From an uncultured Nitrospiraceae bacterium (lineage in GTDB: Bacteria > Nitrospirota > UBA9217), in contig CAYUSP010000003.1 of NCBI GenBank assembly GCA_964447405.1, positions 691,723 to 755,722 on the forward strand: a DNA stretch of 64,000 nt. The letters run 5' to 3'. This document shows positions 1-64,000 of the stretch, piece by piece. The translations under genes were made by a program, and so were the position numbers. How positions within the stretch are numbered: position 1 is the first letter of the stretch; every line of letters begins with the position of its first letter. The notes beneath the pieces are model-generated. The model did no database searches, was not told the DNA's origin, and saw nothing but the letters and a program-made list of their open reading frames with translations.

Positions 1-252
1 TCCGGCGACGATCGTTTTCCGTAAAAGACCGCTTCCTTCATGGAAGGATTGTAATAGGCGTTCGTGATGTCGTCGGACAGCTTCGCAAGCAGTGATCTCG
101 CCAGGTCGGTCCGGTCCCTCTTCAGTTCCGCCTGCTCCACATTCCTGCCCGCAGTCGAGAAACTCGTATAGATCACTGTGACAATGATGGCGAGGATCGC
201 AGTCGCCAGCAGTACTTCGAGCAACGTAAATCCCTTGAAACCGAGAGGCATG
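1..252 (-). CDS. T2SS minor pseudopilin, N-terminal part (gene continues beyond window start)
   Basis: Minus-strand ATG at 252 translates to MPLGFKGFTLLEVLLATAILAIIVTVIY...: prepilin-type N-terminal methylation motif (GFTLLE) followed by a hydrophobic helix. It sits at the distal end of the gsp operon. Confidence 0.55.
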
Positions 253-295
253 AAGCGTAAGGGGAAATCAGAGCACCTACAGGATTGATTACTGT

Positions 296-336
296 TCTCC
301 ACCCCTGGCCCCTGGCCCCTGACCCCTGACCCTTTG
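296..336. repeat. Tandem CCCCTGR heptamer block (cccctgg cccctgg cccctga cccctga ccc). G-rich on the transcribed (minus) strand.
   Basis: Seen directly. Intergenic, between the pseudopilin stop at 337 and the next pseudopilin start at 252. Confidence 0.8.
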
Positions 337-684
337 CTACTCATACCCCACCAGCTCTACCATTTCCTGCCGGTCCCCCTCTTTCCAGAGAACAGCAATG
401 CGCACCTCCATGATCTGGGTAAGGGGAGTGGGTGAAATCACCTTCTTCCATAGATACTCTTTGAACTCCACTTCGGGGAACTCCCCCTCATCCTCCGCAG
501 GAAGGCGCGGCCGCTTTACGATCGTGTCCGTCATCACCCGCTTCGCAAGAAGCGTGGCCGTGGTGATCCGCTCTGCTGCCAGGACGTTCTGCATGCTCCT
601 GTTTTTGAGCCCCAGCAGTGAGACCAGTACAAACGCCATGATCGAAACGGCCATCATCACTTCGAGAAGGGTGAAACCTTTCAT
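337..684 (-). CDS. T2SS minor pseudopilin (GspI/J-like)
   Basis: Internal Met gives MKGFTLLEVMMAVSIMAFVLVSLLGL..., a prepilin leader plus hydrophobic segment. The longer ORF track entry (to 771) runs through the intergenic repeat. Confidence 0.6.
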   Translation of the reverse strand: MKGFTLLEVMMAVSIMAFVLVSLLGLKNRSMQNVLAAERITTATLLAKRVMTDTIVKRPRLPAEDEGEFPEVEFKEYLWKKVISPTPLTQIMEVRIAVLWKEGDRQEMVELVGYE

Positions 685-727
685 TCCTTGAGGGAAGGAT
701 TGAAATCCGGCCCGGAGACTCGGTTCT

Positions 728-760
728 CCCCATGCCCCATGACCCCTGCCCCATGACCCT
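728..760. repeat. Degenerate CCCCATG/CCCCTGA repeat block
   Basis: ccccatgccccatgacccctgccccatgaccc, at a pseudopilin gene junction. Confidence 0.7.
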
Positions 761-767
761 TGATCCA

Positions 768-1304
768 TCATCGCTCCTCTATCCGTCCTTCGCGGAGCTC
801 CGTATCCCCTGTCAGCGGCCTCACGATCAGGGTGAAAATCTTTTCATCCGCGTCCTTCAGGTAAATAAAGGTCTTCTCCACCCAGCCGTCCGGTGTGAAC
901 TGGATATAATGTTCATCGGAGTGGCTGCCCGCCCGCACATCGCTGAAAGCGGTCTGGCCGGAAAGGATTCCTTCGCTCCCCATCTCGGAGTGATATTTTC
1001 TGAACTCCACAGCCTGCTCTCCAGCCAGGCTGAGAACCTCGGCCCAATAGTGTCCGTTGGGAATATCGAACCTTAGGCGGAACACCGCTTTTTTTGCCTG
1101 TGCCTCGTCCCGCAGAAACCGTATGGTGCCAGTCAAGTGGCGCGCGCTCTGCTTGAGGTTTGCTTCTCCCATGTCCCCGAGGCGGGAGATCACGAGCGAA
1201 AGCATCACTCCCAATACGACAATAACAACCGCAAGTTCTACGAGTGTGAATCCGCGGGGGCTGTTCCGTAACCCGTGATCCCTGACCCCTGACCCTTGAC
1301 CCAT
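768..1304 (-). CDS. T2SS minor pseudopilin (GspH-like)
   Basis: N-terminal ...RGFTLVELAVVIVVLGVMLSLVI prepilin motif. The true start is uncertain: the only in-frame ATG lies inside the G-rich repeat. Confidence 0.55.
   Translation of the reverse strand: MGQGSGVRDHGLRNSPRGFTLVELAVVIVVLGVMLSLVISRLGDMGEANLKQSARHLTGTIRFLRDEAQAKKAVFRLRFDIPNGHYWAEVLSLAGEQAVEFRKYHSEMGSEGILSGQTAFSDVRAGSHSDEHYIQFTPDGWVEKTFIYLKDADEKIFTLIVRPLTGDTELREGRIEER
1271..1304. repeat. CCCTGA-type repeat block (ccctgacccctgacccttgaccc)
   Basis: Seen directly at a pseudopilin gene junction. Confidence 0.7.
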
Positions 1305-1310
1305 GGCAAG

Positions 1311-1751
1311 CTACTCTATCTTCCAGCTCTGGATATCGGCATTCTTGCCCTCGCCGCCCGGCTCGTTGTCAGCGCCGTAGGAGATGATTTCATATTCTCT
1401 GCCTTCGCTTCCCGGCGATAGATACACGTAGTCCTTGTCCCACGGGTCCTTGGGAATGCGCGCCGGCTTCAGATAGCCGCCCTCGCGCCACTTCGGCGGG
1501 ACGCGGCCTGTTTCCGGCTTCCTGATCAGGGCGTCAAACCCCTGCTCCGTGGAAGGATACGATCCATTGTCGAGTTTGTAAGCATCCAACGCGCTTTCCA
1601 GCGACCGGATCTGCACTTTTGCCGTCCCGATCTTCGCCTTTTCCTCCTGCCCCAGAATGCGGGGAAGGACCAGTCCCGCAAGCAGACCGAGGATAATGAT
1701 CACCACCATGATCTCGATGAGGGTGAAACCCTTTTGATTTCTTGTCTTCAT
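1311..1751 (-). CDS. gspG: Type II secretion major pseudopilin GspG
   Basis: MKTRNQKGFTLIEIMVVIIILGLLAGLV...: canonical GspG N-terminus, ~146 aa. Directly downstream of gspF. Confidence 0.8.
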   Translation of the reverse strand: MKTRNQKGFTLIEIMVVIIILGLLAGLVLPRILGQEEKAKIGTAKVQIRSLESALDAYKLDNGSYPSTEQGFDALIRKPETGRVPPKWREGGYLKPARIPKDPWDKDYVYLSPGSEGREYEIISYGADNEPGGEGKNADIQSWKIE

Positions 1752-1789
1752 ACCGAGTCTCCTTTTACCACCTGACAATATCCGGTTTT

Positions 1790-1825
1790 CCTTGCCCCCT
1801 GACCCTTGCTCCTTGACCCTGATTT
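1790..1825. repeat. CCCTGA-type repeat block between gspF and gspG
   Basis: ccccctgacccttgctccttgaccctg. Confidence 0.6.
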
Positions 1826-1841
1826 CCAAACCCTGCCGTTA

Positions 1842-3062
1842 TCATCTCAGCCCCGAGCTCATCTCAAGCATAGGCAGCATGATGGCGATGACAATGAAAC
1901 CGATGATCAGGCCCATCACCAGGATGATCACCGGTTCCAGGAGCGCCAGAAACCCGGTGATGCGCGTCTCCACGGTGCGGTCGAACGAATCCGAGATCTT
2001 GAGTAGCATTTTTTCGAGTTCACCGCTCTTCTCGCCCACGGCAACCATCTGCACGACCACGGGCGGGAACAGGCCGCTCCTGCGCAGCGGGTCCGCGATG
2101 GGCTCGCCTTCACGTACGTTGTCGCGGGCCTTCTGGACCGCATTCGCCAGCACGGTATTCCCCACTACATTTCTGACAATATCAAGGGCAGTCAGCGTAG
2201 GAACTCCGCTCTGGAGCAGCGTGCCCAGTGTCCGCGTGAACCGGGATACCGTGATCATGCGGATAAGCCCGCCGAACACGGGAATACGCAGCAGCCAGGC
2301 GTCAACGGCCTCTCTTCCCGCTTGCGTGCCGATATATCTCCGGAAATAGAATATCCCCAGGCCAAGCGCCAGCAGGATCGCCCACCAGTAAGAGGAGAGC
2401 AGCCGCACGATCCCAAGCAGCATGAGCGTCACGAACGGAAGCTGCTGTTTCGTGTTCTCGAACATGCCCACGACGCGCGGCATTACAAAGCTGAACACGA
2501 AGAACAGCATGCCTGCGCCGATGATCGTCATGAACGCGGGATAGGCAAGGGCCGCTGTGATCCTGCCGCGGAACCGCACCTGCTCGTCCAGAAAATCCGC
2601 CAACCGGTCAAGGGTTATCTCAAGAGTCCCGCTCGCTTCACCAGCCGAGACCATGTTGACATAGAGCGGCGAAAAGACCTGCGGATTATCCTTGAGTGCA
2701 TCCGCAAGCGATGCGCCTTCGCGTACCCTGTCGCGCACCGCGGAGAGCGCGGCCTTCAGGGCCTCGGTCTCCTCCTGGTCCACCAGCACGGTCAGAGCAT
2801 CCATCAGGGGGAGCCCCGATGACAACAGTGTCGCAAGCTGCCGCGTGGAGGTGGCCAGGTCGCCGAGACGCACCTTTCGCCTGAACACGGTGGTTGATGC
2901 CCCCCTGCGGGCAGCCTGGGCAGCGTCCCCTTCGCGGATCTCAAGAACGATGATGCCGTCTTTCTTGAGCTTCGTCCGGACGGTCTTGAGGCTTTCCCCG
3001 TCCTGGGCACCGGATATCTTCTTTCCCTGGCTGGTAACGCCTTTGTATTCGTAGACCGGCAT
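1842..3062 (-). CDS. gspF: Type II secretion inner-membrane platform protein GspF
   Basis: 406 aa with GspF/PilC-like repeated T2SF domains and TM segments. Operon context. Confidence 0.85.
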   Translation of the reverse strand: MPVYEYKGVTSQGKKISGAQDGESLKTVRTKLKKDGIIVLEIREGDAAQAARRGASTTVFRRKVRLGDLATSTRQLATLLSSGLPLMDALTVLVDQEETEALKAALSAVRDRVREGASLADALKDNPQVFSPLYVNMVSAGEASGTLEITLDRLADFLDEQVRFRGRITAALAYPAFMTIIGAGMLFFVFSFVMPRVVGMFENTKQQLPFVTLMLLGIVRLLSSYWWAILLALGLGIFYFRRYIGTQAGREAVDAWLLRIPVFGGLIRMITVSRFTRTLGTLLQSGVPTLTALDIVRNVVGNTVLANAVQKARDNVREGEPIADPLRRSGLFPPVVVQMVAVGEKSGELEKMLLKISDSFDRTVETRITGFLALLEPVIILVMGLIIGFIVIAIMLPMLEMSSGLR

Positions 3063-3162
3063 GGTTTTAATTCAGTTGGGGGTCGCGAGTTCGTAGTTCG
3101 GAGATAAAGACCGAAACTGCGATTCTCACTTCCATCTCCGAACTCCAAACTCCGAACTTACC

Positions 3163-4848
3163 TCACGTTTCCTTCTGCGTCACCCTCACTACTTCGTCAA
3201 CTGACGTGATGCCGGCGAGGATCTTTTCTGCGCCGTCCTGGCGGAGCGAACGCATGCCTTTTTCCATAGCCAGGGCCTTGATCATGGAAGCATCCGAGTT
3301 CTTCATAATCATCTGGCGCATCTCGTCATCCACCGTCAGGAGCTCATAGATCGCGCTCCTGCCAAAATAGCCGGTGTGGAAGCAGGCTTCGCACCCTTTT
3401 GCCCGATACACGGTGATGCCCGCGGCTCCTGTCCTGATCTCGAGTTCCGCGATCTCGCCGGCGGTCATCTGGTATGGCTCACGGCACTCTTTGCACAGCA
3501 CGCGCACGAGCCTCTGCGCAAGGATCCCCATAACCGACGAGGAAATAAGAAACGGTTCGATCTTCATATCAATCAACCGGGTCACCGCACCGGCGGAATC
3601 ATTCGTATGCAGCGTGGAGAACACCAGGTGTCCGGTGAGCGCGGCCTGGATCGCAATCTCAGCGGTCTCGGAGTCCCGGATCTCGCCCACAAGGATCACG
3701 TCCGGATCCTGACGCAAAACCGAACGGAGCCCCGCGGCAAAGGTGAGATGGATCTTGGCGTTCACCTGGATCTGCCCGATGCCCTTGAGCTGGTACTCGA
3801 CCGGGTCTTCGATGGTGATGATGTTCTTGTCCGGAGAGTTGATCTTCGAGAGCGCCGCGTACAGCGTGGTAGTCTTGCCGCTGCCAGTCGGGCCGGTAAC
3901 GAGAACAATGCCGTGGGGTCGCTCGATCATCGCATTGAACCTGGTAAGGGTATCCCCGGTGAATCCGATCTGATCGAGAGGCAGCAGGGCGCTTTCGCGG
4001 TACAGGAGGCGGAGCACGAGCCGCTCGCCGAACGCGGTGGGAACAATCGAGACACGGATGTCCACATCCTTGCCACCGATCTTGATGCGCATGCCGCCGT
4101 CCTGCGGCAGCCGCCGTTCTGCGATGTTCAGATCGGCCATGATCTTGACGCGCGAAGCGATGCTGGCCTGAAACCGCTTCTGGATCGTGAGAATGTTGTA
4201 CAGGATGCCGTCTATGCGGAACCGCGCGATCATCTCTTTTTCGAAGGGCTCGATGTGAATGTCGCTCGCGCGCTCGCGGATGGCCTGGGACAGGAGCGAA
4301 TTCACCAGCCTGATGATCGGAGCGTCGTCGGTGGCCTCCAGCAGGTCCGCGGGCTCATCGAGCTCCACCGCGAGAAAGGACAGGTCATCCTCCTCCATTT
4401 CCTGGACCGTATCCTCGGCGCGGTTCATGTCCTCGCTGTGAAGGCGGTTGATGGTGTCCAGGATCAGTTCGGACGGGGCAAGCACCAGCGATATATCGGC
4501 GTTGAAAAGGGCCCGGAGATCATCAAGCGTGGCGAGGACAAGCGGTTCGGATGTGGCGGCAACGACCGAGCCGTTCTCCCTGCGGAGCGGGACGGCGATC
4601 GCTTTTTTTGCGTAGGTGATGGGAACCTTGAGGGCCAGCTCGCGGTCGATTTCCCCGAGCTCGCCCTGGAACGGAAGGCGGAGCTGGGCGCCGAGCGCCT
4701 TCAGCACATCGGCCTCCGTCACAAAGTTTAACCGGACCAGCAGCGTACCGATCCGTCCGCCGCGCTTTTTCTGGAGTTCGAGCGCCTTTTTCAGCCGCTC
4801 CGGCGAAAGCCCGGACTCAACAAGTATCTCGCCGAGCAGGCGTCTCAC
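3163..4848 (-). CDS. gspE: Type II secretion ATPase GspE
   Basis: Walker A GPTGSGKTTT, Asp box, His box and the tetracysteine CKEC...CEAC motif typical of GspE. Confidence 0.9.
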   Translation of the reverse strand: MRRLLGEILVESGLSPERLKKALELQKKRGGRIGTLLVRLNFVTEADVLKALGAQLRLPFQGELGEIDRELALKVPITYAKKAIAVPLRRENGSVVAATSEPLVLATLDDLRALFNADISLVLAPSELILDTINRLHSEDMNRAEDTVQEMEEDDLSFLAVELDEPADLLEATDDAPIIRLVNSLLSQAIRERASDIHIEPFEKEMIARFRIDGILYNILTIQKRFQASIASRVKIMADLNIAERRLPQDGGMRIKIGGKDVDIRVSIVPTAFGERLVLRLLYRESALLPLDQIGFTGDTLTRFNAMIERPHGIVLVTGPTGSGKTTTLYAALSKINSPDKNIITIEDPVEYQLKGIGQIQVNAKIHLTFAAGLRSVLRQDPDVILVGEIRDSETAEIAIQAALTGHLVFSTLHTNDSAGAVTRLIDMKIEPFLISSSVMGILAQRLVRVLCKECREPYQMTAGEIAELEIRTGAAGITVYRAKGCEACFHTGYFGRSAIYELLTVDDEMRQMIMKNSDASMIKALAMEKGMRSLRQDGAEKILAGITSVDEVVRVTQKET

Positions 4849-6710
4849 CGGGCGCCCTCGGCGGGTCGGCTCGACTCAGGAGTGACCGTCGTCGCGGCGG
4901 GTGCTGACTGCTGTTGGCCAGCAGCCGGCTCCTGCCCAGCCCCTGACTGTTCGCCGGTTGTAGGTTTTTTCTCGTGCGCGCCCGGGAGGCCCCGGTCCTT
5001 TTTGTCAATACGGTATTCCTTGCGGAACTCATCCAGGGATTCGTTCTTGTGCCTCGTAAGTTCGCCGGCCTCGGCGTCTCCCTTGATCACGTAGGGCGTA
5101 ATGAAAATCATGAGGTTCGTCTTCTCGATCTTGGTCGTCTTGTATTTAAAGAACCATCCCAGGATCGGGATATCGCCCAGCAGCGGCACCTTCACGGTTG
5201 ACGCTGTCGCATTGTCCCTGATCAGCCCGCCGATCACCATGGTTTCCTTGTCTTTCACTACGACGGTGGTGCTTGCCGAACGCTTGCTCGTACTCGGGCC
5301 CACCAGGTTCGGATTCAATCCGGCAGTCGCGATCACGTTGGATATCTCAAGGTTCAGCTCGAGCTTGACGTTGTCCTCCGAGGTGATCTGCGGCGTCAGT
5401 TCCATGGTCAGGCCGACGTCCTTTCGATCGATGGCGGTCAGGATGGAGCCGGCCGTTGCCGGAGTCTGGGTTTGACTGCCGATGAACGGCACATTCTCGC
5501 CGACCATGATCTTGGCCTTTTGATTGTCCGTGGTAAGGATGTTCGGCGTGGACAGCACATTCACGTCGCCGTCAGTCTGCACCGCGCGAAGGAGCGCGCC
5601 GATGTTCATGTACTCCACACCTTTAAAAGAGAAGGTACCCTTGACCGCTCCCACGGCCAGGCCATTGAAGCCCGCGAATGCGGCAGGTCCGCTGACCGTC
5701 GCGTTGGCGATGCCGCCGAAGTTCGTCCCGCCCACGGCATTCGTGCTGCTGTCGCTCAGTTGATTGACAGCGCGGAACTCGAATCCGAGTTCCCGCTGCT
5801 TTGCCAGACCCATCTCGATGATCGCTGCTTCGACATAGACCTGGCGGCGGCGAATATCAAGTTTCTGGATCACGTCCTTCATGATCTCGAAATCGCCTGG
5901 CGATGCGACAATAATCAGCGAGTTCGTTGTCTTGTCCGCAGTGATGGTGACCGCGCCTTCGAGGATCGTGGACGGTCCCGCGGGCTGCGCCGCTCCTCCC
6001 GCCGGCGGCACCGGCAGCCTGGAGACAAGCGCCTGCATCAGTTTAGCGATGTCCTCGGCGTTTGCGTTCCTCAAATAGTAGACGTTAATCTTGCCTTTCC
6101 CTTCGGGCGCCGCCACGTCCATGGCATGGATCAGGCTTTCGATCTTCCTGATGTTATGCACGGAGTCGGTAATGATGACGGAGTTCGTGGTGGGATAGGC
6201 GATCAGCGTGCCGTCTTTGGTAACGAGGGGGGAAATCGTTCGCACGATCTCCTGCGGATTGACGAAACTCATGCGGATGAGCTTGGTTACGTACCCCTCC
6301 CCGTTCATGCTGCCATCCTGCATCACCTTGAGCCCGCTCTGCCTGGCCGAGGCCGCGGGAATGATGCGGATCACCGCTCCGTCCTCAATGGCTGTAAACC
6401 CCTTGATTTCGAGCGCCGAAAGGAACACCTGGTATGCCTCGTCGGGTGAGATCTTCGTCGGCGTCATGAGCGTGATCTTGCCCACCACGCGTTCATCCAG
6501 GATGAAGTTCCTGCGCGTAAGCTCGCTCATCACTTTGATGAGGGCGTTGATGTCGATGTTGGTGAAGTTCAGGGTGATGTAATCCTCGCCGGATCTTGCC
6601 TTCTGAAGATCGGCCTGATCGGGCGGGGCAACGGGCTTCTTCTCTTCAGCGTTAGCCGCGGATATGCCCATGAGCCCCATGAGAAGCAGCAGGGCCGCTG
6701 TTCTTTTCAC
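4845..6710 (-). CDS. gspD: Type II secretion secretin GspD
   Basis: 621 aa. Signal peptide, N-domains, conserved secretin C-domain (VPLLGDIPILGWFF). Stop overlaps the gspE start. Confidence 0.85.
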   Translation of the reverse strand: MKRTAALLLLMGLMGISAANAEEKKPVAPPDQADLQKARSGEDYITLNFTNIDINALIKVMSELTRRNFILDERVVGKITLMTPTKISPDEAYQVFLSALEIKGFTAIEDGAVIRIIPAASARQSGLKVMQDGSMNGEGYVTKLIRMSFVNPQEIVRTISPLVTKDGTLIAYPTTNSVIITDSVHNIRKIESLIHAMDVAAPEGKGKINVYYLRNANAEDIAKLMQALVSRLPVPPAGGAAQPAGPSTILEGAVTITADKTTNSLIIVASPGDFEIMKDVIQKLDIRRRQVYVEAAIIEMGLAKQRELGFEFRAVNQLSDSSTNAVGGTNFGGIANATVSGPAAFAGFNGLAVGAVKGTFSFKGVEYMNIGALLRAVQTDGDVNVLSTPNILTTDNQKAKIMVGENVPFIGSQTQTPATAGSILTAIDRKDVGLTMELTPQITSEDNVKLELNLEISNVIATAGLNPNLVGPSTSKRSASTTVVVKDKETMVIGGLIRDNATASTVKVPLLGDIPILGWFFKYKTTKIEKTNLMIFITPYVIKGDAEAGELTRHKNESLDEFRKEYRIDKKDRGLPGAHEKKPTTGEQSGAGQEPAAGQQQSAPAATTVTPESSRPAEGAR

Positions 6711-6749
6711 TCGTCGCCTCCGTGATTTGAATTGTACAGGAAAATACGA

Positions 6750-6831
6750 ACCGGAGAATCGGGGAATGGGGGCCTCGGAAAGGTTCTCGGGCCAATATTC
6801 CGTAGCTCCCGTTCCCCGGTTCCCCGGTTTA
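6750..6831. repeat. Imperfect purine-rich inverted repeat (aaccggagaatcggggaatggggg ... cccgttccccggttccccggttt) between gspC and gspD
   Basis: Seen directly. The arms are reverse complements with a few mismatches. ~35 bp spacer. Confidence 0.55.
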
Positions 6832-6835
6832 TGTG

Positions 6836-7660
6836 TTAGCGTATCTCGTAGTTCAGCGTCTGGCGCTGACCGCCGCGGATGAGGTCAATGGAGATGTACC
6901 GCTCGTTCCTGAGTCCCTGGTAAAGCTGGAAGAACTTGGAGGGATCGTCAACATCCTGCGAATTGACCCGCTGGATCACATCATTGTTCTGGATCCCGAT
7001 CTTCTCATAGATGCTGCCCGGCACGATCTCGCTGATCTTGAACCCCACGGTCTTTCCCTGCTCCATATGGGGCAGCGCACGCGCCTGCGTCAGTATCTGG
7101 CTCATGTTTTCCGTGCTCGCGATCATTTCTTTCTGGTCCACCATCCATTTGCCATCGGAGAGCTTTTTTACACCGTTTACGCCCGGCTTTGGGATGGAGA
7201 CGATCTTGGTGTCGTCGATGATCTGGATGTCGACGGTCCCGCCATCCGCTTTCTGGAGCGTGACCTTGTCGCGGATAACCTTTATGATCTGCGAACCATC
7301 AGGCAGCTTCTGGCGCGTCCGGTAAAAAGCCTGGCCCGTGCTGTCCTCAAGCACTGCGCCGGAAAAATTCGCGCCCTCCACCGTCCCGATGAGCTTGTAG
7401 GTGGTGGCTTCGATTGCTGTCGCTCCCCCGGAAGGCCCTTTTCCATCACCGAAGATCCCGCGTTCAAGGATGGAGGAATAATCGGAGAGCTCGCGCTTCG
7501 GCTCGATCGCTGGCCGTTCACGGTCCAAGGGAGCCGCGTACTTCGGAGCAGCATCAAGGCTCCTGCCGATCATCGCATCCACCGTATCAGCAAGAAAATA
7601 AGCTGAAAACGTGAGAAGAGCAATGAGAACAAGCGTATACAGTGTTTTTTCTTCTTTCAC
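6836..7660 (-). CDS. gspC: Type II secretion protein GspC-like (N-terminal TM, C-terminal PDZ-like)
   Basis: First gene of the cluster, upstream of gspD. N-terminal TM helix. The C-terminal region resembles a PDZ domain. Confidence 0.5.
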   Translation of the reverse strand: MKEEKTLYTLVLIALLTFSAYFLADTVDAMIGRSLDAAPKYAAPLDRERPAIEPKRELSDYSSILERGIFGDGKGPSGGATAIEATTYKLIGTVEGANFSGAVLEDSTGQAFYRTRQKLPDGSQIIKVIRDKVTLQKADGGTVDIQIIDDTKIVSIPKPGVNGVKKLSDGKWMVDQKEMIASTENMSQILTQARALPHMEQGKTVGFKISEIVPGSIYEKIGIQNNDVIQRVNSQDVDDPSKFFQLYQGLRNERYISIDLIRGGQRQTLNYEIR

Positions 7661-7729
7661 GACAGAAATGCCCCCCTAATGCTTCTTACCTCGTCATAAA
7701 AAATTATACTCTCTGGCGGGTTTCTTGTC

Positions 7730-7743
7730 AATTGTTAACAATT
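7730..7743. promoter_or_regulatory. Perfect 14-bp palindrome AATTGTTAACAATT in the gspC upstream region (candidate operator)
   Basis: Seen directly, ~85 bp upstream of the gspC start on the coding strand. Confidence 0.35.
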
Positions 7744-7815
7744 TGAGAGTAAAAGGTTTTTCCCTGTCCTGGCCGCTTCTGCAATGCTTTCCGAACAGCC
7801 GTCCGGTTCAATCGA

Positions 7816-8499
7816 TCATGCAATGAAGAACCCCTGGTAAAACCGCTCTGCCCGCTCACGGTAGCCGGGAAATATCCGTTCCGAGTCAATGGCAACGTCG
7901 GAAACATCGATGCCCTTCTCGTTCTTCAGCCATTCCTGCACCATGGCAGGAGTGACCTCGATGTGGAATTGGAGCGCATACACCCTGTCACGAAACAGGA
8001 AAGCCTGGTTCTGATAGAGCTCCGAAGATGCGAGGCATACAGCTCCAGCAGGAAGATCGAACGTGTCGCCATGCCATTGGAAGACCTGGGCACGGTCCCG
8101 GCCTGGTATCGTGAGAGCGGACATACCGGGATCTTTCAATCCGTCGCGCGTCAGTTCAACTTCGGACCATCCAATCTCCTTGCGAGAGCCGGGATAGACA
8201 CGGCTGCCGAGCACATGTGCGATCATCTGCGCACCAAGGCAGATTCCGAGTACATGCTTGTCCATTTTTATGGCCCGATCAATCAGCAGTGCCTCGTGTA
8301 CGAGATGGGGATAGGTAAGCATTTCGTACACCGCCATGGGTCCGCCCATGACCAGAAAATGGGAAAATTGATCGGGATCGGGGACATCATCGCCCGCGCT
8401 GAGATCAACGACCGCAAAGGGTATCCCGCGCGCAAGCAAATGCTCCGCGATCGTACCCGGCCCTTCACTGAAGATGTTCTTGATGATGAGAACCCGCAT
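7816..8499 (-). CDS. Class I glutamine amidotransferase-like protein
   Basis: LGICLGAQMIAHVLG nucleophile-elbow Cys. GATase1 fold signature. Confidence 0.7.
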   Translation of the reverse strand: MRVLIIKNIFSEGPGTIAEHLLARGIPFAVVDLSAGDDVPDPDQFSHFLVMGGPMAVYEMLTYPHLVHEALLIDRAIKMDKHVLGICLGAQMIAHVLGSRVYPGSRKEIGWSEVELTRDGLKDPGMSALTIPGRDRAQVFQWHGDTFDLPAGAVCLASSELYQNQAFLFRDRVYALQFHIEVTPAMVQEWLKNEKGIDVSDVAIDSERIFPGYRERAERFYQGFFIA

Positions 8500-8508
8500 A
8501 AAGCGCGA

Positions 8509-8676
8509 TCATCCCTTCTTTGAAAAAAATATGAATGCCATAGTAGGCCGCTTGGAGGACACGGAGGTCACAAACTGGATGCTCTCGAACACGCATCCCT
8601 TCGCCGTCCATTCGTTCAGGGTCCGTTCGATCTCTTCATCGGTCACCGTGCTGATTTCAACGACTTTATAGGACAT
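8509..8676 (-). CDS. Small DUF4177-like protein (55 aa), not in the >=60 aa ORF track
   Basis: Manual translation gives MSYKVVEISTVTDEEIERTLNEWTAKGCVFESIQFVTSV..., the DUF4177-type pattern (YKVV...LNEW..GW-like). It fills an otherwise empty 200-bp gap. Confidence 0.35.
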   Translation of the reverse strand: MSYKVVEISTVTDEEIERTLNEWTAKGCVFESIQFVTSVSSKRPTMAFIFFSKKG

Positions 8677-8776
8677 GCCCGGATTATAGACAAGGCGGGA
8701 TTATTTTTCAATGATTATCGAAAAAAGCGCTTACTTTCCTGTTGCTAATCAGCATGAGACTCACTATAATTCGCCC

Positions 8777-9961
8777 ATGCTGGCCGACAAAAACGTTCTC
8801 TCTGGACTGGATCTCATTGACAAACAGTGGCCCCGGGACCTCAAAGGCGCGCGTGTCGGGCTCGTCGTGCATCCCGCTTCCGTGAACCGCAACCTGCAGC
8901 ACGCGGTCACAATATGCATGAGGTCGAAGCGCTTCGAGCTCACTACGCTCTTCGGCCCGCAACACGGGATCCTCGGGCAGACCCAGGACAATATGATCGA
9001 ATGGGAGGGTTTCAAAGACCAGTCCACCGGCCTCCCTGTTTACAGTTTATACGGTAAATTCCGCAAACCTCGCCCTGAGATGTTGGCGAACATTGATGTT
9101 CTGGTGGTCGACCTTCAGGATGTGGGGAGCAAATATTATACGTTCATCTGGACATTGGAACTCTGCATGCAAGCGTGCAGGAGCGCGGGCAAGGCCGTGA
9201 TTGTCCTGGACCGGCCCAATCCGATAAATGGGCAGAGCGTTGAAGGGCCGCTCCTGAATCCCGAATACGCGTCCTTTGTCGGGCTTCGTCCCCTTCCCAT
9301 CCGCCACGGCATGACCATCGGAGAGATCGGATCCTATCTCAGAAACACATTCCATGCCGGGCTGGACTACCGTGTCATCGCCATGCAGGGATGGAAGCGC
9401 GGCATGTGGTTTGAACAGACAAAACTGCCCTGGGTAATGCCCTCACCTAACATGCCGACACCCGATACGGCTCTGGTCTATCCCGGCATGTGCCTGTTCG
9501 AGGCCACGAACATCTCGGAAGGCAGGGGTACCACGCGGCCCTTCGAGATCTTCGGTGCACCGTTCATCATTGCCGAGGCTATTGTGGACGTTCTCAAAGA
9601 ATTCAAGCTGCCTGGCGTGATCTTCCGCCCCCTCTCGTTCCAGCCCACGTTCCAGAAACACGCGAACGCACTCTGCAACGGCGCTCAGATCCATGTAACG
9701 AACCGTGACAGGTTCAAACCATTCAAGACCGGAGTAGCGATCCTGAAAGCCATCCACAATACGTATCCCCGCGACTTCAAGTGGAACCAGCCTCCCTATG
9801 AATATGAAGAAGTGAACCTTCCTATCGACATCCTGGCGGGAAGCGATCGGCTGCGCAAGGACGTCGAATCATGGAAGGACATTGATGATATGGAAGCGTG
9901 GTGGAAGGAAGAAGCGAAGGCGTTTGAAAAAACAAGGAAGCAATTCTTGCTCTATAAATAG
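8777..9961 (+). CDS. namZ: DUF1343 family exo-beta-N-acetylmuramidase (NamZ/YbbC-like)
   Basis: Overall DUF1343 architecture. Start chosen at MLADKNV... Adjacent to the MurNAc kinase/uridylyltransferase gene. Confidence 0.65.
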   Translation: MLADKNVLSGLDLIDKQWPRDLKGARVGLVVHPASVNRNLQHAVTICMRSKRFELTTLFGPQHGILGQTQDNMIEWEGFKDQSTGLPVYSLYGKFRKPRPEMLANIDVLVVDLQDVGSKYYTFIWTLELCMQACRSAGKAVIVLDRPNPINGQSVEGPLLNPEYASFVGLRPLPIRHGMTIGEIGSYLRNTFHAGLDYRVIAMQGWKRGMWFEQTKLPWVMPSPNMPTPDTALVYPGMCLFEATNISEGRGTTRPFEIFGAPFIIAEAIVDVLKEFKLPGVIFRPLSFQPTFQKHANALCNGAQIHVTNRDRFKPFKTGVAILKAIHNTYPRDFKWNQPPYEYEEVNLPIDILAGSDRLRKDVESWKDIDDMEAWWKEEAKAFEKTRKQFLLYK

Positions 9962-9962
9962 A

Positions 9963-10097
9963 ACCATTTCACCGCAGAGGACGCAGAGGGGAAGCATGGC
10001 GAGGAAGGCAACGGCGGGCAAGGCATTAAGCTTTGTTTAAAAACCAGAAATAATTTTGAATTAAGATTTCCTTGGAGTTGATTTCCTCTGCTTCCTC
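9963..10097. repeat. Gene-less inverted-repeat pair ACCGCAGAGGACGCAGAGG / CCTCTGCTTCCTCTGCGGT (empty copy of the cassette seen at 12363-12843)
   Basis: 19-mer at 9963-9981 and its reverse complement (1 mismatch) at 10079-10097, enclosing ~97 bp with no ORF. Confidence 0.75.
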
Positions 10098-10114
10098 TGC
10101 GGTAACAATTATTT

Positions 10115-12091
10115 ATGCCTGAATTCAATCTCAACATTTTCCTCCCCGCAGCTGGCCTCGGTGAACGGCTCAGACCGATCACGAACCACATTCCCAAACC
10201 GCTCCTTCCGATACTCGGCAAGCCAATCATCGAAGGCATTCTCGATAAACTCACTCTTGTCTGCAACGGCAGCATAGGGATTAACCTCCACTACAAGCCG
10301 GATATGCTACGCGAATGGGCTGTACGATCTACCTGGGCTGACCGCATATCATTCTTTCCCGAGGACCCGATCCTCGGGACCGGCGGCGCGCTTAAGAACG
10401 CGGAGTCATTTCTCTCCAGCAGGAACTTCATCGTCCACAACTCAGACATCCTCCTTGATATCAACTTCACCCGCCTGATCGAAGAGCACCTCTCTTCAGG
10501 TAATATCGCCACACTTGTATGCCACCGTTTGCCGGAGCTTGCCAACGTCGTGATCGATACACACGGCCAGGTCCTGGATGTAGAAAACCCGGGAGCATCA
10601 AAACCGGACGCATCGACCACTGCGGACAAGGTCGCCTATACCGGCGTCGCAATCTACTCACCGGACATATTGCAGTTTCTGCCATCCGGCGTTTCACATG
10701 CCACGGTCGCGTGGATAGCCGCGTCCAAGGCTGGTTTTCGAGTGCGCGCCTGGGATGTCACCGGCTCGTACTGGAACGACGTGGGAAATCCAGTGACCTA
10801 TGCACGAGGTGTACTGGACGCCCTGCGTGAAAACGGGGAAATGGTGCATGTCTCCCCTGCGGCACGATGCGGGAACATCCTGAGCGACGGTTATCTGGTG
10901 CTCGAGTCAAACGGGGAAGTACAGGACAGCTCCCGGCTCAGGAATTGTATTGTGATGCCCGGGGCAAACGTTTCCGGCAGTCATGCGGACTGCATTCTCG
11001 GTCCGGACTACGCGGTCGCACTTACGGAATCCGACATGCAGCCGTCGGTCCATGCGGCGGAAAAGAAACGCGTATTGCTGAACGATCCGCTTTTCTCGTC
11101 GCACTTTGGGATTCACGCCATGAGCAACTGCACAGCTGCAACTCCCAACTCGCCATTCTGGTCCGACGCAATCCTGATAGGACTCGGCGGCTCGGATAGG
11201 CGCTATTTCCGCGTACGGAACAATGGTAAGACCGCGGTCCTCATGGAGTGCCGGCAGGATGATCCGGACTATGATCGCCATTTGATTTACACCAGGTTCT
11301 TTAAAGAACATACCGTGCCCGTGCCTGAGCTCATTGCATCAGACACTGAGGGCAAACGTGCCCTGTTCGAGGACCTCGGAGACACATCGTTGTACTCATA
11401 CCTGAAGCTTCCGCACGCGGCTTATGCAGTCGAGGAAGTCTATCGGAAGGTGCTCGACATCCTGGTGCAGCTCCACACCAGGGTCACGAATCATGTATAC
11501 GGGTGCCCGACACTCAGTGCGCGAGTATTCGACTATGATCATTTACGGTGGGAAACAGGTTATTTTATGGAGCGGCTCGTCACCGGACTGAAAGATATCG
11601 CGGCGTTTGATCGGGCGGCACTGGACAACGAATTCCACCGGCTTGCGGAGCGGACAGCTGCGTTGCCCAAAAGCGTGATCCACCGGGATTTTCAATGCCA
11701 GAATATCATGATCACGGATGGAGACATGCCGCGCGTAATCGATTTCCAGGGCGCACGCATGGCGCCGCCAGGTTATGATGTCGCATCCATGCTGTGGGAC
11801 CCGTACCACCGGCTGGATGAAGGCGTCCGGGAGCGCCTTATTGGTTATTATGTGGCGGAAATGAAGAAATGTTCGGAAAATTTCGATGAGCAGGCTTTTT
11901 TGAACAGCCTGATCCCCTGCCGGCTTCAGAGACATATGCAGGCTTTGGGTGCATTTGGATTTTTGTCTGTGGTCAAGGGGAAAAAATATTTCCGCAAGCA
12001 CATACCCGAGGCAATGCGACTGTTGAAAGAGGAGACTATCCTGGTCAAGGAAGAATTTCCGACGCTGGCATTGCTCGCGTCAACACTCTGA
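10115..12091 (+). CDS. Fused MurNAc-1-P/sugar-1-P nucleotidyltransferase (MurU-like, N-term) plus anomeric sugar kinase (AmgK-like, APH fold, C-term)
   Basis: N-term LPAAGLGERLRPIT...PKPLLPILGKPII (NTP-transferase). C-term IHRDFQCQNIMI...VIDFQGARMAPPGYDVASML (AmgK/APH kinase motifs). Confidence 0.7.
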   Translation: MPEFNLNIFLPAAGLGERLRPITNHIPKPLLPILGKPIIEGILDKLTLVCNGSIGINLHYKPDMLREWAVRSTWADRISFFPEDPILGTGGALKNAESFLSSRNFIVHNSDILLDINFTRLIEEHLSSGNIATLVCHRLPELANVVIDTHGQVLDVENPGASKPDASTTADKVAYTGVAIYSPDILQFLPSGVSHATVAWIAASKAGFRVRAWDVTGSYWNDVGNPVTYARGVLDALRENGEMVHVSPAARCGNILSDGYLVLESNGEVQDSSRLRNCIVMPGANVSGSHADCILGPDYAVALTESDMQPSVHAAEKKRVLLNDPLFSSHFGIHAMSNCTAATPNSPFWSDAILIGLGGSDRRYFRVRNNGKTAVLMECRQDDPDYDRHLIYTRFFKEHTVPVPELIASDTEGKRALFEDLGDTSLYSYLKLPHAAYAVEEVYRKVLDILVQLHTRVTNHVYGCPTLSARVFDYDHLRWETGYFMERLVTGLKDIAAFDRAALDNEFHRLAERTAALPKSVIHRDFQCQNIMITDGDMPRVIDFQGARMAPPGYDVASMLWDPYHRLDEGVRERLIGYYVAEMKKCSENFDEQAFLNSLIPCRLQRHMQALGAFGFLSVVKGKKYFRKHIPEAMRLLKEETILVKEEFPTLALLASTL

Positions 12092-12334
12092 TACAATCGG
12101 CTGTGCGCCTCTATCCCTCATTGCTTTCTCCACTGCCGTGATTTGCTCGTTAAGCAACTTGCACTCTTCCTCGTATTCCGTGGTCAAATTCTGCGCTTTT
12201 TCGGCGCCGATGTGCACCGAGGTCTTCACGAAGGTGAATGAGTGCATGTCCTGCAGGTCGCACAGGTTATCCTTCAACCGCTTGAGCTCGGCTTTGAGTT
12301 CGTCGAAGGACATATCGTTATAATTCTTTGTCAT
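12080..12334 (-). CDS. Small coiled-coil hypothetical protein (84 aa)
   Basis: MTKNYNDMSFDELKAELKRLKDNL... Convergent with, and 12 bp overlapping, the MurU/AmgK gene. Confidence 0.35.
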   Translation of the reverse strand: MTKNYNDMSFDELKAELKRLKDNLCDLQDMHSFTFVKTSVHIGAEKAQNLTTEYEEECKLLNEQITAVEKAMRDRGAQPIVSEC

Positions 12335-12362
12335 AACACAAACCTCAAAACCTTTTTTTACC

Positions 12363-12843
12363 GCAGAGGACGCAGAGGAAGTCAAACCCGCTGGCCTATA
12401 ATCCGTTGGCGACTCTCTTAATGCCATCTTTCAAATGAACAACATTGAAGTTTATTAATAGCCCAAGCTTTTTATTGCTTAATTTCAGGTATGAAAGAAT
12501 TTGTGCTTCATGAATCGGCAATATTTTCTCAACTGCCTTCAATTCAACGATAACACAATTGTCAAGCATAAGGTCTATTCTATATCCGGCATCGATCTTC
12601 AAGCCATCATACAGGATCGGCAAGGCCATTTGAGAAAGCACGGTTAATCCGAGCTTTCGTAGTTCATGCAGCAAACATGCTTCATACGCGCTTTCCAGCA
12701 AACCAGGACCCAAAGCTGAATGAACTTTCATTGCAGCTTCAATAATCTTACCACTAACCCCATTTATATCCATTTATTCCAGACCTCCTGTCTATCCTGC
12801 CAGTTTTTGACCTCCTCGCCTCTCACCCTCTGCGTCCTCTGCG
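12363..12843. mobile_element. Mini-cassette bounded by a perfect 19-bp terminal inverted repeat ACCGCAGAGGACGCAGAGG, carrying one GxxExxY gene
   Basis: IR at 12363-12381 and its exact reverse complement at 12825-12843. The same IR occurs as a gene-less pair at 9963-10097. Confidence 0.65.
12396..12773 (-). CDS. GxxExxY family protein (PD-(D/E)XK-like fold)
   Basis: 125 aa. ...CVIVELKAVEKILPIHEAQILSYLKLS... matches the GxxExxY signature (G..E..Y region near the C-terminus). Confidence 0.75.
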   Translation of the reverse strand: MDINGVSGKIIEAAMKVHSALGPGLLESAYEACLLHELRKLGLTVLSQMALPILYDGLKIDAGYRIDLMLDNCVIVELKAVEKILPIHEAQILSYLKLSNKKLGLLINFNVVHLKDGIKRVANGL

Positions 12844-12851
12844 GTGAAAGA

Positions 12852-14270
12852 TTATCTGAATCTCTCCAGATACACCAGCGCCTCCTGCCTGGTCGCGATA
12901 ACTCCCTCTGCCTGCTTCTCCTTAATCTCCTCCAGAATCTCGCGAAACCGCGGACCCGGTGTAAGTCCAATCCCGATGAGGTCCTCACCCCTTATCAGTG
13001 GTTTCTCTTCGACCTTCAGGAATTTTGAAAAGTAGAATTCCAGGACCGCAGCCATGGTCTTCGAGGTGTCCGTAAACTTTTCCCTGGGCATGATCTCGAA
13101 TGTAGCGCGCGCGTCCGCCTGGGCAAGGAGCAGACTCTCCGGCACAGACTCTCCGAGATCGCGGCAGTAGCGGTACATGGCGTTTCTTCCCGGACCGCCT
13201 GGAGCGGAAAGATTAAACAGCCTCATGTGCTGTTTGATGACCCGGGTGACCGCTTTTTCCGTGTCTTTCGAGAGCTTCAATCGCCGGCAAATGCCCGCCG
13301 CCTTGTCCGCGCCCAGATTGTCGTGTCCATGGAACCGGACATGGCCGTCCGCATTCGTGAACGTCTCGGGCTTTGCATTATCATGGATAAGACAGGCGAA
13401 TCTGAGCGCTGCCTTTCTCGTGACCTGGTGTTCGAGCAGCTCATCGAGGTGCGCCAGTATAGCAGCTGCATGCTCTGGTGGAAGTGACTGCAGATCATCC
13501 AGTACCGCATCGATATACCCCGCTGTTTTTATGGAATGGGTCAGGACATCATGGACATGGTACCTGCCGGGAGCAAAGCCGCGGAGCGTTTCGAGTTCCG
13601 GCAGAAGCGGCGCGAGAAGACCAAGTGAATCCAGGAGCGTGAGATGCTGTTCAGCATTCCGTTCGGCAAGGATGATAAAGAGCTCATCCCGAACGCGTTC
13701 TGGAGCTGGCCGCGATATCAGGCTTGCGCGCTGCCGGATGTGCTCCGCAGTCGATGCCTCGATCGTACATCCCAACGCAGCAGCAAATCGCACTGCGCGC
13801 AAAAGACGAAGAGGGTCCTCATCCAGAACCTCCGGACTTGTCACGCGAATGACCCTGTTCTCCGCATCCTTTTTACCATGAAAGAGATCGATCAGTCCTG
13901 CAAGAGACTGATCACGCATGAACTCCCGCAGGTCAAGCGCCATGGCATTGATGGTGAAATCCCGACGGCCAAGATCGGCCTGCAGGTCAGGACCTTCGAA
14001 GTTCGTAAAATCGAACTGAAAGGAGCCATCGTTCTCATACTTCATGACGCGCGTTATCTTTCGATCTTCGTCCAGGAAAAAAAAACTGCCCTGAATCAGA
14101 TCAGCGAACGTGCGCGCCACAGCCTCCGAGCCTTCAGGCATGAGCAGGTCTATGTCCTTGAGGTCCTGTTTGCCTATCAGGAGGTCGCGGATAGCTCCGC
14201 CGACGAGATAGATGGGTTGGGGAGTTAATGAAAGCAGCTTGGCAAGATATTTCGAAGCGAGAGCATCCAT
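12852..14270 (-). CDS. cca: CCA-adding tRNA nucleotidyltransferase / poly(A) polymerase family with HD domain
   Basis: LVGGAIRDLLIGKQDLKDIDLL head domain. HD phosphohydrolase motifs downstream. Confidence 0.8.
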   Translation of the reverse strand: MDALASKYLAKLLSLTPQPIYLVGGAIRDLLIGKQDLKDIDLLMPEGSEAVARTFADLIQGSFFFLDEDRKITRVMKYENDGSFQFDFTNFEGPDLQADLGRRDFTINAMALDLREFMRDQSLAGLIDLFHGKKDAENRVIRVTSPEVLDEDPLRLLRAVRFAAALGCTIEASTAEHIRQRASLISRPAPERVRDELFIILAERNAEQHLTLLDSLGLLAPLLPELETLRGFAPGRYHVHDVLTHSIKTAGYIDAVLDDLQSLPPEHAAAILAHLDELLEHQVTRKAALRFACLIHDNAKPETFTNADGHVRFHGHDNLGADKAAGICRRLKLSKDTEKAVTRVIKQHMRLFNLSAPGGPGRNAMYRYCRDLGESVPESLLLAQADARATFEIMPREKFTDTSKTMAAVLEFYFSKFLKVEEKPLIRGEDLIGIGLTPGPRFREILEEIKEKQAEGVIATRQEALVYLERFR

Positions 14271-14329
14271 GGCTGATACTTATGTATAGCAGAAAAACGC
14301 ATCACTTTCAGCGCAGCATTTCTGTCAGA

Positions 14330-15025
14330 TCATTCCCCGGTCGTTGCTTCCTGAGGTTCCTCACCCGTGATCTGCCTGATGTCCTTCAGCCGTTTTTTCC
14401 TGTCTTCCCGCACAACATACCAGTCATGAATGAGCGTCTCGATCAGGCCGATCAGGAGCTTTTCCTCGCCGGAGTCGGTGTCCTGAATTGCGGCCCCCTC
14501 ACTCTCCATCCGAGCTCCGATCATGCCGCTCCTGCGCACAGACTCGATGGCCTCCCAGGTGAGCGGGTCCACCGTGCCCTTGACCTGGCGGAATTCGTCA
14601 TTGAGACTGCCGGGTTGGACCTGCCAGAAATCACGAAGCATTGCGGAGAGGCAGCGCCGCGACAGGGCTGCAGCCACTTTGGGGCTGAACTCGGCGGCAA
14701 AACAAGCTTCCTGATAATCTTCGAGAATATTATGCGGAAGGGTTGTAGGAAAAGACCGGGCTCGTGAAGGCGGAATGAGCGGCCAGGTCTTGATGTGCTT
14801 ACCCGTGTAAGACCGGTGGTGGCCCGATGTCTCAAGGGTGTGCAGCGAAGCATTCAGGGAGAACCGGCGGCATTTCGGATTGGGGCAAACCACATACTTC
14901 ACCACCAGGCGGCGCGGTCCGTCTGCGTTTTCCCCGGTGAGATCAGCAAAGCTTACCTGACGGTCCGCATCGGACACGGTCTGGTCCGTGCCACAGAACG
15001 CGCAATTCCAGAAATATTCACCCAT
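14330..15025 (-). CDS. Zinc-ribbon plus DUF4145 (HEPN-like) domain protein
   Basis: N-term CAFCGT...CPNPKC four-Cys ribbon. C-term ILEDYQEACFAAEFSPKVAAALSRRCLSAMLRD ... EKLLIGLIETLIHDWYV resembles the DUF4145 pattern. Confidence 0.5.
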   Translation of the reverse strand: MGEYFWNCAFCGTDQTVSDADRQVSFADLTGENADGPRRLVVKYVVCPNPKCRRFSLNASLHTLETSGHHRSYTGKHIKTWPLIPPSRARSFPTTLPHNILEDYQEACFAAEFSPKVAAALSRRCLSAMLRDFWQVQPGSLNDEFRQVKGTVDPLTWEAIESVRRSGMIGARMESEGAAIQDTDSGEEKLLIGLIETLIHDWYVVREDRKKRLKDIRQITGEEPQEATTGE

Positions 15026-15051
15026 GGCTTCCCTCCCTGATATGCATTCCC

Positions 15052-16134
15052 TTACTCCGCGAGCAGTGCCCGCAGATGCTGTTCCTCCCATTCCCTGGTG
15101 ACTACAACCTCGCCTATCTTAGTCGGCAGAACGAATTTAACTTTTCCCCCTTCTGCCTTTTTGTCGATCTGCATCGTTTCCATGAGTTCCGTCACGGACG
15201 GTTTTCGGCTGAGTGAAGACAGACTGGCCGGCAGTCCAAAGGAGGTGACGAGTTTTTCCACTCGCCCGGGGACCGACGAATCGCAGAAACCCGCTTTATG
15301 AGCAAGCCGCGACGCATAGACCATGCCGATGGCCGCAGCATGGCCATGGCGCATGGTGTAGTTCTCCGCAGTTTCAATCGCATGCCCCACGGTGTGGCCA
15401 AAGTTCAGGACCGCACGAAGCCCGCCCTCGCGCTCATCCCTGCTCACAACGTCTGCTTTGATCTCGCAGGACCGGCTGATGATATGGTTCAGTGCGTCAG
15501 CATCCAGCGAGAGGATCCTGTCGCGGTTTTGTTCGAGATATACGAAGAAGGCGCTGTCCCGGATCACTCCGTACTTGATCACTTCGGCCATTCCCGAGAG
15601 CAGCTCCTCGCGGGGAAGGGTCTTCAGCACTTCGAGGTCCATCAGCACTTTTTGTGGCTGATAAAATGCGCCGATCATGTTCTTGCCCATGCTATGGTTC
15701 ACGCCGGTTTTGCCGCCCACGCTGCTGTCCACCATGGCGAGGAGCGATGTGGGGACCTGAATAAATGGCACGCCGCGCATGAAGGTCGCGGCTGCGAAGC
15801 CGGTGAGATCGCCTATCACTCCGCCGCCCAAAGCTACGAGCGCGGAATTTCTGTCGAAGCTGTTGATCAGGAGCGCAGTGTAGATGGCATTCGCCCAATC
15901 AAGGTTCTTGTACTGCTCCCCGTCCGGCACCTCGATGGACATGACCGTGAATCCCGCGTTTTTAAGGCTGTCCGCGGCGCGTTTGCCGTACAGGCCCTTG
16001 ACCAGGGGATTCGTAACCAGGGCCATCTTTCTGCCGAGGCCCAGACCCTGCAGGCGGGCGCCGATATTGTCCAAGCTTGAACCGATCTCGATGTCATAGC
16101 TCCGGTCGCCGAGGTTGACACTAACAGTATGCAT
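15052..16134 (-). CDS. aroB: 3-dehydroquinate synthase
   Basis: LGGGVIGDLTGFAAATFMRGVPFIQVPTSLLAMVDSSVGGKTGVNH. Confidence 0.9.
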   Translation of the reverse strand: MHTVSVNLGDRSYDIEIGSSLDNIGARLQGLGLGRKMALVTNPLVKGLYGKRAADSLKNAGFTVMSIEVPDGEQYKNLDWANAIYTALLINSFDRNSALVALGGGVIGDLTGFAAATFMRGVPFIQVPTSLLAMVDSSVGGKTGVNHSMGKNMIGAFYQPQKVLMDLEVLKTLPREELLSGMAEVIKYGVIRDSAFFVYLEQNRDRILSLDADALNHIISRSCEIKADVVSRDEREGGLRAVLNFGHTVGHAIETAENYTMRHGHAAAIGMVYASRLAHKAGFCDSSVPGRVEKLVTSFGLPASLSSLSRKPSVTELMETMQIDKKAEGGKVKFVLPTKIGEVVVTREWEEQHLRALLAE

Positions 16135-16636
16135 ATTTAATTCTCTCTTTGATCTCTTGAATAACGTCCACCACGGACTTTTGGGACGTGTCGATGATCA
16201 CATCTGCCTGTGCGTAGAATTTTTCCCGGCTGTCGAGGAGTTCCTTGATGCGGGCCTTGGGATCAGGGGTCTGAAGCAGGGGGCGATGGGTTTCATGCTT
16301 GATCCGCTCGTAGATAACTTCGGGCCGGGCTGACAGGCAAACGACAAAGCCAGCCTTCCTGAATGCCTGCCGGTTCGTTTCCCGTATCACCGCGCCGCCG
16401 CCCGTGGACACTACCTGGCCTTCCTTCTCCATGACCTCATGAATGATCTTTTCTTCGATATCACGAAAATAGGGTTCACCGTGTGTTGAAAAAATCGAGC
16501 TAATGGTCATCCGCTGGTCTGCTTCAATGAGGAGGTCAGTGTCAACGAACTCATAACCCAGATCCTTTGCAAGCCGGGTGCCTACGCTGGTCTTGCCCAC
16601 GCCCATGAAACCAGTGAGAATGATATTATTGAACAT
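16121..16636 (-). CDS. aroK: Shikimate kinase
   Basis: Walker A GFMGVGKTSVG. 171 aa. Confidence 0.85.
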   Translation of the reverse strand: MFNNIILTGFMGVGKTSVGTRLAKDLGYEFVDTDLLIEADQRMTISSIFSTHGEPYFRDIEEKIIHEVMEKEGQVVSTGGGAVIRETNRQAFRKAGFVVCLSARPEVIYERIKHETHRPLLQTPDPKARIKELLDSREKFYAQADVIIDTSQKSVVDVIQEIKERIKYAYC

Positions 16637-16689
16637 ACTATTGATAAGAGGGAAACGTCGGTGAAGGATTCTATCTTACTTCTATCTTC

Positions 16690-17877
16690 TTACCTCTTCG
16701 CCTGCTCCTCTTCCCTCTCCATGCGAGCGTTCAGCTGTTTGTTGAACATATGATAGTTGCGTTTCATTTCCTCGATGCTGTCGCCGCCGAACTTGTCGAT
16801 CATGGCCGCTGCGATCTCGAAGGCAACCACTGCTTCCGCCACTACTCCTGCCGCGGGCACGGCGCAGACATCGGAGCGGTGCACGCTTGCCTTGAACGGC
16901 GTCTTGCTTACCAGATCAACGGAACGGAGCGGCTTCATCAGTGTGGGGATCGGCTTCATTGCCGCCCGAAGCGTTATGATCTCACCGTTGCTGATGCCGC
17001 CCTCGATCCCGCCCGCCAGATTGGTCTTGCGATAGAAACCGTCCTTCTTGTTCCACAATATCTCATCATGTACCTGGGATCCGGGCTTGTTGGCTGCACC
17101 GAATCCCGCACCGACCTCTACTCCCTTGATGGCCTGAATGCTCATGAGTGCGGCGGCAAGCCTGCTGTCGAGCTTCCGGTCCCAGTGCACGTGGCTGCCA
17201 AGTCCCATGGGCACACCGGTGATAAGCACCTCGAACACGCCACCCAGCGAGTCACCGGCCGCCCGTGCTTCATCGATCCGGCGCATCATGCGCTTCTCGG
17301 CCTCATGGTCAGCGCACCGCAGCTCCGATGCTTCCGCTTTTTTCCTGGTCTCTGCTGGTGCCATGGGTACCTTGGCATGGACATTCCCTATCGACAGCAC
17401 GTGGCTTATAACATCGATCCCAAATTCCTCAAGCAGCCTTTTTGCCACGGCACCTACAGCGACCCGCATGGCGGTCTCGCGTGCGCTCGACCTCTCCAGA
17501 ACGTTTCTTATGTCCGTGAATCCGTACTTCATGGCGCCGGCAAGGTCCGCATGGCCGGGACGGGGGCGGGTCACGGGGTCAGCAGAATTCAGGAACATGG
17601 GATCTGGTGACATCTTGTCGCGCCAGTTCTCCCAGTCCTTGTTGCGGACCATGAGGCCAAGAGGGCTGCCGAGCGTCTTTCCCCAGCGGACACCGGTGTA
17701 GATCTTGACCGTATCCTTTTCGATCTTCATCCGGTCACCGCGTCCGTATCCACCCTGCCTTCGGGCAAGATCACTATCTATATCCGTGACTCGTATCAGA
17801 AGGCCCGCTGGCAAGCCCTCAATAATGCCCATGAGCAGCTCGCCGTGCGATTCCCCAGCAGTCAGATAACGCAGCAT
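16690..17877 (-). CDS. aroC: Chorismate synthase
   Basis: [12 protein letters not shown]... Full-length AroC signature. Confidence 0.9.
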
Positions 17878-18105
17878 AAATTATCCCCCCTCCACAAATG
17901 GAACACTTACAGTTCAGCTTTGTTAAAGAAAAATAGCGAAAAAACCCGTAAAATCGCGCTCATCATAGCAAATTTGCAGTAGAAGTGCAATCAAAAGTAT
18001 GGTACTATTCAGCGTATTTTTTGGGTTTTTGGGGGTTTTTTCGCAATAAATTGACCTTCAAAAAATATATCCCATTACAACCGCACTCACGTTAGGATCA
18101 ATATC

Positions 18106-18549
18106 ATGGACTATAGACAGGGAACGTATGGAAGGGTTTTTATTCTCAAATTTGACGATAAAGACGATCTCCTTAAAGAAATCAAGCAATTAGCTGGTAA
18201 AGAAAAAATCCGGGCTGGTACGATAATGCTTCTGGGCGGCATGCGCTCATGCGGTGTCGTCTCCGGTCCCAGGGAACCGGTGATACCACCAGAACCAGTG
18301 TGGTTCAACTTCAATGATGGCAGAGAAGTTCTTGGCTTCGGCACGCTGTTCTGGCAGGAGAATGAGCCAATTATCCATCTGCACGGTGCAATAGGCCGCG
18401 GAAGCGAGACCGTGACCGGATGTATTCGCAAGGACTCACGCGTGTATCTGGTCGTGGAAGCAGTGATCACCGAGATCCTCGGCATAGAAGCCCGCAAAGC
18501 CACGGATGCAAATTCCGGTCTGGTAATGCTGCAATTGGGAAAATCATGA
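18106..18549 (+). CDS. PPC/DUF296 domain protein
   Basis: 147 aa. DUF296-like pattern (GRVFILKFDDKDDLL...GAIG...). Confidence 0.5.
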   Translation: MDYRQGTYGRVFILKFDDKDDLLKEIKQLAGKEKIRAGTIMLLGGMRSCGVVSGPREPVIPPEPVWFNFNDGREVLGFGTLFWQENEPIIHLHGAIGRGSETVTGCIRKDSRVYLVVEAVITEILGIEARKATDANSGLVMLQLGKS

Positions 18550-18583
18550 GTAGTCATCCGCATCGCTTCAAGGGGCGTCAGCC

Positions 18584-19309
18584 ATGATCGCCCTGCTCTG
18601 TTCAGTCAACGCTGAAGCGGATATTCTTCTGCCGCTCATAGATGTTTCCCGATCCTCCGCAATAGGTTCCAAAATGATCGTTGAGGGGACGGTGTCTGAC
18701 CAGCAGGTGCTGCTGTGCGTGGGAGGAATGGGCAAGGTTAATGCGGGACACGCGGCAACGCTGCTGCTCGACCGGTTCGATCCGGAGGTTATCATCAGTT
18801 TCGGGATCGGGGGTGCATACCCCTCGTCAGGCGCACGCATCGGGGATATCGCCCTCGCGCAGGAAGAGATCGCCGGCGATGAAGGGGTACTGACCCTGGA
18901 CGGATTCAAGGATACGGAGTATATCGGTATTCCGCTCCTGAAAACAGCATCTGCAGTCATCTATACAACGTATCCCGCGCCAACAGCCTTGCTGAAGCAG
19001 GCGCTTCACTCATTAGTTTCCCGTCCGCATGAGGGCAATATTCATGTGGGAAAATTCGTCACCTTATCCACCTGCACCGGCACTGCATCCCGGGCCCGGG
19101 AGCTTGAAGAGCGCCATCACGGGCTCTGCGAGAACATGGAGGGAGCGGCCGTGGCCCAGGTTGCGATGCTGCATAACCTGCCGTGGCTTGAGGTGCGGGG
19201 CATATCGAACATGGTCGAGGACCGAGATCCGAAGAAATGGGACATTTCACGCGCCACGGCGGCCGTACAGAACGCGGTCCTTACCATGCTCGCCGGATGG
19301 CGGTTATGA
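18584..19309 (+). CDS. mqnB: Futalosine hydrolase (MTA/SAH nucleosidase family)
   Basis: PNP/UDP-phosphorylase fold motifs. Adjacent to the mqnA/D-family gene. Confidence 0.65.
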   Translation: MIALLCSVNAEADILLPLIDVSRSSAIGSKMIVEGTVSDQQVLLCVGGMGKVNAGHAATLLLDRFDPEVIISFGIGGAYPSSGARIGDIALAQEEIAGDEGVLTLDGFKDTEYIGIPLLKTASAVIYTTYPAPTALLKQALHSLVSRPHEGNIHVGKFVTLSTCTGTASRARELEERHHGLCENMEGAAVAQVAMLHNLPWLEVRGISNMVEDRDPKKWDISRATAAVQNAVLTMLAGWRL

Positions 19310-20145
19310 CTGCCGTGCTCACGATAGGCTACTCGCCCTGTCCTAACGATACCTATATTTTCTACGCTCTCACCCACGGCAAAGTAAGGATTCCGAATAT
19401 CGCCTTCCGTGAACAACTTGATGACGTCGAGACGCTGAACCGCATGGCACTCGAGGGTACGCTCGACATCACCAAGATTTCCTACCACGCCCTCGGCCAT
19501 CTGCGCGAGCAATACGCCCTGCTCCGGTCCGGCAGCGCGCTTGGCCGGGGATGCGGCCCGCTCGTGGTTACAAAACCGGGAACAACGCTGGATTTGGTCA
19601 GGAAAGGTTTGATCGCCATTCCCGGCGAACTCACGACAGCCCATCTTCTCCTTCGTCTCTTCGATCCCCAGATCACGAATCTAAAGGTGATGGCCTTCGA
19701 CCGCATCATGGACGCGGTAGCGCACGGGGAAGTTTTGGCCGGGCTTATCATCCACGAGAGTCGATTCACCTATCCATTGTACAAACTCGAAAAACTTATC
19801 GACCTCGGTGAATGGTGGGAGCGGTTCTCCAACCTACCGATCCCCCTGGGCGGCATCCTGGGCAGGCGTGCGCTCGGCAAAGATGTTTTACTTCGGGTGG
19901 AAGCCGGCATCCGGGAAAGCCTGCATTATGCGAATTCACACCCCGATGAGGTGCTGTCCTATTGTAAACAGCACAGCCAGGAGATGGATGAATCCGTGAT
20001 GAAGGACCACATAGACCTGTATGTGAATGACTTCTCACTTGACCTGGGAAAGGATGGCATGGCTGCGGTGCGGAGGCTTTTTGATGAAGCCGAGGCGCGG
20101 GGAATCTTTCCCCGTTCGGACATGCCGTTGCTTGCTGGGGAGTGA
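19297..20145 (+). CDS. mqnD: MqnA/MqnD family protein (likely 1,4-dihydroxy-6-naphthoate synthase)
   Basis: TIGYSPCPNDTYIFYAL motif typical of MqnA/MqnD. Confidence 0.6.
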   Translation: MAVMTAVLTIGYSPCPNDTYIFYALTHGKVRIPNIAFREQLDDVETLNRMALEGTLDITKISYHALGHLREQYALLRSGSALGRGCGPLVVTKPGTTLDLVRKGLIAIPGELTTAHLLLRLFDPQITNLKVMAFDRIMDAVAHGEVLAGLIIHESRFTYPLYKLEKLIDLGEWWERFSNLPIPLGGILGRRALGKDVLLRVEAGIRESLHYANSHPDEVLSYCKQHSQEMDESVMKDHIDLYVNDFSLDLGKDGMAAVRRLFDEAEARGIFPRSDMPLLAGE

Positions 20146-20246
20146 ATTTATTATGCAGGGACGCTGATGAGTATGCTATACTTTTTTCACGTTGACAGAC
20201 CGCGGAATTGCGCGATCAAACACTAAGAAGATTCGAGGGAGGCGCT

Positions 20247-20807
20247 ATGGTTGGCTGGATACTGCTTGCTGTGCTTGGCCTGGTCATTATCTGGATCATC
20301 GTGATCTATAATGGGCTCGTATCGTTACGGAACGAGGTGCAGAATGCGTGGAAGCAGATCGATGTGCAGTTGAAACGCAGGCATGATCTGATCCCGAACC
20401 TGGTGGCAGCTGTGAAAGGCGCGCTGGAATTCGAACAGGACACCCTCGAAAAAGTGATTTCAGCCCGGGCAAAGGCCGTTTCCGCGGGATCTGCCGCATC
20501 CAAAGCCGACGCTGAGAACATGCTGACCCAGGCCATCGGAAAGCTCTTTGCCGTGATGGAGAACTACCCCGCGCTCAAAAGCAACGAAAACGTCCTGCGT
20601 CTCCAGGAGGAGTTGACCTCAACCGAGAACAGGATTTCCTTCGCGCGACAGTTGTATAATGACCTCGTTGCTAATTACCGGACCAGGCTCCAGGTCTTCC
20701 CGAACAATATCATTTCGTCAATGTTCAACTTTCAGACCGAGGAATATTTTTCAGCCGAGGAGCAGGCCAAGGCCACACCGGCTGTGAATCTGAGCATAAG
20801 GAAATAG
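20247..20807 (+). CDS. lemA: LemA family membrane protein
   Basis: N-terminal TM helix followed by the conserved LemA region (NAWKQIDVQLKRRHDLIPNLV). Confidence 0.8.
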   Translation: MVGWILLAVLGLVIIWIIVIYNGLVSLRNEVQNAWKQIDVQLKRRHDLIPNLVAAVKGALEFEQDTLEKVISARAKAVSAGSAASKADAENMLTQAIGKLFAVMENYPALKSNENVLRLQEELTSTENRISFARQLYNDLVANYRTRLQVFPNNIISSMFNFQTEEYFSAEEQAKATPAVNLSIRK

Positions 20808-20810
20808 AAC

Positions 20811-20920
20811 GGACAGAAGTAAGAAGACAGACTGAACCAATATACCGCACGCTTGTATACCTTGTCTATTGTCTGACTTCTCTCTTCTGTCCTCTGTCTT
20901 CTGTCCTCTGTCTTCTGACC
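20811..20920. repeat. Gene-less inverted-repeat element of the GGACAGAAGTAAGAAG family
   Basis: Left arm ggacagaagtaagaag (identical 16-mer to 29286-29301). Right arm cttctctcttctgtcctctgtcttctgtcctctgtcttctg (imperfect reverse complement, internally tandem). Confidence 0.6.
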
Positions 20921-20926
20921 CTCACC

Positions 20927-22561
20927 ATGCCCCTTACCTTTATTGACATAGAACGGCAGAAGAGCTGGCGCATAGGAATCTTTTTCCTCGTTCTCCTCGC
21001 GTTGTACCTCGTGATAGCGGCTCTCTTTGTAACCGCCTTTTTCCCCATTCCCTGGCATGGCGCGCTGCAGTTCTGGTTGATTGTCGGACTGGCTGCGCTG
21101 TTCATTGCAGGGATTCACTTCTGGTTCTCCGCATATGACACGGTCAGGACGGTAATACAAGGCCTCGAAGGCCAGCCGCCCGATCCTCAGGACGACGTGC
21201 ATACGATGTTCCTGAACATCATACAGGAGATCCAGGTCGTGACCGGGAGCAAACGGAAGATTCAGTGCACCGTGATTCCCTCATTCTCCCTGAATGCGCT
21301 GGCGGTTGCGGATCTCAGGGGCGAGGCTGCGATAGGAATCACGGAAGGTCTGCTGTCGCGCCTTACCCGGCCCCAGCTCGAAGCGGTCATCGCGCATGAA
21401 GCGCACCACATCCTTTCAGGGGATTGCCTGGAAGCCACCGTAGCTGCAAGCCTGTTCGGCACGTATGTATCTGCCATTGAAAAAATGAGCGCGACGTCAC
21501 AGGGCCGGGCCTTTGCGTCGCCCACGCTCCTGCTGGCCTGGCTGCTGATGAAACTGAGCCAGCTCCTGAACATGTTCATTTCTCGCGAGCGCGAGTACCG
21601 GGCCGACGCCGCAGCTGTACGCATGACCAGAAACCCCATCGCGCTCGCAGAGACACTCTATATGCTGTCGCGAAGCTGGCGGGGCGCTGGTTTTATCGGC
21701 AGCGGATACGAAATGCTCTGTATCGTGAATCCCCGATCAGCGTTCATGGACGAAACCGAAGGATTCTGGGCCGACCTGCTGTCCACGCATCCTCCGCTCC
21801 GGAAAAGGATGGACATTCTGCTTTCCATGGCGCATGCGAACATCGCTGAATTGGATGCCCGTTCAGCGGGGGCAGCAGATCACAAGCCGACAAAGGTGGA
21901 ACTTCGATACTATGCCATGAATCCCCAGCAAAAGTGGCAGGGGCCGTTCACGCCGGCAGAACTCGGCGAACTGCTGTGGTTGTCGCCCCTTACCTGGGTC
22001 ACGCAGGGCAAGAATCATCCCGTGGACCGCGCTTCGAAAGAGCCTTCCCTCAACGCCATTTTCATGGCTAAACTTGCCTCGCAGGAGCGGCCTCTTTCGG
22101 ATTTTTCCTGCCCTGCCTGCAGCCAGCAGCTCGTTATAAGTTCTTATGAAGGCACTCAGATCTATCAATGCAGATTTTGTTCCGGCATTCTGGTGGATAT
22201 GATGAAAATACCCCGGATCATCGCTCGAACAAGCCGGGAGCGTCTGTGCTCGGAGAGGATCGTATCTCTTGCCAAGGCAGTCGCTTCGGCAAATCAAATG
22301 AAAGTTACGCTTCAGAAACACGCTGCGGGTGGGCATAAGGCGGTTGCGCTTCTGCCGTGCCCGAAATGCGGCAATCCCATGTTCAGGTGCTTTTACAGCC
22401 AGGCCCACCTGATTGAAATAGACCGCTGCAGTTTCTGCAGCCTCACATGGTTCGAGCAGGACGAGCTCGAAATGCTGCAATGCATGATAGAGCACAGGTT
22501 GATGCCGGATGTCACCGGGCAGGAACAGATTACTCTGCCAACTGCTGAAGCATGGATTTAA
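20927..22561 (+). CDS. M48 family (HtpX-like) zinc metallopeptidase with a C-terminal tandem zinc-ribbon extension
   Basis: TM helices. HEAHH zinc-binding motif. C-terminal CPACSQ...CRFCSG and CPKCGN...CSFCS pairs. Confidence 0.75.
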   Translation: MPLTFIDIERQKSWRIGIFFLVLLALYLVIAALFVTAFFPIPWHGALQFWLIVGLAALFIAGIHFWFSAYDTVRTVIQGLEGQPPDPQDDVHTMFLNIIQEIQVVTGSKRKIQCTVIPSFSLNALAVADLRGEAAIGITEGLLSRLTRPQLEAVIAHEAHHILSGDCLEATVAASLFGTYVSAIEKMSATSQGRAFASPTLLLAWLLMKLSQLLNMFISREREYRADAAAVRMTRNPIALAETLYMLSRSWRGAGFIGSGYEMLCIVNPRSAFMDETEGFWADLLSTHPPLRKRMDILLSMAHANIAELDARSAGAADHKPTKVELRYYAMNPQQKWQGPFTPAELGELLWLSPLTWVTQGKNHPVDRASKEPSLNAIFMAKLASQERPLSDFSCPACSQQLVISSYEGTQIYQCRFCSGILVDMMKIPRIIARTSRERLCSERIVSLAKAVASANQMKVTLQKHAAGGHKAVALLPCPKCGNPMFRCFYSQAHLIEIDRCSFCSLTWFEQDELEMLQCMIEHRLMPDVTGQEQITLPTAEAWI

Positions 22562-22576
22562 AGGACGCGAACATAC

Positions 22577-23251
22577 ATGATCACGATTAAGTTATTTGCG
22601 AATCTGAAGGACAAGGCAGGAAAGAGCGAGCTGCATATAGCTGCACAACAACTCACCCTATCAGACCTTATTGAGCGGATTGCCCGGGAGCATCCCGCCC
22701 TGTCCGAAATGCTATCCTGCGGCAGGATCATTGTATCTATCAATCAGGAGCTCGCGGGCAGGGATGCACTGATCAAGGATGGCGATGAAGTTGCGCTTAT
22801 GCCGCCGTTCTCGGGAGGTGGTCCGTCAGCGGGCGTAGTCCGAATACAGAAAGAGCCTTTTTCCATAGAAGAGGAAACAACTCGGCTGAAAACCTCATCA
22901 GCGTCCATCGGAGCGATTGTGGCATTCCTCGGGACTACCCGCGATATATCCAGGAATAAAAAGGTATCCCAGCTGGAGTTCGAACACTATCCCGGCATGG
23001 CGGAAAAAATGCTTCTCGAGTTGAGAGAGCGGGCGATCAGGGATTATAGGATACTCGATGCGACGATCATACACCGCACCGGCATCATACCCGCGGGCGA
23101 CGACATCGTCCTCGTCCTCGTCGCGGCCGGGCACCGCGACGAAGCATTTGCAGCATGCCGCTTCTGCATTGATGAACTAAAGAGAACTGCGCCTATCTGG
23201 AAAAAAGAGACCACGCCGGAAGGCGAGGTGTGGGTGGAGGAACATCCATGA
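22577..23251 (+). CDS. moaDE: Fused molybdopterin synthase sulfur-carrier (MoaD) and catalytic (MoaE) subunits
   Basis: N-terminal ~85 aa ends in GG (MPPFSGGG) like MoaD. The remainder matches MoaE. Confidence 0.75.
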   Translation: MITIKLFANLKDKAGKSELHIAAQQLTLSDLIERIAREHPALSEMLSCGRIIVSINQELAGRDALIKDGDEVALMPPFSGGGPSAGVVRIQKEPFSIEEETTRLKTSSASIGAIVAFLGTTRDISRNKKVSQLEFEHYPGMAEKMLLELRERAIRDYRILDATIIHRTGIIPAGDDIVLVLVAAGHRDEAFAACRFCIDELKRTAPIWKKETTPEGEVWVEEHP

Positions 23252-23372
23252 GGCAGAGGTTAGAAGATTGATGACAGGCAAACCCAATAAAGCTCTTTGG
23301 TTCAGACTGCTATCTTTAATCTCTTGTTAGTCTGTCTTCTGACAGTCTGTTCTTATCGTCTTTTGTGCTCAA

Positions 23373-23768
23373 TTATTTCTTCGCTACTTTTTTCCCGTCC
23401 CGGAGGAAGACAACGCAGGTTGTGCAGTCCGCGTCCTGCCGGCATCGGGTGGTTTCCCAGCAGGGTTTGCTCTTGTTCGTGAATGCCGTGCAGATTACCC
23501 GACGATCGTCCGGGCAGTCCCGTATCTCCCAGCAAGGTGCGTAATCAAGTAGTTTCTTGATCCCTTCAATGCTGATTTTCTTCGCATGGATCAGTTCACG
23601 GATACATCGCAGCCACTTAATATCATTTTCCGTATAGAGCCGGTTCCTGCGCTCCCGTGTCGGAAGAATGAGGCCGTGCTTTTCATAGAGGCGCAGCGTC
23701 TGTGCCGTCGTCCCGACGAGTTTGGCTGCAATACCCATGGTATAGAGCGGAGCATCCTTGTCTTTCAT
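23373..23768 (-). CDS. MerR-family HTH regulator with a duplicated Cys-rich C-terminal motif
   Basis: N-term YTMGIAAKLVGTTAQTLRLYEKHGL (MerR HTH). C-term PCWEIRDC...ICT and PCWETTRC...CTTC (7 Cys). Confidence 0.65.
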   Translation of the reverse strand: MKDKDAPLYTMGIAAKLVGTTAQTLRLYEKHGLILPTRERRNRLYTENDIKWLRCIRELIHAKKISIEGIKKLLDYAPCWEIRDCPDDRRVICTAFTNKSKPCWETTRCRQDADCTTCVVFLRDGKKVAKK

Positions 23769-23818
23769 TGCATCGAGGCTTTCTGGTGCCATATGTTTTT
23801 TCTGTTCCCTTCGGATTT

Positions 23819-24535
23819 TTACCGTGGAATAAGGATTGTCATTTTATCCAGAATCAGCAGCACGCCCATGATGATCAGGATGATGCCGCTGGTGATCTTG
23901 ACTGCCTTGAAATGTTTTTTTAACACATTGAATGACGAAAGGAAGGCGCTGATGGCGATGGCCGAAAGGATGAATGGTACGCCAAGACCGAGCGAATAAA
24001 ACATGAGCAGTGTCATCCCGCTTCCCAGCGTATCGCTCGTCACGGCAAGAGCAAGGACCGATCCCAGAAAAGGCCCGGTGCATGGCGTCCAACCTGCTCC
24101 GAAGATCATACCGACGACAACCGTACCCAAATAACCTGCGGGCCGCGATTTAAGACTGAGCTTTGCTTCCTGCTGCAAAAATGGGATGTTGACGACATCC
24201 ATCACAAATACACCCATGATAATAACCAGCACTCCTCCCACAATACGAATGACATCGAGGTGCTGCGAAAGTATGCTGCCCGCAAGGCTCGCCGTGGCGC
24301 CGAGGAGCACGAAAATGATCGAGAACCCCGCCACGAATGCCAGTGAATGGAGCAGGGTAATGCTCATGTTCTTCCGGCGCGTCTCCCTGCTGACCAACTC
24401 GTCGTAACTGATCCCGGTTATATAGGAAACGTAGGAGGGGATAAGCGGCAGAATGCAGGGAGAAGCAAAAGAAATAATCCCCATGACGAGTGAGTAAAGC
24501 AGGACATACGGCGTCAAACCATGCGAAAGGTCCAT
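23819..24535 (-). CDS. ccdA: Cytochrome c biogenesis / thiol-disulfide transporter CcdA (DsbD family)
   Basis: FASPCILPLIPSYV and a second Cys in TM4. 6 TM helices. Confidence 0.8.
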   Translation of the reverse strand: MDLSHGLTPYVLLYSLVMGIISFASPCILPLIPSYVSYITGISYDELVSRETRRKNMSITLLHSLAFVAGFSIIFVLLGATASLAGSILSQHLDVIRIVGGVLVIIMGVFVMDVVNIPFLQQEAKLSLKSRPAGYLGTVVVGMIFGAGWTPCTGPFLGSVLALAVTSDTLGSGMTLLMFYSLGLGVPFILSAIAISAFLSSFNVLKKHFKAVKITSGIILIIMGVLLILDKMTILIPR

Positions 24536-24806
24536 GCAGGATAATCTCCCTTTAAAAACAGCAATGCATAATACCAAAGCAGGTCAAATTTAGTCAAGCA
24601 ATACTTTTGTTATTCTCGGGTTGATGTGTTCTAAAGTTCAGACTATGCCGGGTTTTTCGCTTGATATTTCTCTGTTGCCGGCACACTCGTTCCGCACGCC
24701 ATTCCCACAGACACACGGCATTTTTTTTATTGACAAAGAATGGCAAGTTCACTATTCTTCAGCTCGAATCAATCGCAGCAATTCTGTGCATAGGAGGATC
24801 AATTCG

Positions 24807-25433
24807 ATGTACATCGATCAACCGATACGACAGTTTATGGACAAACTGGCCAGCAAATCTCCCGAACCTGGAGGCGGCAGCGTAGCAGCGCTTACCGGAT
24901 CGCTCGGTGCGGCACTGGTAAGCATGGTCTCGAATCTCACCCTCGGTAAGGAAAAATACAAGGACGTTCAGCCTCAGATCGAACAGTTGCTCAAGGAATC
25001 GGAAAAACTGCGAACAGAAATGCAGGACCTCATCCAGAAGGACACCGAAGTATATGGCGCTCTTTCCGAAGTTTACAAGATGCCAAAGAATACTGATGCG
25101 GAAAAAGCTGCGCGCACTGCAAAGATGCAGGTGGCGTTGAAAAATGCCTGCCAGGTTCCCTTTGACATCGGGATGAAATCACTGGAAGTGGCGAAACTCG
25201 CCCGTCGCGCTGCCGATATCGGGAATGTTGGCGCGGTCAGCGACGCGGGCGTGGCCGTGCTGCTCGCCCAGGCCTGTGCGCAGAGTGCCGCGCTCAATGT
25301 CAAGATCAACGTGAACAGCATCAAGGATGATGCATACAACCAAGACACCTGGACACGCATGCAGGATGTGCTCGGCCAGGTTGCGGCTCTGGAAAAATCA
25401 GTGATGGAAACGACGTATAAGAAAATGGGCTAA
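24807..25433 (+). CDS. Methenyl-THF cyclohydrolase / formiminotransferase-cyclodeaminase C-domain (FtcD-like)
   Basis: PEPGGGSVAALTGSLGAALVSMV motif. RBS aggagg at 24794. Confidence 0.7.
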   Translation: MYIDQPIRQFMDKLASKSPEPGGGSVAALTGSLGAALVSMVSNLTLGKEKYKDVQPQIEQLLKESEKLRTEMQDLIQKDTEVYGALSEVYKMPKNTDAEKAARTAKMQVALKNACQVPFDIGMKSLEVAKLARRAADIGNVGAVSDAGVAVLLAQACAQSAALNVKINVNSIKDDAYNQDTWTRMQDVLGQVAALEKSVMETTYKKMG

Positions 25434-25570
25434 AATATTGGGTCATGTAGCATGGGTCAAGCAGCAAGGATCCAAGAGCGGGCGGTAACGATCTTGTTTG
25501 ATGGTTCTCCCCATGCTACTTGCTACAGTGCTTTTGCTACTTGACCCTCTTCGACGAAGGAGAAGAACAC

Positions 25571-26422
25571 ATGTCAGCTAAACTATTAACCGGCAAAGAA
25601 GTTGCTCAGAAGATGGACCAGGATATCCAGAAGGATGTCCAGGAGCTCAAGACGAAGGGTTGCAATCCAGCGCTCAGGATCATGATCGTGGGCGATGCGG
25701 AAGATTCGATCTTTTACGCGAACAGCGCAAAAAAGATGGCGGAAAAGAACGGCATTGCCTGTGAAATAGAGCAGGTTGCCGGAACTACAAGTCAGGCAGA
25801 CTTTGTCAGCACGCTTAAACAGCGGAACGCGGACAAGAACATTCACGGTATCATCGTCATGCGGCCGTTCCCAAAACAGATCAGCGAAGATGTTGTAAAA
25901 CACATTCTCGCTCCGGAAAAAGATATTGACTGCTTCAATCCAGTGAACGCCGGCAAGATCATGGCCGGCGATATGACCGGCTTCCCGCCGGCAACCCCCC
26001 AGGCAGTCATGGAAATCCTGAAATTCTATCAGATCCCCATGAGCGGCAAGGAAGCGGTGGTCATCGGCCGCTCCATGGTTGTGGGCAAGCCTATGTCCAT
26101 GCTGCTGTTGGGTGAGAACGCGACAGTCACCGTATGCCACTCAAAAACGCAGGACCTTCCTGGCGTTTGCCGCAGAGCAGACATTCTTGTTGCAGCAATC
26201 GGCAAGGCAAAGATGATCACAAAGGACTATATCAAGCAGGGCGCCACGGTCATGGATGTGGGAATTAATCCGGAAGGTGATAAGTTCGTGGGTGATGTGG
26301 ACACCGAACCGGCAAAGGATGTTGCCGGAGCTATAACTCCGGTCCCCGGTGGTGTGGGCACGGTCACGACGCGTGTGCTGCTCAAGCATGTCGTTAAAGC
26401 AGCGAAACTGCAGAACCCATAA
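25571..26422 (+). CDS. folD: Bifunctional methylene-THF dehydrogenase / methenyl-THF cyclohydrolase
   Basis: Full-length FolD (VIGRSMVVGKPMSMLLL...PVPGGVGTVT). Confidence 0.9.
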   Translation: MSAKLLTGKEVAQKMDQDIQKDVQELKTKGCNPALRIMIVGDAEDSIFYANSAKKMAEKNGIACEIEQVAGTTSQADFVSTLKQRNADKNIHGIIVMRPFPKQISEDVVKHILAPEKDIDCFNPVNAGKIMAGDMTGFPPATPQAVMEILKFYQIPMSGKEAVVIGRSMVVGKPMSMLLLGENATVTVCHSKTQDLPGVCRRADILVAAIGKAKMITKDYIKQGATVMDVGINPEGDKFVGDVDTEPAKDVAGAITPVPGGVGTVTTRVLLKHVVKAAKLQNP

Positions 26423-26577
26423 CGAGAGATCAATGGTTTTGGCAAGAACCAAGGACAAAATAGCAGAGCAAAGCAGAAATTCAGGTTTGAAAGCTGCATA
26501 GTACGTCGAACTTATACCTGTTACCGCCATTCCGGTGAAGAGCGGAATCCGGATTCACCGTTACATCGCATAACATA

Positions 26578-26616
26578 AAAAACCCCCGGGAGATTGCTCC
26601 CCCGGGGGTTTGTTTT
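26578..26616. terminator. Bidirectional Rho-independent terminator (aaaaaacccccgggagattgctcccccgggggtttgtttttg)
   Basis: Perfect GC-rich hairpin flanked by an A-run and a T-run. Convergent genes folD (+) and OMP (-). Confidence 0.75.
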
Positions 26617-26653
26617 TGCTTCCGTATCAGCACAATTACTGTGCGAACACGAT

Positions 26654-27952
26654 TTAGAACGCCATGGTAAGCACGCCCTGGATGTTGGTTGAAGCATCCT
26701 TGCCCAGACCTGCGCCCGGGATAAGATGGCCGACAACCCAGTTCCAGGTCACGCCATCAGCAAGCTTCCAGTTCGCCTTGAGGTCGATTTCGTTTCCGAG
26801 CTCGGAAGTATCTGCACCACCAACTTCCTTCTTGTTCGCGACCTTTTCCGTGGCCTGCAGAATCCAGATATCGCCGCCAATGCTCAGGTTCTTTGTAGCT
26901 GCGAACATGGCGCCTGCATTAAGCGCTGTGGTACCGCAGAAGCCCTGGTTCTTCGCGCCGCATGCACCAGCGACCAAGAATTCATAGACCAGCGTGTAGT
27001 GAACATCCTTGTCAAGGAAGGTGACCATTTGATTGAAGTCAGGTGAGGTCGAATTGCGCTTGACGCCGGAACCGCGGGCTACGGTAAAGTTCACCGTGAG
27101 AGCATCCATCGGCACTTTGCCTTCGATTACGATCTGGTTGCCCTTGAGTTTTGCCGAGGTGGTAGCACCCTTTGCTGTGCCAGACTGCATGTCAAGTTCA
27201 GCCTTGAGATCGATCGGGCCGACTTTGCCGCCAAAATGCAAGCCGACGTTCGTGGCTTTCGTGTCATAACCGGCTGTATTGAATCCAAAGCCATTTCGAC
27301 GGTCATTCGCCTGTAAGATGTTGATACCGGCTGTGGCATCACCAAACTTGTTGGTGGCAACGAGCACATAGGCATCAATGTCATCGCTGGCATTGATCGC
27401 TCCCTCGGAGATCTTCACATCCACTACGCCAAGATGGAGTCCGCCGAAATCAGCATAGGCTACTAAGGCATCGGAACCATACTTGTTGGAACGAATGAAC
27501 CAAGCATTGCTGAGCTGAAGGAACATATGACCAGCCTTGAAAAAGACTGGCGTTCCCGGGATCGGGGTCAGGAGCCATGCTTCGCGAAGCTTGATGCGGC
27601 TTGCGGGACCAGTGGTGGCAACGTAATTGCCAGCTGTATTCGTGCCACCGGTCACTACCGTCGTGGTTCCCTGCTCTGCTTCATATCTGCCGAATGTGTC
27701 CCAGTCGTTCTCGATCGTCACTTTAGCCTTGGCATCGCCTGCCTTGGCATTAATGTCAATGCGAACTCTCTCCTGCGTGCTAACGTCTCTTGTGGCGCTC
27801 GTGTCAGCTGTTGCATCACTAAAATCCAGGTTGTTGAAATTCTTGCTTCTCAAAAATACCTGCCCGCCTATGGTAACATCCGCGGCCAGGGCCACCGTAC
27901 TGATCATAACCATCGCCAGTGCCAACAGTACTACGAAATACTTCTTCATCAT
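26654..27952 (-). CDS. Outer-membrane beta-barrel protein / porin (hypothetical)
   Basis: Signal peptide, alternating amphipathic beta-strand character, C-terminal aromatic (…LTMAF). Confidence 0.5.
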   Translation of the reverse strand: MMKKYFVVLLALAMVMISTVALAADVTIGGQVFLRSKNFNNLDFSDATADTSATRDVSTQERVRIDINAKAGDAKAKVTIENDWDTFGRYEAEQGTTTVVTGGTNTAGNYVATTGPASRIKLREAWLLTPIPGTPVFFKAGHMFLQLSNAWFIRSNKYGSDALVAYADFGGLHLGVVDVKISEGAINASDDIDAYVLVATNKFGDATAGINILQANDRRNGFGFNTAGYDTKATNVGLHFGGKVGPIDLKAELDMQSGTAKGATTSAKLKGNQIVIEGKVPMDALTVNFTVARGSGVKRNSTSPDFNQMVTFLDKDVHYTLVYEFLVAGACGAKNQGFCGTTALNAGAMFAATKNLSIGGDIWILQATEKVANKKEVGGADTSELGNEIDLKANWKLADGVTWNWVVGHLIPGAGLGKDASTNIQGVLTMAF

Positions 27953-28665
27953 TCATCCTCCCTTAACATTGATTTTGCCCCGAATTGCTCCGGAACACAA
28001 GGTAACCTCTTTTTTATCTACAACTCAAAATGATGCCGATGCATTATTGCGGTTTATTGGGACAGCACCCCCCCTTTCATCTTTGTATCAAAATTTTGAA
28101 CAAACGAAGGATAGAGACTCAAGTCCACATAGTGAGCTGATGTGCATTTCAAATTTTACTGCATTTCTTGTATTTTTTTTGCGGAATCCCTTGCTGCTGC
28201 TTTTGGGACAACTGATGTATTGCTCAACGCGAACACGTTGGCAATGGTGATATGTAGGTCTGTCAGTGGTTATCATTGATTGATAATTTCATACGAATCT
28301 GCCACTAGCACAAACAACTACAAACAACGAAATGTGAAAACCGGGGAAGACAAAACACGTGATGCAAGCATTCAATGAGCATTTGGAAGCAATTGAAGTA
28401 GGGCAAATATAACAAAGTCGCATAGTCAAGTCAAGACTTTTCTACCTCATTGAAATGGGAATAAAACATGATCAGTTGCAGATTACCGAAACTATAAACT
28501 CGCTGACTTGCTGACGTAGAAAAGATTGCCCGCGCATATAACACCATTCATTCATGAAACAGGTCCCAAAAAGTCTGACGTACCTCAGCTGCGATTTGAT
28601 CAATCAGTCGGACCTGTGGCTAACCAGTCGCCGCCAATTCCCGGGATCATCATTTCAGTTTCCCC

Positions 28666-29313
28666 TTGCCATCACAAATAACTCATGCTATAACGCTCGT
28701 CATGTCAACCTCTCCCTCCTTAGAAGAACAGATAACGATGGCGGGCCTCACATACGGACGCCGCCACGACATCGCATACCGCTCCGGCATGGTGCTCCAG
28801 GTATGCGGTGCTGCCTTGCTCGCTGTGCTGTATCCGCTCGACAGCCCGTTCTATACCATAGGCATCATGCTGTTCGAAGCCGGCGTACTGCTTTCTGCAA
28901 TCTATCTTCTCGTTTGGATGCGCCCGGTCAAGAAGATAATAGTCGGGTCGGTGATCGCAGGGCTCGTTCTTCAAGTAGTCGGTGCCTTCGCGGCCCCGGA
29001 ACAATATGCGGGTCTGGTTCTGCTCTCAGGAATCGGGCTCGTCTGCGCTGGAGCGGCTGGGATGGTCGGCAATGAGGCGTTTTGCTTTGGATACCGTGAA
29101 GGCTGGGTGCTTATGCTGGCTGGATTTCCCGTGATGGTCCTGGCAAATCTGCTGCTCAGAGAGAACCGCATTTTCAATTCGCTGGGTTTCTCCGTTATTT
29201 TTTTACTGCTGCTTTCACTTACAGGCAAGAAGCTAAGGCAGAAATTGCTTTCTTTACCCTCTACAAGCGTTTGCGGGGTGTCGGAGAGGACAGAAGTAAG
29301 AAGTAAGAAGTAA
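28666..29313 (+). CDS. Hypothetical polytopic membrane protein
   Basis: Several hydrophobic helices. No recognisable family. Start uncertain. Confidence 0.3.
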   Translation: MPSQITHAITLVMSTSPSLEEQITMAGLTYGRRHDIAYRSGMVLQVCGAALLAVLYPLDSPFYTIGIMLFEAGVLLSAIYLLVWMRPVKKIIVGSVIAGLVLQVVGAFAAPEQYAGLVLLSGIGLVCAGAAGMVGNEAFCFGYREGWVLMLAGFPVMVLANLLLRENRIFNSLGFSVIFLLLLSLTGKKLRQKLLSLPSTSVCGVSERTEVRSKK

Positions 29314-29722
29314 GAGAACTACCAAATATAATTCGTCCAACATGAAAAAACATAACTTCAGAAATCTAAAAATCTACCAACGAGCCATAGCATTCGCTGT
29401 GGATATTTACCAGATCAGCAGGAGTTTTCCGCAGGATGAAATTTATGGGCTGACAAGTCAGATACGACGGGCCGCAACTTCAATCCCCCTTAATATTGCC
29501 GAAGGCAGTGGCAGCACATCAGGAAAAGAGTTTAGGCGATTTCTTGAAATTGCTTTACGTTCTGATTATGAGGTATTGGCCTGTCTGGAAATATCATTAC
29601 GATTGAATTACTGCAATCATGCGGTTTTTGAAAAACTGACTCAGGAAGCAAACGAAATAGCATCCATGATAGCTGGATTCTCAAAAAGCCTATAATCTTA
29701 CTTCTTACGTCTTATCTCCTTT
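29286..29722. mobile_element. Mini-cassette bounded by GGACAGAAGTAAGAAG-family imperfect inverted repeats, carrying one four-helix-bundle gene
   Basis: Left ggacagaagtaagaagtaagaagtaagag (29286-29314). Right tcttacttcttacgtcttatctcc (29697-29720, imperfect reverse complement). Confidence 0.55.
29342..29695 (+). CDS. Four-helix-bundle protein (23S rRNA intervening-sequence protein / Avd-like family)
   Basis: 117 aa. IYQRAIAFAVDIYQISRSFPQDEIYGLTSQIRRAATSIPLNIAEGSG... is a hallmark of this family. Confidence 0.8.
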   Translation: MKKHNFRNLKIYQRAIAFAVDIYQISRSFPQDEIYGLTSQIRRAATSIPLNIAEGSGSTSGKEFRRFLEIALRSDYEVLACLEISLRLNYCNHAVFEKLTQEANEIASMIAGFSKSL

Positions 29723-29734
29723 TTCTTTCTTCTG

Positions 29735-31141
29735 TCACTTAAAATCTTCCTTTTTCAAACCATACCGCGCCATCTTTTCATGGAAGTTCTTGATATTGAT
29801 CCCCGCATGACCAGCCGCTTTGGTCATGTTTCCGGCATACATTTTGAGAAGCTGGGTAAAATATTCTGTTTCAAACTGCGCAACGACCTCAGTTTTGATC
29901 ATCCGAAAAGGCGGGATATCGCCTCCTCCGGGGAATGACGCGGTGAACTTTCCTGTTCCTCCCGGACGTTTCAAGTCAAGACGGCTGAGGGTGTCGCCCT
30001 TTTCCATGATCACTGCGCGTTCGATAAGATTCTCCAGTTCGCGCACGTTTCCGGGATAGGAATACCGCAGCAACGCAGTGAGCGCATCCGGTGATATAGA
30101 AGTAATCGTTTTCTGGTTTTTTTCGCAATATTTCCTGAGAAAAAATGAGGCTAAAAGCGGGACATCGTCCATCCGGTCCCGCAATGCGGGCAATTTGATC
30201 GGAACAACATTCAGCCGGTAAAAAAGGTCCTCGCGAAACAACCGTTCACCCATAGCGCGATGAAGATCCTTGTGCGTGGCGGCAATGACCCGTACATCGA
30301 CTTTTACGGGATGATTACCTCCCACGCGTTCGAACTCACGCTCCTGCAGTACGCGCAGGAGCTTCATCTGGACCGGCATGGACATTTCCCCGATCTCGTC
30401 GAGGAACAGCGTACCACCATCCGCCATCTCGAATCTACCGATGCGCTGCCGGATCGCACCGGTAAACGATCCCTTCTCGTGTCCAAACAGTTCACTTTCC
30501 AGGAGGGTCTCGGGAAGGGCTGAACAGCTCACAACGACGAATGGGCGGTCCTTTCTTCTGCTGTTATAGTGGATCGACCGGGCTATGAGCTCTTTGCCTG
30601 TGCCGCTCTCTCCGTGGATCAGCACAGTTGCATCGGTCTCGGCCACTGTACGGATGAGCTGAAATATCCCCTGCATGTGCGGATTTCTTCCCAAAAGATT
30701 GCCAAACTGATAACGCTCCTCCACCTCATGCCTGAGATTTTCCACCTCCCGGAAAAGCCTCCTGCGTTCAACAGCATTTTTTACCTGTTGGCTCAGATCC
30801 TCATATTGTATCGGTTTGGTTAAAAAGCTGTAGGCGCCCTCCTTCATTGCCTTGACAGCCATCTCTATCGTCCCGTAAGCGGTCACGACGATCACCGGAA
30901 TGTCAGTCCTGCCCGGCCCCGGGAAGGCTCCCTTGCGAAGCTTCTCGAGCAGGTCCATACCCGTGATCATCGGCATCTGCTGGTCCACGATAATGACATC
31001 GAAATCGCGGCTCTCAAGGCATCTCAATGCCGAAACGCCGTCTTCCGCCGTCTCTACTTCATAGCCTTCCCTTCTGAGGTTGGCAGACATGACCAGAAGG
31101 ATGTCGGGCTCATCGTCGACTATTAAGAGGGAGCCTTTCAT
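29735..31141 (-). CDS. Sigma-54-dependent Fis-family response regulator (NtrC-like)
   Basis: REC domain (LIVDDEPDIL). AAA+ sigma-54 interaction domain (GESGTGKELIARSIH, GAFTGA). C-terminal HTH. Confidence 0.9.
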   Translation of the reverse strand: MKGSLLIVDDEPDILLVMSANLRREGYEVETAEDGVSALRCLESRDFDVIIVDQQMPMITGMDLLEKLRKGAFPGPGRTDIPVIVVTAYGTIEMAVKAMKEGAYSFLTKPIQYEDLSQQVKNAVERRRLFREVENLRHEVEERYQFGNLLGRNPHMQGIFQLIRTVAETDATVLIHGESGTGKELIARSIHYNSRRKDRPFVVVSCSALPETLLESELFGHEKGSFTGAIRQRIGRFEMADGGTLFLDEIGEMSMPVQMKLLRVLQEREFERVGGNHPVKVDVRVIAATHKDLHRAMGERLFREDLFYRLNVVPIKLPALRDRMDDVPLLASFFLRKYCEKNQKTITSISPDALTALLRYSYPGNVRELENLIERAVIMEKGDTLSRLDLKRPGGTGKFTASFPGGGDIPPFRMIKTEVVAQFETEYFTQLLKMYAGNMTKAAGHAGINIKNFHEKMARYGLKKEDFK

Positions 31142-32790
31142 AGGGGGGGGGTCTGATTGAGGACCGTGGAATATGGCTTGTCCGAATGTACTGCTTCTCC
31201 ATGTGCTCCGGGTGCACTGCTCTGCATGCCGGAACAGCAGCGTATAGGAAGCCTCACCAGGATCCGGGTGCCGCCGGACGAGGGTTGATCGATGACGATC
31301 TCACCCTCATGGCTCTTCAAGACCCTCTGGACGATGGTCAGGCCAAGCCCCGTACCTCTGACTTTGGTCGTATAAAAGGACTGGAAGACGCGCTCCCGAT
31401 CCTGCTCGGGAATTCCCGGGCCCGAATCCTGGATGCGAATTTCGACTGCCGGCCGATCCATTGCCTGCGCCGTGGAAACCCGCAGCGTCCCACCCCCGGG
31501 CATTGCTTCCGCGGCATTGCGCAGCAGATTGTGCAGCGCCTGTTCTATCTGCAGCTCATCCGCCTGCAAATGCGGAAGCCCCGGATCAAGGTCGCGCACC
31601 AGCTCGATCTTCTGGGTGCGGAGCTGCTCACCAAGAGCATCAAGCGCCTGATCAAGCACGGTATTGACCTGAAGCGTCGTGAGATTCATGCGGATCGGTT
31701 TGGAAACATAGAGGAGGTCGGAGGCCACCTGGTTAACGCGGACAGCCTGCCGTTTGATCAAGCTCGTGAACTTTTGCAGTGTTTCATCGTTTGCATATTC
31801 CGTGGACAGAAAATGCGCCGCTCCAGTGATCGCGTTCAACGGATTTCTCACTTCGTGGGCCACACGGGCGGCCATCTCTCCCAGCTCTGCGAGGCGGCGC
31901 GACTGTTCGAGCCGCTCTGCGAGCCGGACCTTTTCGGTCACGTCCTTGATGTATTCGACCACCTGAACGACCCGGTTGCCCCGGTCCAGCAGAGGAAACG
32001 AGCTGATCTCGACGACCCGGTCCTCGGCCACGCCGGCGTTTCGGGGGAGTCTCTTCGTGGTCGATGCCGGCAATCCCGTGCGAAACGTCTCCTCGGCAGG
32101 GCAGTCATTGCAGACCGTGGTCCCGAAGGAGCAGGCTTCATGGCACCGCTCGCCGGGTGTGATGCTCCGGGCGAGCAGCGACGTCATTGACTTATTCGCG
32201 GCGGTTATCCTGAAATCACTGTTAATGACCTGGATGCCGTCCGTGATGCCGTCGAACATGGCCACCAGTCTCTTGCGAGCATCGGAGATCTGGTCCTCCA
32301 TCTCCTTTTTTCGCGTAATATCCTCAAGCATGATCACCACGCCGTTTCCGACGGACCAGGCCATTTTGCCGAGGGGATAAACGCTGTAGCTCATGGTCTT
32401 TCGGGGGCCGTGCTTCGACAGCAGATCATATTCGAGGTCAATGGCGGCACCTGCGGCCCAGACCGCATCGGACAAACGCTCCCATAGTGCTCGGAGCGCA
32501 TGGTCATCGAATCCCATGATCTTGCCTATTTCCGCCATATGCTTGCCAACCACCATCACGCGCGGCAAGCCGAATAATTTTTCCGCCGCGGCATTAAAGA
32601 TCCTGATGCCGCCTTCTCCGTCAAGCGAGATGATGCCGGTGGTCACACTGTCGAGCAGGCCTCCCATGTGCAGAAGGAGTTCGTTGTTCCAGCCGGGTGC
32701 AGCCGGGATCGCGGCTCCGGAACGCGCGGGTTGACCGGCCCCACCTCCGAAAGGATCGTTGCCAAGAGGTGTCTTTTTTTCGGTTCGCAT
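31138..32790 (-). CDS. PAS-domain sensor histidine kinase
   Basis: PAS repeats. HisKA H-box (AARVAHEVRNPLNAI). HATPase_c (GTGLGLTIV). Confidence 0.8.
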   Translation of the reverse strand: MRTEKKTPLGNDPFGGGAGQPARSGAAIPAAPGWNNELLLHMGGLLDSVTTGIISLDGEGGIRIFNAAAEKLFGLPRVMVVGKHMAEIGKIMGFDDHALRALWERLSDAVWAAGAAIDLEYDLLSKHGPRKTMSYSVYPLGKMAWSVGNGVVIMLEDITRKKEMEDQISDARKRLVAMFDGITDGIQVINSDFRITAANKSMTSLLARSITPGERCHEACSFGTTVCNDCPAEETFRTGLPASTTKRLPRNAGVAEDRVVEISSFPLLDRGNRVVQVVEYIKDVTEKVRLAERLEQSRRLAELGEMAARVAHEVRNPLNAITGAAHFLSTEYANDETLQKFTSLIKRQAVRVNQVASDLLYVSKPIRMNLTTLQVNTVLDQALDALGEQLRTQKIELVRDLDPGLPHLQADELQIEQALHNLLRNAAEAMPGGGTLRVSTAQAMDRPAVEIRIQDSGPGIPEQDRERVFQSFYTTKVRGTGLGLTIVQRVLKSHEGEIVIDQPSSGGTRILVRLPIRCCSGMQSSAPGAHGEAVHSDKPYSTVLNQTPPL

Positions 32791-32806
32791 GAATGGAAAT
32801 CGCGAT

Positions 32807-34339
32807 TTACTGGTGGGAAGTTTCCTTGTCATGTTTATCCGTCTTGTCACTGCCCGTCGAGTACTGATGGTAGGAATGCATGCCCAGCTTCAGCAGCCCC
32901 TTCTCGATCAGTTTCCTCGCGGAGTCGGCAACAACAGGATCGAACTGGCCGCCCGACTCCCGCTTGAGTTCAACGAACACTTCCTGGCTCGAAATAGTGC
33001 CGCGATAAGGCCGTTCGGAGATCATGGCATCGATCGTATCGGCAACATTGAGGATCCTCGCAGCGAGGGCGATCGCCTCCCCGGCAAGGCCGCGCGGGTA
33101 CCCCTTCCCGTCATACCGCTCATGATGCTGATAGATCGCATTGATGATAAACGCTGAGAAGCCTATCGGCTCAAGGATCCTGATCCCGTGTGCCGGGTGA
33201 TCCTTCATGATGTCGAATTCTTCCCTGCTGAGCCGTTCCGGTTTGCTGATGATCAATTCGCTGATCCCGATCTTGCCCACATCATGCAGGATGGCGGCGA
33301 TATGGACCTCTTCCAGCTGCGAGGGGCTCATGCCGATGTCCCGCGCGATGGCCACTGCGTATTTCGCAACATTAGTGGAGTGCCACCGCGTGTAGGGATC
33401 CTTCGCTTCCACAGCAGCCACAAGCGCCTGCACGGTGCGGAAATAATTCTCCCGCAGGTTCTCATAAAGAGCGGCGTTTTCCATGGCGGTCACCACCTGG
33501 CTGGACAGGATGAGGACGATCTGGAGGTCGCTCTCCGTGAACGATGGCCCGGAGAGCTTGCTGACGTTCAGTACGCCGAACAGTTTGTTCTTTCCCATGA
33601 GCGGGACCGACATGGAGGAGGCCGGCATGTTCTCCCGGTTAAGGGCGCTCATGACGTCCGCGTCAGGATGCTTGCCGGCCGAGATGATCAGCGGCTTCCG
33701 GTGCTTGAGTACCAGGCCGGACACTCCCTCTCCTTCATGGCGCCTGGCCTTGAGCGCGAGGTCCGTGGAAAGACCGTGGGATGCCCGGATCAGCAGCGTG
33801 CCGCTCGCCTCATCGATCAGCATGAGCGAAACACGGTCCACATGGAATTCCTGCACCAGCACCTCGGTGATGATCTTGAAGAGATGGGCGAGATCGATCT
33901 CGGTGACCAGAAGCTTGCTGATCTCGAACAGGGGAATGAGCGCCTTCAGCCTGATGTTCTCCTTTTGAAGCCGGCTGCGCTTGACTGCGCGGTCGACCGC
34001 TCCCAGCAATTCTTCCTGGGTGAATGGCTTGAGCACGAAACCATCCACGCCGCGCATCAGGGACTCGATCGCCGTGTCAAGGGTGCCATGGCCGGTGATG
34101 AAGATGGTCACGATGTCCAGCTTCATGACCTTGACCCGCTCGAACAGCTCGAGTCCGTCAATGCCCGGCATTCTGATGTCGGTAATCAGCAGGTCCGTAG
34201 CCGCATTCGCAAGCTCATCCAGCGCCGCAGCACCGTTCGATACCGTGGAAACCTGGTACCCCTCGGCCTCAAGGATCAGTTTACAAAGATCTCTGATTGC
34301 ATCTTCATCGTCAACGACAAGGATTTTCTCTCCTGCCAT
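32807..34339 (-). CDS. Response regulator with REC-GAF-HD-GYP domains (c-di-GMP phosphodiesterase type)
   Basis: KILVVDDEDAIRDL REC. GAF region. HHERYDGKGYPRGL HD-GYP motif. Confidence 0.8.
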   Translation of the reverse strand: MAGEKILVVDDEDAIRDLCKLILEAEGYQVSTVSNGAAALDELANAATDLLITDIRMPGIDGLELFERVKVMKLDIVTIFITGHGTLDTAIESLMRGVDGFVLKPFTQEELLGAVDRAVKRSRLQKENIRLKALIPLFEISKLLVTEIDLAHLFKIITEVLVQEFHVDRVSLMLIDEASGTLLIRASHGLSTDLALKARRHEGEGVSGLVLKHRKPLIISAGKHPDADVMSALNRENMPASSMSVPLMGKNKLFGVLNVSKLSGPSFTESDLQIVLILSSQVVTAMENAALYENLRENYFRTVQALVAAVEAKDPYTRWHSTNVAKYAVAIARDIGMSPSQLEEVHIAAILHDVGKIGISELIISKPERLSREEFDIMKDHPAHGIRILEPIGFSAFIINAIYQHHERYDGKGYPRGLAGEAIALAARILNVADTIDAMISERPYRGTISSQEVFVELKRESGGQFDPVVADSARKLIEKGLLKLGMHSYHQYSTGSDKTDKHDKETSHQ

Positions 34340-34502
34340 GCAATAACTCCTGTCCAATAATCCATTGAGTCTATCGAGTCGGGCGGGTCCATGAAGTCAC
34401 TGACACCCTTGACGTCTTAATTGCATGGCATCATGCCCTGCGCTCCTGCCTCGGACTCCCGGGTATTGCCGCTCTCTTACACAACGATCTCGAGGAACTC
34501 TC

Positions 34503-35942
34503 CTACACCGGCAGAATCACCCGAAAAGTGGAACCCTCGCCAACCTTGCTTTCAACTTCAAGCCTGCCGCCGTGATTCTGAACGATCATATAGCTGATGG
34601 AGAGCCCGAGACCGGTCCCGTCTCCATCGGCACGCGTCATGAAAAAAGGATCGAAAATCCTGTCAAGCTGCTCTTCGGGGATGCCGGTGCCTGTATCGAT
34701 GAACTCCACGGTGATATGCTCCTTCCCGGTAAAGTCCGCTGACAGCCGGCTCGTAATCAGCAGGGACCCTCCCTGCGGCATGGCGACAAATGCGTTGCTG
34801 ATGAGATTCACAAATACCTGTTTCATTTCGTCGCTGTCCATCGCCACAAGCGGCAGCCCGGCGGGACAGCTGGTGGTGATCTCTACGTTGCTGATCCGAG
34901 CCTGACCCTTGATCAGCGAAATGGTGTCCTGCACGACGCCGCAGAGGTCGGTTTTGACAAGCTGCGGAGGTTTCCGCCGGGAGAAGTCAAGCAGGCTCTT
35001 CAGAATCTCCCGGGCGCGCAGTGTTTCACGTTCTATGGTCTTTAAGTACGCTTTTTTATCTTCGGGTATGTCGTCCGCCTTCAGCAGCAGCCCGGTATAG
35101 CCCAGCACGCCGGTCAGGGGATTGTTGACTTCATAGGCGATATTAGTAGCCATCTCGCCAATCGCAGCCAGTTTTGCGCTTTGCACCAGCTGCCGCTGTG
35201 AGCGGTGAAGGTTTTGGGTCATCGCATTGAAGGCTTCGCCAAGTTCCTTGAATTCGCTTCCCTGGTCATCGCTGATCTCCACGCGCTGCTGCAAGTCGCC
35301 CCGTGCTATGAGTCGGATCGCAACGAGCAGTTTGCTGAGGCGACGTTCCAGACTATCCGCAAGGTACCATGCAATGATCACCGCAAGAAAGAATCCGAGC
35401 AAGAGGGTGAAATACAGGACGGTCCTGATCTCACGGATGGTGGTAAGGGTATCCTGGGTCTTTTGCTGCAGCCGCACATTTGCGGTAAAGGCCATACCCT
35501 GCGTCATGGTAATGAGTTCCTGCCCCAGTTCATGGGCACGTCGCTCGAACGAGGCGATTCGGGCGGGATTCGCGGACGCCGTTACCAGCCGGCTGATGGC
35601 TGCCTTGTAATCGCCGGCCATATCATGCATGCCCAGCAGACCCTGGGCAAGCTCTGGAGCATGATGACAGCCGAGACAGGAGTCCATAACGTTGTCAAGT
35701 TCCTGGACCTGTGCGATCAGCACGTCCACATCGCCGCCCCTCCGGGTCCTGTTCATATAGATATGGGATTGTACCTGCTGCAGATGGATGATAAGGCTTT
35801 CCCGCAGAATCTCGACCTGATGCAGCTGGATCAGTTTGTCCATGCGCTGCGTCGTCTTGGTGATATAGATCGCGGCGATCACGCTCCCGGTCAGGAAGAT
35901 CGCGATCAGCATGCCAAAGCCAATAAGGATTCTTTTTTTCAT
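34503..35942 (-). CDS. HAMP-domain sensor histidine kinase
   Basis: N-terminal TM. HAMP. H-box (NIAYEVNNPLTGVLGY). G1/G2 boxes (GTGLGLSISY). Confidence 0.8.
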   Translation of the reverse strand: MKKRILIGFGMLIAIFLTGSVIAAIYITKTTQRMDKLIQLHQVEILRESLIIHLQQVQSHIYMNRTRRGGDVDVLIAQVQELDNVMDSCLGCHHAPELAQGLLGMHDMAGDYKAAISRLVTASANPARIASFERRAHELGQELITMTQGMAFTANVRLQQKTQDTLTTIREIRTVLYFTLLLGFFLAVIIAWYLADSLERRLSKLLVAIRLIARGDLQQRVEISDDQGSEFKELGEAFNAMTQNLHRSQRQLVQSAKLAAIGEMATNIAYEVNNPLTGVLGYTGLLLKADDIPEDKKAYLKTIERETLRAREILKSLLDFSRRKPPQLVKTDLCGVVQDTISLIKGQARISNVEITTSCPAGLPLVAMDSDEMKQVFVNLISNAFVAMPQGGSLLITSRLSADFTGKEHITVEFIDTGTGIPEEQLDRIFDPFFMTRADGDGTGLGLSISYMIVQNHGGRLEVESKVGEGSTFRVILPV

Positions 35943-35955
35943 GGTATCATGCCGC

Positions 35956-36870
35956 TCATTCGTTCCGATAGTGATATGTTTTCAGATTGATGCCGACTTG
36001 CGATGTGATCTTGTAGAGATATTCAAAGTCCTTGTCGCTCGTCTCGATGAATCCGCGGGCACCGAATCGGCGAAGCGCGTCCCGCCCTTCTTCGTTCTTC
36101 TCCATCTCGACAAGCACCTTGACGAGCGCCTTTTTAATATCAGGATCGAGGTCACTGCGGACCGCCAAACAGTTCTGGGGTACAACGCCCGAGGCCCCAA
36201 TGATCATGAGCTCCTTCTCGATCCGGGGATTCTCCGACATCAACTGGTCGTAGATGGTATTCTTCGCGGCTCCTATGTCCGCTTCCTTGTTCAGCACCGC
36301 CAAAATCGCGGCATCATGGCTGCCGGCGAAAAAGGTCTCCCCCAGATAGGAATGAGGGTCAACAATGCCTTTCTCCCGGAAATACGCGAGCGGAAAGATA
36401 TATCCGGCGGTTGTGGCTCGCTCCACGAAAACAAAACGCTTCCCCTTCATGGAGGACTCACTGCGAATACCGCTGTCCTTGCGGACAAAGATGTACCCGT
36501 GATAAGTGGAAGTCCCGTCCATATTGACCGGCCGCGCGAGCGGTTCCACACCCAGCTGGCTGTGAGCCAGGCCATAGGTGAAACTGCCAAAAAACGCGCC
36601 GTCCATTTTTTCCGCAACAAACCGCTCAATAATGTTTCCGTAGCGGCTCAGACTGGTGAAGTTGACCGTCATGCCTATCCGGTCGGACAGATATTTTCGC
36701 AGGACCATGTAGCGTTCCCGCTGCCGAAATACATTCTGCTCGGGAATCAGCCCGATGAGAAGCTCCTGCTGCCCCAGCGTTTTCTTCTGTTCCGGGGGCG
36801 CTTTTTTATTCTCGCATGCCCCGAACGCGAGGGACACCGCTACCAGGAGGATTGTTGTCATGCGTTTATA
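35956..36870 (-). CDS. PhnD/SsuA-like periplasmic substrate-binding protein embedded in the signalling cluster
   Basis: Signal peptide. LIGLIPEQNVFRQ...MDGAFFGSFTYGLA pattern typical of phosphonate/phosphite ABC binding proteins. Confidence 0.55.
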   Translation of the reverse strand, partial: YKRMTTILLVAVSLAFGACENKKAPPEQKKTLGQQELLIGLIPEQNVFRQRERYMVLRKYLSDRIGMTVNFTSLSRYGNIIERFVAEKMDGAFFGSFTYGLAHSQLGVEPLARPVNMDGTSTYHGYIFVRKDSGIRSESSMKGKRFVFVERATTAGYIFPLAYFREKGIVDPHSYLGETFFAGSHDAAILAVLNKEADIGAAKNTIYDQLMSENPRIEKELMIIGASGVVPQNCLAVRSDLDPDIKKALVKVLVEMEKNEEGRDALRRFGARGFIETSDKDFEYLYKITSQVGINLKTYHYRNE

Positions 36871-36898
36871 CGGTGCCATAAGTCTCCCCTCGCCGGCC

Positions 36899-38995
36899 TT
36901 ATACCGCCGCCAGCTTATACAGAGGAAGGACCACCCGGAACGTGGTTCCCTGCCCCTGCTCGCTCTGAACCTCGATGCTGCCGCCATGATTTTGCACGAT
37001 GCGATAGCTGATAGAGAGCCCCAGCCCTGTACCGTCTCCTTTCTCCTTGGTGGAGAAGAACGGCTCAAATATTTTATTCTTGTGCTCTGCCGCAATTCCC
37101 ACACCGGAGTCCCGGATAACAACGAAACATTCCTGCTCGGACGCGATATCGACGTTGATCGCGATAACTCCTCCGTGCGGCATGGCCTGGAGCGCATTGT
37201 TCAGGATATTAATGAACACCTGCTTCATTTCATTATGATCCATGTTGACGATCACCGGCGATTCAGGATAGTCCTCCTGAATCCTGACGGACGCCTGCTC
37301 GGCAATACCCTGCAGCAGCGCCACGGTCTCCCGGAGCGGCTGGGTCAGATCCCCCGGCTGCATCCATGACGGCCGCTGACGCGCGAAGTCGAGCAGATTG
37401 CGGATGATCTTGCGCACCCTGAGCGTCTCCTGCTCCATCAGCCCGAGAATCCGCTTCGGCTCATCCGGCAGGTCAAGTGTCTTGATCAAGTGGGTCGTAT
37501 ACCCAAGCACGCTCGTCAGCGGATTGTTGATCTCGTGAGCAACATTCGCCGAGAGCTCGCCGATGGCCACCATCCTCGTGGAATGGAGGAGCTGTTCCTG
37601 AGTGGCATGGAGCTCGCTCATTTTCCCCTTCAGGTCGGAATAGAGAGAGGCATTCTGCAGAGCTGCGGCAGCAAGGCTCGAAAACACGGTGAATAGCCTG
37701 AGATCATGTTTGTCGAAGTTCGTTCCGCCCTTTTTGTTGACTGCGGTGATCAACCCCGTCATAGTATTCGCTGACCACAGCGGGATGGTCATGATGCTCC
37801 TGAAGCCGAGCGATTTCATGGAGGTACTGTCGAGTCTGAAGTCAGCCAGGGCATCGGGAATCAGGAGCGGCGTGCCATAGCTTACCAGCCAGTTGTATAT
37901 GCCCCCCGCCTCGACCGGCATCTCCAGCCCCCGGATAACATGCGATCGGGAGCCGTATACTCCCAGATATTTGAGCATGCGGTCGGACCGGTCAACCACG
38001 GAAATGGCGATCGTATCGGCCCTTACGAGGTCCTCCGCTCTTGCAGCGATCTTGACCAGCAGCGCCTCCTGGTCAAGGCTTTCCATAAGGTCAAGGCCGG
38101 CGGTATGCAGCAGAAAGAGGTCCCGGTTCCCGCGAGATAGACTGGTATCGCGGGTCCGGAGCGTCAGCGCCATCTGGTTGAACGTGTGGCCGAGTTTGCT
38201 GATCTCATCAGATCCCTTGACAGGGAAAGGAGTATCCCAATCCTGCTGGCTCAACCGGTCGGCTGCCTTGCTGAGCTGAAGGATGGGCCGCGTAATGCTG
38301 ATCGCGATGATCTGGCTGAATGCCAAGCCGACCAGCAGGATCCCGATCAGCGCAACCGCGGATTTTGTTATAAATCCCGAGAATTTCTGCTCAAACCGTT
38401 GACTGGAGATGCCCGCCCGGACATACCCCACTCGGTCGGCTCCCGACATGACCGGAAGCGTAAGATCATACACGCCGTCTGCCTTGATGCGGAACACGGG
38501 TTCCGTGATGCCGCCGTCGGAATCGCAGTGAAGCGTGGTATCCTCGCGGTCCTGCAGGTTGCTGCCGGGCCTTGTATAAAAGGAGGCGCCGCTACTTAAA
38601 TATACCTCCGCGGCCGTACTGGCGATGAGCATTTTACATGCATGATTGTACACCATCAGATACCGCAGGGAATTGCCGGAATGGGACTCATCATCGGCCG
38701 CAAAAGGGGGGGCTATCTTCCGATAAATCTCGAGCAGGTTCCCTGTGGTAATATCATCAGCGGTAAGCGCCGCTATTTCTCGGGCCACATACAAAGCCCT
38801 GTCCCTGATCTCGGCATCCAGGGTCCTTTTCGCCTCCCGAAAATAGAACGCACCCACCAGCGAGGCAACCAGGATAAGAGCTACTGTCATAAAAAAAGAC
38901 ACTCTGCATCCGATGCTGCCCCACCACCAGAAGAGAGCCCTGCGCAATCTATCCGATATAACTGAGTTTTCCCCGATTGAATGCGTCTTGGCCAT
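36899..38995 (-). CDS. Sensor histidine kinase with HAMP and GAF domains
   Basis: Two TMs. HAMP. GAF. H-box (ANVAHEINNPLTSVLGYT). HATPase (GTGLGLSISY). Confidence 0.8.
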   Translation of the reverse strand: MAKTHSIGENSVISDRLRRALFWWWGSIGCRVSFFMTVALILVASLVGAFYFREAKRTLDAEIRDRALYVAREIAALTADDITTGNLLEIYRKIAPPFAADDESHSGNSLRYLMVYNHACKMLIASTAAEVYLSSGASFYTRPGSNLQDREDTTLHCDSDGGITEPVFRIKADGVYDLTLPVMSGADRVGYVRAGISSQRFEQKFSGFITKSAVALIGILLVGLAFSQIIAISITRPILQLSKAADRLSQQDWDTPFPVKGSDEISKLGHTFNQMALTLRTRDTSLSRGNRDLFLLHTAGLDLMESLDQEALLVKIAARAEDLVRADTIAISVVDRSDRMLKYLGVYGSRSHVIRGLEMPVEAGGIYNWLVSYGTPLLIPDALADFRLDSTSMKSLGFRSIMTIPLWSANTMTGLITAVNKKGGTNFDKHDLRLFTVFSSLAAAALQNASLYSDLKGKMSELHATQEQLLHSTRMVAIGELSANVAHEINNPLTSVLGYTTHLIKTLDLPDEPKRILGLMEQETLRVRKIIRNLLDFARQRPSWMQPGDLTQPLRETVALLQGIAEQASVRIQEDYPESPVIVNMDHNEMKQVFINILNNALQAMPHGGVIAINVDIASEQECFVVIRDSGVGIAAEHKNKIFEPFFSTKEKGDGTGLGLSISYRIVQNHGGSIEVQSEQGQGTTFRVVLPLYKLAAV

Positions 38996-39222
38996 AGGAA
39001 GCAGGAGAGTACAACTGGGTCATAGTAACATAAAAGCACAGAGGTGTAAATCCATTTAAAGACAACCGGACGACTACGAACAACAGCTTTTGTAAAGGCG
39101 GGCGTCAACGGATACTCCTGCAGTTCCTTGAGCAGAACTTCAGAAATAGCCTTGCGGACAATGGATATTCTGCGTTGCGGACGAAATACTTATGCCCCCG
39201 CAGGACGGGAAACAGCCGCGTA

Positions 39223-40029
39223 TCACTTCACCAACTCCCCATACTCTCCGGGTCGGCGCTTTTTCAAAAAGCCCCAGGTCTGCACAGCTGCTTCCCGTTC
39301 AGCAAGATCGATATCAGCCAGTACGATCGCTTCCTTGCCTCCGGCAAGATCGGAAACCGTCTCCCCCCAGGGGTCCGCGCAGAAACTCCGCCCGTAAAAG
39401 GACAGCTCCCCCTCTTTCCCCACGCGATTCACCCGGAACACGAATATGTTGTTGGTGAACGCGTTCGAGGAGACCGCACGTTCCCAAAGGGTATGGGTAT
39501 TGATCGATGCCGCGGTGGGCGCAAACACAATTTCCGCGCCCCTGAGCGCAAGGACGCGGCTGGCCTCGGGGAACAGGTTGTCCCAGCAGATCTGGACGCC
39601 GATCCTGCCCTGCGATGTCTCGTATACGGGCAGGCCTGCGTCGCCGGGCGAGAAATAGAATTGTTCACGGTATTGAGGCAGATCGGGGATGTGCAGTTTT
39701 CGGTAGGTCCCGAGATGTTTTCCGCAATCGAAGACTGCGGCGCTGTTGTAATATTTCCCGCTGGCTGATTCGAAGAATGGGACGATGATCACGGTCCCGG
39801 TCTTTTGCGAAGTATGCTGGAACCGGCCCAATGTCTCACCCAGGGGATTGATCGCCCAGGAGAAGAGGGTCTTGTCCTCCTGTTTCGGGAACCAGCGAGT
39901 GAGGAAAAGTTCGGGATAGCAGATAATCCTCGCTCCTCTCTCGGCAGCCACTTCCGCCATCTCAAGAGCGCGCTGGATGTTCCGTTCGGTTTCCGGACCG
40001 GCGCTTATCTGTATGCCCGCGATTCGCAT
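39223..40029 (-). CDS. Carbon-nitrogen hydrolase (nitrilase superfamily)
   Basis: Catalytic Cys in VQICWDNLFPE. E and K motifs. Confidence 0.8.
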   Translation of the reverse strand: MRIAGIQISAGPETERNIQRALEMAEVAAERGARIICYPELFLTRWFPKQEDKTLFSWAINPLGETLGRFQHTSQKTGTVIIVPFFESASGKYYNSAAVFDCGKHLGTYRKLHIPDLPQYREQFYFSPGDAGLPVYETSQGRIGVQICWDNLFPEASRVLALRGAEIVFAPTAASINTHTLWERAVSSNAFTNNIFVFRVNRVGKEGELSFYGRSFCADPWGETVSDLAGGKEAIVLADIDLAEREAAVQTWGFLKKRRPGEYGELVK

Positions 40030-40149
40030 GGTGTGCAGTCAACAACGAAGGATGCGTATGATCGCGGTTATTATTCCACCTGCCCCGTATTCACGGTTCC
40101 ACTGATAGGCTCCGGGTACAGGCTCCGCGATCCTTAATCCGCACTCAAA

Positions 40150-42786
40150 TTACTTCCCATGGCACTTTTTGTACTTCTTCCCGCTTCCGCAGGGGCAGGG
40201 ATCGTTCCGTCCCACTTTGGCTCCCGCGTGCACCGGCTGGGGGACCGAGGCTGCCGCTTCGCCGGCCCCGACGAACGTGAGATTGGCGATCTGGCGCTTC
40301 TGCTTCCGTTCGATCTCCTCGCCCTGGTCTTTGGCTGCGGCCTTGATCCGGAAGAGGTTCTCGACGGTGGTCTCGACGATGCGGAGCTTCATTTCCTCGA
40401 ACATTTCGAAGCCTTCTTTTTTATATTCGATGAGCGGGTCCTTCTGTCCGTATCCCCGGAGTCCGATGCCTTCCTTGAGGTGGTCCATGGCAAGCAGGTG
40501 GTCCTTCCACTGGTAGTCCACGGCCTGCAGCATGAAGACCTTTTCGAGGTGGCGCATGAGTTCTGGACCGGCCTGCTGCTCCTTCTCGTCATAGCTTTGC
40601 TTCAGGGCCTGCCACAATTTTTCGCGGAACTCATCGCGGGACAGGTTCTGCGGATCGATGGTGCCCATGCGGTAGGAAAACTTCGCGGCCAGCACATCGG
40701 TGAGGCCGGTGATATCCCAGGCTTCGGAATAGGCGTCTTCGGGGCAGTAGAACCCGAGCATGCCGTCGAGCATTTCCTCGGCAAGGCCGAGCATCTCATC
40801 TTTCAGATCCGTGCCGGAAAGGATCTGGCGGCGCTGTTCGTAGATCACCTTCCTCTGCTGGTTCATGACATCGTCGTACTCGAGGATGTGCTTCCGCATC
40901 TCAAAGTTGTGCGCTTCGACCTTCTTTTGCGCATTCTCAATGGCGCGCGACACCATGCGGTGTTCGATCGGCATATCCTCTTCCATGCCCAGTTTGCCCA
41001 TGAGCCCCGAGATGCGGTCCGATCCGAATATCCTGAGCAGGTCATCCTCAAGCGAAAGATAAAACCGCGACGAACCGGGGTCGCCCTGCCGGCCCGAACG
41101 GCCGCGAAGCTGGTTGTCGATCCGCCGCGCCTCATGCCGTTCCGTGCCGAGGATATGGAGCCCGCCTGCGGCGATCACTTTTTCCTTTTCAACGGCGCAA
41201 AGCTCCCTGAACTGGGCCAGCGTCTTGTCCCATTCCTCAGAGGTATATTCCTTGCCTTTGAGCGCCTGGCGCGTGAGCCCTTCGGGATTGCCTCCCAGCA
41301 CGATGTCCGTGCCGCGGCCTGCCATGTTCGTGGCGATCGTAACAGCTGCATGCCGGCCTGCCTGGGCCACGATCTCGGCCTCCATCTCGTGGTACTTGGC
41401 ATTCAGCACCGAGTGCCGGATGCCCTTCTTTTTTAGCAAGGCAGCCAGGGTCTCGGATTTGACGATGGATATGGTGCCCACGAGGACCGGCTGGCCGTTC
41501 TTGTGCAGTTCCTCGATTTCCCTGATGGCAGCCAGGAACTTGCCCTGCTCGGTCTTGTAAATGTAGTCGGCGCTGTCCTTGCGCACCATGGGGCGGTGCG
41601 TGGGAATGACCAGCACATCAAGATTGTAAATCTTCCCGAACTCCGCGGCCTCGGTCTCCGCTGTTCCGGTCATGCCCGCGAGCTTGGCATAGAGGCGGAA
41701 GTAATTCTGGAACGTGATCGAGGCAAGCGTCTGGTTCTCGTTCTCGATCTTGACGCCTTCCTTTGCCTCGATGGCCTGGTGCAGGCCGTCGCTCCAGCGC
41801 CTGCCGGGCATGAGCCTGCCGGTGAACTCGTCCACGATCATAACCTGATCGTCCTTGACCACGTAGTCCACATCGCGGCTGAACAACGCATGGGCCTTGA
41901 GCGCCTGATGCACATGATGCACGAGGTCCACGTTGGCGGGGTCGTACAGGTTCCCGGCGCCGAGCATTTTTTCGACCTTGATGTTTCCATCTTCGGTCAG
42001 GGCCGCAGTCTTGGTCTTTTCCTCGATCGTATAGTCCGTGTTCTTCTGCAGGCTCGGGATGATCCGGTTTATCTTGTAGTATTTGTCCGTGGAATCTTCC
42101 GTGGGTCCGGAGATGATCAGCGGGGTCCTGGCCTCATCGATCAGGATCGAGTCCACCTCGTCGACAATGGCGAAATTGAGCTCGCGCTGGACGTAATCAG
42201 CAAGATCGAACTTCATGTTGTCGCGAAGGTAATCGAATCCGAACTCGTTGTTTGTGCCGTAGGTCACGTCCGCGGCGTAAGCCTGCTGCCGCTGCTCGTC
42301 GGTAAGGCCGTGCACGATCACGCCGACCGTGAGACCCAGGAACGAATACACGGGCCCCATCCACTGAGCATCGCGGCGGGCGAGATAGTCGTTCACGGTC
42401 ACCACGTGAACGCCCTTTCCTGAGAGGCTGTTCAGGTACACGGGAAGCGTCGCAACCAGGGTCTTGCCTTCACCGGTCTTCATCTCAGAGATCTTGCCCT
42501 GGTGCAGGACGATGCCGCCGATGAGCTGCACATCAAAGTGGCGCATGCCCAGGGTCCGCTTGGACGCCTCGCGCACGACCGCGAACGCCTCGGGAAGCAT
42601 GTCGTCCAGCGTCTCACCGTCTTCGAGCCGCTTCCTGAACTCATCAGTTTTGGCCCGCAGCTCGGCGTCGGAAAGCCGGGCAATTCCGTCCTCCTGCGCA
42701 TTAGTCGCGTCCACCAGATGCTGAATGCGCTTTAATTCCCGCTCATTCGCGGTGCCGAACATTTTTTTCAGGATCGATCCGATCAT
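40150..42786 (-). CDS. secA: Preprotein translocase ATPase SecA
   Basis: 878 aa. DEAD-like motor motifs. C-terminal zinc finger [14 protein letters not shown]. Confidence 0.95.
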
Positions 42787-43124
42787 CTAACAGTTCTCCA
42801 GCACAGCATGGTCATATGACAGCGGCTCATATTATCATTTTTCGCACGGATTTCAAGTAAATAATCCGTTTGACCGCGTTGTTTGGCCCTTGTCTCTCGC
42901 CGCTTGATGTCGAATGTCAGACCGTACCAAGCAGTACACCGAAGGGACTCCACCTGCACCATCGGGATCAAGGGAGCAGAATCCCGTCCGTTCACTCCAT
43001 GAAGGTACCGCTCACTGCGGGTTATGCCAGTGTCAATACCATTATAGACATTGCAGGACCCGTCTTGACATCGTGCGCTTCATGAGATATGGTTAGCTAT
43101 ATTTCGGATCCATTCCAGATATGA

Positions 43125-45518
<2,394 letters not shown>

Positions 45519-45652
45519 TAGAGTCAGAGCGAAGGCCTGTCACGGATTACCTGCGGTGTGATCAAGTAATACCGGCATAAGTTGTTTTCGATGCATGATC
45601 AGGTCCTATCATCGAGCGGATGATGGGACCTTTTTATTCTGGAGATCTAACC

Positions 45653-46702
45653 ATGAGCATGATCATCGAACTTGCAGAGAACGGCCGCCTGCCGGATGCG
45701 CTAATCCGCGCCGGTATCCGGACGCTCAATCGGCAGCGACTTCGTGAAGAGCAGCGCGGCGGCATCGAGGCGCTCCGCGAGCACCAGCGCCAGTTCATCG
45801 CAATGCTGCGCTAGAGCCCCATCGCAGTCCTGACCGAGGCTGCGAACGAACAGCACTACGAGGTCCCGCCGGAGTTCTTCCTCCTCGCACTGGGGAAGAA
45901 CCGCAAGTACAGCTGCTGCTATTATCCGACTGGGATGGAGAGCCTGAACGAGGCAGAGGAGAGGATGCTCGCGCTCACCTGCGAGCGAGCGCAGCTCTCC
46001 GATGGCATGGACATCCTGGAGCTCGGCTGCGGATGGGGTTCCCTCACGCTCTGGATGGCGGAGCAGTATCCAAAGAGTCGGATCACGGCCGTGTCGAACT
46101 CCAATCCCCAACGGGAGTTCATCACAGCACTCTGCCGTGACAGGGGCATCGGGAACGTCCTGGTGGTCACGGCGGACATGAACAATTTCTGCACTGAGAA
46201 TCGCTTCGACAACGTCGTGTCGGTCGAGATGTTCGAGCACATGCGGAACTATGAACTGCTGCTCCGAAAGGTCGCTTCCTGGATGCGGCCCGGCGCAAAG
46301 CTCTTCGTCCACATCTTCTGCCACAAGGAATATGCCTACCTGTTCGAGGACGAGGGCGAGGACAACTGGATGGGGAGGCATTTTTTCAGTGGCGGCATCA
46401 TGCCATCCGACGACCTGCTGCTCTATTTCCAGGATGATGTCGCCATTGAGAACCACTGGCGCGTGGACGGGACCCACTATGAGAGGACCGCGAACCACTG
46501 GCTGCAGAACATGGACGCGCGGAAGGAAGCAGTCATGCCGGTCCTGGAGCGGACCTACGGGATGCAGGACGCCGCCCTATGGTTCCAGCGATGGAGGCTC
46601 TTCTTCATGGCCTGCGCCGAGCTGTGGGGGTTCCGCGATGGCCAGGAATGGTGGGTGGCGCACTATTTATTCAGAAAACGATCGGTCAGACAACCATCCT
46701 AA
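45653..46702 (+). pseudogene. cfa: Cyclopropane-fatty-acyl-phospholipid synthase family gene interrupted by an in-frame TAG at 45812-45814
   Basis: 45620..45814 and 45935..46702 are in the same frame. The conserved CMAS N-segment ([13 protein letters not shown]...YSCCYY) lies between the TAG and the next ATG. The SAM motif ILELGCGWG is downstream. Confidence 0.5.
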
Positions 46703-46782
46703 CAAAGGAGTCTTCCAGGTCCAGAAGGCTTCGGTGATCGATGGTTTCGTCCGCCAAGAGCGGAGGGACCAAGGCGAAGGGG

Positions 46783-47631
46783 CTATTGCAAAGTCCGCAG
46801 ATAGGAGATCACCGCCGCCAGATCAGCGGGTGTCAGCTTGCTGGTGGCATTTGTGACGACCTCTTCCATGGCCTTGTTGGCCACGTCGCCGTCCGGCAGT
46901 ATTCCGGTCTTCAAATACTTCGCCAGATCCTGATCGCTCCATTTTTTCAGCCGTGATGACGTCAGGTCAGGAACCTTCTTGCCGTCCGGGCCAATACCGC
47001 CTTTGAGATAGCTCTTCTTCTTGGGAGCACCAGCCAGGTTGCGAGGCGTATGACATTCGCCGCAATGCCCCACCGCCTGGACCAGATAGGCCCCGCGGTC
47101 GACAGATCCCGAACGCACGTGATCCGGAACGAACGGCCCGGGCGTGAAGAACAGCCACTGCCAGCCCCGGAGAGGGAAACGCATCCCGAAGAGCGGCCCG
47201 AGGTCATGCGGCCGGCTTGCGAGCTTGTCCGGTTTGAGTGAGCGCAGATAGGACCACAGGTCCTTCAGGTCGCTGTCACTGATCCCCGTGAATGAAGGAT
47301 ACGGGAATGCCGGGAAGTAGATCGCTCCATCGGGACGGACGCCATGGCGCATGGAACGGATGAAGTCGGATTCGCTCCAGCGACCGATTCCCCTATCGTT
47401 GTCCGGAGTGATATTCGGTCCGAAGAACGTGCCAAAGGGGGTCTTGAGCGCGCGTCCGCCTGCATAGGGTATAGCGCCTTCCCGGTCCTCGGTGTGGCAT
47501 CCCGCGCAATTGGCAATGCTTGCCAGATAGGCGCCCCGCTTCACATCCTCAACCGTTCCCGCCAGGCCATTCGATCCGGTCAGCAGCAGAACGAACAATC
47601 CGATAGCGACTGTCTGTTTCCTGTTTCCCAT
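46783..47631 (-). CDS. Diheme c-type cytochrome
   Basis: Signal peptide. Two CxxCH motifs (CAGCH, CGECH). Confidence 0.7.
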   Translation of the reverse strand: MGNRKQTVAIGLFVLLLTGSNGLAGTVEDVKRGAYLASIANCAGCHTEDREGAIPYAGGRALKTPFGTFFGPNITPDNDRGIGRWSESDFIRSMRHGVRPDGAIYFPAFPYPSFTGISDSDLKDLWSYLRSLKPDKLASRPHDLGPLFGMRFPLRGWQWLFFTPGPFVPDHVRSGSVDRGAYLVQAVGHCGECHTPRNLAGAPKKKSYLKGGIGPDGKKVPDLTSSRLKKWSDQDLAKYLKTGILPDGDVANKAMEEVVTNATSKLTPADLAAVISYLRTLQ

Positions 47632-47700
47632 ATCCACTCCATCCTGTGACAAAGAAGACCCCGCCCATCAGGGCGGGGCCGTACCAAGCCATCAATGTCC

Positions 47701-48162
47701 CTACTGTTTCTTTTCACGGAAATTGTCGTGGCACCCGCCGCAGGTCTTGCCGAGTGCGCCGATAGCACCCTTTGTGGCGGCCTCGTCCTTACCTTTGGAT
47801 GCGGCGACCAGCTTGGCCACGGCTGCCTGCGTCTCATCCGTTGCCGCCTTAAACTTCGCCGTGTCGGAAAAGACCGCGGGGAGCGAGGCGGATTTTTCCT
47901 TTGCCGTGGCGGCATCAAAGCCGTCCCAGGGCATCTTGGCAAGCACTTCCAGGTACCCGGCATTGCGCGCGACGGTCTCCGCGTTGAAGGGGGCTTCGCC
48001 TTTCGCCATTGCGACAAGCGGGCCAAAATACTTCCCCTGCAGCGTCATGGCTGCCTGACGCTGCTTGACAAGCACCTCGGGTTTCATCTGTGAGAACGCC
48101 GTGACCGCAAGACCAGCAAACACCGCCATTGTTACGACCGAAACGAGCACCATCTTCTTCAT
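47701..48162 (-). CDS. Class II cytochrome c (cytochrome c-prime / c556 type)
   Basis: Signal peptide. Four-helix character. Single C-terminal CGGCHD heme motif. Confidence 0.65.
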   Translation of the reverse strand: MKKMVLVSVVTMAVFAGLAVTAFSQMKPEVLVKQRQAAMTLQGKYFGPLVAMAKGEAPFNAETVARNAGYLEVLAKMPWDGFDAATAKEKSASLPAVFSDTAKFKAATDETQAAVAKLVAASKGKDEAATKGAIGALGKTCGGCHDNFREKKQ

Positions 48163-48413
48163 TACACACCTCCGTTGTTGGAATTACCCTGTCAGAACCG
48201 TAGCCAGGGTGTTTGATTAGATATCAAAATATACCATATTTCGAACCAGTCGGCATCCGCTTGATCGGCTCCGGATGGTCGCAAGAACTCTCCGGCTGAC
48301 AAGAGAAGATGCCAGGTTGAGCAGGAATGGTGTGCGGTGCACTACCTCTTTACGCAATGCTGACGGTTCTCTCTGATTCGTGCCATACAGTGCAGCATAT
48401 AGGTTTTTTTCTT

Positions 48414-48809
48414 CTAGAAACCGCCCATCCTCGACGCCAGCAGCGGGCAGAGCGCCATGATGGCCATGCCCAGCCCCAGCAGGTTCCCCTTCCTGATGTC
48501 AAAGTCATCCAGGATGGTCTCCCAGCGCATCTTCAGGATGAACCGGCCCACCACGACATCGAACAGCCCCATGAAGAGGGACAATGATATCCCGAGGACC
48601 AGCAACCCCCCGTCGGCCCTGATGTGCAAGAACGGCACATAGTAGTAGCAGATGAGCAGACAAAGGGCCAGCGCAGGCAGCAGCGATATCCGCTTCGCAT
48701 TCATCACTCCGACCCGCTTGTTCAGAAAGATCGTTCTGGCGATCCCGTTCAGCATTTCCGAGGCGGCGACAAGAATGAATAAACCGATTACGTGCAGGAT
48801 GAAGGTCAT
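48414..48809 (-). CDS. Hypothetical small membrane protein (4 TM)
   Basis: Hydrophobicity only. Confidence 0.3.
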   Translation of the reverse strand: MTFILHVIGLFILVAASEMLNGIARTIFLNKRVGVMNAKRISLLPALALCLLICYYYVPFLHIRADGGLLVLGISLSLFMGLFDVVVGRFILKMRWETILDDFDIRKGNLLGLGMAIMALCPLLASRMGGF

Positions 48810-48854
48810 GCGATCATTTCCTTCCGAAATAATCGAGCCAGAGGGCATCAAAGG

Positions 48855-49466
48855 TCAGGATGTTCGTGGCTTGTAACCAAGAATGGCCCAGAGCACCCAG
48901 AGCGACAGGTTCATGCCAAGGCCCAGATAGCCGTTATAGAGCGCGACGATCGTGGATGCGGCGTACACCACCATGCCGTACCGGTAGGCAATCGAGATCT
49001 TCCGCACATGGGCCGCCGAGATGCCGTGCTGCAGCAGGTCTCCGCGTACCATGCACTGCCAAATGAGATTGTAGCCGATGCTGATGAAGATGAAGGTCCC
49101 GCAATAGAATGCGGCGGCCGCGTTCAGCGCCCTGCCGTCGAGGTATTCGGCGAGCAGCGATGTGGGAAAGGGTACGAAACTGATCAGGAGCAGCAGGAAA
49201 CCGTTTGCATACAAGAAACCTGGATTGGTCCGCCGAACCATGTTGAACAAGCCATGGTGGTTGATCCACATGATCAGGATGGCAAAGAAGCTGAGCAGAA
49301 AGGCAAGGAACGACGGCCAGAGGCCGATGAGCGCCCCGGCAAGTTCCGCCGGTGAACTGTCGTGCGACATTTTTGGCACCTTGATCTCGAGGATCAAAAG
49401 CGTGATAGCGATGGCGAACACGCCGTCGCTGAAAGCTTCGACCCTGCCTGTTTCCTTTTCTTGCAT
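48855..49466 (-). CDS. DUF1211 (TMEM175-like) membrane protein
   Basis: RVEAFSDGVFAIAITLLILE signature repeated in a second half. Confidence 0.6.
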   Translation of the reverse strand: MQEKETGRVEAFSDGVFAIAITLLILEIKVPKMSHDSSPAELAGALIGLWPSFLAFLLSFFAILIMWINHHGLFNMVRRTNPGFLYANGFLLLLISFVPFPTSLLAEYLDGRALNAAAAFYCGTFIFISIGYNLIWQCMVRGDLLQHGISAAHVRKISIAYRYGMVVYAASTIVALYNGYLGLGMNLSLWVLWAILGYKPRTS

Positions 49467-49546
49467 GGGATCCTCTCTTGTGATTAGCATCGTCCGTCGG
49501 TTCGTGACCCTATAAGTTCGGCAGCGACGGCCCGCCCCCGCAGGCG

Positions 49547-50038
49547 TCATTTCACGGGGACGAGGACGATATCGAACGTCCCTTTCCGGCTCCCCTCTTC
49601 GCGATACTGCTGCGTCATCAGGATATCGAATCCCGGGGCCGAGACCCGGAGATGAATGTGCGGCGGCCTGCCCGAGTACGGCGGCGGGACATGGCTCTCA
49701 AACCGGTATGCGCCTTTCCCGTCGGCAATGACCGTTGCGCGATAGGCGTCGCCATATCCGCCGTCCGGCCCGGCAAGCCACAGTTCGATGACCGCACCTT
49801 TGATCGGAGCGCAGTCCTTCGCCGAGCGGACCATGCCCTCGAGGACATACCCTTTCCCCACGCTTGCGCGCACCGGCGAGCCAGGCTCGTAATACGGACC
49901 GAGAGCATCGGGTTCCGTCGGCCTACAGGAGCCCGCATTCGCATCGAGCTGCAAGAGCAGCAGGAGTACGGCCGACAGAAAGGGCCGTAAGCCACGTCTT
50001 CTCATGGCATCCTCGGCATTGCCCGGTGTTGTCTTCAT
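49547..50038 (-). CDS. Intradiol-dioxygenase-like small secreted protein
   Basis: RRR-containing signal. LGPYY...HIHLRVSAPGF motif resembling the intradiol dioxygenase C-domain. Confidence 0.45.
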   Translation of the reverse strand: MKTTPGNAEDAMRRRGLRPFLSAVLLLLLQLDANAGSCRPTEPDALGPYYEPGSPVRASVGKGYVLEGMVRSAKDCAPIKGAVIELWLAGPDGGYGDAYRATVIADGKGAYRFESHVPPPYSGRPPHIHLRVSAPGFDILMTQQYREEGSRKGTFDIVLVPVK

Positions 50039-50056
50039 GCTCGATCCTGTGACGAA

Positions 50057-50524
50057 TCATTTCTTTCCGAACTTCTCTTTCCAGATGACATCCGCCTTCT
50101 TGATGTGGCCGGGAATGTCCCTGCTCCATTTCCCATATGCCTCCTGGCTGCAGTTCAGGTACAGCTTCCCGTCCACGATCTTCCAGACCTCCGGGTCCGT
50201 TATCGCCAGCCGGGACTCGGTCATAGCCCAGGCACAATACCCGTCATACTGAGGGGCGTACTTCTCCGGACTTGCCGCGAACAGGTCCCGGTTCTCCTTG
50301 GTCGAGAAATGCCAGGTCATATCATGCCAGGGGAATGTGAATGACCCGCTGCCTTTCATTGCCTTGCCGGCTTTGAAATAAGCCACGGCGTCATATCCCT
50401 TGATCGCAACCTCATTCTGCGGCGACGCCGAAGCAGGAGAGCCTCCCAATCGGATAAGCAGCAGGAAGAGACCAGCGATGAACATCAAATACCCATAAGT
50501 CGTTCTTCTTGATCTCATATGCAT
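50057..50524 (-). CDS. YHS-domain periplasmic protein
   Basis: Signal peptide. KGYDAVAYF...YAPQYDGYCAWAM pattern of YHS/TRASH-like proteins. Confidence 0.45.
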   Translation of the reverse strand: MHMRSRRTTYGYLMFIAGLFLLLIRLGGSPASASPQNEVAIKGYDAVAYFKAGKAMKGSGSFTFPWHDMTWHFSTKENRDLFAASPEKYAPQYDGYCAWAMTESRLAITDPEVWKIVDGKLYLNCSQEAYGKWSRDIPGHIKKADVIWKEKFGKK

Positions 50525-50581
50525 GCACCTCCCTCATATTATTATCGATGAGCCACCCCTCTTCTCATTTTATCATTTTTT

Positions 50582-50803
50582 TCACTGGGCCCCGTGCCTG
50601 GCTACCGCAGCCTTCACCCGGCGCAGGAGCCTGCGGGCCCAGATGAACTCCGTCCCAAGGACAGCGAGACCGATTGGTATCACCACGACCGCAGGCCCGG
50701 GGAGAACGATCATCGCCACTCCGGCCAGAAGGATCGTCGCACCTACTACGAGAACGATCAGCCTCCGGGCATGCCTCACCGCTCTGTTCAGGACATCATT
50801 CAT
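50582..50803 (-). CDS. PGPGW-family small transmembrane protein
   Basis: IVLPGPAVVVIPIGLAVLG motif. Confidence 0.45.
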   Translation of the reverse strand: MNDVLNRAVRHARRLIVLVVGATILLAGVAMIVLPGPAVVVIPIGLAVLGTEFIWARRLLRRVKAAVARHGAQ

Positions 50804-50894
50804 GGCATCGCCGCCATATCCCCGTCCAGAGCATGCCCTGCACAAGAACAGCTCGCAGTTTGCCCGGACCATTGGATGCGACTGCTGGAAACAC

Positions 50895-51293
50895 TTACTT
50901 CTCTCTCCGGTAACAGTATCTTGCAGCCGCAAGCGCCAGGATGATGGCCGCAATGCCCACCAGCGTCATGCCCGCGAGCTCCTTCACATCCAGGGTAATG
51001 ACCTTGCGCGCGATGGCGATCATGGCCACGGTCAGGACCACCTCGAAGTGCACTACATTATCCTTGAGATAGGCCTTGATCGTCTCGAGCAGCTCCACGC
51101 CGATCAACACCAGCAAAAACAGCCCGAAGATGTCCAGCAGCTCATCGATCTCGAGCAGGAGGACCGGCGGAGTGATGATGTCCTTGATGATGATCCATCC
51201 CAGCTCGATGGTCGCCAGCAGAACGACGACGGCCATCAATATGACCAGCGTGGCCGTTACCGCCTTTTCGAACTTCTTCAGCAGATCAAGCAT
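50895..51293 (-). CDS. PsiE-like (phosphate-starvation-inducible E family) membrane protein
   Basis: Four TM helices with PsiE-like spacing. Start MLDLLKK. Confidence 0.45.
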   Translation of the reverse strand: MLDLLKKFEKAVTATLVILMAVVVLLATIELGWIIIKDIITPPVLLLEIDELLDIFGLFLLVLIGVELLETIKAYLKDNVVHFEVVLTVAMIAIARKVITLDVKELAGMTLVGIAAIILALAAARYCYRREK

Positions 51294-54009
51294 GTTCCCT
51301 CCTTCGGCGCAGCCATTTGTCGATCTCGACGACAAAAACGACGGTAAGTGAAAGCAGACATACCCGGCCCCACTCCTGAACCGTGAGCGGCTCGGTCTTG
51401 AAGACCCACTGCAGCGCCGGCACGTAGATGAACGCGAGCTGCGCCAGGACAGACGCTGCGATGGCGAAGAGCAGCAGCGGATTGCTCAGCAGGCCGATCC
51501 GGAACACCGACAGCGTCTCGGACCGGCTGTTCCAGGTCTGGAAGAACTGGAAGAAAACCATGGTGGTCACGGCGATGGTCCGCGCCTGCTCGAGGTGCTC
51601 GCCGATGGCGAGGGCGTGGTGGAAGCTGTACACGACGCCGGCGGCGATGAGCGCTCCGACCAGCACGGTGCGCTGCACCAGCACGGCAGACATCACTCCC
51701 TCCTTCGGGTCACGCGGCGGCCGCAGGACGACGCCCGGCTCACCCGGCTCGAAGGTGAGCGCCAGCACCTGGAGCCCGTTCGTCACGAGGTTGATCCAGA
51801 GCAGCTGCGACGGCGTGTACGGCATGGGAAGCCCCAGCGCGATCGTGCCGATGATCGACAGGATCGCGGCGACGCCCGTAGGGATCAGGAAGAAGACGAC
51901 CTTCCGTATGTTGTCGAACACGATCCGGCCTTCCTCGACCGCCGCGAAGATCGTGGCGAAGTTGTCGTCAATGATTACCATGTCCGACGCCTCCTTGGCA
52001 ACATCCGTTCCGGTACGGCCCATGGCGATCCCGATATGCGCGGCCTTGAGCGCCGGCGCGTCGTTCACGCCGTCTCCCGTCATGGCCACGATCTCGCCGT
52101 GCCGGATGAGCTGCCGGGCGATGCGCAGCTTGTGGTGCGGCGCCACGCGGGCAAAGATCGACACGGTCCTGACCTTCTCGAACAGCTCGTCGTCGCCCAT
52201 CTCCTCGAGCTCCCTGCCCGTGAGCGCTGCACCGGTGCCGTCCCCGATGCCGATCATCCTCCCGATGGCGCCGGCGGTGGTGGCGTGGTCGCCGGTGATC
52301 ATGACAACGCGGATGCCCGCCTTCCGGCAGCCCTTCACCGCGTCCATAGCCTCGGGCCGCGGTGGATCGATCATGCCCTGGAGACCCGTAAGCGTGAGAT
52401 CACCCTCCACGTGCCCGTGCGTGAGCTCTTCGAGGTCCGGCGGCGCCTCCTTGTAGGCCATGGCCAGGACACGCATGCCCTCGGACGCGAACCGATGCGC
52501 TGCGTTGAGGAGCTCCTTCGCCCGGAGCGCACCGGTCAGGTGGCAGGACGTGCAGAGGTCGATGACACGCTCGGGGCCGCCCTTGACGAAGATGTACTTC
52601 CTGCCGTCGTGTCGGTGCAGCGTCGCCATGTAGCCCCGGTCGGACTCGAAAGGCACCATCGAGACGAGCGGCCAGTCCCGCTTCTCGTCCTCGGGGCGGA
52701 GGCCCGCCTTCATGGCAGAGACGATGAGCGCCCCCTCGGTCGGGTCGCCGTCGACGCGGTACGTGCCGTCCTCCTCGTAGACCTCTGATTCGTTGCAGAG
52801 CAGGCCGATCCGCAGGTTCAGGAACAGGTCCTTTCGTTCCTGCTCCGTGATGGGAAGCCACCCGTGCAGGACCTCGCCGCCAGGGTCATACCCGGTCCCG
52901 GTCACTTCGAAGACGTGCTGGCCGTCGTGGACCACCTTGACGGTCATCTCGTTCTTCGTGAGCGTGCCGGTCTTGTCGGTGCAGATGACGGTCGTGCTGC
53001 CAAGGGTCTCGACAGCCGGCAGCTTCCGGACGATGGCGTTCCGGCGCGCCATGTTCCGGACGCCCAGGGCGAGCGCGATGGTCAGCACCGCCGGAAGGCC
53101 CTCGGGGATGGTGGCGACGGCCGCGGCCACGGCAGTCATGAACATGTCCTTGACCGTTTCGCCGACCAGCAACCCGATGCCGAAGAGAAGGCACGATGCC
53201 GACAGTACCACGTACCCGATCATGGCCGAGAAGCGGTGGAACTTCTGCTGCAGCGGCGCCGGTGCTGTTTCCGCTTCCCGAATCTCGCGGGCGATGCTGC
53301 CGAGGACGGAGCGCGCGCCCGTGGCGACCACGACGCCGCGGCCGCGGCCGTTCACGACGACCGTGCCCAGGAAGGCCATGTTCCGCTGGTCCCCGGGCGG
53401 CAGGTTCGGTTCGGCAATGGCTGACACGGTCTTCTGCGCGGGCAGCGACTCGCCGGTCAGCATGGACTCGTCGGTCTTGAGCTCCAGCGCCTTCACGAGC
53501 CGGATGTCCGCCGGCACCTTGACGCCCGAGGCGAGCAGGACGATGTCGCCTGGCACCAGTTCCGCACTGTCGATCTCGTGCTCCCTGCCGTCCCTGACCA
53601 CCCGCGCCTTCGGCACCACCAGCTTCTTGAGTGCCCGGACGCTCTCCTCGGCCCGGTATTCCTGGAAGAAGCCGATCGCCGCGTTCAGGACCACGACCGT
53701 CAGAATGACGCCCGAGTCCACGACCTCCTCGAGCAGGGCGGTCACCACAGCGGCGATGAGAAGGATGTAGATCAAGGGGCTCGTGAACTGACCCGCAAGG
53801 ATCCGGAGCTTGCTGATCCGGTCCTCCTCACCGAGGCGGTTCAGGCCGTGCTCGATCAGCCGTTCGTGGACCTTTGACGACGACAGTCCCTGGTCCGACG
53901 TCGCGAGAGCATGCAGCACATCACTGCTTTCCTGCTGATAAGGCCGAAGATCGGATCGTTCAGGTGTCGTTGGTGACATGGCGTCTCCCGTGGTGCAGCT
54001 GCGGAGCAA
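51286..54009 (-). CDS. Cation-transporting P-type ATPase (P2-type, Ca2+/Mg2+-like)
   Basis: CTDKTGTLT phosphorylation site. TGDGVNDAPALK. PEGL motif. 10 TM. Confidence 0.9.
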   Translation of the reverse strand: MLRSCTTGDAMSPTTPERSDLRPYQQESSDVLHALATSDQGLSSSKVHERLIEHGLNRLGEEDRISKLRILAGQFTSPLIYILLIAAVVTALLEEVVDSGVILTVVVLNAAIGFFQEYRAEESVRALKKLVVPKARVVRDGREHEIDSAELVPGDIVLLASGVKVPADIRLVKALELKTDESMLTGESLPAQKTVSAIAEPNLPPGDQRNMAFLGTVVVNGRGRGVVVATGARSVLGSIAREIREAETAPAPLQQKFHRFSAMIGYVVLSASCLLFGIGLLVGETVKDMFMTAVAAAVATIPEGLPAVLTIALALGVRNMARRNAIVRKLPAVETLGSTTVICTDKTGTLTKNEMTVKVVHDGQHVFEVTGTGYDPGGEVLHGWLPITEQERKDLFLNLRIGLLCNESEVYEEDGTYRVDGDPTEGALIVSAMKAGLRPEDEKRDWPLVSMVPFESDRGYMATLHRHDGRKYIFVKGGPERVIDLCTSCHLTGALRAKELLNAAHRFASEGMRVLAMAYKEAPPDLEELTHGHVEGDLTLTGLQGMIDPPRPEAMDAVKGCRKAGIRVVMITGDHATTAGAIGRMIGIGDGTGAALTGRELEEMGDDELFEKVRTVSIFARVAPHHKLRIARQLIRHGEIVAMTGDGVNDAPALKAAHIGIAMGRTGTDVAKEASDMVIIDDNFATIFAAVEEGRIVFDNIRKVVFFLIPTGVAAILSIIGTIALGLPMPYTPSQLLWINLVTNGLQVLALTFEPGEPGVVLRPPRDPKEGVMSAVLVQRTVLVGALIAAGVVYSFHHALAIGEHLEQARTIAVTTMVFFQFFQTWNSRSETLSVFRIGLLSNPLLLFAIAASVLAQLAFIYVPALQWVFKTEPLTVQEWGRVCLLSLTVVFVVEIDKWLRRRREHA

Positions 54010-54032
54010 AGCACATACGTTAGCAAGTAGCG

Positions 54033-54782
54033 TTAAAAGCGTATCTCCATACCTGCCACTGCATAGTGAAACAGCGAGAATGTATATACTTCGCTATTGT
54101 CGGCACCGCCTTCCAGCACGCGGTAGCCGGCAAAGAATCTGGTCGAGCCGCTGACGTCATACATCATCGCGAAAAATACGTCCTCGGCCCTGCCTTGTGT
54201 CGAGCCGAGCGCGTCGCCGGCAACGCGGAACGTCCAGGGCTTCGTGAACCGCCAGTCAATAAGGAAATTGATCAGCGGTACGAAGCCGGTGTTCTTTTTC
54301 TCGGCCCGCAGGCCGCCCCCCTCGACCGTGATCGCCGCATCACGGACCTTGGCAGTCAATCCCACCCAGGTGTCGAGATCATCGCGAGTGACGAGATTCC
54401 TGCGCCAGGTAAAGCGATAGGAGTCGAAGCGGAATGTGGCGTCAAGGTCCGTTCCTGCCGGGAAGGTCTTTCCGGCAAAGCGGATATCCCGGTCCAAACG
54501 GCCGTGGGAACTCAAGCTGAGCGGAGAAACGACGACACCGAAGTAATCGCGCATATCACGAATGTACCCGGCTTCCAGCCGCCCGGTGAATTTGGTGTCG
54601 GTCTTAAGGTCGTCAGAGAACGAAAACCGCGTCCCGGTATCTCCCGGGATGCGGACATCATTCTTACTCGTAAATACTTCCGCAGCCTGCAGATTGAATA
54701 CATATTCCGCAGCCACCGGATCCGGCAGGCAGAGGAACCCGGTCAGAGTGATTAACAGACCTGCAATCCGTGCATTGATCAT
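54033..54782 (-). CDS. Outer-membrane beta-barrel protein (hypothetical)
   Basis: Signal peptide. Beta-strand alternation. C-terminal F. Confidence 0.4.
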   Translation of the reverse strand: MINARIAGLLITLTGFLCLPDPVAAEYVFNLQAAEVFTSKNDVRIPGDTGTRFSFSDDLKTDTKFTGRLEAGYIRDMRDYFGVVVSPLSLSSHGRLDRDIRFAGKTFPAGTDLDATFRFDSYRFTWRRNLVTRDDLDTWVGLTAKVRDAAITVEGGGLRAEKKNTGFVPLINFLIDWRFTKPWTFRVAGDALGSTQGRAEDVFFAMMYDVSGSTRFFAGYRVLEGGADNSEVYTFSLFHYAVAGMEIRF

Positions 54783-55069
54783 GGCGGACTCCTTTTTTTC
54801 TTCTCGATAAATGCTCGGTCCCAACACAGAGGAACCGAACAATATGTTTCTCAAACGCGCCAAGCGCCCGCTGCAATTACTGCACACGAAGACCTGGCAA
54901 CGCGTTCTTTTAATTGATCGACTGGCGGCCTTTGCGGACGCGCCCGGGAACCGCTTAGCTTGCTACGGTCGCAAGGCGAGACACGTCCCCCGTTTTCGCA
55001 CTGCTGTTTACTTAATTATATATGAGAATGGCGTTTCGGGAGAATGAAACCGCATATCCCGCTGCCCGT

Positions 55070-56236
55070 CTATGAGGCTCTAAGCGCCTCGACGATTTTC
55101 ATGCGGCTGGCGCGGAAGGCCGGCAGCACACCGCCCACCAAGCCCATGATCAGCGAGAAGATGAGCGACTGCACGACGATTTCCGGGGTGAGGCTGAAGG
55201 AGAATGCCAGCTCCGAAAAGGTCTGCCAGTTCACGGTCGAGATGGTGAAGAGCTGCAGAAACGACGAAATGAAAATCCCCGCAAGCCCGCCGACGAGGCC
55301 CAGCAGAAGGGACTCCACGAGGAACACGACCATGATGCTCCTCCTTCGAAACCCGAGTGCACGGAGCGTGCCGATCTCGGCGGTGCGGTTGGCCACGGCC
55401 GCGTACATGGTGATCATGGCGCCGATGACTGCGCCGAGGGAGAAGATGATCGTAAGCGTCATTCCCATGATGCTCAGAAAGGTTGCCATCATCTCGGACT
55501 GGTCGCTGTAGAATTGCTTTTCGCGTTTCGCTTCCAGAGTAAGACGCGGGTCCGTTTCGATCCGTTCCTTCAATGTTGGAAAGGCCGAGGCATCCCTCAA
55601 CCGGAAGAGCACTGATGAGTACACCGGTCTGCGAAATGCCTGCATAAGCTGGTCCGAGTCCCCCCAGATCTCGGAGCTGAAGCCCGTGGTGCCCGCGTCA
55701 AAGGTCCCGACCACGGTCCAGTCGCGCATGCCGAACCGAAGCGTCTCGCCGATACCGCCGCCCTTGAAACGCTTTGCCACGCTCTGGCCCGCGATCACCT
55801 CCAAGGATCCCGGCCTGGGCATATGCCCGTCAACCAGTTTCACCTGCGGCCGCAGCGCGAGCGATGCATCGGTGATGCCGCGGATAACCACATTCGACGG
55901 CTTGTCCGTGCCCCGCTTGGGCAGGGAAATGAGCACCACGATCTCCTTGGCCAGGAGCTGCCTGCCGTCAATGCCAACGGCGATCTCGGGCTGGGACTCG
56001 ACCACAGCGGCCTGGCTGCGGTCCACGCCGCTCTGGACCTCGGTCTGCGAAGCCTTGCGGATCACGACCACATTGTCCAACGATCCGGTCTGGACCAGCG
56101 TCTGCCTGAGCCCGGTCGCCAGCATCAAGGTTGCGGCAAACACGAAGACCACAAGCGCCATGCCCGAAGCGGTCAGCACCGTGGTGAGACGGCGGGTCCA
56201 GAGGTTCCGGAAGCTGTAGGAGAAAGGAATGGCCAT
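55070..56236 (-). CDS. ABC transporter permease, FtsX/MacB/LolE-like
   Basis: N-terminal TM, large periplasmic domain, C-terminal 3-TM FtsX domain. Confidence 0.8.
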   Translation of the reverse strand: MAIPFSYSFRNLWTRRLTTVLTASGMALVVFVFAATLMLATGLRQTLVQTGSLDNVVVIRKASQTEVQSGVDRSQAAVVESQPEIAVGIDGRQLLAKEIVVLISLPKRGTDKPSNVVIRGITDASLALRPQVKLVDGHMPRPGSLEVIAGQSVAKRFKGGGIGETLRFGMRDWTVVGTFDAGTTGFSSEIWGDSDQLMQAFRRPVYSSVLFRLRDASAFPTLKERIETDPRLTLEAKREKQFYSDQSEMMATFLSIMGMTLTIIFSLGAVIGAMITMYAAVANRTAEIGTLRALGFRRRSIMVVFLVESLLLGLVGGLAGIFISSFLQLFTISTVNWQTFSELAFSFSLTPEIVVQSLIFSLIMGLVGGVLPAFRASRMKIVEALRAS

Positions 56237-56258
56237 AGTTAGCGTATGAGACTAAAGA

Positions 56259-56463
56259 TTAAAAAATCTTTGACACGGAAGGAGCGGATGAAAAGCGGAT
56301 ATTGGCAGATAACGCCTAAATAGGTCCGTATCCCTCAGTGTTAAGCACGTCATTCTTTTAATGTTAACAGCTTCGTTCTAGAAGCGAGGATGAACCTCGG
56401 ATTGCGATTGTTAAAATCCGCCCTTATCCGGATTTCTGATCCGCCGTGATCCGTGTCAAAGAT
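56259..56463. mobile_element. ~200-bp MITE-like element bounded by a perfect 13-bp terminal inverted repeat (ATCTTTGACACGG) with ~40-bp extended imperfect IR arms, inserted between the two permease genes
   Basis: atctttgacacgg at 56266-56278 and ccgtgtcaaagat at 56451-56463. Extended arms share gcggatga/aaatccggat-type matches. Internal cgcttctagaacg palindrome. Confidence 0.5.
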
Positions 56464-56474
56464 TCGACCGTGTC

Positions 56475-57632
56475 TTACACTATTCTCCTCAATCCGTCAG
56501 CGATCCTGATCGTTGCGCCGCGCCAGGTCGGGAAGACTCCTGCCACAGCACCGACGATAAATGCTGCAAGGAAATCAAGATAGATGGTCTCCGGTGTGAG
56601 ACGGAACACAGGGAAGAACGCGCCCAGTTTTTGGCCGATCCACTCTGCCGCCGGGAAACTGAGCGCCACGCCCACTACCCCGCCGGCCATGGCAATAACC
56701 AGCGACTCGCCGAAGACCACGCCTGCAACATGCCAGCCGCCGAAGCCCAGGGTCTTCAGGGTGGCGTATTCGGCAATGCGTTCCCGGGCTGTCATGGCCA
56801 TGGTGTTCGCCGCGACGACCATGATGATCACGATGACCACATAGGAGACCAGCCGGATAGCGACCACGATGGCCTCGGTCATGGACACAAAGCTCATCTG
56901 GAACGACCGTTCCGTCTCGGTTAGCGTCTCGGCAAGTGAGTTCTTGAACATGCCATCTACATAAAGCGATACTTCAGCAGCCAGGTCCGGGCTGGTTAGC
57001 CCCAGAACATAGAATCCGACCTGGTCCGCCCGCTGCGGCGCGGTTTTCCGAACCGACTCGTTTAGATAGTCCCAGTGAAAGAAGAATTGCGAGGTGTCGG
57101 TGATGCGTTCCGCACCCCGGTAAATGCCGCGCACCACGAACTCCCACTGGCCGGGAAAGATGGTGCCGCGCAGGGTCACGATGTCCCCGCCCTTCCAGCC
57201 GAAGCGCTCTGCCGTGCTCTTGCCCACGACGCAGCCTTTTCGGTCTACAAGGAAGGCCTTCCTTTCCTCGGCAGTGAGCACGTATTCCGGGTAAAGATCC
57301 AGGTAGGTCTTCGGCTCCACCGCAAAATTAGGGAAGAAGTTCTTCTCGTCGATATAGACCCCGCCGAACCAATTCCCCGAGGAAACCGTAGTAACGCCGG
57401 GAACCTGGCGGATCTTTTCCAGATATGAGGCAGGCAGGAGGAAAATCAGGGAGATGGCGTTCCTCGTCACGAGACGGGAGGCGGAGGAGGATTCCACGCC
57501 AAGGTACCACGCGGCAACAAGGGTTCGCAGGAGCCCGAAGGCCAGCACGGCAATGGCGACGCCGACAATGGTAAGCGTTGACCTGAGCTTGTGGCGGAAG
57601 GCGTTCCGGATGATGAGCTTAAGCACGAACAT
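56475..57632 (-). CDS. ABC transporter permease, FtsX/MacB/LolC-like
   Basis: Same architecture as 55070..56236. Confidence 0.8.
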
Positions 57633-58314
57633 CGTTCATCACGCCCTTCTCAAGGTGCCGGACCAGATGGGCCTTTTCCGCGGCCCGGGGATCATGGGTC
57701 ACCATGATGATTGTTTTGTTGAACTCCTTGTTGAGGCGAGTCATGAGTCCGAGCACATCCTCTGCCGAGACGCGATCCAGGTCTCCCGTGGGTTCGTCGG
57801 CAACAAGGATCGTCGGGTCCGTGACCACGGCGCGGGCGATCGCCACTCGCTGCTGCTGTCCGCCCGAGAGCTGGGAGGGGTAATGGTCCATGCGGTCCTG
57901 GAGGTTCACGACTGCAAGAGCCATCTCCACATGTTCGCGCCGCTCCTTCCGGGTAAGCCGGGTCAGCAGAAGCGGCAGTTCCACGTTCTCATAGGCGGTG
58001 AGCACCGGCATGAGGTTGTAGAACTGGAAGATGAAGCCGACATTGATGGCGCGCCACCCGGCAAGGTCTGTTTCGGAAAGGGTCGAAATGTCCACGCCGC
58101 CGATGATGACCGAACCGCTGTCCGCCTTGTCGATGCCCGCAAGGATGTTCAGGAGAGTGCTCTTGCCGGATCCGGATGGCCCCATGAGCGCCAGGAATTC
58201 ACCGTCGCAGATCTCGAACGTGATGTTCTCGAGCACGGGTACCGTCTGGGACCCACGCTGGTAGGATTTATTGAGGTCCTTGACAGTGACGATGTTTTGG
58301 GGGCAGCGGTCCAC
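57619..58314 (-). CDS. ABC transporter ATP-binding protein (MacB/LolD-like)
   Basis: Walker [24 protein letters not shown] signature. Walker B. Confidence 0.9.
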
Positions 58315-59483
58315 TATTTTTCTTTCCGCGTGACAGTCGAACCGTTCTTGAGCTTTTTCGGGGGATTCAGCACGACCTTGTCGCCCGGCATCAGGCCGCT
58401 GGCAACTTCGATTCCGTCGCCAATCTTTCCGCCGAGCGTTACCGTCGTCTCTTTGGCCTTGTCATCCTTTACCACGAACACAAGCTGCCGCCCGTTCCGG
58501 GAAACGAGGGCTGCCGGGTTCACCGCGGTCTTGGGCGCCTCCTCATTGCCAATAACAGCGCGTTCGAGGAAGGCTACGCGGGCGCTCATCTCGGGTAGGA
58601 CGCGCGGATCGACCTCCAGGAAGCGCACCTTGACCATAATCGATGCCTTGCTCCGATCGGCGGTCGGAACGATCATATGCACAACGCCGCGGAAGCGGTT
58701 GTCCGGCAGGGCATCGAGCTGGATCTCGCAAGGCTGGTCTTTCTTCACCTTGGAAAGGTTCGATTCTGAAACATCCACCTCGACCTGGAGCGAGGTCATA
58801 TCCGCGATGGTCACGACCGAAGCCTTGGCATTTGCCGCGGCTCCCAGGGGCGTAACGATGTCGCCCACATCGGCGTTCTTTGTCAGCACAACAGCGTCAA
58901 ATGGCGCCCGGATCAAGGTATACTCAACGGCGACCTGCGCCGACCGGAGAGCCGCCTCCGCGCCAGCCACCGCGGCCTGAGACCGTTTCAGGCGCGTATC
59001 AGCAACTTCAAGCTCGGACTGCGCCACATATCCCTTTTCCCGCAGTTCCTTCATGCGGCCGAAGTGCTGCTGCGCGTCGGCCAATTCGGCTTTTGCGCTG
59101 CTCACGCCCGCAACAGCCTGATCGCTTGCTGCCAGCACATCCTTGTTCTCCAGCCGGGCAATGACCGCTCCTGCACGGACCTTGCTCCCCTCCTCCACGC
59201 CGAGCCATTCCATGCGGCCAGTAGTCTTGGATGCCACGGCAGCCTTACGCTGGGCTACGATATATCCACTTGCGTTCAGAAGGGTGAAAGATTGGGAAGG
59301 GAAGACGCGGGAAACAACCGAGGTCTCAACTTCAAGAGTCGGGTTGCCTGCGATCACTACAACAGCGGACACGGCAACGGCGGCACCCAGAGCGATCAGG
59401 CCCCACCGCGGGATCTTCTGTTTTCGCTGGAAGTTCGCACCGGATTTATCAAGCTTGAGTTTTGACAAGTCGGTGTTCGTCAC
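58314..59483 (-). CDS. Efflux periplasmic adaptor subunit (HlyD/MacA family)
   Basis: N-terminal TM, coiled-coil, lipoyl/beta-barrel domains. Confidence 0.8.
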   Translation of the reverse strand: MTNTDLSKLKLDKSGANFQRKQKIPRWGLIALGAAVAVSAVVVIAGNPTLEVETSVVSRVFPSQSFTLLNASGYIVAQRKAAVASKTTGRMEWLGVEEGSKVRAGAVIARLENKDVLAASDQAVAGVSSAKAELADAQQHFGRMKELREKGYVAQSELEVADTRLKRSQAAVAGAEAALRSAQVAVEYTLIRAPFDAVVLTKNADVGDIVTPLGAAANAKASVVTIADMTSLQVEVDVSESNLSKVKKDQPCEIQLDALPDNRFRGVVHMIVPTADRSKASIMVKVRFLEVDPRVLPEMSARVAFLERAVIGNEEAPKTAVNPAALVSRNGRQLVFVVKDDKAKETTVTLGGKIGDGIEVASGLMPGDKVVLNPPKKLKNGSTVTRKEK

Positions 59484-59608
59484 GCGTGCTCCCTCGCTGT
59501 GCGATCGACTATCATATGCCCCTCATGCCCGTACGCGCGGATGTTTTCCTGCTTGCAGTACAGGCGATCCCACTTGCGGACTGAGGAATGCGATCACAGG
59601 ATATGCTG

Positions 59609-59812
59609 CTAGCCGCGGACCCGCTTGATCGTACCGTTATTGAGGAGCTGGTGAAACTGGGAAAGCAGTGCTTCTTCTTCCTTGTCGATGTGGCCGTCTT
59701 TATTCGCGTGCTCCATGATCTGGTTATATTCGTCAGGAGTGATCTCGAGATCACTGATGGCATGATTAATAAGCTCCTTCAGCCCGGTCGCGGATTTGCT
59801 CGGTTTTTCCAT
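59609..59812 (-). CDS. Small hypothetical protein (67 aa) at the head of the ABC efflux operon
   Basis: ORF only. Confidence 0.2.
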   Translation of the reverse strand: MEKPSKSATGLKELINHAISDLEITPDEYNQIMEHANKDGHIDKEEEALLSQFHQLLNNGTIKRVRG

Positions 59813-59971
59813 GGTTGTTCTCCCTTTTGCATGTGGATTTGTTGTTGAGTTGTCGTAGTATACCGATGAGCCCCGTTCCTGTCAACATCACGCTAACGTT
59901 CGGGAAATTGCTGCAGTTGCTTGACATGGTCTGATTCATTTGCCACGGAAATGATACACGAATTTAATTCG

Positions 59972-60742
59972 TTATCGATTTTCCGTTCCTTTGCCGGTAT
60001 ACGCAGCATAATGCAGGTCGGTCGTGTTCTTATAGCCGCGATAGAACTTTTTTGCTATGACATTCAAGAGCGGGTCGGTCAGGCCGTTTAAAAAAGCGTA
60101 ATCAACATTGTCGGCGATGTGGTGTCGCGCGTGGTGTCGTTTGGACAGAAAAACGCCGCTCCTGTTTATCACCCGAGTAATCCCTGAATCCGGAACGTGG
60201 CAGCAGTAATGAGTAACCTCCGCAAAAGAGGATACTATCCCTATATACGCCAGGGTCCAGGAAAGAAAAGGAGGGAGAATTGCGCTCTCGATCAATAAGG
60301 CTGCTGCCAGGAGATATCCCACAAGCCAGATCTTTGATCCTGATTCATTGAAGTAAACTACCGGAAGGGTTTTTTCTTTATACAGCGGGGTTCTATGGTG
60401 CAAATGGAAGGCGGCGATCAACGGCCCAACCGGAGAATCGTAGTTGCCATTATTGTCCATGTACATATGGACCAGGCCGTTGAGGAAGTCAGCTGCCAGA
60501 TAGGCCGTGAAAAACGAGAGAACCTGCAATGGCGCTCCCAGGGAAAGAGGAAGAACCAGATACAGAACTAAAAGCTGCAACGAGACAACGAGGATGGACA
60601 CTACTTTGCCGATCCCGGTATAAATGCTTTTTTGTTCATATAATTCCATGGCAGCATTAAACTGTTGCTGTTTAAGGGTCAGTACCTGGTCGTCTATCAT
60701 GGCAAGCCCTTTCATGATCGCATCACGTGATACTCGTGTCAA
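59972..60742 (-). CDS. Histidine-box membrane protein (fatty-acid desaturase/hydroxylase-like; possibly CarF/TMEM189-like)
   Basis: TM helices plus clustered His motifs (HMYMD, HLHHRTP, HYCCH, RHHARHH). Confidence 0.4.
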   Translation of the reverse strand: MTRVSRDAIMKGLAMIDDQVLTLKQQQFNAAMELYEQKSIYTGIGKVVSILVVSLQLLVLYLVLPLSLGAPLQVLSFFTAYLAADFLNGLVHMYMDNNGNYDSPVGPLIAAFHLHHRTPLYKEKTLPVVYFNESGSKIWLVGYLLAAALLIESAILPPFLSWTLAYIGIVSSFAEVTHYCCHVPDSGITRVINRSGVFLSKRHHARHHIADNVDYAFLNGLTDPLLNVIAKKFYRGYKNTTDLHYAAYTGKGTENR

Positions 60743-60753
60743 TGCATGTTACC

Positions 60754-61728
60754 CTAGTCCATCGGGTATTGCTGAAAGAATTGCCATATGATCTGCGTTG
60801 CATCAAAGCCTTTCAGCGGATGATCTTCCGGAAGCGCTTTCATAAAGGGCCCTCCGGGCCACTCGTGTCCCCAGTTGAACACGCGGACGGTCCGCACCTC
60901 GTTCCCGTTGTTGGCATCTTTCCATGATTCTTCTACAACCATCCCGTTAAACGCGTCCTTCCAAACCGGGCCTGCAGCAGACTTGTTGGAAGCGATCCAG
61001 AAATCCTTTGCATGGGAAACCGGCCGATACTCCCGAGCGCTTTTGCGGTCGAGGGGTTTCCCCCCTTCATAGGGGACCGTCTTGTCCGCATCCCCATGCA
61101 TGATCAGGAACGGGACCGGACGCTCCGGTGCCGGCAGAGGCCACTCCAATGCGTCCTGCGACACCCTGCTGTTGATGGCGCCGGCAACCGAGGCTGCAGC
61201 TGCCAGCAAGGATGATCGTTCCGCTGCAAACCGGTAGGTCATCATGCCCCCATTCGAAAAACCCATCATGTAGATACGGCGCTTGTCGATAGCGTACTGT
61301 TTGCCAATCCCCTTGATGGCAGCCTCTATGAAGGCCACATCGTTCCAATTATCTTCAACAGCTTTGCCGCAGCAATGCCCTGCGTTCCAGTGCTGCAAAA
61401 ATCCCAGGATGCCTATGCCCTCGGGGTACATCACGATGAAGCCATCGCGATCAGCGAGCTGACTCCATCCCGACCATTTCTCCATTTCCCGTGCAGTGCT
61501 GAACGCGCCGTGCAGAACCACGACGAGAGGATAGGAACGGGAACTAGTGTACCCCGGGGGAATATGCAGCAAATAGCGACGATCATTGTTACCTGTCCGC
61601 AGAGAGAGATCATCCCCGAATGTACCGGGATCCATAGTTACGCTCCTGGTTCCTGGATAAGCGCAACCAATAAGCACGCAGATAAGCAAAATCCAGATCT
61701 GCTGGTAATGACTGAACAGAGAGGTCAT
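60754..61728 (-). CDS. PHB-depolymerase-family esterase lipoprotein (alpha/beta hydrolase)
   Basis: Lipobox LIGC. VVVLHGAFS. GFSNGGMM nucleophile elbow. HGDADKTVP. Confidence 0.65.
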   Translation of the reverse strand: MTSLFSHYQQIWILLICVLIGCAYPGTRSVTMDPGTFGDDLSLRTGNNDRRYLLHIPPGYTSSRSYPLVVVLHGAFSTAREMEKWSGWSQLADRDGFIVMYPEGIGILGFLQHWNAGHCCGKAVEDNWNDVAFIEAAIKGIGKQYAIDKRRIYMMGFSNGGMMTYRFAAERSSLLAAAASVAGAINSRVSQDALEWPLPAPERPVPFLIMHGDADKTVPYEGGKPLDRKSAREYRPVSHAKDFWIASNKSAAGPVWKDAFNGMVVEESWKDANNGNEVRTVRVFNWGHEWPGGPFMKALPEDHPLKGFDATQIIWQFFQQYPMD

Positions 61729-62243
61729 GGTTTGACTTGCTTTACAAATCTCCCCTTATACGTGGCGCGGCCGTCGCATTTTTCGAAGATGAACTGGCAG
61801 ATCCTGGTGCCGGGATACAGAGCCAGCGGCGCATAGCCCAGGTTCACGATCTCCAGGACCTGATGGTTGGAGATGCCGGGATGCATGAAACCGGCGGTCA
61901 CGTGGACTGCAAGGCCGAAGCGCGCGAACCTGCTCCGGCCTTCGAGCCGGCCGGAGATGGTATCAGCAAGAGTGATCTTTTCCTTCGTGATGCCCAGGAC
62001 CATCTCACCGGGCTTGATCACGATGAAACTGCCATCCTTGACATGGACCGCCTTGGTGATGTCCTGAAAATCAGAATCGTTCTTAACGTGATACACTTTT
62101 GATTTTTTCTTGAAGATCCTGAAATCATTTCCGAGCGTAAGGTCGATGGAACCCGGCCCGATCTGCGTTTTGTCGAGCGGCTCGATCTTGATCAATTCAC
62201 TTTTTAATGCTTTCGCGATTTCCTTGCCGATCAGCACACTCAT
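61725..62243 (-). CDS. dcd: dCTP deaminase (dUTPase superfamily)
   Basis: 172 aa. GPGSIDLTLGN... Housekeeping size. Confidence 0.75.
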   Translation of the reverse strand: MSVLIGKEIAKALKSELIKIEPLDKTQIGPGSIDLTLGNDFRIFKKKSKVYHVKNDSDFQDITKAVHVKDGSFIVIKPGEMVLGITKEKITLADTISGRLEGRSRFARFGLAVHVTAGFMHPGISNHQVLEIVNLGYAPLALYPGTRICQFIFEKCDGRATYKGRFVKQVKP

Positions 62244-62270
62244 GATATCCCAGCCTTTCCACTATTTATT

Positions 62271-63023
62271 TTATACTGATATCGGTCGGATATCATGCAC
62301 ATCTATCTTCACCAGCACCGGTCCCGGTATGGGCGTGTTGCCCACGAGCAGCGGGAGTGCCCGACGCCGTGTCGGGGCTTTGATCCTGCCGAAGGTCCGA
62401 TAGTCTTCGCACAGATGCGCGGCGTGCGCCCATCCGCCAACGACTTCGGCAGTATAATCCAGCCTGCGAAGAAGGAGCTGATCATCAAAATAGAATATCT
62501 GCTTTGTGGAATGCACGGGGACGTCATCGGGGAAAGTGGCCTGGATCCGCGAAAGCCCTGACAATGCGCCCGGCAAGGGATCGAGAATTTCCGTTACGAC
62601 CCCTTTACGTGCCAGCAGGAATGGAATGGCAAGGTAACCCCAGGTGGCATAGCCTGCAAAGTAGATGAAGTCCAGGTCGTCCCAGTAAAATAGCCTGCGG
62701 AGCCCCTTGAACGCGTCTCGTGGGTTCTCCCTTCGCGAGAGTACCACGCCGTTGCTGTCAACGATCCGGACCTCTTTGATTCCGATGAGTTCGGCAGTCT
62801 GCCCCGGCTTCGGATAATCCAGAAAAGAAAACCTCGGCTCACGGATCGATGCCCTCATGAGAACCCGCTTCAGAACAGGCCGCTGCTTCGCGGTAAACAG
62901 GAAACCGCTTGCTGATATTTCCGCTTCCAGCGCTTCAAGACTGTTCCAGTACTCCAATCCGCCGTGCACTTCTATAATCTCTTTCACGATCTGTTTCGGG
63001 TCCTTCTCGATCATCGCGAGCAT
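62271..63023 (-). CDS. Hypothetical protein (250 aa)
   Basis: ORF with plausible codon usage. No recognisable family. Confidence 0.35.
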   Translation of the reverse strand: MLAMIEKDPKQIVKEIIEVHGGLEYWNSLEALEAEISASGFLFTAKQRPVLKRVLMRASIREPRFSFLDYPKPGQTAELIGIKEVRIVDSNGVVLSRRENPRDAFKGLRRLFYWDDLDFIYFAGYATWGYLAIPFLLARKGVVTEILDPLPGALSGLSRIQATFPDDVPVHSTKQIFYFDDQLLLRRLDYTAEVVGGWAHAAHLCEDYRTFGRIKAPTRRRALPLLVGNTPIPGPVLVKIDVHDIRPISV

Positions 63024-63043
63024 CCCTTCTCTGTACTTCTCGA

Positions 63044-63232
63044 CTACTCATCAATATCAGTGCTCTTTTGGAAAACCTGTGTATTCACGTTGCCGGACGC
63101 CGGCCCCCCGCATTCGGGGATGTAACAGGTAACATCCACATATTCGCACTTTTCCTTGCACGAGGGGCAGATTTCCGGAGGCCTGTCATCGGTTAGTGTA
63201 TAACCGCACTTGTTGCATTTCCATGTCGTCAT
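63044..63232 (-). CDS. Rubredoxin-like zinc-ribbon protein (~62 aa)
   Basis: MTTWKCNKCGYTL...EICPSCKEKCEY: two CxxC pairs. Start coordinate approximate. Confidence 0.4.
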   Translation of the reverse strand: MTTWKCNKCGYTLTDDRPPEICPSCKEKCEYVDVTCYIPECGGPASGNVNTQVFQKSTDIDE

Positions 63233-63306
63233 GTCAATCTCCTTTTTACAGGCAAACACACTGGTTTCGCACACGCTGTTCGCAGTCAATCCCGCTGACC
63301 GAAATG

Positions 63307-63786
63307 TCAGACGGCCTTTCGCGAAGATCGCGTTTTGGCTTTGGAAATCCCGGAAGGCCGGAGTTTTTTCCGCTGTGTTGTCTTCGGCGCATGCCAATTG
63401 TACGGGATGGGCTGAAGCATGCTCACGCGGTTGCCCTCAGAATCAATGAATGAGACATACGGTCCTACGCCGGGTATCTCCATGGGCTCGCCCAGTACTT
63501 TACCCCCCGCCTTAATCACTTTCTTTATTGATTTCCTGATATCGTCAACAGCAATAACGATAGAGGGATACTGCGCGGGCCAATCCGGTTTATTCTGGTA
63601 AAAGCCCCCGTTGATCGCGCCAGGCTTTTTGGGGCCGCTCTCGCCGGTTTCCGTGGTAGTTGCAACAACGTAATTGCCCATCTCCTTGCCAAGCATCTTT
63701 GTTTGCCAACCGAATGTTGATTTATAAAACTTCGCCATGCGCGTTCGATTGTCGTAGGGCATCTCAAAATGAACGACAGGGTCCAT
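63307..63786 (-). CDS. VOC family protein (glyoxalase/bleomycin-resistance fold)
   Basis: MDPVVHFEMPYDNRTRMAKFYKSTFGWQ... Confidence 0.7.
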   Translation of the reverse strand: MDPVVHFEMPYDNRTRMAKFYKSTFGWQTKMLGKEMGNYVVATTTETGESGPKKPGAINGGFYQNKPDWPAQYPSIVIAVDDIRKSIKKVIKAGGKVLGEPMEIPGVGPYVSFIDSEGNRVSMLQPIPYNWHAPKTTQRKKLRPSGISKAKTRSSRKAV

Positions 63787-63852
63787 ATCATATCCTCCTT
63801 AAGCACGAGTTGAGTGCAGCTACTATGCAGCATTATTGTTCCGATGTTCCGG

Positions 63853-63902
63853 TGATTGTCCCCTTATGCAAAAAGGCAGGATCCATCGCGGACCCTGCCT
63901 TT
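63853..63902 (-). terminator. Hairpin terminator (aaaggcagg ... cctgccttt) for a minus-strand gene entering from beyond the window end
   Basis: 9-bp GC-rich stem followed by a T-run on the minus strand. Confidence 0.45.
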
Positions 63903-64000
63903 GGTGAATCATTCCCTTTGGTATCAGTCGCACGAAGTCAGCGTCGTTGGATTGATCACATACCAGACATCTTTCACGCCCTGTCCATTCGTATCGCCAG

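What the first reader, a model, noticed from the sequence alone, without database searches (positions are those of the whole stretch)
296..1825. G-quadruplex-capable CCCCTGR repeat blocks at every pseudopilin gene junction of the T2SS operon
Four intergenic blocks sit exactly at the junctions partial pseudopilin/pseudopilin/pseudopilin/gspG/gspF: 296-336 (4 tandem CCCCTGR heptamers), 728-760, 1271-1304 and 1790-1825. The operon is on the minus strand, so the mRNA carries GGGG-N3-GGGG-N3-GGGG-N3-GGGG runs (e.g. GGGUCAGGGGUCAGGGGCCAGGGGCCAGGGG). This is a textbook G4 motif placed immediately upstream of each downstream start codon, where it could tune translational coupling or pseudopilin stoichiometry. 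A weaker G-rich IR lies between gspC and gspD (6750-6831).
Basis: seen in the sequence. Interest (0 to 1): 0.55.

Follow-up and report, generated by a model that had tools for sequence, protein, structure and literature searches.

The report
Heptamer repeats encoding pseudopilin leader peptides
The four G-rich 7-base repeat blocks are real, but three of them lie inside the genes, where they encode unusually long, cleaved-off leader peptides of secretion-system pilin-like proteins; related bacteria carry fast-changing 7-base repeats at the same junctions, and most of those cannot form a G-quadruplex.

Summary
Four period-7 arrays, G-rich on the mRNA strand, sit at the gspF/G, G/H, H/I and I/J junctions. 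Three are canonical G4 motifs, and two are the top G4Hunter windows of the 64 kb.

Only the F/G block is non-coding. The other three lie in frame between a start codon at the upstream stop and the prepilin cleavage site, giving leaders of 18, 32 and 38 aa.

In about 65 related Nitrospirota loci:
- 110 of 122 such spacers are open in frame from such a start.
- Leader arrays almost never contain a stop trinucleotide (1/84, against 32% expected).
- Period 7 dominates: 139 arrays, against 1-7 for each other period.

Most orthologous junctions carry other heptamers, often as array plus inverted array that forms a hairpin. G-tract arrays occur at 12-20% of junctions. Arrays are swapped wholesale between operons 94-97% identical.

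The GGGTCAG unit cannot have a complementary arm inside a translated leader, because its complement contains TGA.

Best reading: translated, fast-turnover heptamer repeats tolerated in a cleaved leader. Their likely effect, a G4 or hairpin at the re-initiation site that limits minor-pseudopilin translation, is inferred and untested.

The parts
301..332 (-). I/J heptamer array. mRNA reads GGGTCAG GGGTCAG GGGCCAG GGGCCAG GGG. It lies inside the long GspJ-like leader (MSSKGSGVRGQGPGV...) and is a canonical G4 motif.
   Evidence: TRF; G4 motif count and ViennaRNA gquad fold; G4Hunter -2.20; in-frame translation.
1..344 (-). GspJ-like minor pseudopilin, partial (runs off the window). The conserved start ATG 344-342 lies 2 nt upstream of the gspI stop codon (339-337), overlapping the end of gspI. 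The leader is 38 aa up to G|FTLLE. An alternative short start (ATG 251, MPLGFKG) has no Shine-Dalgarno.
   Evidence: The same start context (AGCTATGA...) is seen in relatives, in frame with the cleavage site.
728..768 (-). H/I heptamer array (GGGTCAT GGGGCAG GGGTCAT GGGGCAT GGGG). It lies inside the long GspI-like leader (MMDQGSWGRGHGAWGE...) and is a canonical G4 motif.
   Evidence: TRF; G4Hunter -2.44, top of the window.
337..771 (-). GspI-like minor pseudopilin. ATG 771-769 overlaps the gspH stop TGA (770-768) as ATGA and is preceded by GAGGAG. The leader is 31-32 aa. The alternative MKG start has AAGGA directly abutting the ATG.
1266..1302 (-). G/H heptamer array (ATG-GGTCAAG GGTCAGG GGTCAGG GATCACG GGTTACG G). 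It starts at the G of the start codon, encodes MGQGSGVRDHGLR and is a canonical G4 motif.
   Evidence: TRF.
768..1304 (-). GspH-like minor pseudopilin. ATG 1304-1302 is the only in-frame start between the upstream in-frame stop and the G|FTLVE site. The leader is 18 aa.
   Evidence: An identical 178-aa protein is called in public data (P0001).
1790..1820 (-). F/G array (GGGTCAAGGAGCAAGGGTCAGGGGGCAAGG). It is truly non-coding, about 25 nt upstream of the gspG Shine-Dalgarno. It has only three G3+ runs.
   Evidence: TRF; (no G4 motif, no G4 in the fold); G4Hunter -1.60.
1311..1751 (-). gspG, the major pseudopilin. Start ATG 1751 has a canonical AAGGAG at 7-nt spacing. The leader is the normal 8 aa, MKTRNQKG.
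3087..3152 (-). gspE/gspF intercistronic hairpin whose arms are heptamer arrays (GAGTTTG GAGTTCG GAGAT ... ATCTCCGAACTACGAACTC).
   Evidence: TRF 3136-3158; the repeat finder I11; fold -39.2 kcal/mol, z = -1.9.
6749..6829 (-). gspC/gspD intercistronic hairpin with period-8 arms (GGGGAACC GGGGAAC ...).
   Evidence: TRF 6811-6829; fold -52.6 kcal/mol, z = -3.3.
7703..7731 (-). Consensus sigma-70 promoter (TTGACA-17-TATAAT, 12/12) upstream of gspC. No terminator-like site lies at the junctions, so gspC to gspJ reads as one transcription unit.

Best explanation
The blocks are short tandem heptanucleotide arrays. They belong to a repeat class that populates the type II secretion (T2SS) gene junctions of a whole Nitrospirota clade.

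In gspH, gspI and gspJ the array is not intergenic. It lies between a start codon placed at the upstream gene's stop and the prepilin-peptidase cleavage site. It is therefore translated as part of an expanded leader peptide (18, 32 and 38 aa here; 16-69 aa in relatives) that is removed from the mature protein.

A cleaved leader tolerates almost any in-frame, stop-free insertion, which makes these junctions a safe harbour. Arrays expand, decay and are replaced there much faster than the flanking genes change.

Translation filters which units can persist: the unit must have no stop trinucleotide in any phase. GGGTCAG passes, but its complement CTGACCC contains TGA. So in a leader it can exist only as a single G-rich arm. 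Its G4 potential follows from the unit, not from a conserved design. Units such as TGCGGAT, whose complement is also stop-free, appear as array plus inverted array and fold into hairpins.

Mechanistic consequence (inferred, not shown): the array places a very stable RNA structure, a G4 here and a hairpin in most relatives, from +3 to +12 nt after the coupled start codon. De novo 30S loading would be disfavoured. GspH, GspI and GspJ would then be made mainly by ribosomes terminating on the upstream cistron, which melt the structure. This would keep the minor pseudopilins below GspG.
For: Shown:
- Arrays and gene map.
- GspH has a single possible start, upstream of the array.
- In 122 distinct junctions with at least 45 nt of spacer, 110 have an in-frame start within -25 to +20 nt of the upstream stop and an open frame to the cleavage site. 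The spacer is stop-free in frame 0 in 112/122, against 43 and 49 in the other two frames. Eighty-six junctions have no short alternative start. The ATG nearest the stop is in frame in 85/108.
- A stop trinucleotide occurs in the sense unit of 1/84 leader arrays, against 10/49 arrays elsewhere and 32% for random heptamers.
- Eight leader arrays have a unit whose reverse complement carries a stop; seven of the eight are G-rich TCA-containing units.
- In non-coding E/F junctions, related GTCAGRA arrays do have a complementary arm.
- Period specificity: 139 period-7 arrays in 520 kb of clade loci, against 7, 3, 2 and 1 for periods 6, 8, 9 and 10. There are 18 in 755 kb of other loci. One hundred of the 139 lie within 150 nt upstream of a prepilin cleavage codon.
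- The two arms co-vary within a junction (0/2000 permutations reach the observed complementarity), and the G-rich arm is 5' on the sense strand in 32/33 pairs.
- Turnover: L009 and L010 are 94-97% identical across the operon, yet the interiors of their G/H and I/J leaders are non-homologous.
- Arrays are dispensable: some relatives have short leaders at a given junction, 1 H, 4 I and 3 J cases, and 15 of 117 GspH homologues. More distant Nitrospirota have none.
- Gene callers give long leaders for 117 GspH homologues (median 18 aa, range 5-61), and 32 of these are of the (GSGVRGQ)n type.
- G4 potential.

Inferred: the effect on translational coupling.
Against: - There are no expression, Ribo-seq or N-terminal data. 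Use of the long starts for GspI and GspJ in this window rests on homology and frame statistics, since in-frame short ATGs exist (MKG, MPLGFKG).
- The four blocks do not fold better than shuffled sequence as ordinary hairpins (z from -1.0 to +1.5).
- Whether RNA G4s fold in bacterial cells is disputed (my own knowledge).
- Very high occupancy (122 of 139 junctions expanded), recurrence in other lineages and the fixed arm orientation are more than simple tolerance predicts. They may mean the arrays are positively selected.
- The sense-versus-antisense stability difference (85 vs 37 junctions) is confounded by G+U content.
Confidence: 0.6

Rival explanations
1. The arrays are non-coding intercistronic RNA G-quadruplex switches just upstream of short-leader start codons, selected to tune translation of each pseudopilin.
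For: Three canonical G4 motifs and the top G4Hunter scores sit on the mRNA strand. In-frame short ATGs exist for GspI and GspJ. The F/G block really is in an untranslated spacer.
Against: GspH has no start downstream of its array. The short GspI and GspJ starts lack a usable Shine-Dalgarno. Frame and stop-codon statistics show translation through the spacers. G4 motifs are present at only 7/51, 4/40 and 2/33 orthologous junctions.
Confidence: 0.08
2. The arrays are a positively selected, structure-based regulatory module, either hairpin or G4. It would enforce strict translational coupling, or RNase III or exonuclease processing, at T2SS junctions. The primary sequence is free to drift or be swapped as long as a stable structure remains.
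For: - Near-universal occupancy of the E/F, F/G, G/H, H/I and I/J junctions across the clade despite sequence turnover.
- Within-junction arm complementarity exceeds permuted partners, and the G-rich arm is 5' in 32/33 pairs.
- 36-50 of 122 junctions fold with z below -3 or -2.
- Similar arrays sit 12 nt before prepilin cleavage codons in unrelated lineages.
- Precedent: in the H. influenzae hmw 5'-UTR, a heptamer repeat forms a long hairpin that RNase III processes (PMC12721329).
Against: - Some relatives have short leaders at a given junction with intact operons.
- Other repeat types (GC-rich REP-like hairpins) are nested in the same leaders, which looks like passive accumulation.
- The same array classes occur at unrelated intergenic sites.
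- Two-arm hairpins usually carry one mismatch per heptamer (24/33).
- RNase III cleavage inside a leader would sever the start codon from the gene.
Confidence: 0.25
3. The arrays are contingency loci. Slipped-strand gain or loss of one 7-nt unit shifts the leader's reading frame and switches individual minor pseudopilins, and so the T2SS, on and off.
For: A 7-nt unit inside an ORF shifts the frame with every single-unit change. Copy number differs among relatives, and one GspH homologue has an expanded 44-aa G-type leader (P0031). Heptamer repeats drive phase variation in H. influenzae hmw (PMC12721329).
Against: Arrays are short (3-6 units) and usually imperfect, which predicts low slippage rates. 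About 90% of assembled junctions are in frame. No population-level data are available.
Confidence: 0.05
4. The arrays act at the DNA level. G4 DNA on the non-template strand next to each pilin-like gene would promote recombination or gene conversion among pseudopilin 5' ends, by analogy with the pilE-associated G4 of Neisseria gonorrhoeae (my own knowledge). This would explain cassette-like replacement of leaders.
For: The same unit occurs at all four junctions of one operon, while orthologous junctions of close relatives carry different units. Leader interiors are replaced wholesale between operons 94-97% identical.
Against: Most replaced arrays cannot form a G4. No silent donor copies were seen in the window. 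Pseudopilin leaders are cleaved and not exposed, so there is no evident benefit of variation. Nothing was tested directly.
Confidence: 0.05

Closest known systems
TAACTGA heptamer direct repeats of Beggiatoaceae, Cyanobacteria and Bacteroidetes (MacGregor 2015, PMC4679880), and cyanobacterial STRR heptamers (my own knowledge)
   Same: Both are short tandem arrays of a 7-nt unit (2-6 copies) at many gene junctions. Both are oriented with the downstream gene, often end a few nt from a start codon that lacks a Shine-Dalgarno, and have been proposed to act post-transcriptionally. MacGregor also notes that coding potential dictates where the units are tolerated. The window's 20872-20917 array, which ends 10 nt before an ATG with no Shine-Dalgarno, looks just like this.
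   Different: TAACTGA carries stops in all three frames, so it is excluded from ORFs. Here many different stop-free units are used, they are translated in frame inside prepilin leaders, and they commonly come as array plus inverted array. The phylum also differs (Nitrospirota).
H. influenzae hmw1A 5'-UTR (ATCTTTC)n repeat hairpin processed by RNase III (PMC12721329)
   Same: A transcribed heptamer repeat forms one arm of a long RNA hairpin with a G-rich partner arm, and it controls expression of a surface or secretion-related protein post-transcriptionally.
   Different: In hmw there are at least 11 repeats, the region is untranslated, and phase variation and RNase III dependence are demonstrated. 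Here there are 3-6 units, mostly inside coding leaders, both arms are repeat arrays in relatives, there is no hairpin at the window's four blocks, and nothing has been tested experimentally.
Bacterial RNA G-quadruplex regulators (rG4-seq in E. coli and P. aeruginosa, PMC6974567; PE/PPE transcripts of M. tuberculosis, PMC10801317)
   Same: Sense-strand G3+ tracts with short loops in or near the start of an ORF. The reported effect is translational inhibition (abstracts).
   Different: Here the G-tracts are a by-product of a tandem heptamer. They are not conserved at orthologous positions. No folding or functional data exist.
REP / REPIN and intercistronic stem-loops that set differential expression within operons (my own knowledge)
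   Same: Structured repeats lie at gene junctions of polycistronic operons, and they are dispersed elsewhere in the genome.
   Different: REPs are near-identical imperfect palindromes present in many copies per genome. Here the arms are tandem repeats whose unit differs from site to site (GGGTCAG, TTCGGAG, GGGGAACC, CGCAGAGGA, GACAGAA, GTAAGAA), and many are translated.
Long leader peptides of type IVb pilins (my own knowledge)
   Same: Prepilin leaders of 15-30 aa ending in Gly are cleaved by a prepilin peptidase.
   Different: Those leaders are conserved protein sequence. Here the 16-69 aa leaders are on T2SS minor pseudopilins, are encoded by nucleotide repeats, and show no protein-level conservation between orthologues.

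Membership tests
Canonical G-quadruplex-forming sequence | Four or more runs of at least 3 G separated by loops of 1-7 nt on one strand | tested here: met
   Met for the G/H, H/I and I/J blocks on the mRNA strand, not for F/G, which has three runs. G4Hunter scores are -2.44, -2.20, -1.60 and -1.60.
Canonical G-quadruplex-forming sequence | Actual folding into a G4 (K+-dependent; shown by CD, ThT or reverse-transcriptase stop) in vitro or in vivo | not testable with these tools
   Only the ViennaRNA gquad model is available. It places a G4 in the minimum-free-energy fold of three blocks.
Functional regulatory rG4 | Conservation of the G-tracts at orthologous positions | tested here: not met
   G-tract arrays occur at 10/51 H, 6/40 I and 4/33 J junctions. 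Canonical G4 motifs occur at 7, 4 and 2.
Heptanucleotide tandem repeats (STRR / TAACTGA-type) | Head-to-tail copies of a 7-nt unit, at least 3 copies, recurring at many loci of a genome | tested here: met
   TRF. There are 139 period-7 arrays against 1-7 for each other period in 520 kb of clade loci. Other arrays in the window are at 3132-3158, 20872-20917 and 29289-29315.
Heptanucleotide tandem repeats (STRR / TAACTGA-type) | Same unit sequence as the described families (CCCCAGT, TTGGTCA, CAACAGT; TAACTGA) | tested here: not met
   The units here are GGGTCAG, GGGCCAG, GGGTCAT and GGGGCAG. Relatives have TGCGGAT, TTCGGAT, GTGCGGA and others.
Heptanucleotide tandem repeats (STRR / TAACTGA-type) | Intergenic (non-coding) location | tested here: not met
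   Three of the four blocks lie in translated leaders. Only F/G is non-coding.
Phase-variable contingency repeat | Long, perfect arrays with copy-number heterogeneity within populations | tested here: inconclusive
   The arrays have 4-5 imperfect units. No read-level data are available. About 90% of assembled junctions are in frame.
REP / REPIN elements | Imperfect palindromes present as many near-identical copies, usually with a RAYT transposase | tested here: not met
   The four blocks are not palindromic (z from -1.0 to +1.5). Units differ from site to site. No RAYT was looked for beyond the window.
Type II secretion pseudopilins (GspG/H/I/J) | N-terminal prepilin motif G|F-T-L-x-E plus a family-specific domain | tested here: met
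   PF07963 matches all four proteins. GspG TIGR01710 scores 175.7 bits. The GspH and GspI models are the best or near-best hits but fall below their cut-offs. The GspJ-like gene is partial.
Type II secretion pseudopilins (GspG/H/I/J) | Short (about 5-10 aa) basic leader peptide | tested here: not met
   GspG has 8 aa. GspH has 18 aa, GspI 31-32 aa and GspJ 38 aa when read from the conserved coupled starts. GspH homologues have a median of 18 aa, up to 61.
Rfam RNA families | Match at the gathering threshold | tested here: not met
   No matches in the whole window.

The most novel reading that the evidence does not exclude
A clade of Nitrospirota, and possibly other lineages, embeds interchangeable heptamer-array modules inside the translated, cleaved leaders of the T2SS minor pseudopilins. 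A module is a hairpin when the unit and its complement are both stop-free, and a G-quadruplex when they are not. The modules would act as coupling valves: only ribosomes finishing the upstream cistron can open them, which sets the G > H > I > J stoichiometry.

The modules would be copied between junctions as cassettes by an unknown mechanism. That mechanism may be related to the hairpin-bounded elements in the same genome that carry four-helix-bundle and GxxExxY genes.
Probability: 0.2. Interest if true: 0.8.

Novelty: new variant of a known kind. Interest (0 to 1): 0.6.

Why it matters
Tandem repeats whose unit length is not a multiple of three are expected to be excluded from coding sequence. 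Here, 7-nt arrays are systematically carried in frame inside genes, because the encoded segment is a leader that is cut off. The genetic code then visibly filters which repeat units, and which RNA structures, can exist there: a hairpin or only a G-rich single arm.

This matters in three ways:
- It gives a concrete, testable system for two open questions: what heptamer repeats of the STRR / TAACTGA type do, and how the low stoichiometry of minor pseudopilins is set within one operon.
- It warns annotators that repeat-filled 'intergenic' spacers before prepilin genes may be coding.
- It shows that a textbook G4 motif can arise as a side effect of repeat dynamics plus coding constraints.

Tried and rejected
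- **Ordinary hairpins at the four blocks.** Their folds are no better than shuffles (z from -1.0 to +1.5). Rejected for this window, although true for C/D, E/F and many relatives.
- **Rfam scan of the whole window.** No hits.
- **Exact-protein contig look-ups** to find strain variants for copy-number comparison (GspG, and P0001 = GspH). Nothing on record. The cluster look-up added no name.
- **Metagenome scan with GspG.** It found no relative closer than 89%, so no near-identical strain was available.
- **Sense versus antisense stability as a test for RNA-level selection.** Significant (85 vs 37 junctions, p = 1e-8), but I discount it because G+U-rich strands fold better regardless.
- **CsrA-type GGA binding sites or tandem Shine-Dalgarno-like motifs as the common denominator of the units.** Many units fit (TGCGGAT, TTCGGAG, GTCAGGA) but GGGTCAG, GACAGAA and GTAAGAA do not. 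By inspection only; dropped.
- **Protein-level function of the Gly/Gln/Ser leader.** Orthologous leaders are unrelated in sequence (GQGSGVR versus LRIADCG or NPQSAIR types). Rejected.
- **Assembly artefact.** Rejected, because the arrays recur in more than 60 independent assemblies, including a complete chromosome.
- **Literature search** for heptanucleotide repeats in pseudopilin leaders. Nothing relevant found.
Full report
**1. What is in the sequence**

The minus strand of window 1-7660 carries a type II secretion (T2SS) operon, gspC-D-E-F-G-H-I-J. Pfam and NCBIfam identify GspC, secretin GspD, ATPase GspE, GspF (468.9 bits against TIGR02120) and GspG (175.7 bits against TIGR01710). Three further prepilin-type proteins have GspH, GspI/XpsI and minor-pseudopilin models as their best matches. 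A perfect sigma-70 consensus promoter lies just upstream of gspC, and no terminator-like site sits at the junctions.

Tandem Repeats Finder reports period-7 arrays at 301-332, 728-759/768, 1271-1302 and 1790-1820. On the mRNA strand they read GGGTCAGGGGTCAGGGGCCAGGGGCCAGGGG and similar.

It is not chance:
- Eleven of the 18 near-matches to CCCCTGRCCC in 64 kb fall in these blocks.
- Three of only four canonical G4 motifs in the window are these blocks.
- The H/I and I/J blocks are the two highest G4Hunter windows, at -2.44 and -2.20.
- With the ViennaRNA G-quadruplex model, the minimum-free-energy fold contains a G4 in G/H, H/I and I/J but not in F/G, which has only three G3+ runs.
- None of the four folds better than shuffled sequence as a normal hairpin (z from -1.0 to +1.5).

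**2. Three of the four blocks are coding**

GspG starts at ATG 1751 behind a canonical AAGGAG and has a normal 8-aa leader. The F/G block is a true untranslated spacer.

GspH has only one in-frame ATG/GTG/TTG between the upstream in-frame stop and the G|FTLVE cleavage site. That is ATG 1304, whose G is the first base of the array. The array therefore encodes MGQGSGVRDHGLRNSPRG.

GspI has ATG 771, which overlaps the gspH stop as ATGA and is preceded by GAGGAG. GspJ has ATG 344, which lies 2 nt before the gspI stop codon, inside the end of gspI. Both read in frame through the arrays, giving leaders of 32 and 38 aa. The in-frame short starts (MKG, MPLGFKG) have no usable Shine-Dalgarno.

**3. Relatives**

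GspF and GspG searches returned about 65 loci from uncultured Nitrospirota, with 67-83% GspF identity and 72-89% GspG identity. Their F/G, G/H, H/I, I/J and often E/F junctions also carry heptamer arrays, but with different units:
- G-rich GGGTCAG-like units in a minority.
- Most often TGCGGAT, TTCGGAT, ATGCGGA or GTGCGGA, followed 20-40 nt later by the reverse-complement array (ATCCGCA and similar). This second array runs to within two or three codons of the G|F site.

Period 7 is highly specific. There are 139 period-7 arrays against 7, 3, 2 and 1 for periods 6, 8, 9 and 10 in 520 kb of clade loci, and only 18 in 755 kb of other loci. One hundred of the 139 lie within 150 nt upstream of a prepilin cleavage codon. 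More distant Nitrospirota (about 50% GspF identity) have no arrays.

**4. Evidence that the spacers are translated**

Among 122 distinct pseudopilin-to-pseudopilin junctions with at least 45 nt between the upstream stop and the G-1 codon:
- 110 have an in-frame start within -25 to +20 nt of that stop and an open frame to the cleavage site.
- The spacer is stop-free in frame 0 in 112/122, against 43 and 49 in the other two frames.
- 86 have no short alternative start.
- The ATG nearest the stop is in frame in 85/108.
- Leaders run from 16 to 69 aa.

There is an independent test. A heptamer array cycles through all three phases, so any stop trinucleotide in the unit would terminate translation. 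Only 1 of 84 leader arrays has one, against 10/49 arrays elsewhere and 32% for random heptamers of the same composition.

Public gene calls agree. The identical 178-aa GspH is on record. Among 117 GspH homologues the called leader has a median of 18 aa (range 5-61). Thirty-two are of the (GSGVRGQ)n type, which is the translation of (GGGTCAG)n. Forty-four are of the CGGA type and 15 are short.

**5. Why the G-rich arrays are single-armed**

Eight leader arrays have a unit whose reverse complement contains a stop. Seven of the eight are G-rich units that contain TCA, whose complement gives TGA (AGGGGTC, AAGGGTC, ATGGGTC, AGGCGTC). A complementary second arm would therefore terminate the leader.

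Units such as TGCGGAT and ATCCGCA are stop-free on both strands and do occur as two-arm hairpins. In non-coding E/F junctions, related GTCAGRA arrays do have complementary partners. The G4 potential thus follows from the repeat unit together with the coding constraint.

**6. Is the G4 conserved?**

G-tract arrays occupy 10/51 H, 6/40 I and 4/33 J junctions. Canonical G4 motifs occupy 7, 4 and 2. This window is the only locus with a G4 motif at all three.

By contrast, 36-50 of 122 junctions are strong hairpins with z below -3 or -2. Within a junction, arm-2 units match the complement of arm-1 units better than permuted partners do (0/2000). The G-rich arm is 5' on the sense strand in 32/33 pairs. 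Usually there is one mismatch per heptamer, in 24/33 pairs.

**7. Dynamics**

L009 and L010 are 94-97% identical across gspG to gspJ, yet the interiors of their G/H and I/J leaders are non-homologous (TTCGGAG-type versus GGGTCAA-type) between perfectly conserved flanks.

Within one operon the same unit tends to occupy all junctions: GGGTCAG here, ATTGCGG in L015.

Some relatives have short leaders at a given junction: L019 H, the I junction in four loci, and three J junctions including L011 with MKHNEHG. Other repeat types (GC-rich CCTCTCCCC...GGGGAGAGG hairpins) are nested in frame in the same leaders.

The arrays are therefore dispensable, unstable and tolerated.

**8. Wider context in the window**

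The gspE/F (3087-3152) and gspC/D (6749-6829) spacers are hairpins with tandem-repeat arms.

Outside the operon, similar two-arm elements lie at:
- 9971-10103;
- 20811-20917, ending 10 nt before an ATG that has no Shine-Dalgarno;
- 25429-25543, between fchA and folD.

Two more bracket small genes: a four-helix-bundle protein (TIGR02436, 29342-29695) and a GxxExxY protein (TIGR04256, 12396-12773). By my reading of those sequences, the purine-rich arm is 5' on the sense strand of the flanking genes in all of them, on both DNA strands. This points to a transcript-level property.

**9. Mechanism**

Shown: the arrays are translated heptamer repeats in cleaved leaders. They are filtered by the genetic code and turn over quickly.

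Inferred: the array begins 3-12 nt after the coupled start codon. A folded G4 (here) or hairpin (in relatives) would therefore occupy the 30S landing site and block independent initiation. A ribosome terminating on the upstream cistron would melt it and re-initiate. That would keep the minor pseudopilins below GspG.

I give about 0.6 to the overall reading. Within it, roughly one third goes to the structure having a selected regulatory role rather than being merely tolerated.

Rivals are the non-coding rG4 switch (0.08), a selected structural module (0.25), phase variation (0.05) and DNA-level G4-driven recombination (0.05).

**10. Comparison and novelty**

The closest known systems are:
- the TAACTGA and STRR heptamer repeats (PMC4679880);
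- the H. influenzae hmw heptamer-repeat hairpin processed by RNase III (PMC12721329);
- bacterial rG4 regulators (PMC6974567, PMC10801317).

The differences here are the in-frame location inside prepilin leaders, the many stop-free units, the array plus inverted-array architecture, and the cassette-like turnover. A literature search for heptanucleotide repeats in pseudopilin leaders found nothing relevant.

I class this as a new variant of a known kind, with interest 0.6.

Noticed in passing
window 29289-29733: A four-helix-bundle protein gene (TIGR02436, 29342-29695, + strand) is bracketed by inverted heptamer arrays: (GAAGTAA)n at 29289-29315 and (TCTTACT)n at 29696-29733. The layout recalls hairpin-bounded 23S rRNA intervening sequences that carry this gene family (my own knowledge), but here it lies between protein-coding genes.
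   Followed up: partly
window 12356-12849: A GxxExxY protein gene (TIGR04256, 12396-12773, - strand) is bracketed by 23-nt inverted arms made of a period-9 repeat: ACCGCAGAGGACGCAGAGG and CCTCTGCGTCCTCTGCGGT. An ORF-less copy of the same arms sits at 9971-9989 / 10085-10103.
   Followed up: partly
window 20811-20917: A two-arm heptamer hairpin (GGACAGAAGTAAGAAGACAGA ... (TCTGTCY)n, 6.6 copies) lies between a LemA/MamQ-like gene and an HtpX-like gene. It ends 10 nt before the ATG at 20927, with no Shine-Dalgarno. This is the same layout described for TAACTGA repeats.
   Followed up: partly
window 25429-25543: An imperfect two-arm repeat hairpin (GGGTCATGTAGCATGGGTCAAGCAGCA ... TGCTACTTGCTAC...TTGACCC) lies between fchA and folD, just upstream of the folD Shine-Dalgarno.
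   Followed up: no
window 7703-7731 (- strand): A perfect 12/12 sigma-70 consensus promoter (TTGACA-17-TATAAT) lies upstream of gspC. A weaker 9/12 match at 1894-1867, inside the 3' end of gspF, could be an internal promoter for gspG.
   Followed up: no
L008 about 6500-6644; L028 about 7630-7918; L065 about 8215-8491; L114: GC-rich REP-like hairpins (CCTCTCCCC-N-GGGGAGAGG type) are nested in frame inside pseudopilin leaders next to the heptamer arrays, giving leaders of 39-54 aa.
   Followed up: partly
gspF/gspG spacer of L006, L014, L020, L028, L065, L103, L108, L110, L112: A different, near-perfect inverted repeat of about 22 bp (GTAACCACGGATGAACACGGTT ... AACCGTGTTCATCCGTGGTTAC) lies just upstream of the gspG Shine-Dalgarno in many relatives. 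It takes the place of the heptamer array.
   Followed up: no
L035 5907-5997; L049 7773-8232; L039 7697-7729; L120, L124, L129, L132, L133, L148: Heptamer arrays also occur at T2SS junctions in other lineages (Bradymonadaceae, unclassified MAGs, a distant Nitrospirota). Examples are a 91-nt (GACTGNC)n array before gspF, and (GCCAGAA)n or (AATGCGG)n arrays ending 12 nt or less before a prepilin cleavage codon.
   Followed up: no
clade loci, two-arm junctions: In 24 of 33 array pairs the second arm differs from the exact complement of the first by one position per heptamer (for example ATTTCGG paired with CCGCAAT). The helices are therefore regularly interrupted every 7 nt, and tandem arms allow register-shifted alternative pairings.
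   Followed up: partly

Follow-up and report, generated by a model that had tools for sequence, protein, structure and literature searches.

Intervening sequences (IVSs) of 23S rRNA occur with and without an open reading frame (ORF), and those lacking one, found in helices 25 and 45 of Salmonella, measure about 90-110 nt. Intergenic palindromes of the REP/BIME, Correia and MITE-like types are in some cases cleaved by RNase III once they have been transcribed. The IVS of Coxiella has a length of 428-444 nt, a 28-bp terminal stem and an S23p ORF (PF05635), with an AGAAGA motif, three GACAGAT units and one GACAGAA unit situated 5' of the start codon; it is cleaved by RNase III within the stem, at the first repeat, and production of its protein was doubted by the authors (PMC4990558). 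According to this 2016 Coxiella paper, the origin and function both of rRNA IVSs and of the S23p/four-helix-bundle ORF that they carry have been open since 1990 (PMC4990558). Heptamer repeats are also known from intergenic regions, as the STRR sequences of cyanobacteria and the TAACTGA repeats of Beggiatoaceae, Cyanobacteria and Bacteroidetes (PMC4679880).

The window analysed here, a stretch of 64,000 nt from an uncultured Nitrospiraceae bacterium, contains a cassette of about 450 nt (29285-29737, plus strand) in which two arms enclose a gene. The latter (29342-29695, plus strand) encodes a four-helix-bundle protein of 117 aa belonging to the 23S rRNA IVS protein family (TIGR02436, 3.6e-36; PF05635, 1.2e-37). 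This protein matched PDB entry 2GSC at 1.6e-14, and its closest solved structures, 2GSC and 2RLD, have five chains per entry each. Comparison of the gene with intact copies from relatives gave dN values of 0.10-0.21, dS being saturated. Repeat and inverted repeat (IR) searches delimited the 5' arm as an (AGAAGTA)n array at 29285-29315 (plus strand), including 3.4 units of AGAAGTA at 29292-29315 (TRF), while the 3' arm (29696-29737, plus strand) starts directly after the stop codon of the gene. The preliminary description had proposed that an IR family bounds this gene, and the arms do pair around it, positions 29297-29315 with 29696-29714 (19 nt, 95%; IR I15) and positions 29289-29315 with 29710-29736 (27 nt, 78%; IR I4). 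In the minimum free energy (MFE) fold they pair into a terminal stem around the ORF (z -3.7 against shuffles). The upstream DUF2301-like ORF (28666-29313) terminates within the 5' arm, which encodes its final 9 codons or so. No ribosome-binding site was evident upstream of the ATG at 29342, and neither a sigma-70-like promoter (plus strand) nor an intrinsic terminator was found within or beside the cassette or the gene-less hairpin described below. No Rfam family reached threshold in a search of the whole window, so the cassette is not located in 23S or 16S rRNA; its flanks are the DUF2301-like gene and a sigma-54 regulator gene.

The cassette matches the architecture of ORF-bearing rRNA IVSs, a point that had escaped the preliminary description. 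It shares with those of Coxiella burnetii and Leptospira the protein family, the size (~430-450 nt) and a long terminal stem whose loop is taken up by the ORF, which lies in the sense of the host transcript. The tandem heptamers of the 5' arm are also nearly alike, with GACAGAT/GACAGAA in the Coxiella IVS and GGACAGAAG/TAAGAAG in the cassette. Unlike these IVSs, the cassette lies outside rRNA, between a membrane-protein gene and a regulator gene, the stop codon of its host gene is located in its arm, and cutting by RNase III is in its case a prediction. The same element, in terms of protein family, size and heptamer arms, is thus found outside rRNA, at ordinary gene ends.

A hairpin without gene (20811-20917, plus strand) occupies the spacer between lemA and M48. 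Its purine-rich 5' arm (20811-20832, plus strand) begins 3 nt past the lemA stop codon and is followed, in the MFE structure, by a 38-nt loop (20833-20870, plus strand) and a pyrimidine-rich 3' arm (20871-20917, plus strand; IR I10 and I14). This 3' arm is a heptamer array of 6.6 units detected by TRF at periods 7 and 14, TCTGTCT/TCTGTCC x6.6 at 20872-20917 being equivalent to a 14-nt unit repeated 2.8 times with 96% matches. The pairing joins 20811-20832 with 20871-20892 (22 nt, 86%; IR I10); the array outreaches its 5' partner arm and its last base is 9 nt 5' of the M48 start codon. The hairpin folded at -33.4 kcal/mol (z -4.3 against shuffles). The identical 16-mer reported to open both elements, GGACAGAAGTAAGAAG, is indeed exact at 20811-20826 and 29288-29303. 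At up to three mismatches, six matches were obtained against 0.45 expected, a number reached in 0 of 100 shuffles, and the additional matches were the reverse-complement arms at 20877-20906 and 29722-29737 (both minus strand). That the hairpin is a gene-less relative of the cassette, as had also been claimed, is borne out by the 21 identical nucleotides (GGACAGAAGTAAGAAGACAGA) shared by its left arm and that of the orthologous cassette of Nitrospirae bacterium GWC2_56_14 (L023), and by its best arm match among 80 unrelated cassettes, which was with the closest four-helix-bundle clade. Its loop may possibly be a remnant of the cassette 5' UTR, as weakly suggested by comparing GAACCAATATA with GAACTACCAAATATA. 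In size and shape the hairpin resembles the ORF-less IVSs of Salmonella, but it sits in an mRNA operon spacer. The IVS-type element of the cassette has gene-less relatives in such spacers.

Orthologous sites were compared among related Nitrospirota. The DUF2301/sigma-54 site was occupied by the cassette in L023, L120, L126, L205 and L121, with the four-helix-bundle gene inverted in L205 and L121 and pseudogenized in L126 and L205. Sites of the GACAGAA/TAAGAAG type numbered three in the window and three in L205. For the lemA/M48 spacer, a stem-loop was predicted in 7/7 genomes, its tandem-heptamer arms being clear in four of them (window, L200, L202 and L204), short in L205 and L206 and weak in L256. 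These hairpins comprised at least four unrelated repeat unit types, so that the site is conserved and the arms turn over, and arm types recurred from genome to genome at differing sites. It is from these shared arm types that we infer mobility, as the arm boundaries inspected showed no target-site duplication and no recent insertion polymorphism of a whole element was seen. Neither transposase nor RAYT adjoined any copy in the annotated syntenic loci. That seven genomes keep a hairpin in one and the same operon spacer is no less compatible with a host function than with a selfish element.

The generality of the arms was evaluated on 79 metagenomic four-helix-bundle loci, using mismatched flanks as control and calling arms above the 95th percentile of this control. 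The mean IR score was 14.1 for own flanks versus 7.1 for mismatched flanks, and 52 of the 79 loci exceeded the threshold. Arms were present in 26 of 27 rRNA-embedded copies, where Rfam LSU/SSU matches span them, and in 26 of 49 non-rRNA copies; significant arms were absent from the other 23 non-rRNA genes, indicating that the stem is not obligatory. Lag-7 autocorrelation beside the genes reached 0.42 upstream and 0.39 downstream (baseline ~0.27), and heptamer arrays amounted to 2.85/kb within 150 nt of the gene versus 0.19/kb elsewhere, a 15-fold difference. Median array lengths were 4.6 units (5') and 4.3 units (3'), the 5' array ending ~15 nt upstream of the ATG and the 3' array beginning ~5 nt past the stop. 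The spacing of IR pairs fell into two classes, of 5-65 nt and of ~330-570 nt with a gene inside, and ORF-less heptamer hairpins were found within a 23S gene as well as in rRNA spacers (L197, L164 and L151). The upstream neighbour was co-oriented with the four-helix-bundle gene in 35 of 40 non-rRNA loci, and arm type tracked the clade of the encoded protein. Stem mismatches were 73 G.U and 75 A.C; this lack of a G.U excess gives no indication of sense-strand selection on pairing at the RNA level, and upkeep of complementarity at the DNA level is possible. Across phyla, true IVSs generally have heptamer arms, which had previously been noted in one species only, and the elements found outside rRNA are identical to true IVSs in architecture.

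The window also carries a GxxExxY (PDDEXK_3) cassette (12356-12849, minus strand). Its gene (12396-12773; TIGR04256, 3.9e-44, 149.7 bits for a cut-off of 35; PF13366, 145.3 bits) is enclosed by arms at 12827-12849 and 12356-12378 (ACCGCAGAGGACGCAGAGG, 9-nt unit) that form an IR of 23 nt at 96% (fold z -4.4). A gene-less hairpin of the same arm family is located in the NamZ/MurU-AmgK spacer (9971-10103, plus strand; IR 19 nt, 95%; -56.8 kcal/mol, z -5.5), and the site orthologous to the GxxExxY cassette holds an empty hairpin in L200 and L204, with termini as in the window. The arm sequence ACCGCAGAGGACGCAGAG is conserved around 74-75% identical GxxExxY genes of other organisms, one of them within a restriction-modification operon, and occurs in 35 IMG/VR contigs as 100-120-nt palindromes, several per contig and mostly gene-less. 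The GxxExxY arms form a family of their own, conserved in sequence and widespread, most of whose copies lack a gene. The preliminary description had tentatively united both cassette types in one repeat superfamily. They do share an architecture, namely arms of inverted tandem repeats, the 5' one purine-rich, and a loop with a small gene or none, and the 8-mer CAGAGGAC is common to the GxxExxY arms and the reverse complement of the right arm at 20877-20917. Shared descent is however not demonstrable between the conserved 9-nt ACCGCAGAGGACGCAGAG family and the four-helix-bundle arms, whose 7-nt units vary in sequence from cassette to cassette.

The explanation that we favour, with a confidence slightly above even, is that both four-helix-bundle-type sites are co-transcribed IVS-type hairpin elements, in gene-bearing and gene-less forms, whose stem would be an RNase III substrate. 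Such an element consists of two inverted arrays of ~4-5 tandem 7-nt units (GACAGAA/TAAGAAG type) pairing into a stem of 20-30 bp, a length compatible with RNase III excision, around a loop made of either a tightly packed small gene or a spacer of ~40 nt. Having no promoter of its own and lying in a presumably transcribed spacer (3' end of the DUF2301-like gene; lemA/M48 operon spacer), it would be made as part of the host transcript. RNase III could then cut the long double-stranded stem and release the element from the host RNA, or separate the two, as in rRNA IVSs, and such cutting would explain how rRNA helices and operon spacers can tolerate the insertions. Where intact, the four-helix-bundle protein is under purifying selection, and it presumably acts on the nucleic acid of its own element. 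Complementarity and periodicity of the arms would most likely be kept by slippage, combined with correction within the palindrome and/or selection on the stem.

A rather unlikely alternative is that the hairpins are resident host punctuation of operons, controlling mRNA processing and stability or downstream translation, and that the four-helix-bundle and GxxExxY genes settled later in their loops as passengers. The lemA/M48 stem-loop is predicted in all seven genomes, and most of these also have hairpins in the moaDE/MerR, FTCD/FolD and chorismate synthase/shikimate kinase spacers, although the repeat unit has turned over completely. The long 3' array at 20871-20917 ends just before an M48 start that lacks a Shine-Dalgarno sequence, heptamers immediately upstream of start codons were proposed as translational signals in Beggiatoaceae (PMC4679880), and hairpins with identical termini exist with gene (window) and without (L200, L204) at the GxxExxY site. 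However, the same architecture is present within 23S and 16S rRNA; there the host can have had no such arms beforehand, and the insert must have brought them. The tracking of four-helix-bundle clade by arm type is also at odds with passenger genes, and arm types that recur in other genomes at other sites suggest movement over conservation in place. This movement could also be that of DNA mobile elements of the MITE/REP type, the arms being terminal inverted repeats recognised as DNA hairpins and the RNA stem incidental; we consider this unlikely. The recognising enzyme could, in the GxxExxY family, be the PD-(D/E)XK nuclease that the element itself encodes and, in the four-helix-bundle family, a trans-acting factor. 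Like REP/BIME, Correia and MITE-like elements, the hairpins appear to be multi-copy intergenic palindromes inside operons, and gene-less copies exceed gene-bearing ones as for MITE-type elements, most clearly in the ACCGCAGAGGACGCAGAG family with its IMG/VR contigs. The symmetry of stem mismatches, the conservation of GxxExxY arms around the 74-75% identical genes of other organisms including the restriction-modification example, the inversion of the four-helix-bundle gene in L205 and L121 while its neighbours stay the same, and the 'multiple transfers' of PDDEXK_3 between divisions (PMC3424549) all agree with a DNA-level process. On the other hand, the arms consist of 7-9-nt units in tandem instead of a unique terminal repeat, some loops hold a small non-transposase gene, no target duplication was seen, and no copy had a transposase or RAYT linked to it or nearby. 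The four-helix-bundle arms moreover offer no conserved terminal sequence for enzyme recognition, and no catalytic activity is known for the four-helix-bundle fold.

Neutral microsatellites, with AG-rich slippage-prone arrays flanking a small gene by chance and a 16-mer reduced to low-complexity coincidence, constitute a very improbable account. An exact 16-mer pair in 64 kb is in itself near chance (~0.5-1 pairs calculated), and in 596 Gb of genomes GGACAGAAGTAAGAAG gave at least 119 matches, mostly in coding sequence, versus ~277 expected; its significance comes from position, arm context and relatives. Chance is contradicted by the twofold score of same-locus arms over those of other loci, by the enrichment of arrays beside the gene, by the eight arrays of the window versus 1.6 in block shuffles, by the 21-nt identity with the arm of the ortholog and by fold z values of -3.7 to -5.5. 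The earlier label 'Avd-like' would suggest that the gene encodes the accessory protein Avd of a decayed diversity-generating retroelement, a reading that we hold to be the least probable. Remote homology to Avd stands, with a weak PHROG match ('Avd protein of DGR', E 7.9e-6), but the best family match is TIGR02436/PF05635 and the genetic context differs: the annotated syntenic neighbourhood (DUF2301, sigma-54 response regulator, PAS histidine kinase) includes no reverse transcriptase, and the repeats of the window include no template/variable pair.

The interpretation as co-transcribed IVS-type elements recasts IVSs as those members of a broader family of hairpin elements that reside in rRNA, and may help to explain the source of rRNA insertions. 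It further connects IVSs with the still unexplained heptamer repeats found between genes in cyanobacteria, Beggiatoaceae and Bacteroidetes. As in the STRR and TAACTGA repeats, the units are 7-nt, tandem and intergenic, often just 5' of start codons and of patchy taxonomic spread, whereas those repeats are described as direct arrays with only one inverted pair reported and no reported link to four-helix-bundle genes or IVSs (PMC4679880). More speculatively, and in our view doubtful, rRNA IVSs, tandem-repeat operon hairpins and scattered four-helix-bundle and GxxExxY genes could form one mobile hairpin class colonising transcribed, stem-tolerant sites, with proteins acting on the arms. Assuming a pentamer as in its solved relatives (five chains per entry), the four-helix-bundle protein would then read the ~4-5 heptamer units of an arm, and the conserved ACCGCAGAGGACGCAGAG hairpin would be the target of the PD-(D/E)XK nuclease. 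Such a class would account for the 7-nt period being universal as well as for where IVSs come from. For annotation, such hairpins account for spurious small ORFs and extended C-termini.

Further arrays and hairpins occur in the window. A third, lone array, sharing the heptamer type of the cassette and the lemA/M48 hairpin and reading GAAGAGGTAAGAAGATAGAAGTAAGATAGAA on the sense strand, occupies the chorismate synthase/shikimate kinase spacer (16662-16700, minus strand) and belongs to direct-repeat family D2 together with sites at 20871, 20885 and 29695; it has no strong partner arm, and arrays are also present in the orthologous spacers of relatives. The degenerate copy suspected at 23255-23345 in the moaDE/MerR spacer corresponds to a weak hairpin (23252-23350, plus strand; MFE -29.5 to -30.6 kcal/mol), the fold of 23250-23375 being no better than shuffles (z -0.95), but relatives have strong heptamer hairpins in this spacer, hairpins of heptamer type being present in four of the five relatives examined and also in L256. 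A gene-less hairpin of the same architectural class was detected at 3087-3158 (minus strand; GTTCGGA-type heptamer arms; IR I19; TRF CTCCGAA x3.3), and another gene-less hairpin, with GGGTCA/AGCA heptamer-type arms, in the FTCD_C/FolD spacer (25436-25545, plus strand; IR I7; TRF), where relatives carry other heptamer hairpins.

The repeat-bounded insert noticed in the sequence is real and is best described as a hairpin cassette of the IVS type (IVS, the intervening sequence of bacterial rRNA) situated outside rRNA and accompanied by a gene-less relative. In the gene-bearing cassette (29285-29737), the left arm, (AGAAGTA)3.4, pairs with 29696-29714 (19 nt, 95%), and an outer layer of the stem pairs with 29710-29736 (27 nt, 78%). 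The right arm is thus an imperfect reverse complement of the left, as had been proposed, and in the predicted fold the stem closes the whole insert (z -3.7). The 117-aa ORF inside (29342-29695) matched TIGR02436 (3.6e-36) and PF05635, '23S rRNA-intervening sequence protein' (1.2e-37), and the closest solved structures, 2GSC and 2RLD, have 5 chains in each entry. The right arm begins at the base directly 3' of the stop codon of this four-helix-bundle ORF, and the upstream DUF2301-like ORF (28666-29313) terminates within the left arm. The final ~9 codons of the latter (…SERTEVRSKK*) come from this arm, so that its annotated C-terminus is repeat-derived. Among intact copies of the four-helix-bundle gene, dN was 0.10-0.21 with saturated dS, a pattern that indicates purifying selection on these genes; the copies at comparison loci L126 and L205 contained stop codons or frameshifts. 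A role of the protein in defence was discarded, PADLOC giving no match.

The gene-less hairpin (20811-20917) occupies the entire spacer between the stop codon of lemA (20805-20807) and the start codon of the M48/HtpX-like peptidase gene (20927). Its purine-rich arm of 22 nt (20811-20832) shows 86% pairing with 20871-20892 across a loop of 38 nt, and the pyrimidine arm runs on to 20917 as a heptamer array (in TRF, TCTGTCT/TCTGTCC x6.6 or alternatively a 14-nt unit with 96% matches). The RNA fold reached -33.4 kcal/mol (z -4.3 versus shuffles). The 16-mer GGACAGAAGTAAGAAG, which the preliminary description held to be common to both elements, was indeed exact at both 20811 and 29288; allowing up to 3 mismatches gave 6 matches in the window versus 0.45 expected, the additional ones being the reverse-complement arms. 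The chorismate synthase/shikimate kinase spacer (16662-16700) harbors another array, the third, built from the same type of unit and in minus-strand sense. For the degenerate copy proposed at 23255-23345, the fold was no better than that of shuffles (z -0.95). Neither a sigma-70-like promoter on the plus strand nor an intrinsic terminator was found in or beside either element, and no Rfam family reached threshold for them, the hairpin giving only sub-threshold look-alikes of miRNA precursors.

With the 117-aa protein as query, a scan of metagenomes yielded 80 loci (37-82% identity), of which 79 had both flanks and were analyzed for the best ungapped inverted repeat between 120 nt upstream and 120 nt downstream. 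The mean score was 14.1, versus 7.1 (sd 2.3) for flanks paired across different loci, and the 95th percentile of this control was exceeded in 52 of 79 loci. The arms were almost always tandem heptamers whose unit sequence varied by locus (e.g. CAGAAGA, TCAGACT, CAGTAGA, GCTAGAA, GTTAGAT, ATCAGGG, GCAAGAA, GTTCGTA, TTGGTTG). Autocorrelation at lag 7 was 0.42 upstream and 0.39 downstream, compared with ~0.27 for other lags and for coding sequence, and 7 was the best lag on each side in 53/79 loci. Within the same loci, heptamer arrays had a density of 2.85/kb at up to 150 nt from the ORF versus 0.19/kb elsewhere. The 5' array (median 4.6 units) stops ~15 nt ahead of the ATG and the 3' array (median 4.3 units) starts ~5 nt past the stop codon; that ~4.5 units per arm match the 5 chains of the solved relatives is only a lead. 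Inverted array pairs fell into two spacing classes, one of 5-65 nt, gene-less, and one of ~330-570 nt, nearly always with a four-helix-bundle gene inside. The position of the purine arm, always 5' of the gene, was discarded as evidence about gene orientation because in an inverted repeat this polarity does not depend on the strand.

In one block of the sampled loci the outer flanks were strongly conserved and corresponded to 23S rRNA (Rfam), with the ORF in sense, and one four-helix-bundle IVS was hosted by a 16S rRNA gene (L184:3887-4670). Heptamer arms were significant in 26/27 rRNA-embedded copies versus 26/49 non-rRNA copies. Since the rRNA-embedded copies carry the same heptamer arms, the window cassette has exactly the build of genuine IVSs. 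To our knowledge, Coxiella burnetii provides the sole well-studied ORF-bearing IVS, and its heptamer unit is nearly the same as that of the window cassette. This IVS measures 428-444 nt, contains an S23p ORF and is closed by a terminal stem of 28 bp; strains differ in repeat number, and RNase III cleaves inside the stem, at the first repeat (PMC4990558). Both the IVS of rRNA and the ORF within it are already known, and heptamers have one earlier mention, in Coxiella. No description was found, in the literature searched, of non-rRNA copies of the IVS-type cassette, of the generality of heptamer arms, or of a link to gene-less operon-spacer hairpins and GxxExxY cassettes.

The rRNA context also revealed other arrangements. 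One 23S gene, ~1 kb longer than the model, contained two separate four-helix-bundle IVSs with differing heptamer arms (L149:2676-6600), and a second four-helix-bundle copy was also present in L143, L162 and L169. ORF-less heptamer hairpins were observed within a 23S gene and in tRNA-23S spacers of rRNA operons (L197:1026-1101, L197:329-406, L164:1554-1693, L151:69-165). Four loci (L154, L175, L191, L196; ORF near 3990-4400) had four-helix-bundle genes ~1 kb past the last 23S match, probably just beyond the 3' end of 23S, and inverted or heptamer arms were absent from them (IR score ~7).

Three features suggest that the element would be co-transcribed with its upstream gene: no promoter was found, the host gene's stop codon lies within the arm, and orientation is biased, the upstream neighbour being co-oriented in 35/40 non-rRNA loci. 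By analogy with the IVSs of Salmonella, Leptospira and Coxiella, RNase III may then cleave the 20-30-bp stem. Stem mismatches, meant to distinguish pairing at the RNA from pairing at the DNA level, showed no bias (G.U 73 versus A.C 75).

In a genome-wide search with the 16-mer over 185,579 species genomes, the informative matches were limited to one Nitrospirota relative and a small number of arrays from other phyla; there were at least 119 matches in all, mostly coding, versus ~277 expected by chance in 596 Gb. In this relative, Nitrospirae bacterium GWC2_56_14 (L023; L120 is essentially identical), the orthologous cassette is likewise flanked by the membrane-protein and sigma-54 regulator genes. 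Its left arm, GGACAGAAGTAAGAAGACAGA, and that of the gene-less hairpin in the window agree at 21/21 positions, and ACTTCTCTCTTCT is common to the relative's right arm and that hairpin. Among the arms of the 80 cassettes, the top matches to the hairpin were those of L124, L121, L120/L023 and L122, the clade nearest the window's four-helix-bundle gene; the aligned arms display TCT every 7 columns. Arm type thus follows gene clade, and the gene-less hairpin is a member of that clade's arm family. At the DUF2301/sigma-54 site of L205 (18587-19022) and L121 (468-903), the gene was inverted relative to the window and co-oriented with the regulator gene, with arms retained, suggesting inversion via recombination between the arms; the L205 copy is frameshifted. 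One clade member (L123) adjoined PIN and WYL-domain genes, a different context.

M48 orthologs (63-72% identity) led to syntenic loci of 20 kb in six relatives within the Nitrospirota (L200, L202, L204, L205, L206, L256). The lemA/M48 spacer contained a hairpin in the window and in 6/6 relatives, with unrelated repeat units: CAGAAGA type in the window, GTCAGAA in L200 and L204, GATTGCG in L202, and short G-rich units in L205, L206 and L256. Likewise, the moaDE/MerR spacer harbored strong heptamer hairpins in L200 (GATTGCG), L202 (CAGGAGT/CAGAAGC, -51 kcal/mol) and L204 (GAGTCTN), a hairpin of CAGAAGA/GAGAAGT type in L256 (-35.9 kcal/mol), and repeats of the window cassette's own unit (CTTCTTA) in L205. 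The units of these two spacers show that equal types occur at different sites in different genomes, and gene-bearing and gene-less copies share a unit type within a genome (three sites in the window, three in L205). Two readings suit this pattern: mobile hairpins may have re-occupied permissive spacers repeatedly, or a hairpin may be under strong selection there while its arms undergo rapid concerted evolution. The two window elements belong to a population of tandem-repeat hairpins that spans the lineage and apparently extends across phyla. A one-sided (TTTGTGA) x7-8 array without clear complementary arm was seen ahead of folD (L204:16401-16459).

The GxxExxY cassette (12356-12849, minus strand), whose TIGR04256/PDDEXK_3 gene lies at 12396-12773 (-), has arms of 23 nt with 96% complementarity (fold z -4.4) and a 9-nt unit, CGCAGAGGA. 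At the orthologous site, flanked by the small ORF and the gene of the CCA-adding enzyme, L200 (1715-1815) and L204 (1860-1950) have an empty hairpin with the termini of the window's cassette, TTTACCGC...GCGGTAAA, and L205 and L206 no hairpin. GxxExxY proteins of 73-86% identity came from Betaproteobacteria, Binatia and Nitrospirota. A 74%-identical gene, with the methylase gene of a restriction-modification operon on one side and the helicase gene on the other, had the same arms, ACCGCAGAGGACGCAGAG upstream and its complement downstream; a 75%-identical gene had the arm motif in direct copies. The exact 18-mer of the arms recurred in 35 IMG/VR contigs (L221-L255) as palindromes of 100-120 nt, CTTTCACCGCAGAGGACGCAGAGG..loop..CCTCTGCGTCCTCTGCGGTGAA, several per contig and mostly gene-less (e.g. 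L222:3793-3911, L244:1980-2098). Because the same arms recur across organisms and IMG/VR contigs, the terminal sequence of the GxxExxY cassettes is conserved, which that of the four-helix-bundle arms is not; they form a separate family sharing the architecture. The 8-mer CAGAGGAC, previously taken to unite both types in one superfamily, is not evidence for common descent.

The viral-contig scan with the GxxExxY protein returned no relatives, and a defence-system reading was rejected, PADLOC giving only marginal Cas4-like matches. The searchable literature yielded no description of the arm sequence or palindrome family and little on GxxExxY, PDDEXK_3 and TIGR02436. In L207-L213 (e.g. L207:2960-3450; contigs up to 1 Mb), a ACCGCAGAGGACGCAGAG-armed GxxExxY cassette separates the methyltransferase gene of a restriction-modification operon from the ResIII helicase gene.

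Other gene-less hairpins in the window consist of GTTCGGA units (3087-3158), GGGTCA/AGCA units (25436-25545) and A/T-rich GGGTTTTT units (17928-18047). Tandem-repeat arrays were confined to the first 30 kb, with almost none at 30-64 kb. Four G-rich heptamer arrays (GGGTCAG, minus sense strand; 299-335, 727-769, 1269-1307, 1779-1820) share the same orientation; every gene junction of the pseudopilin-like operon has one such array, without complementary partner. The G-tract runs of these arrays could form G-quadruplexes, and at 1304 the following ORF apparently has its start encoded by the array.
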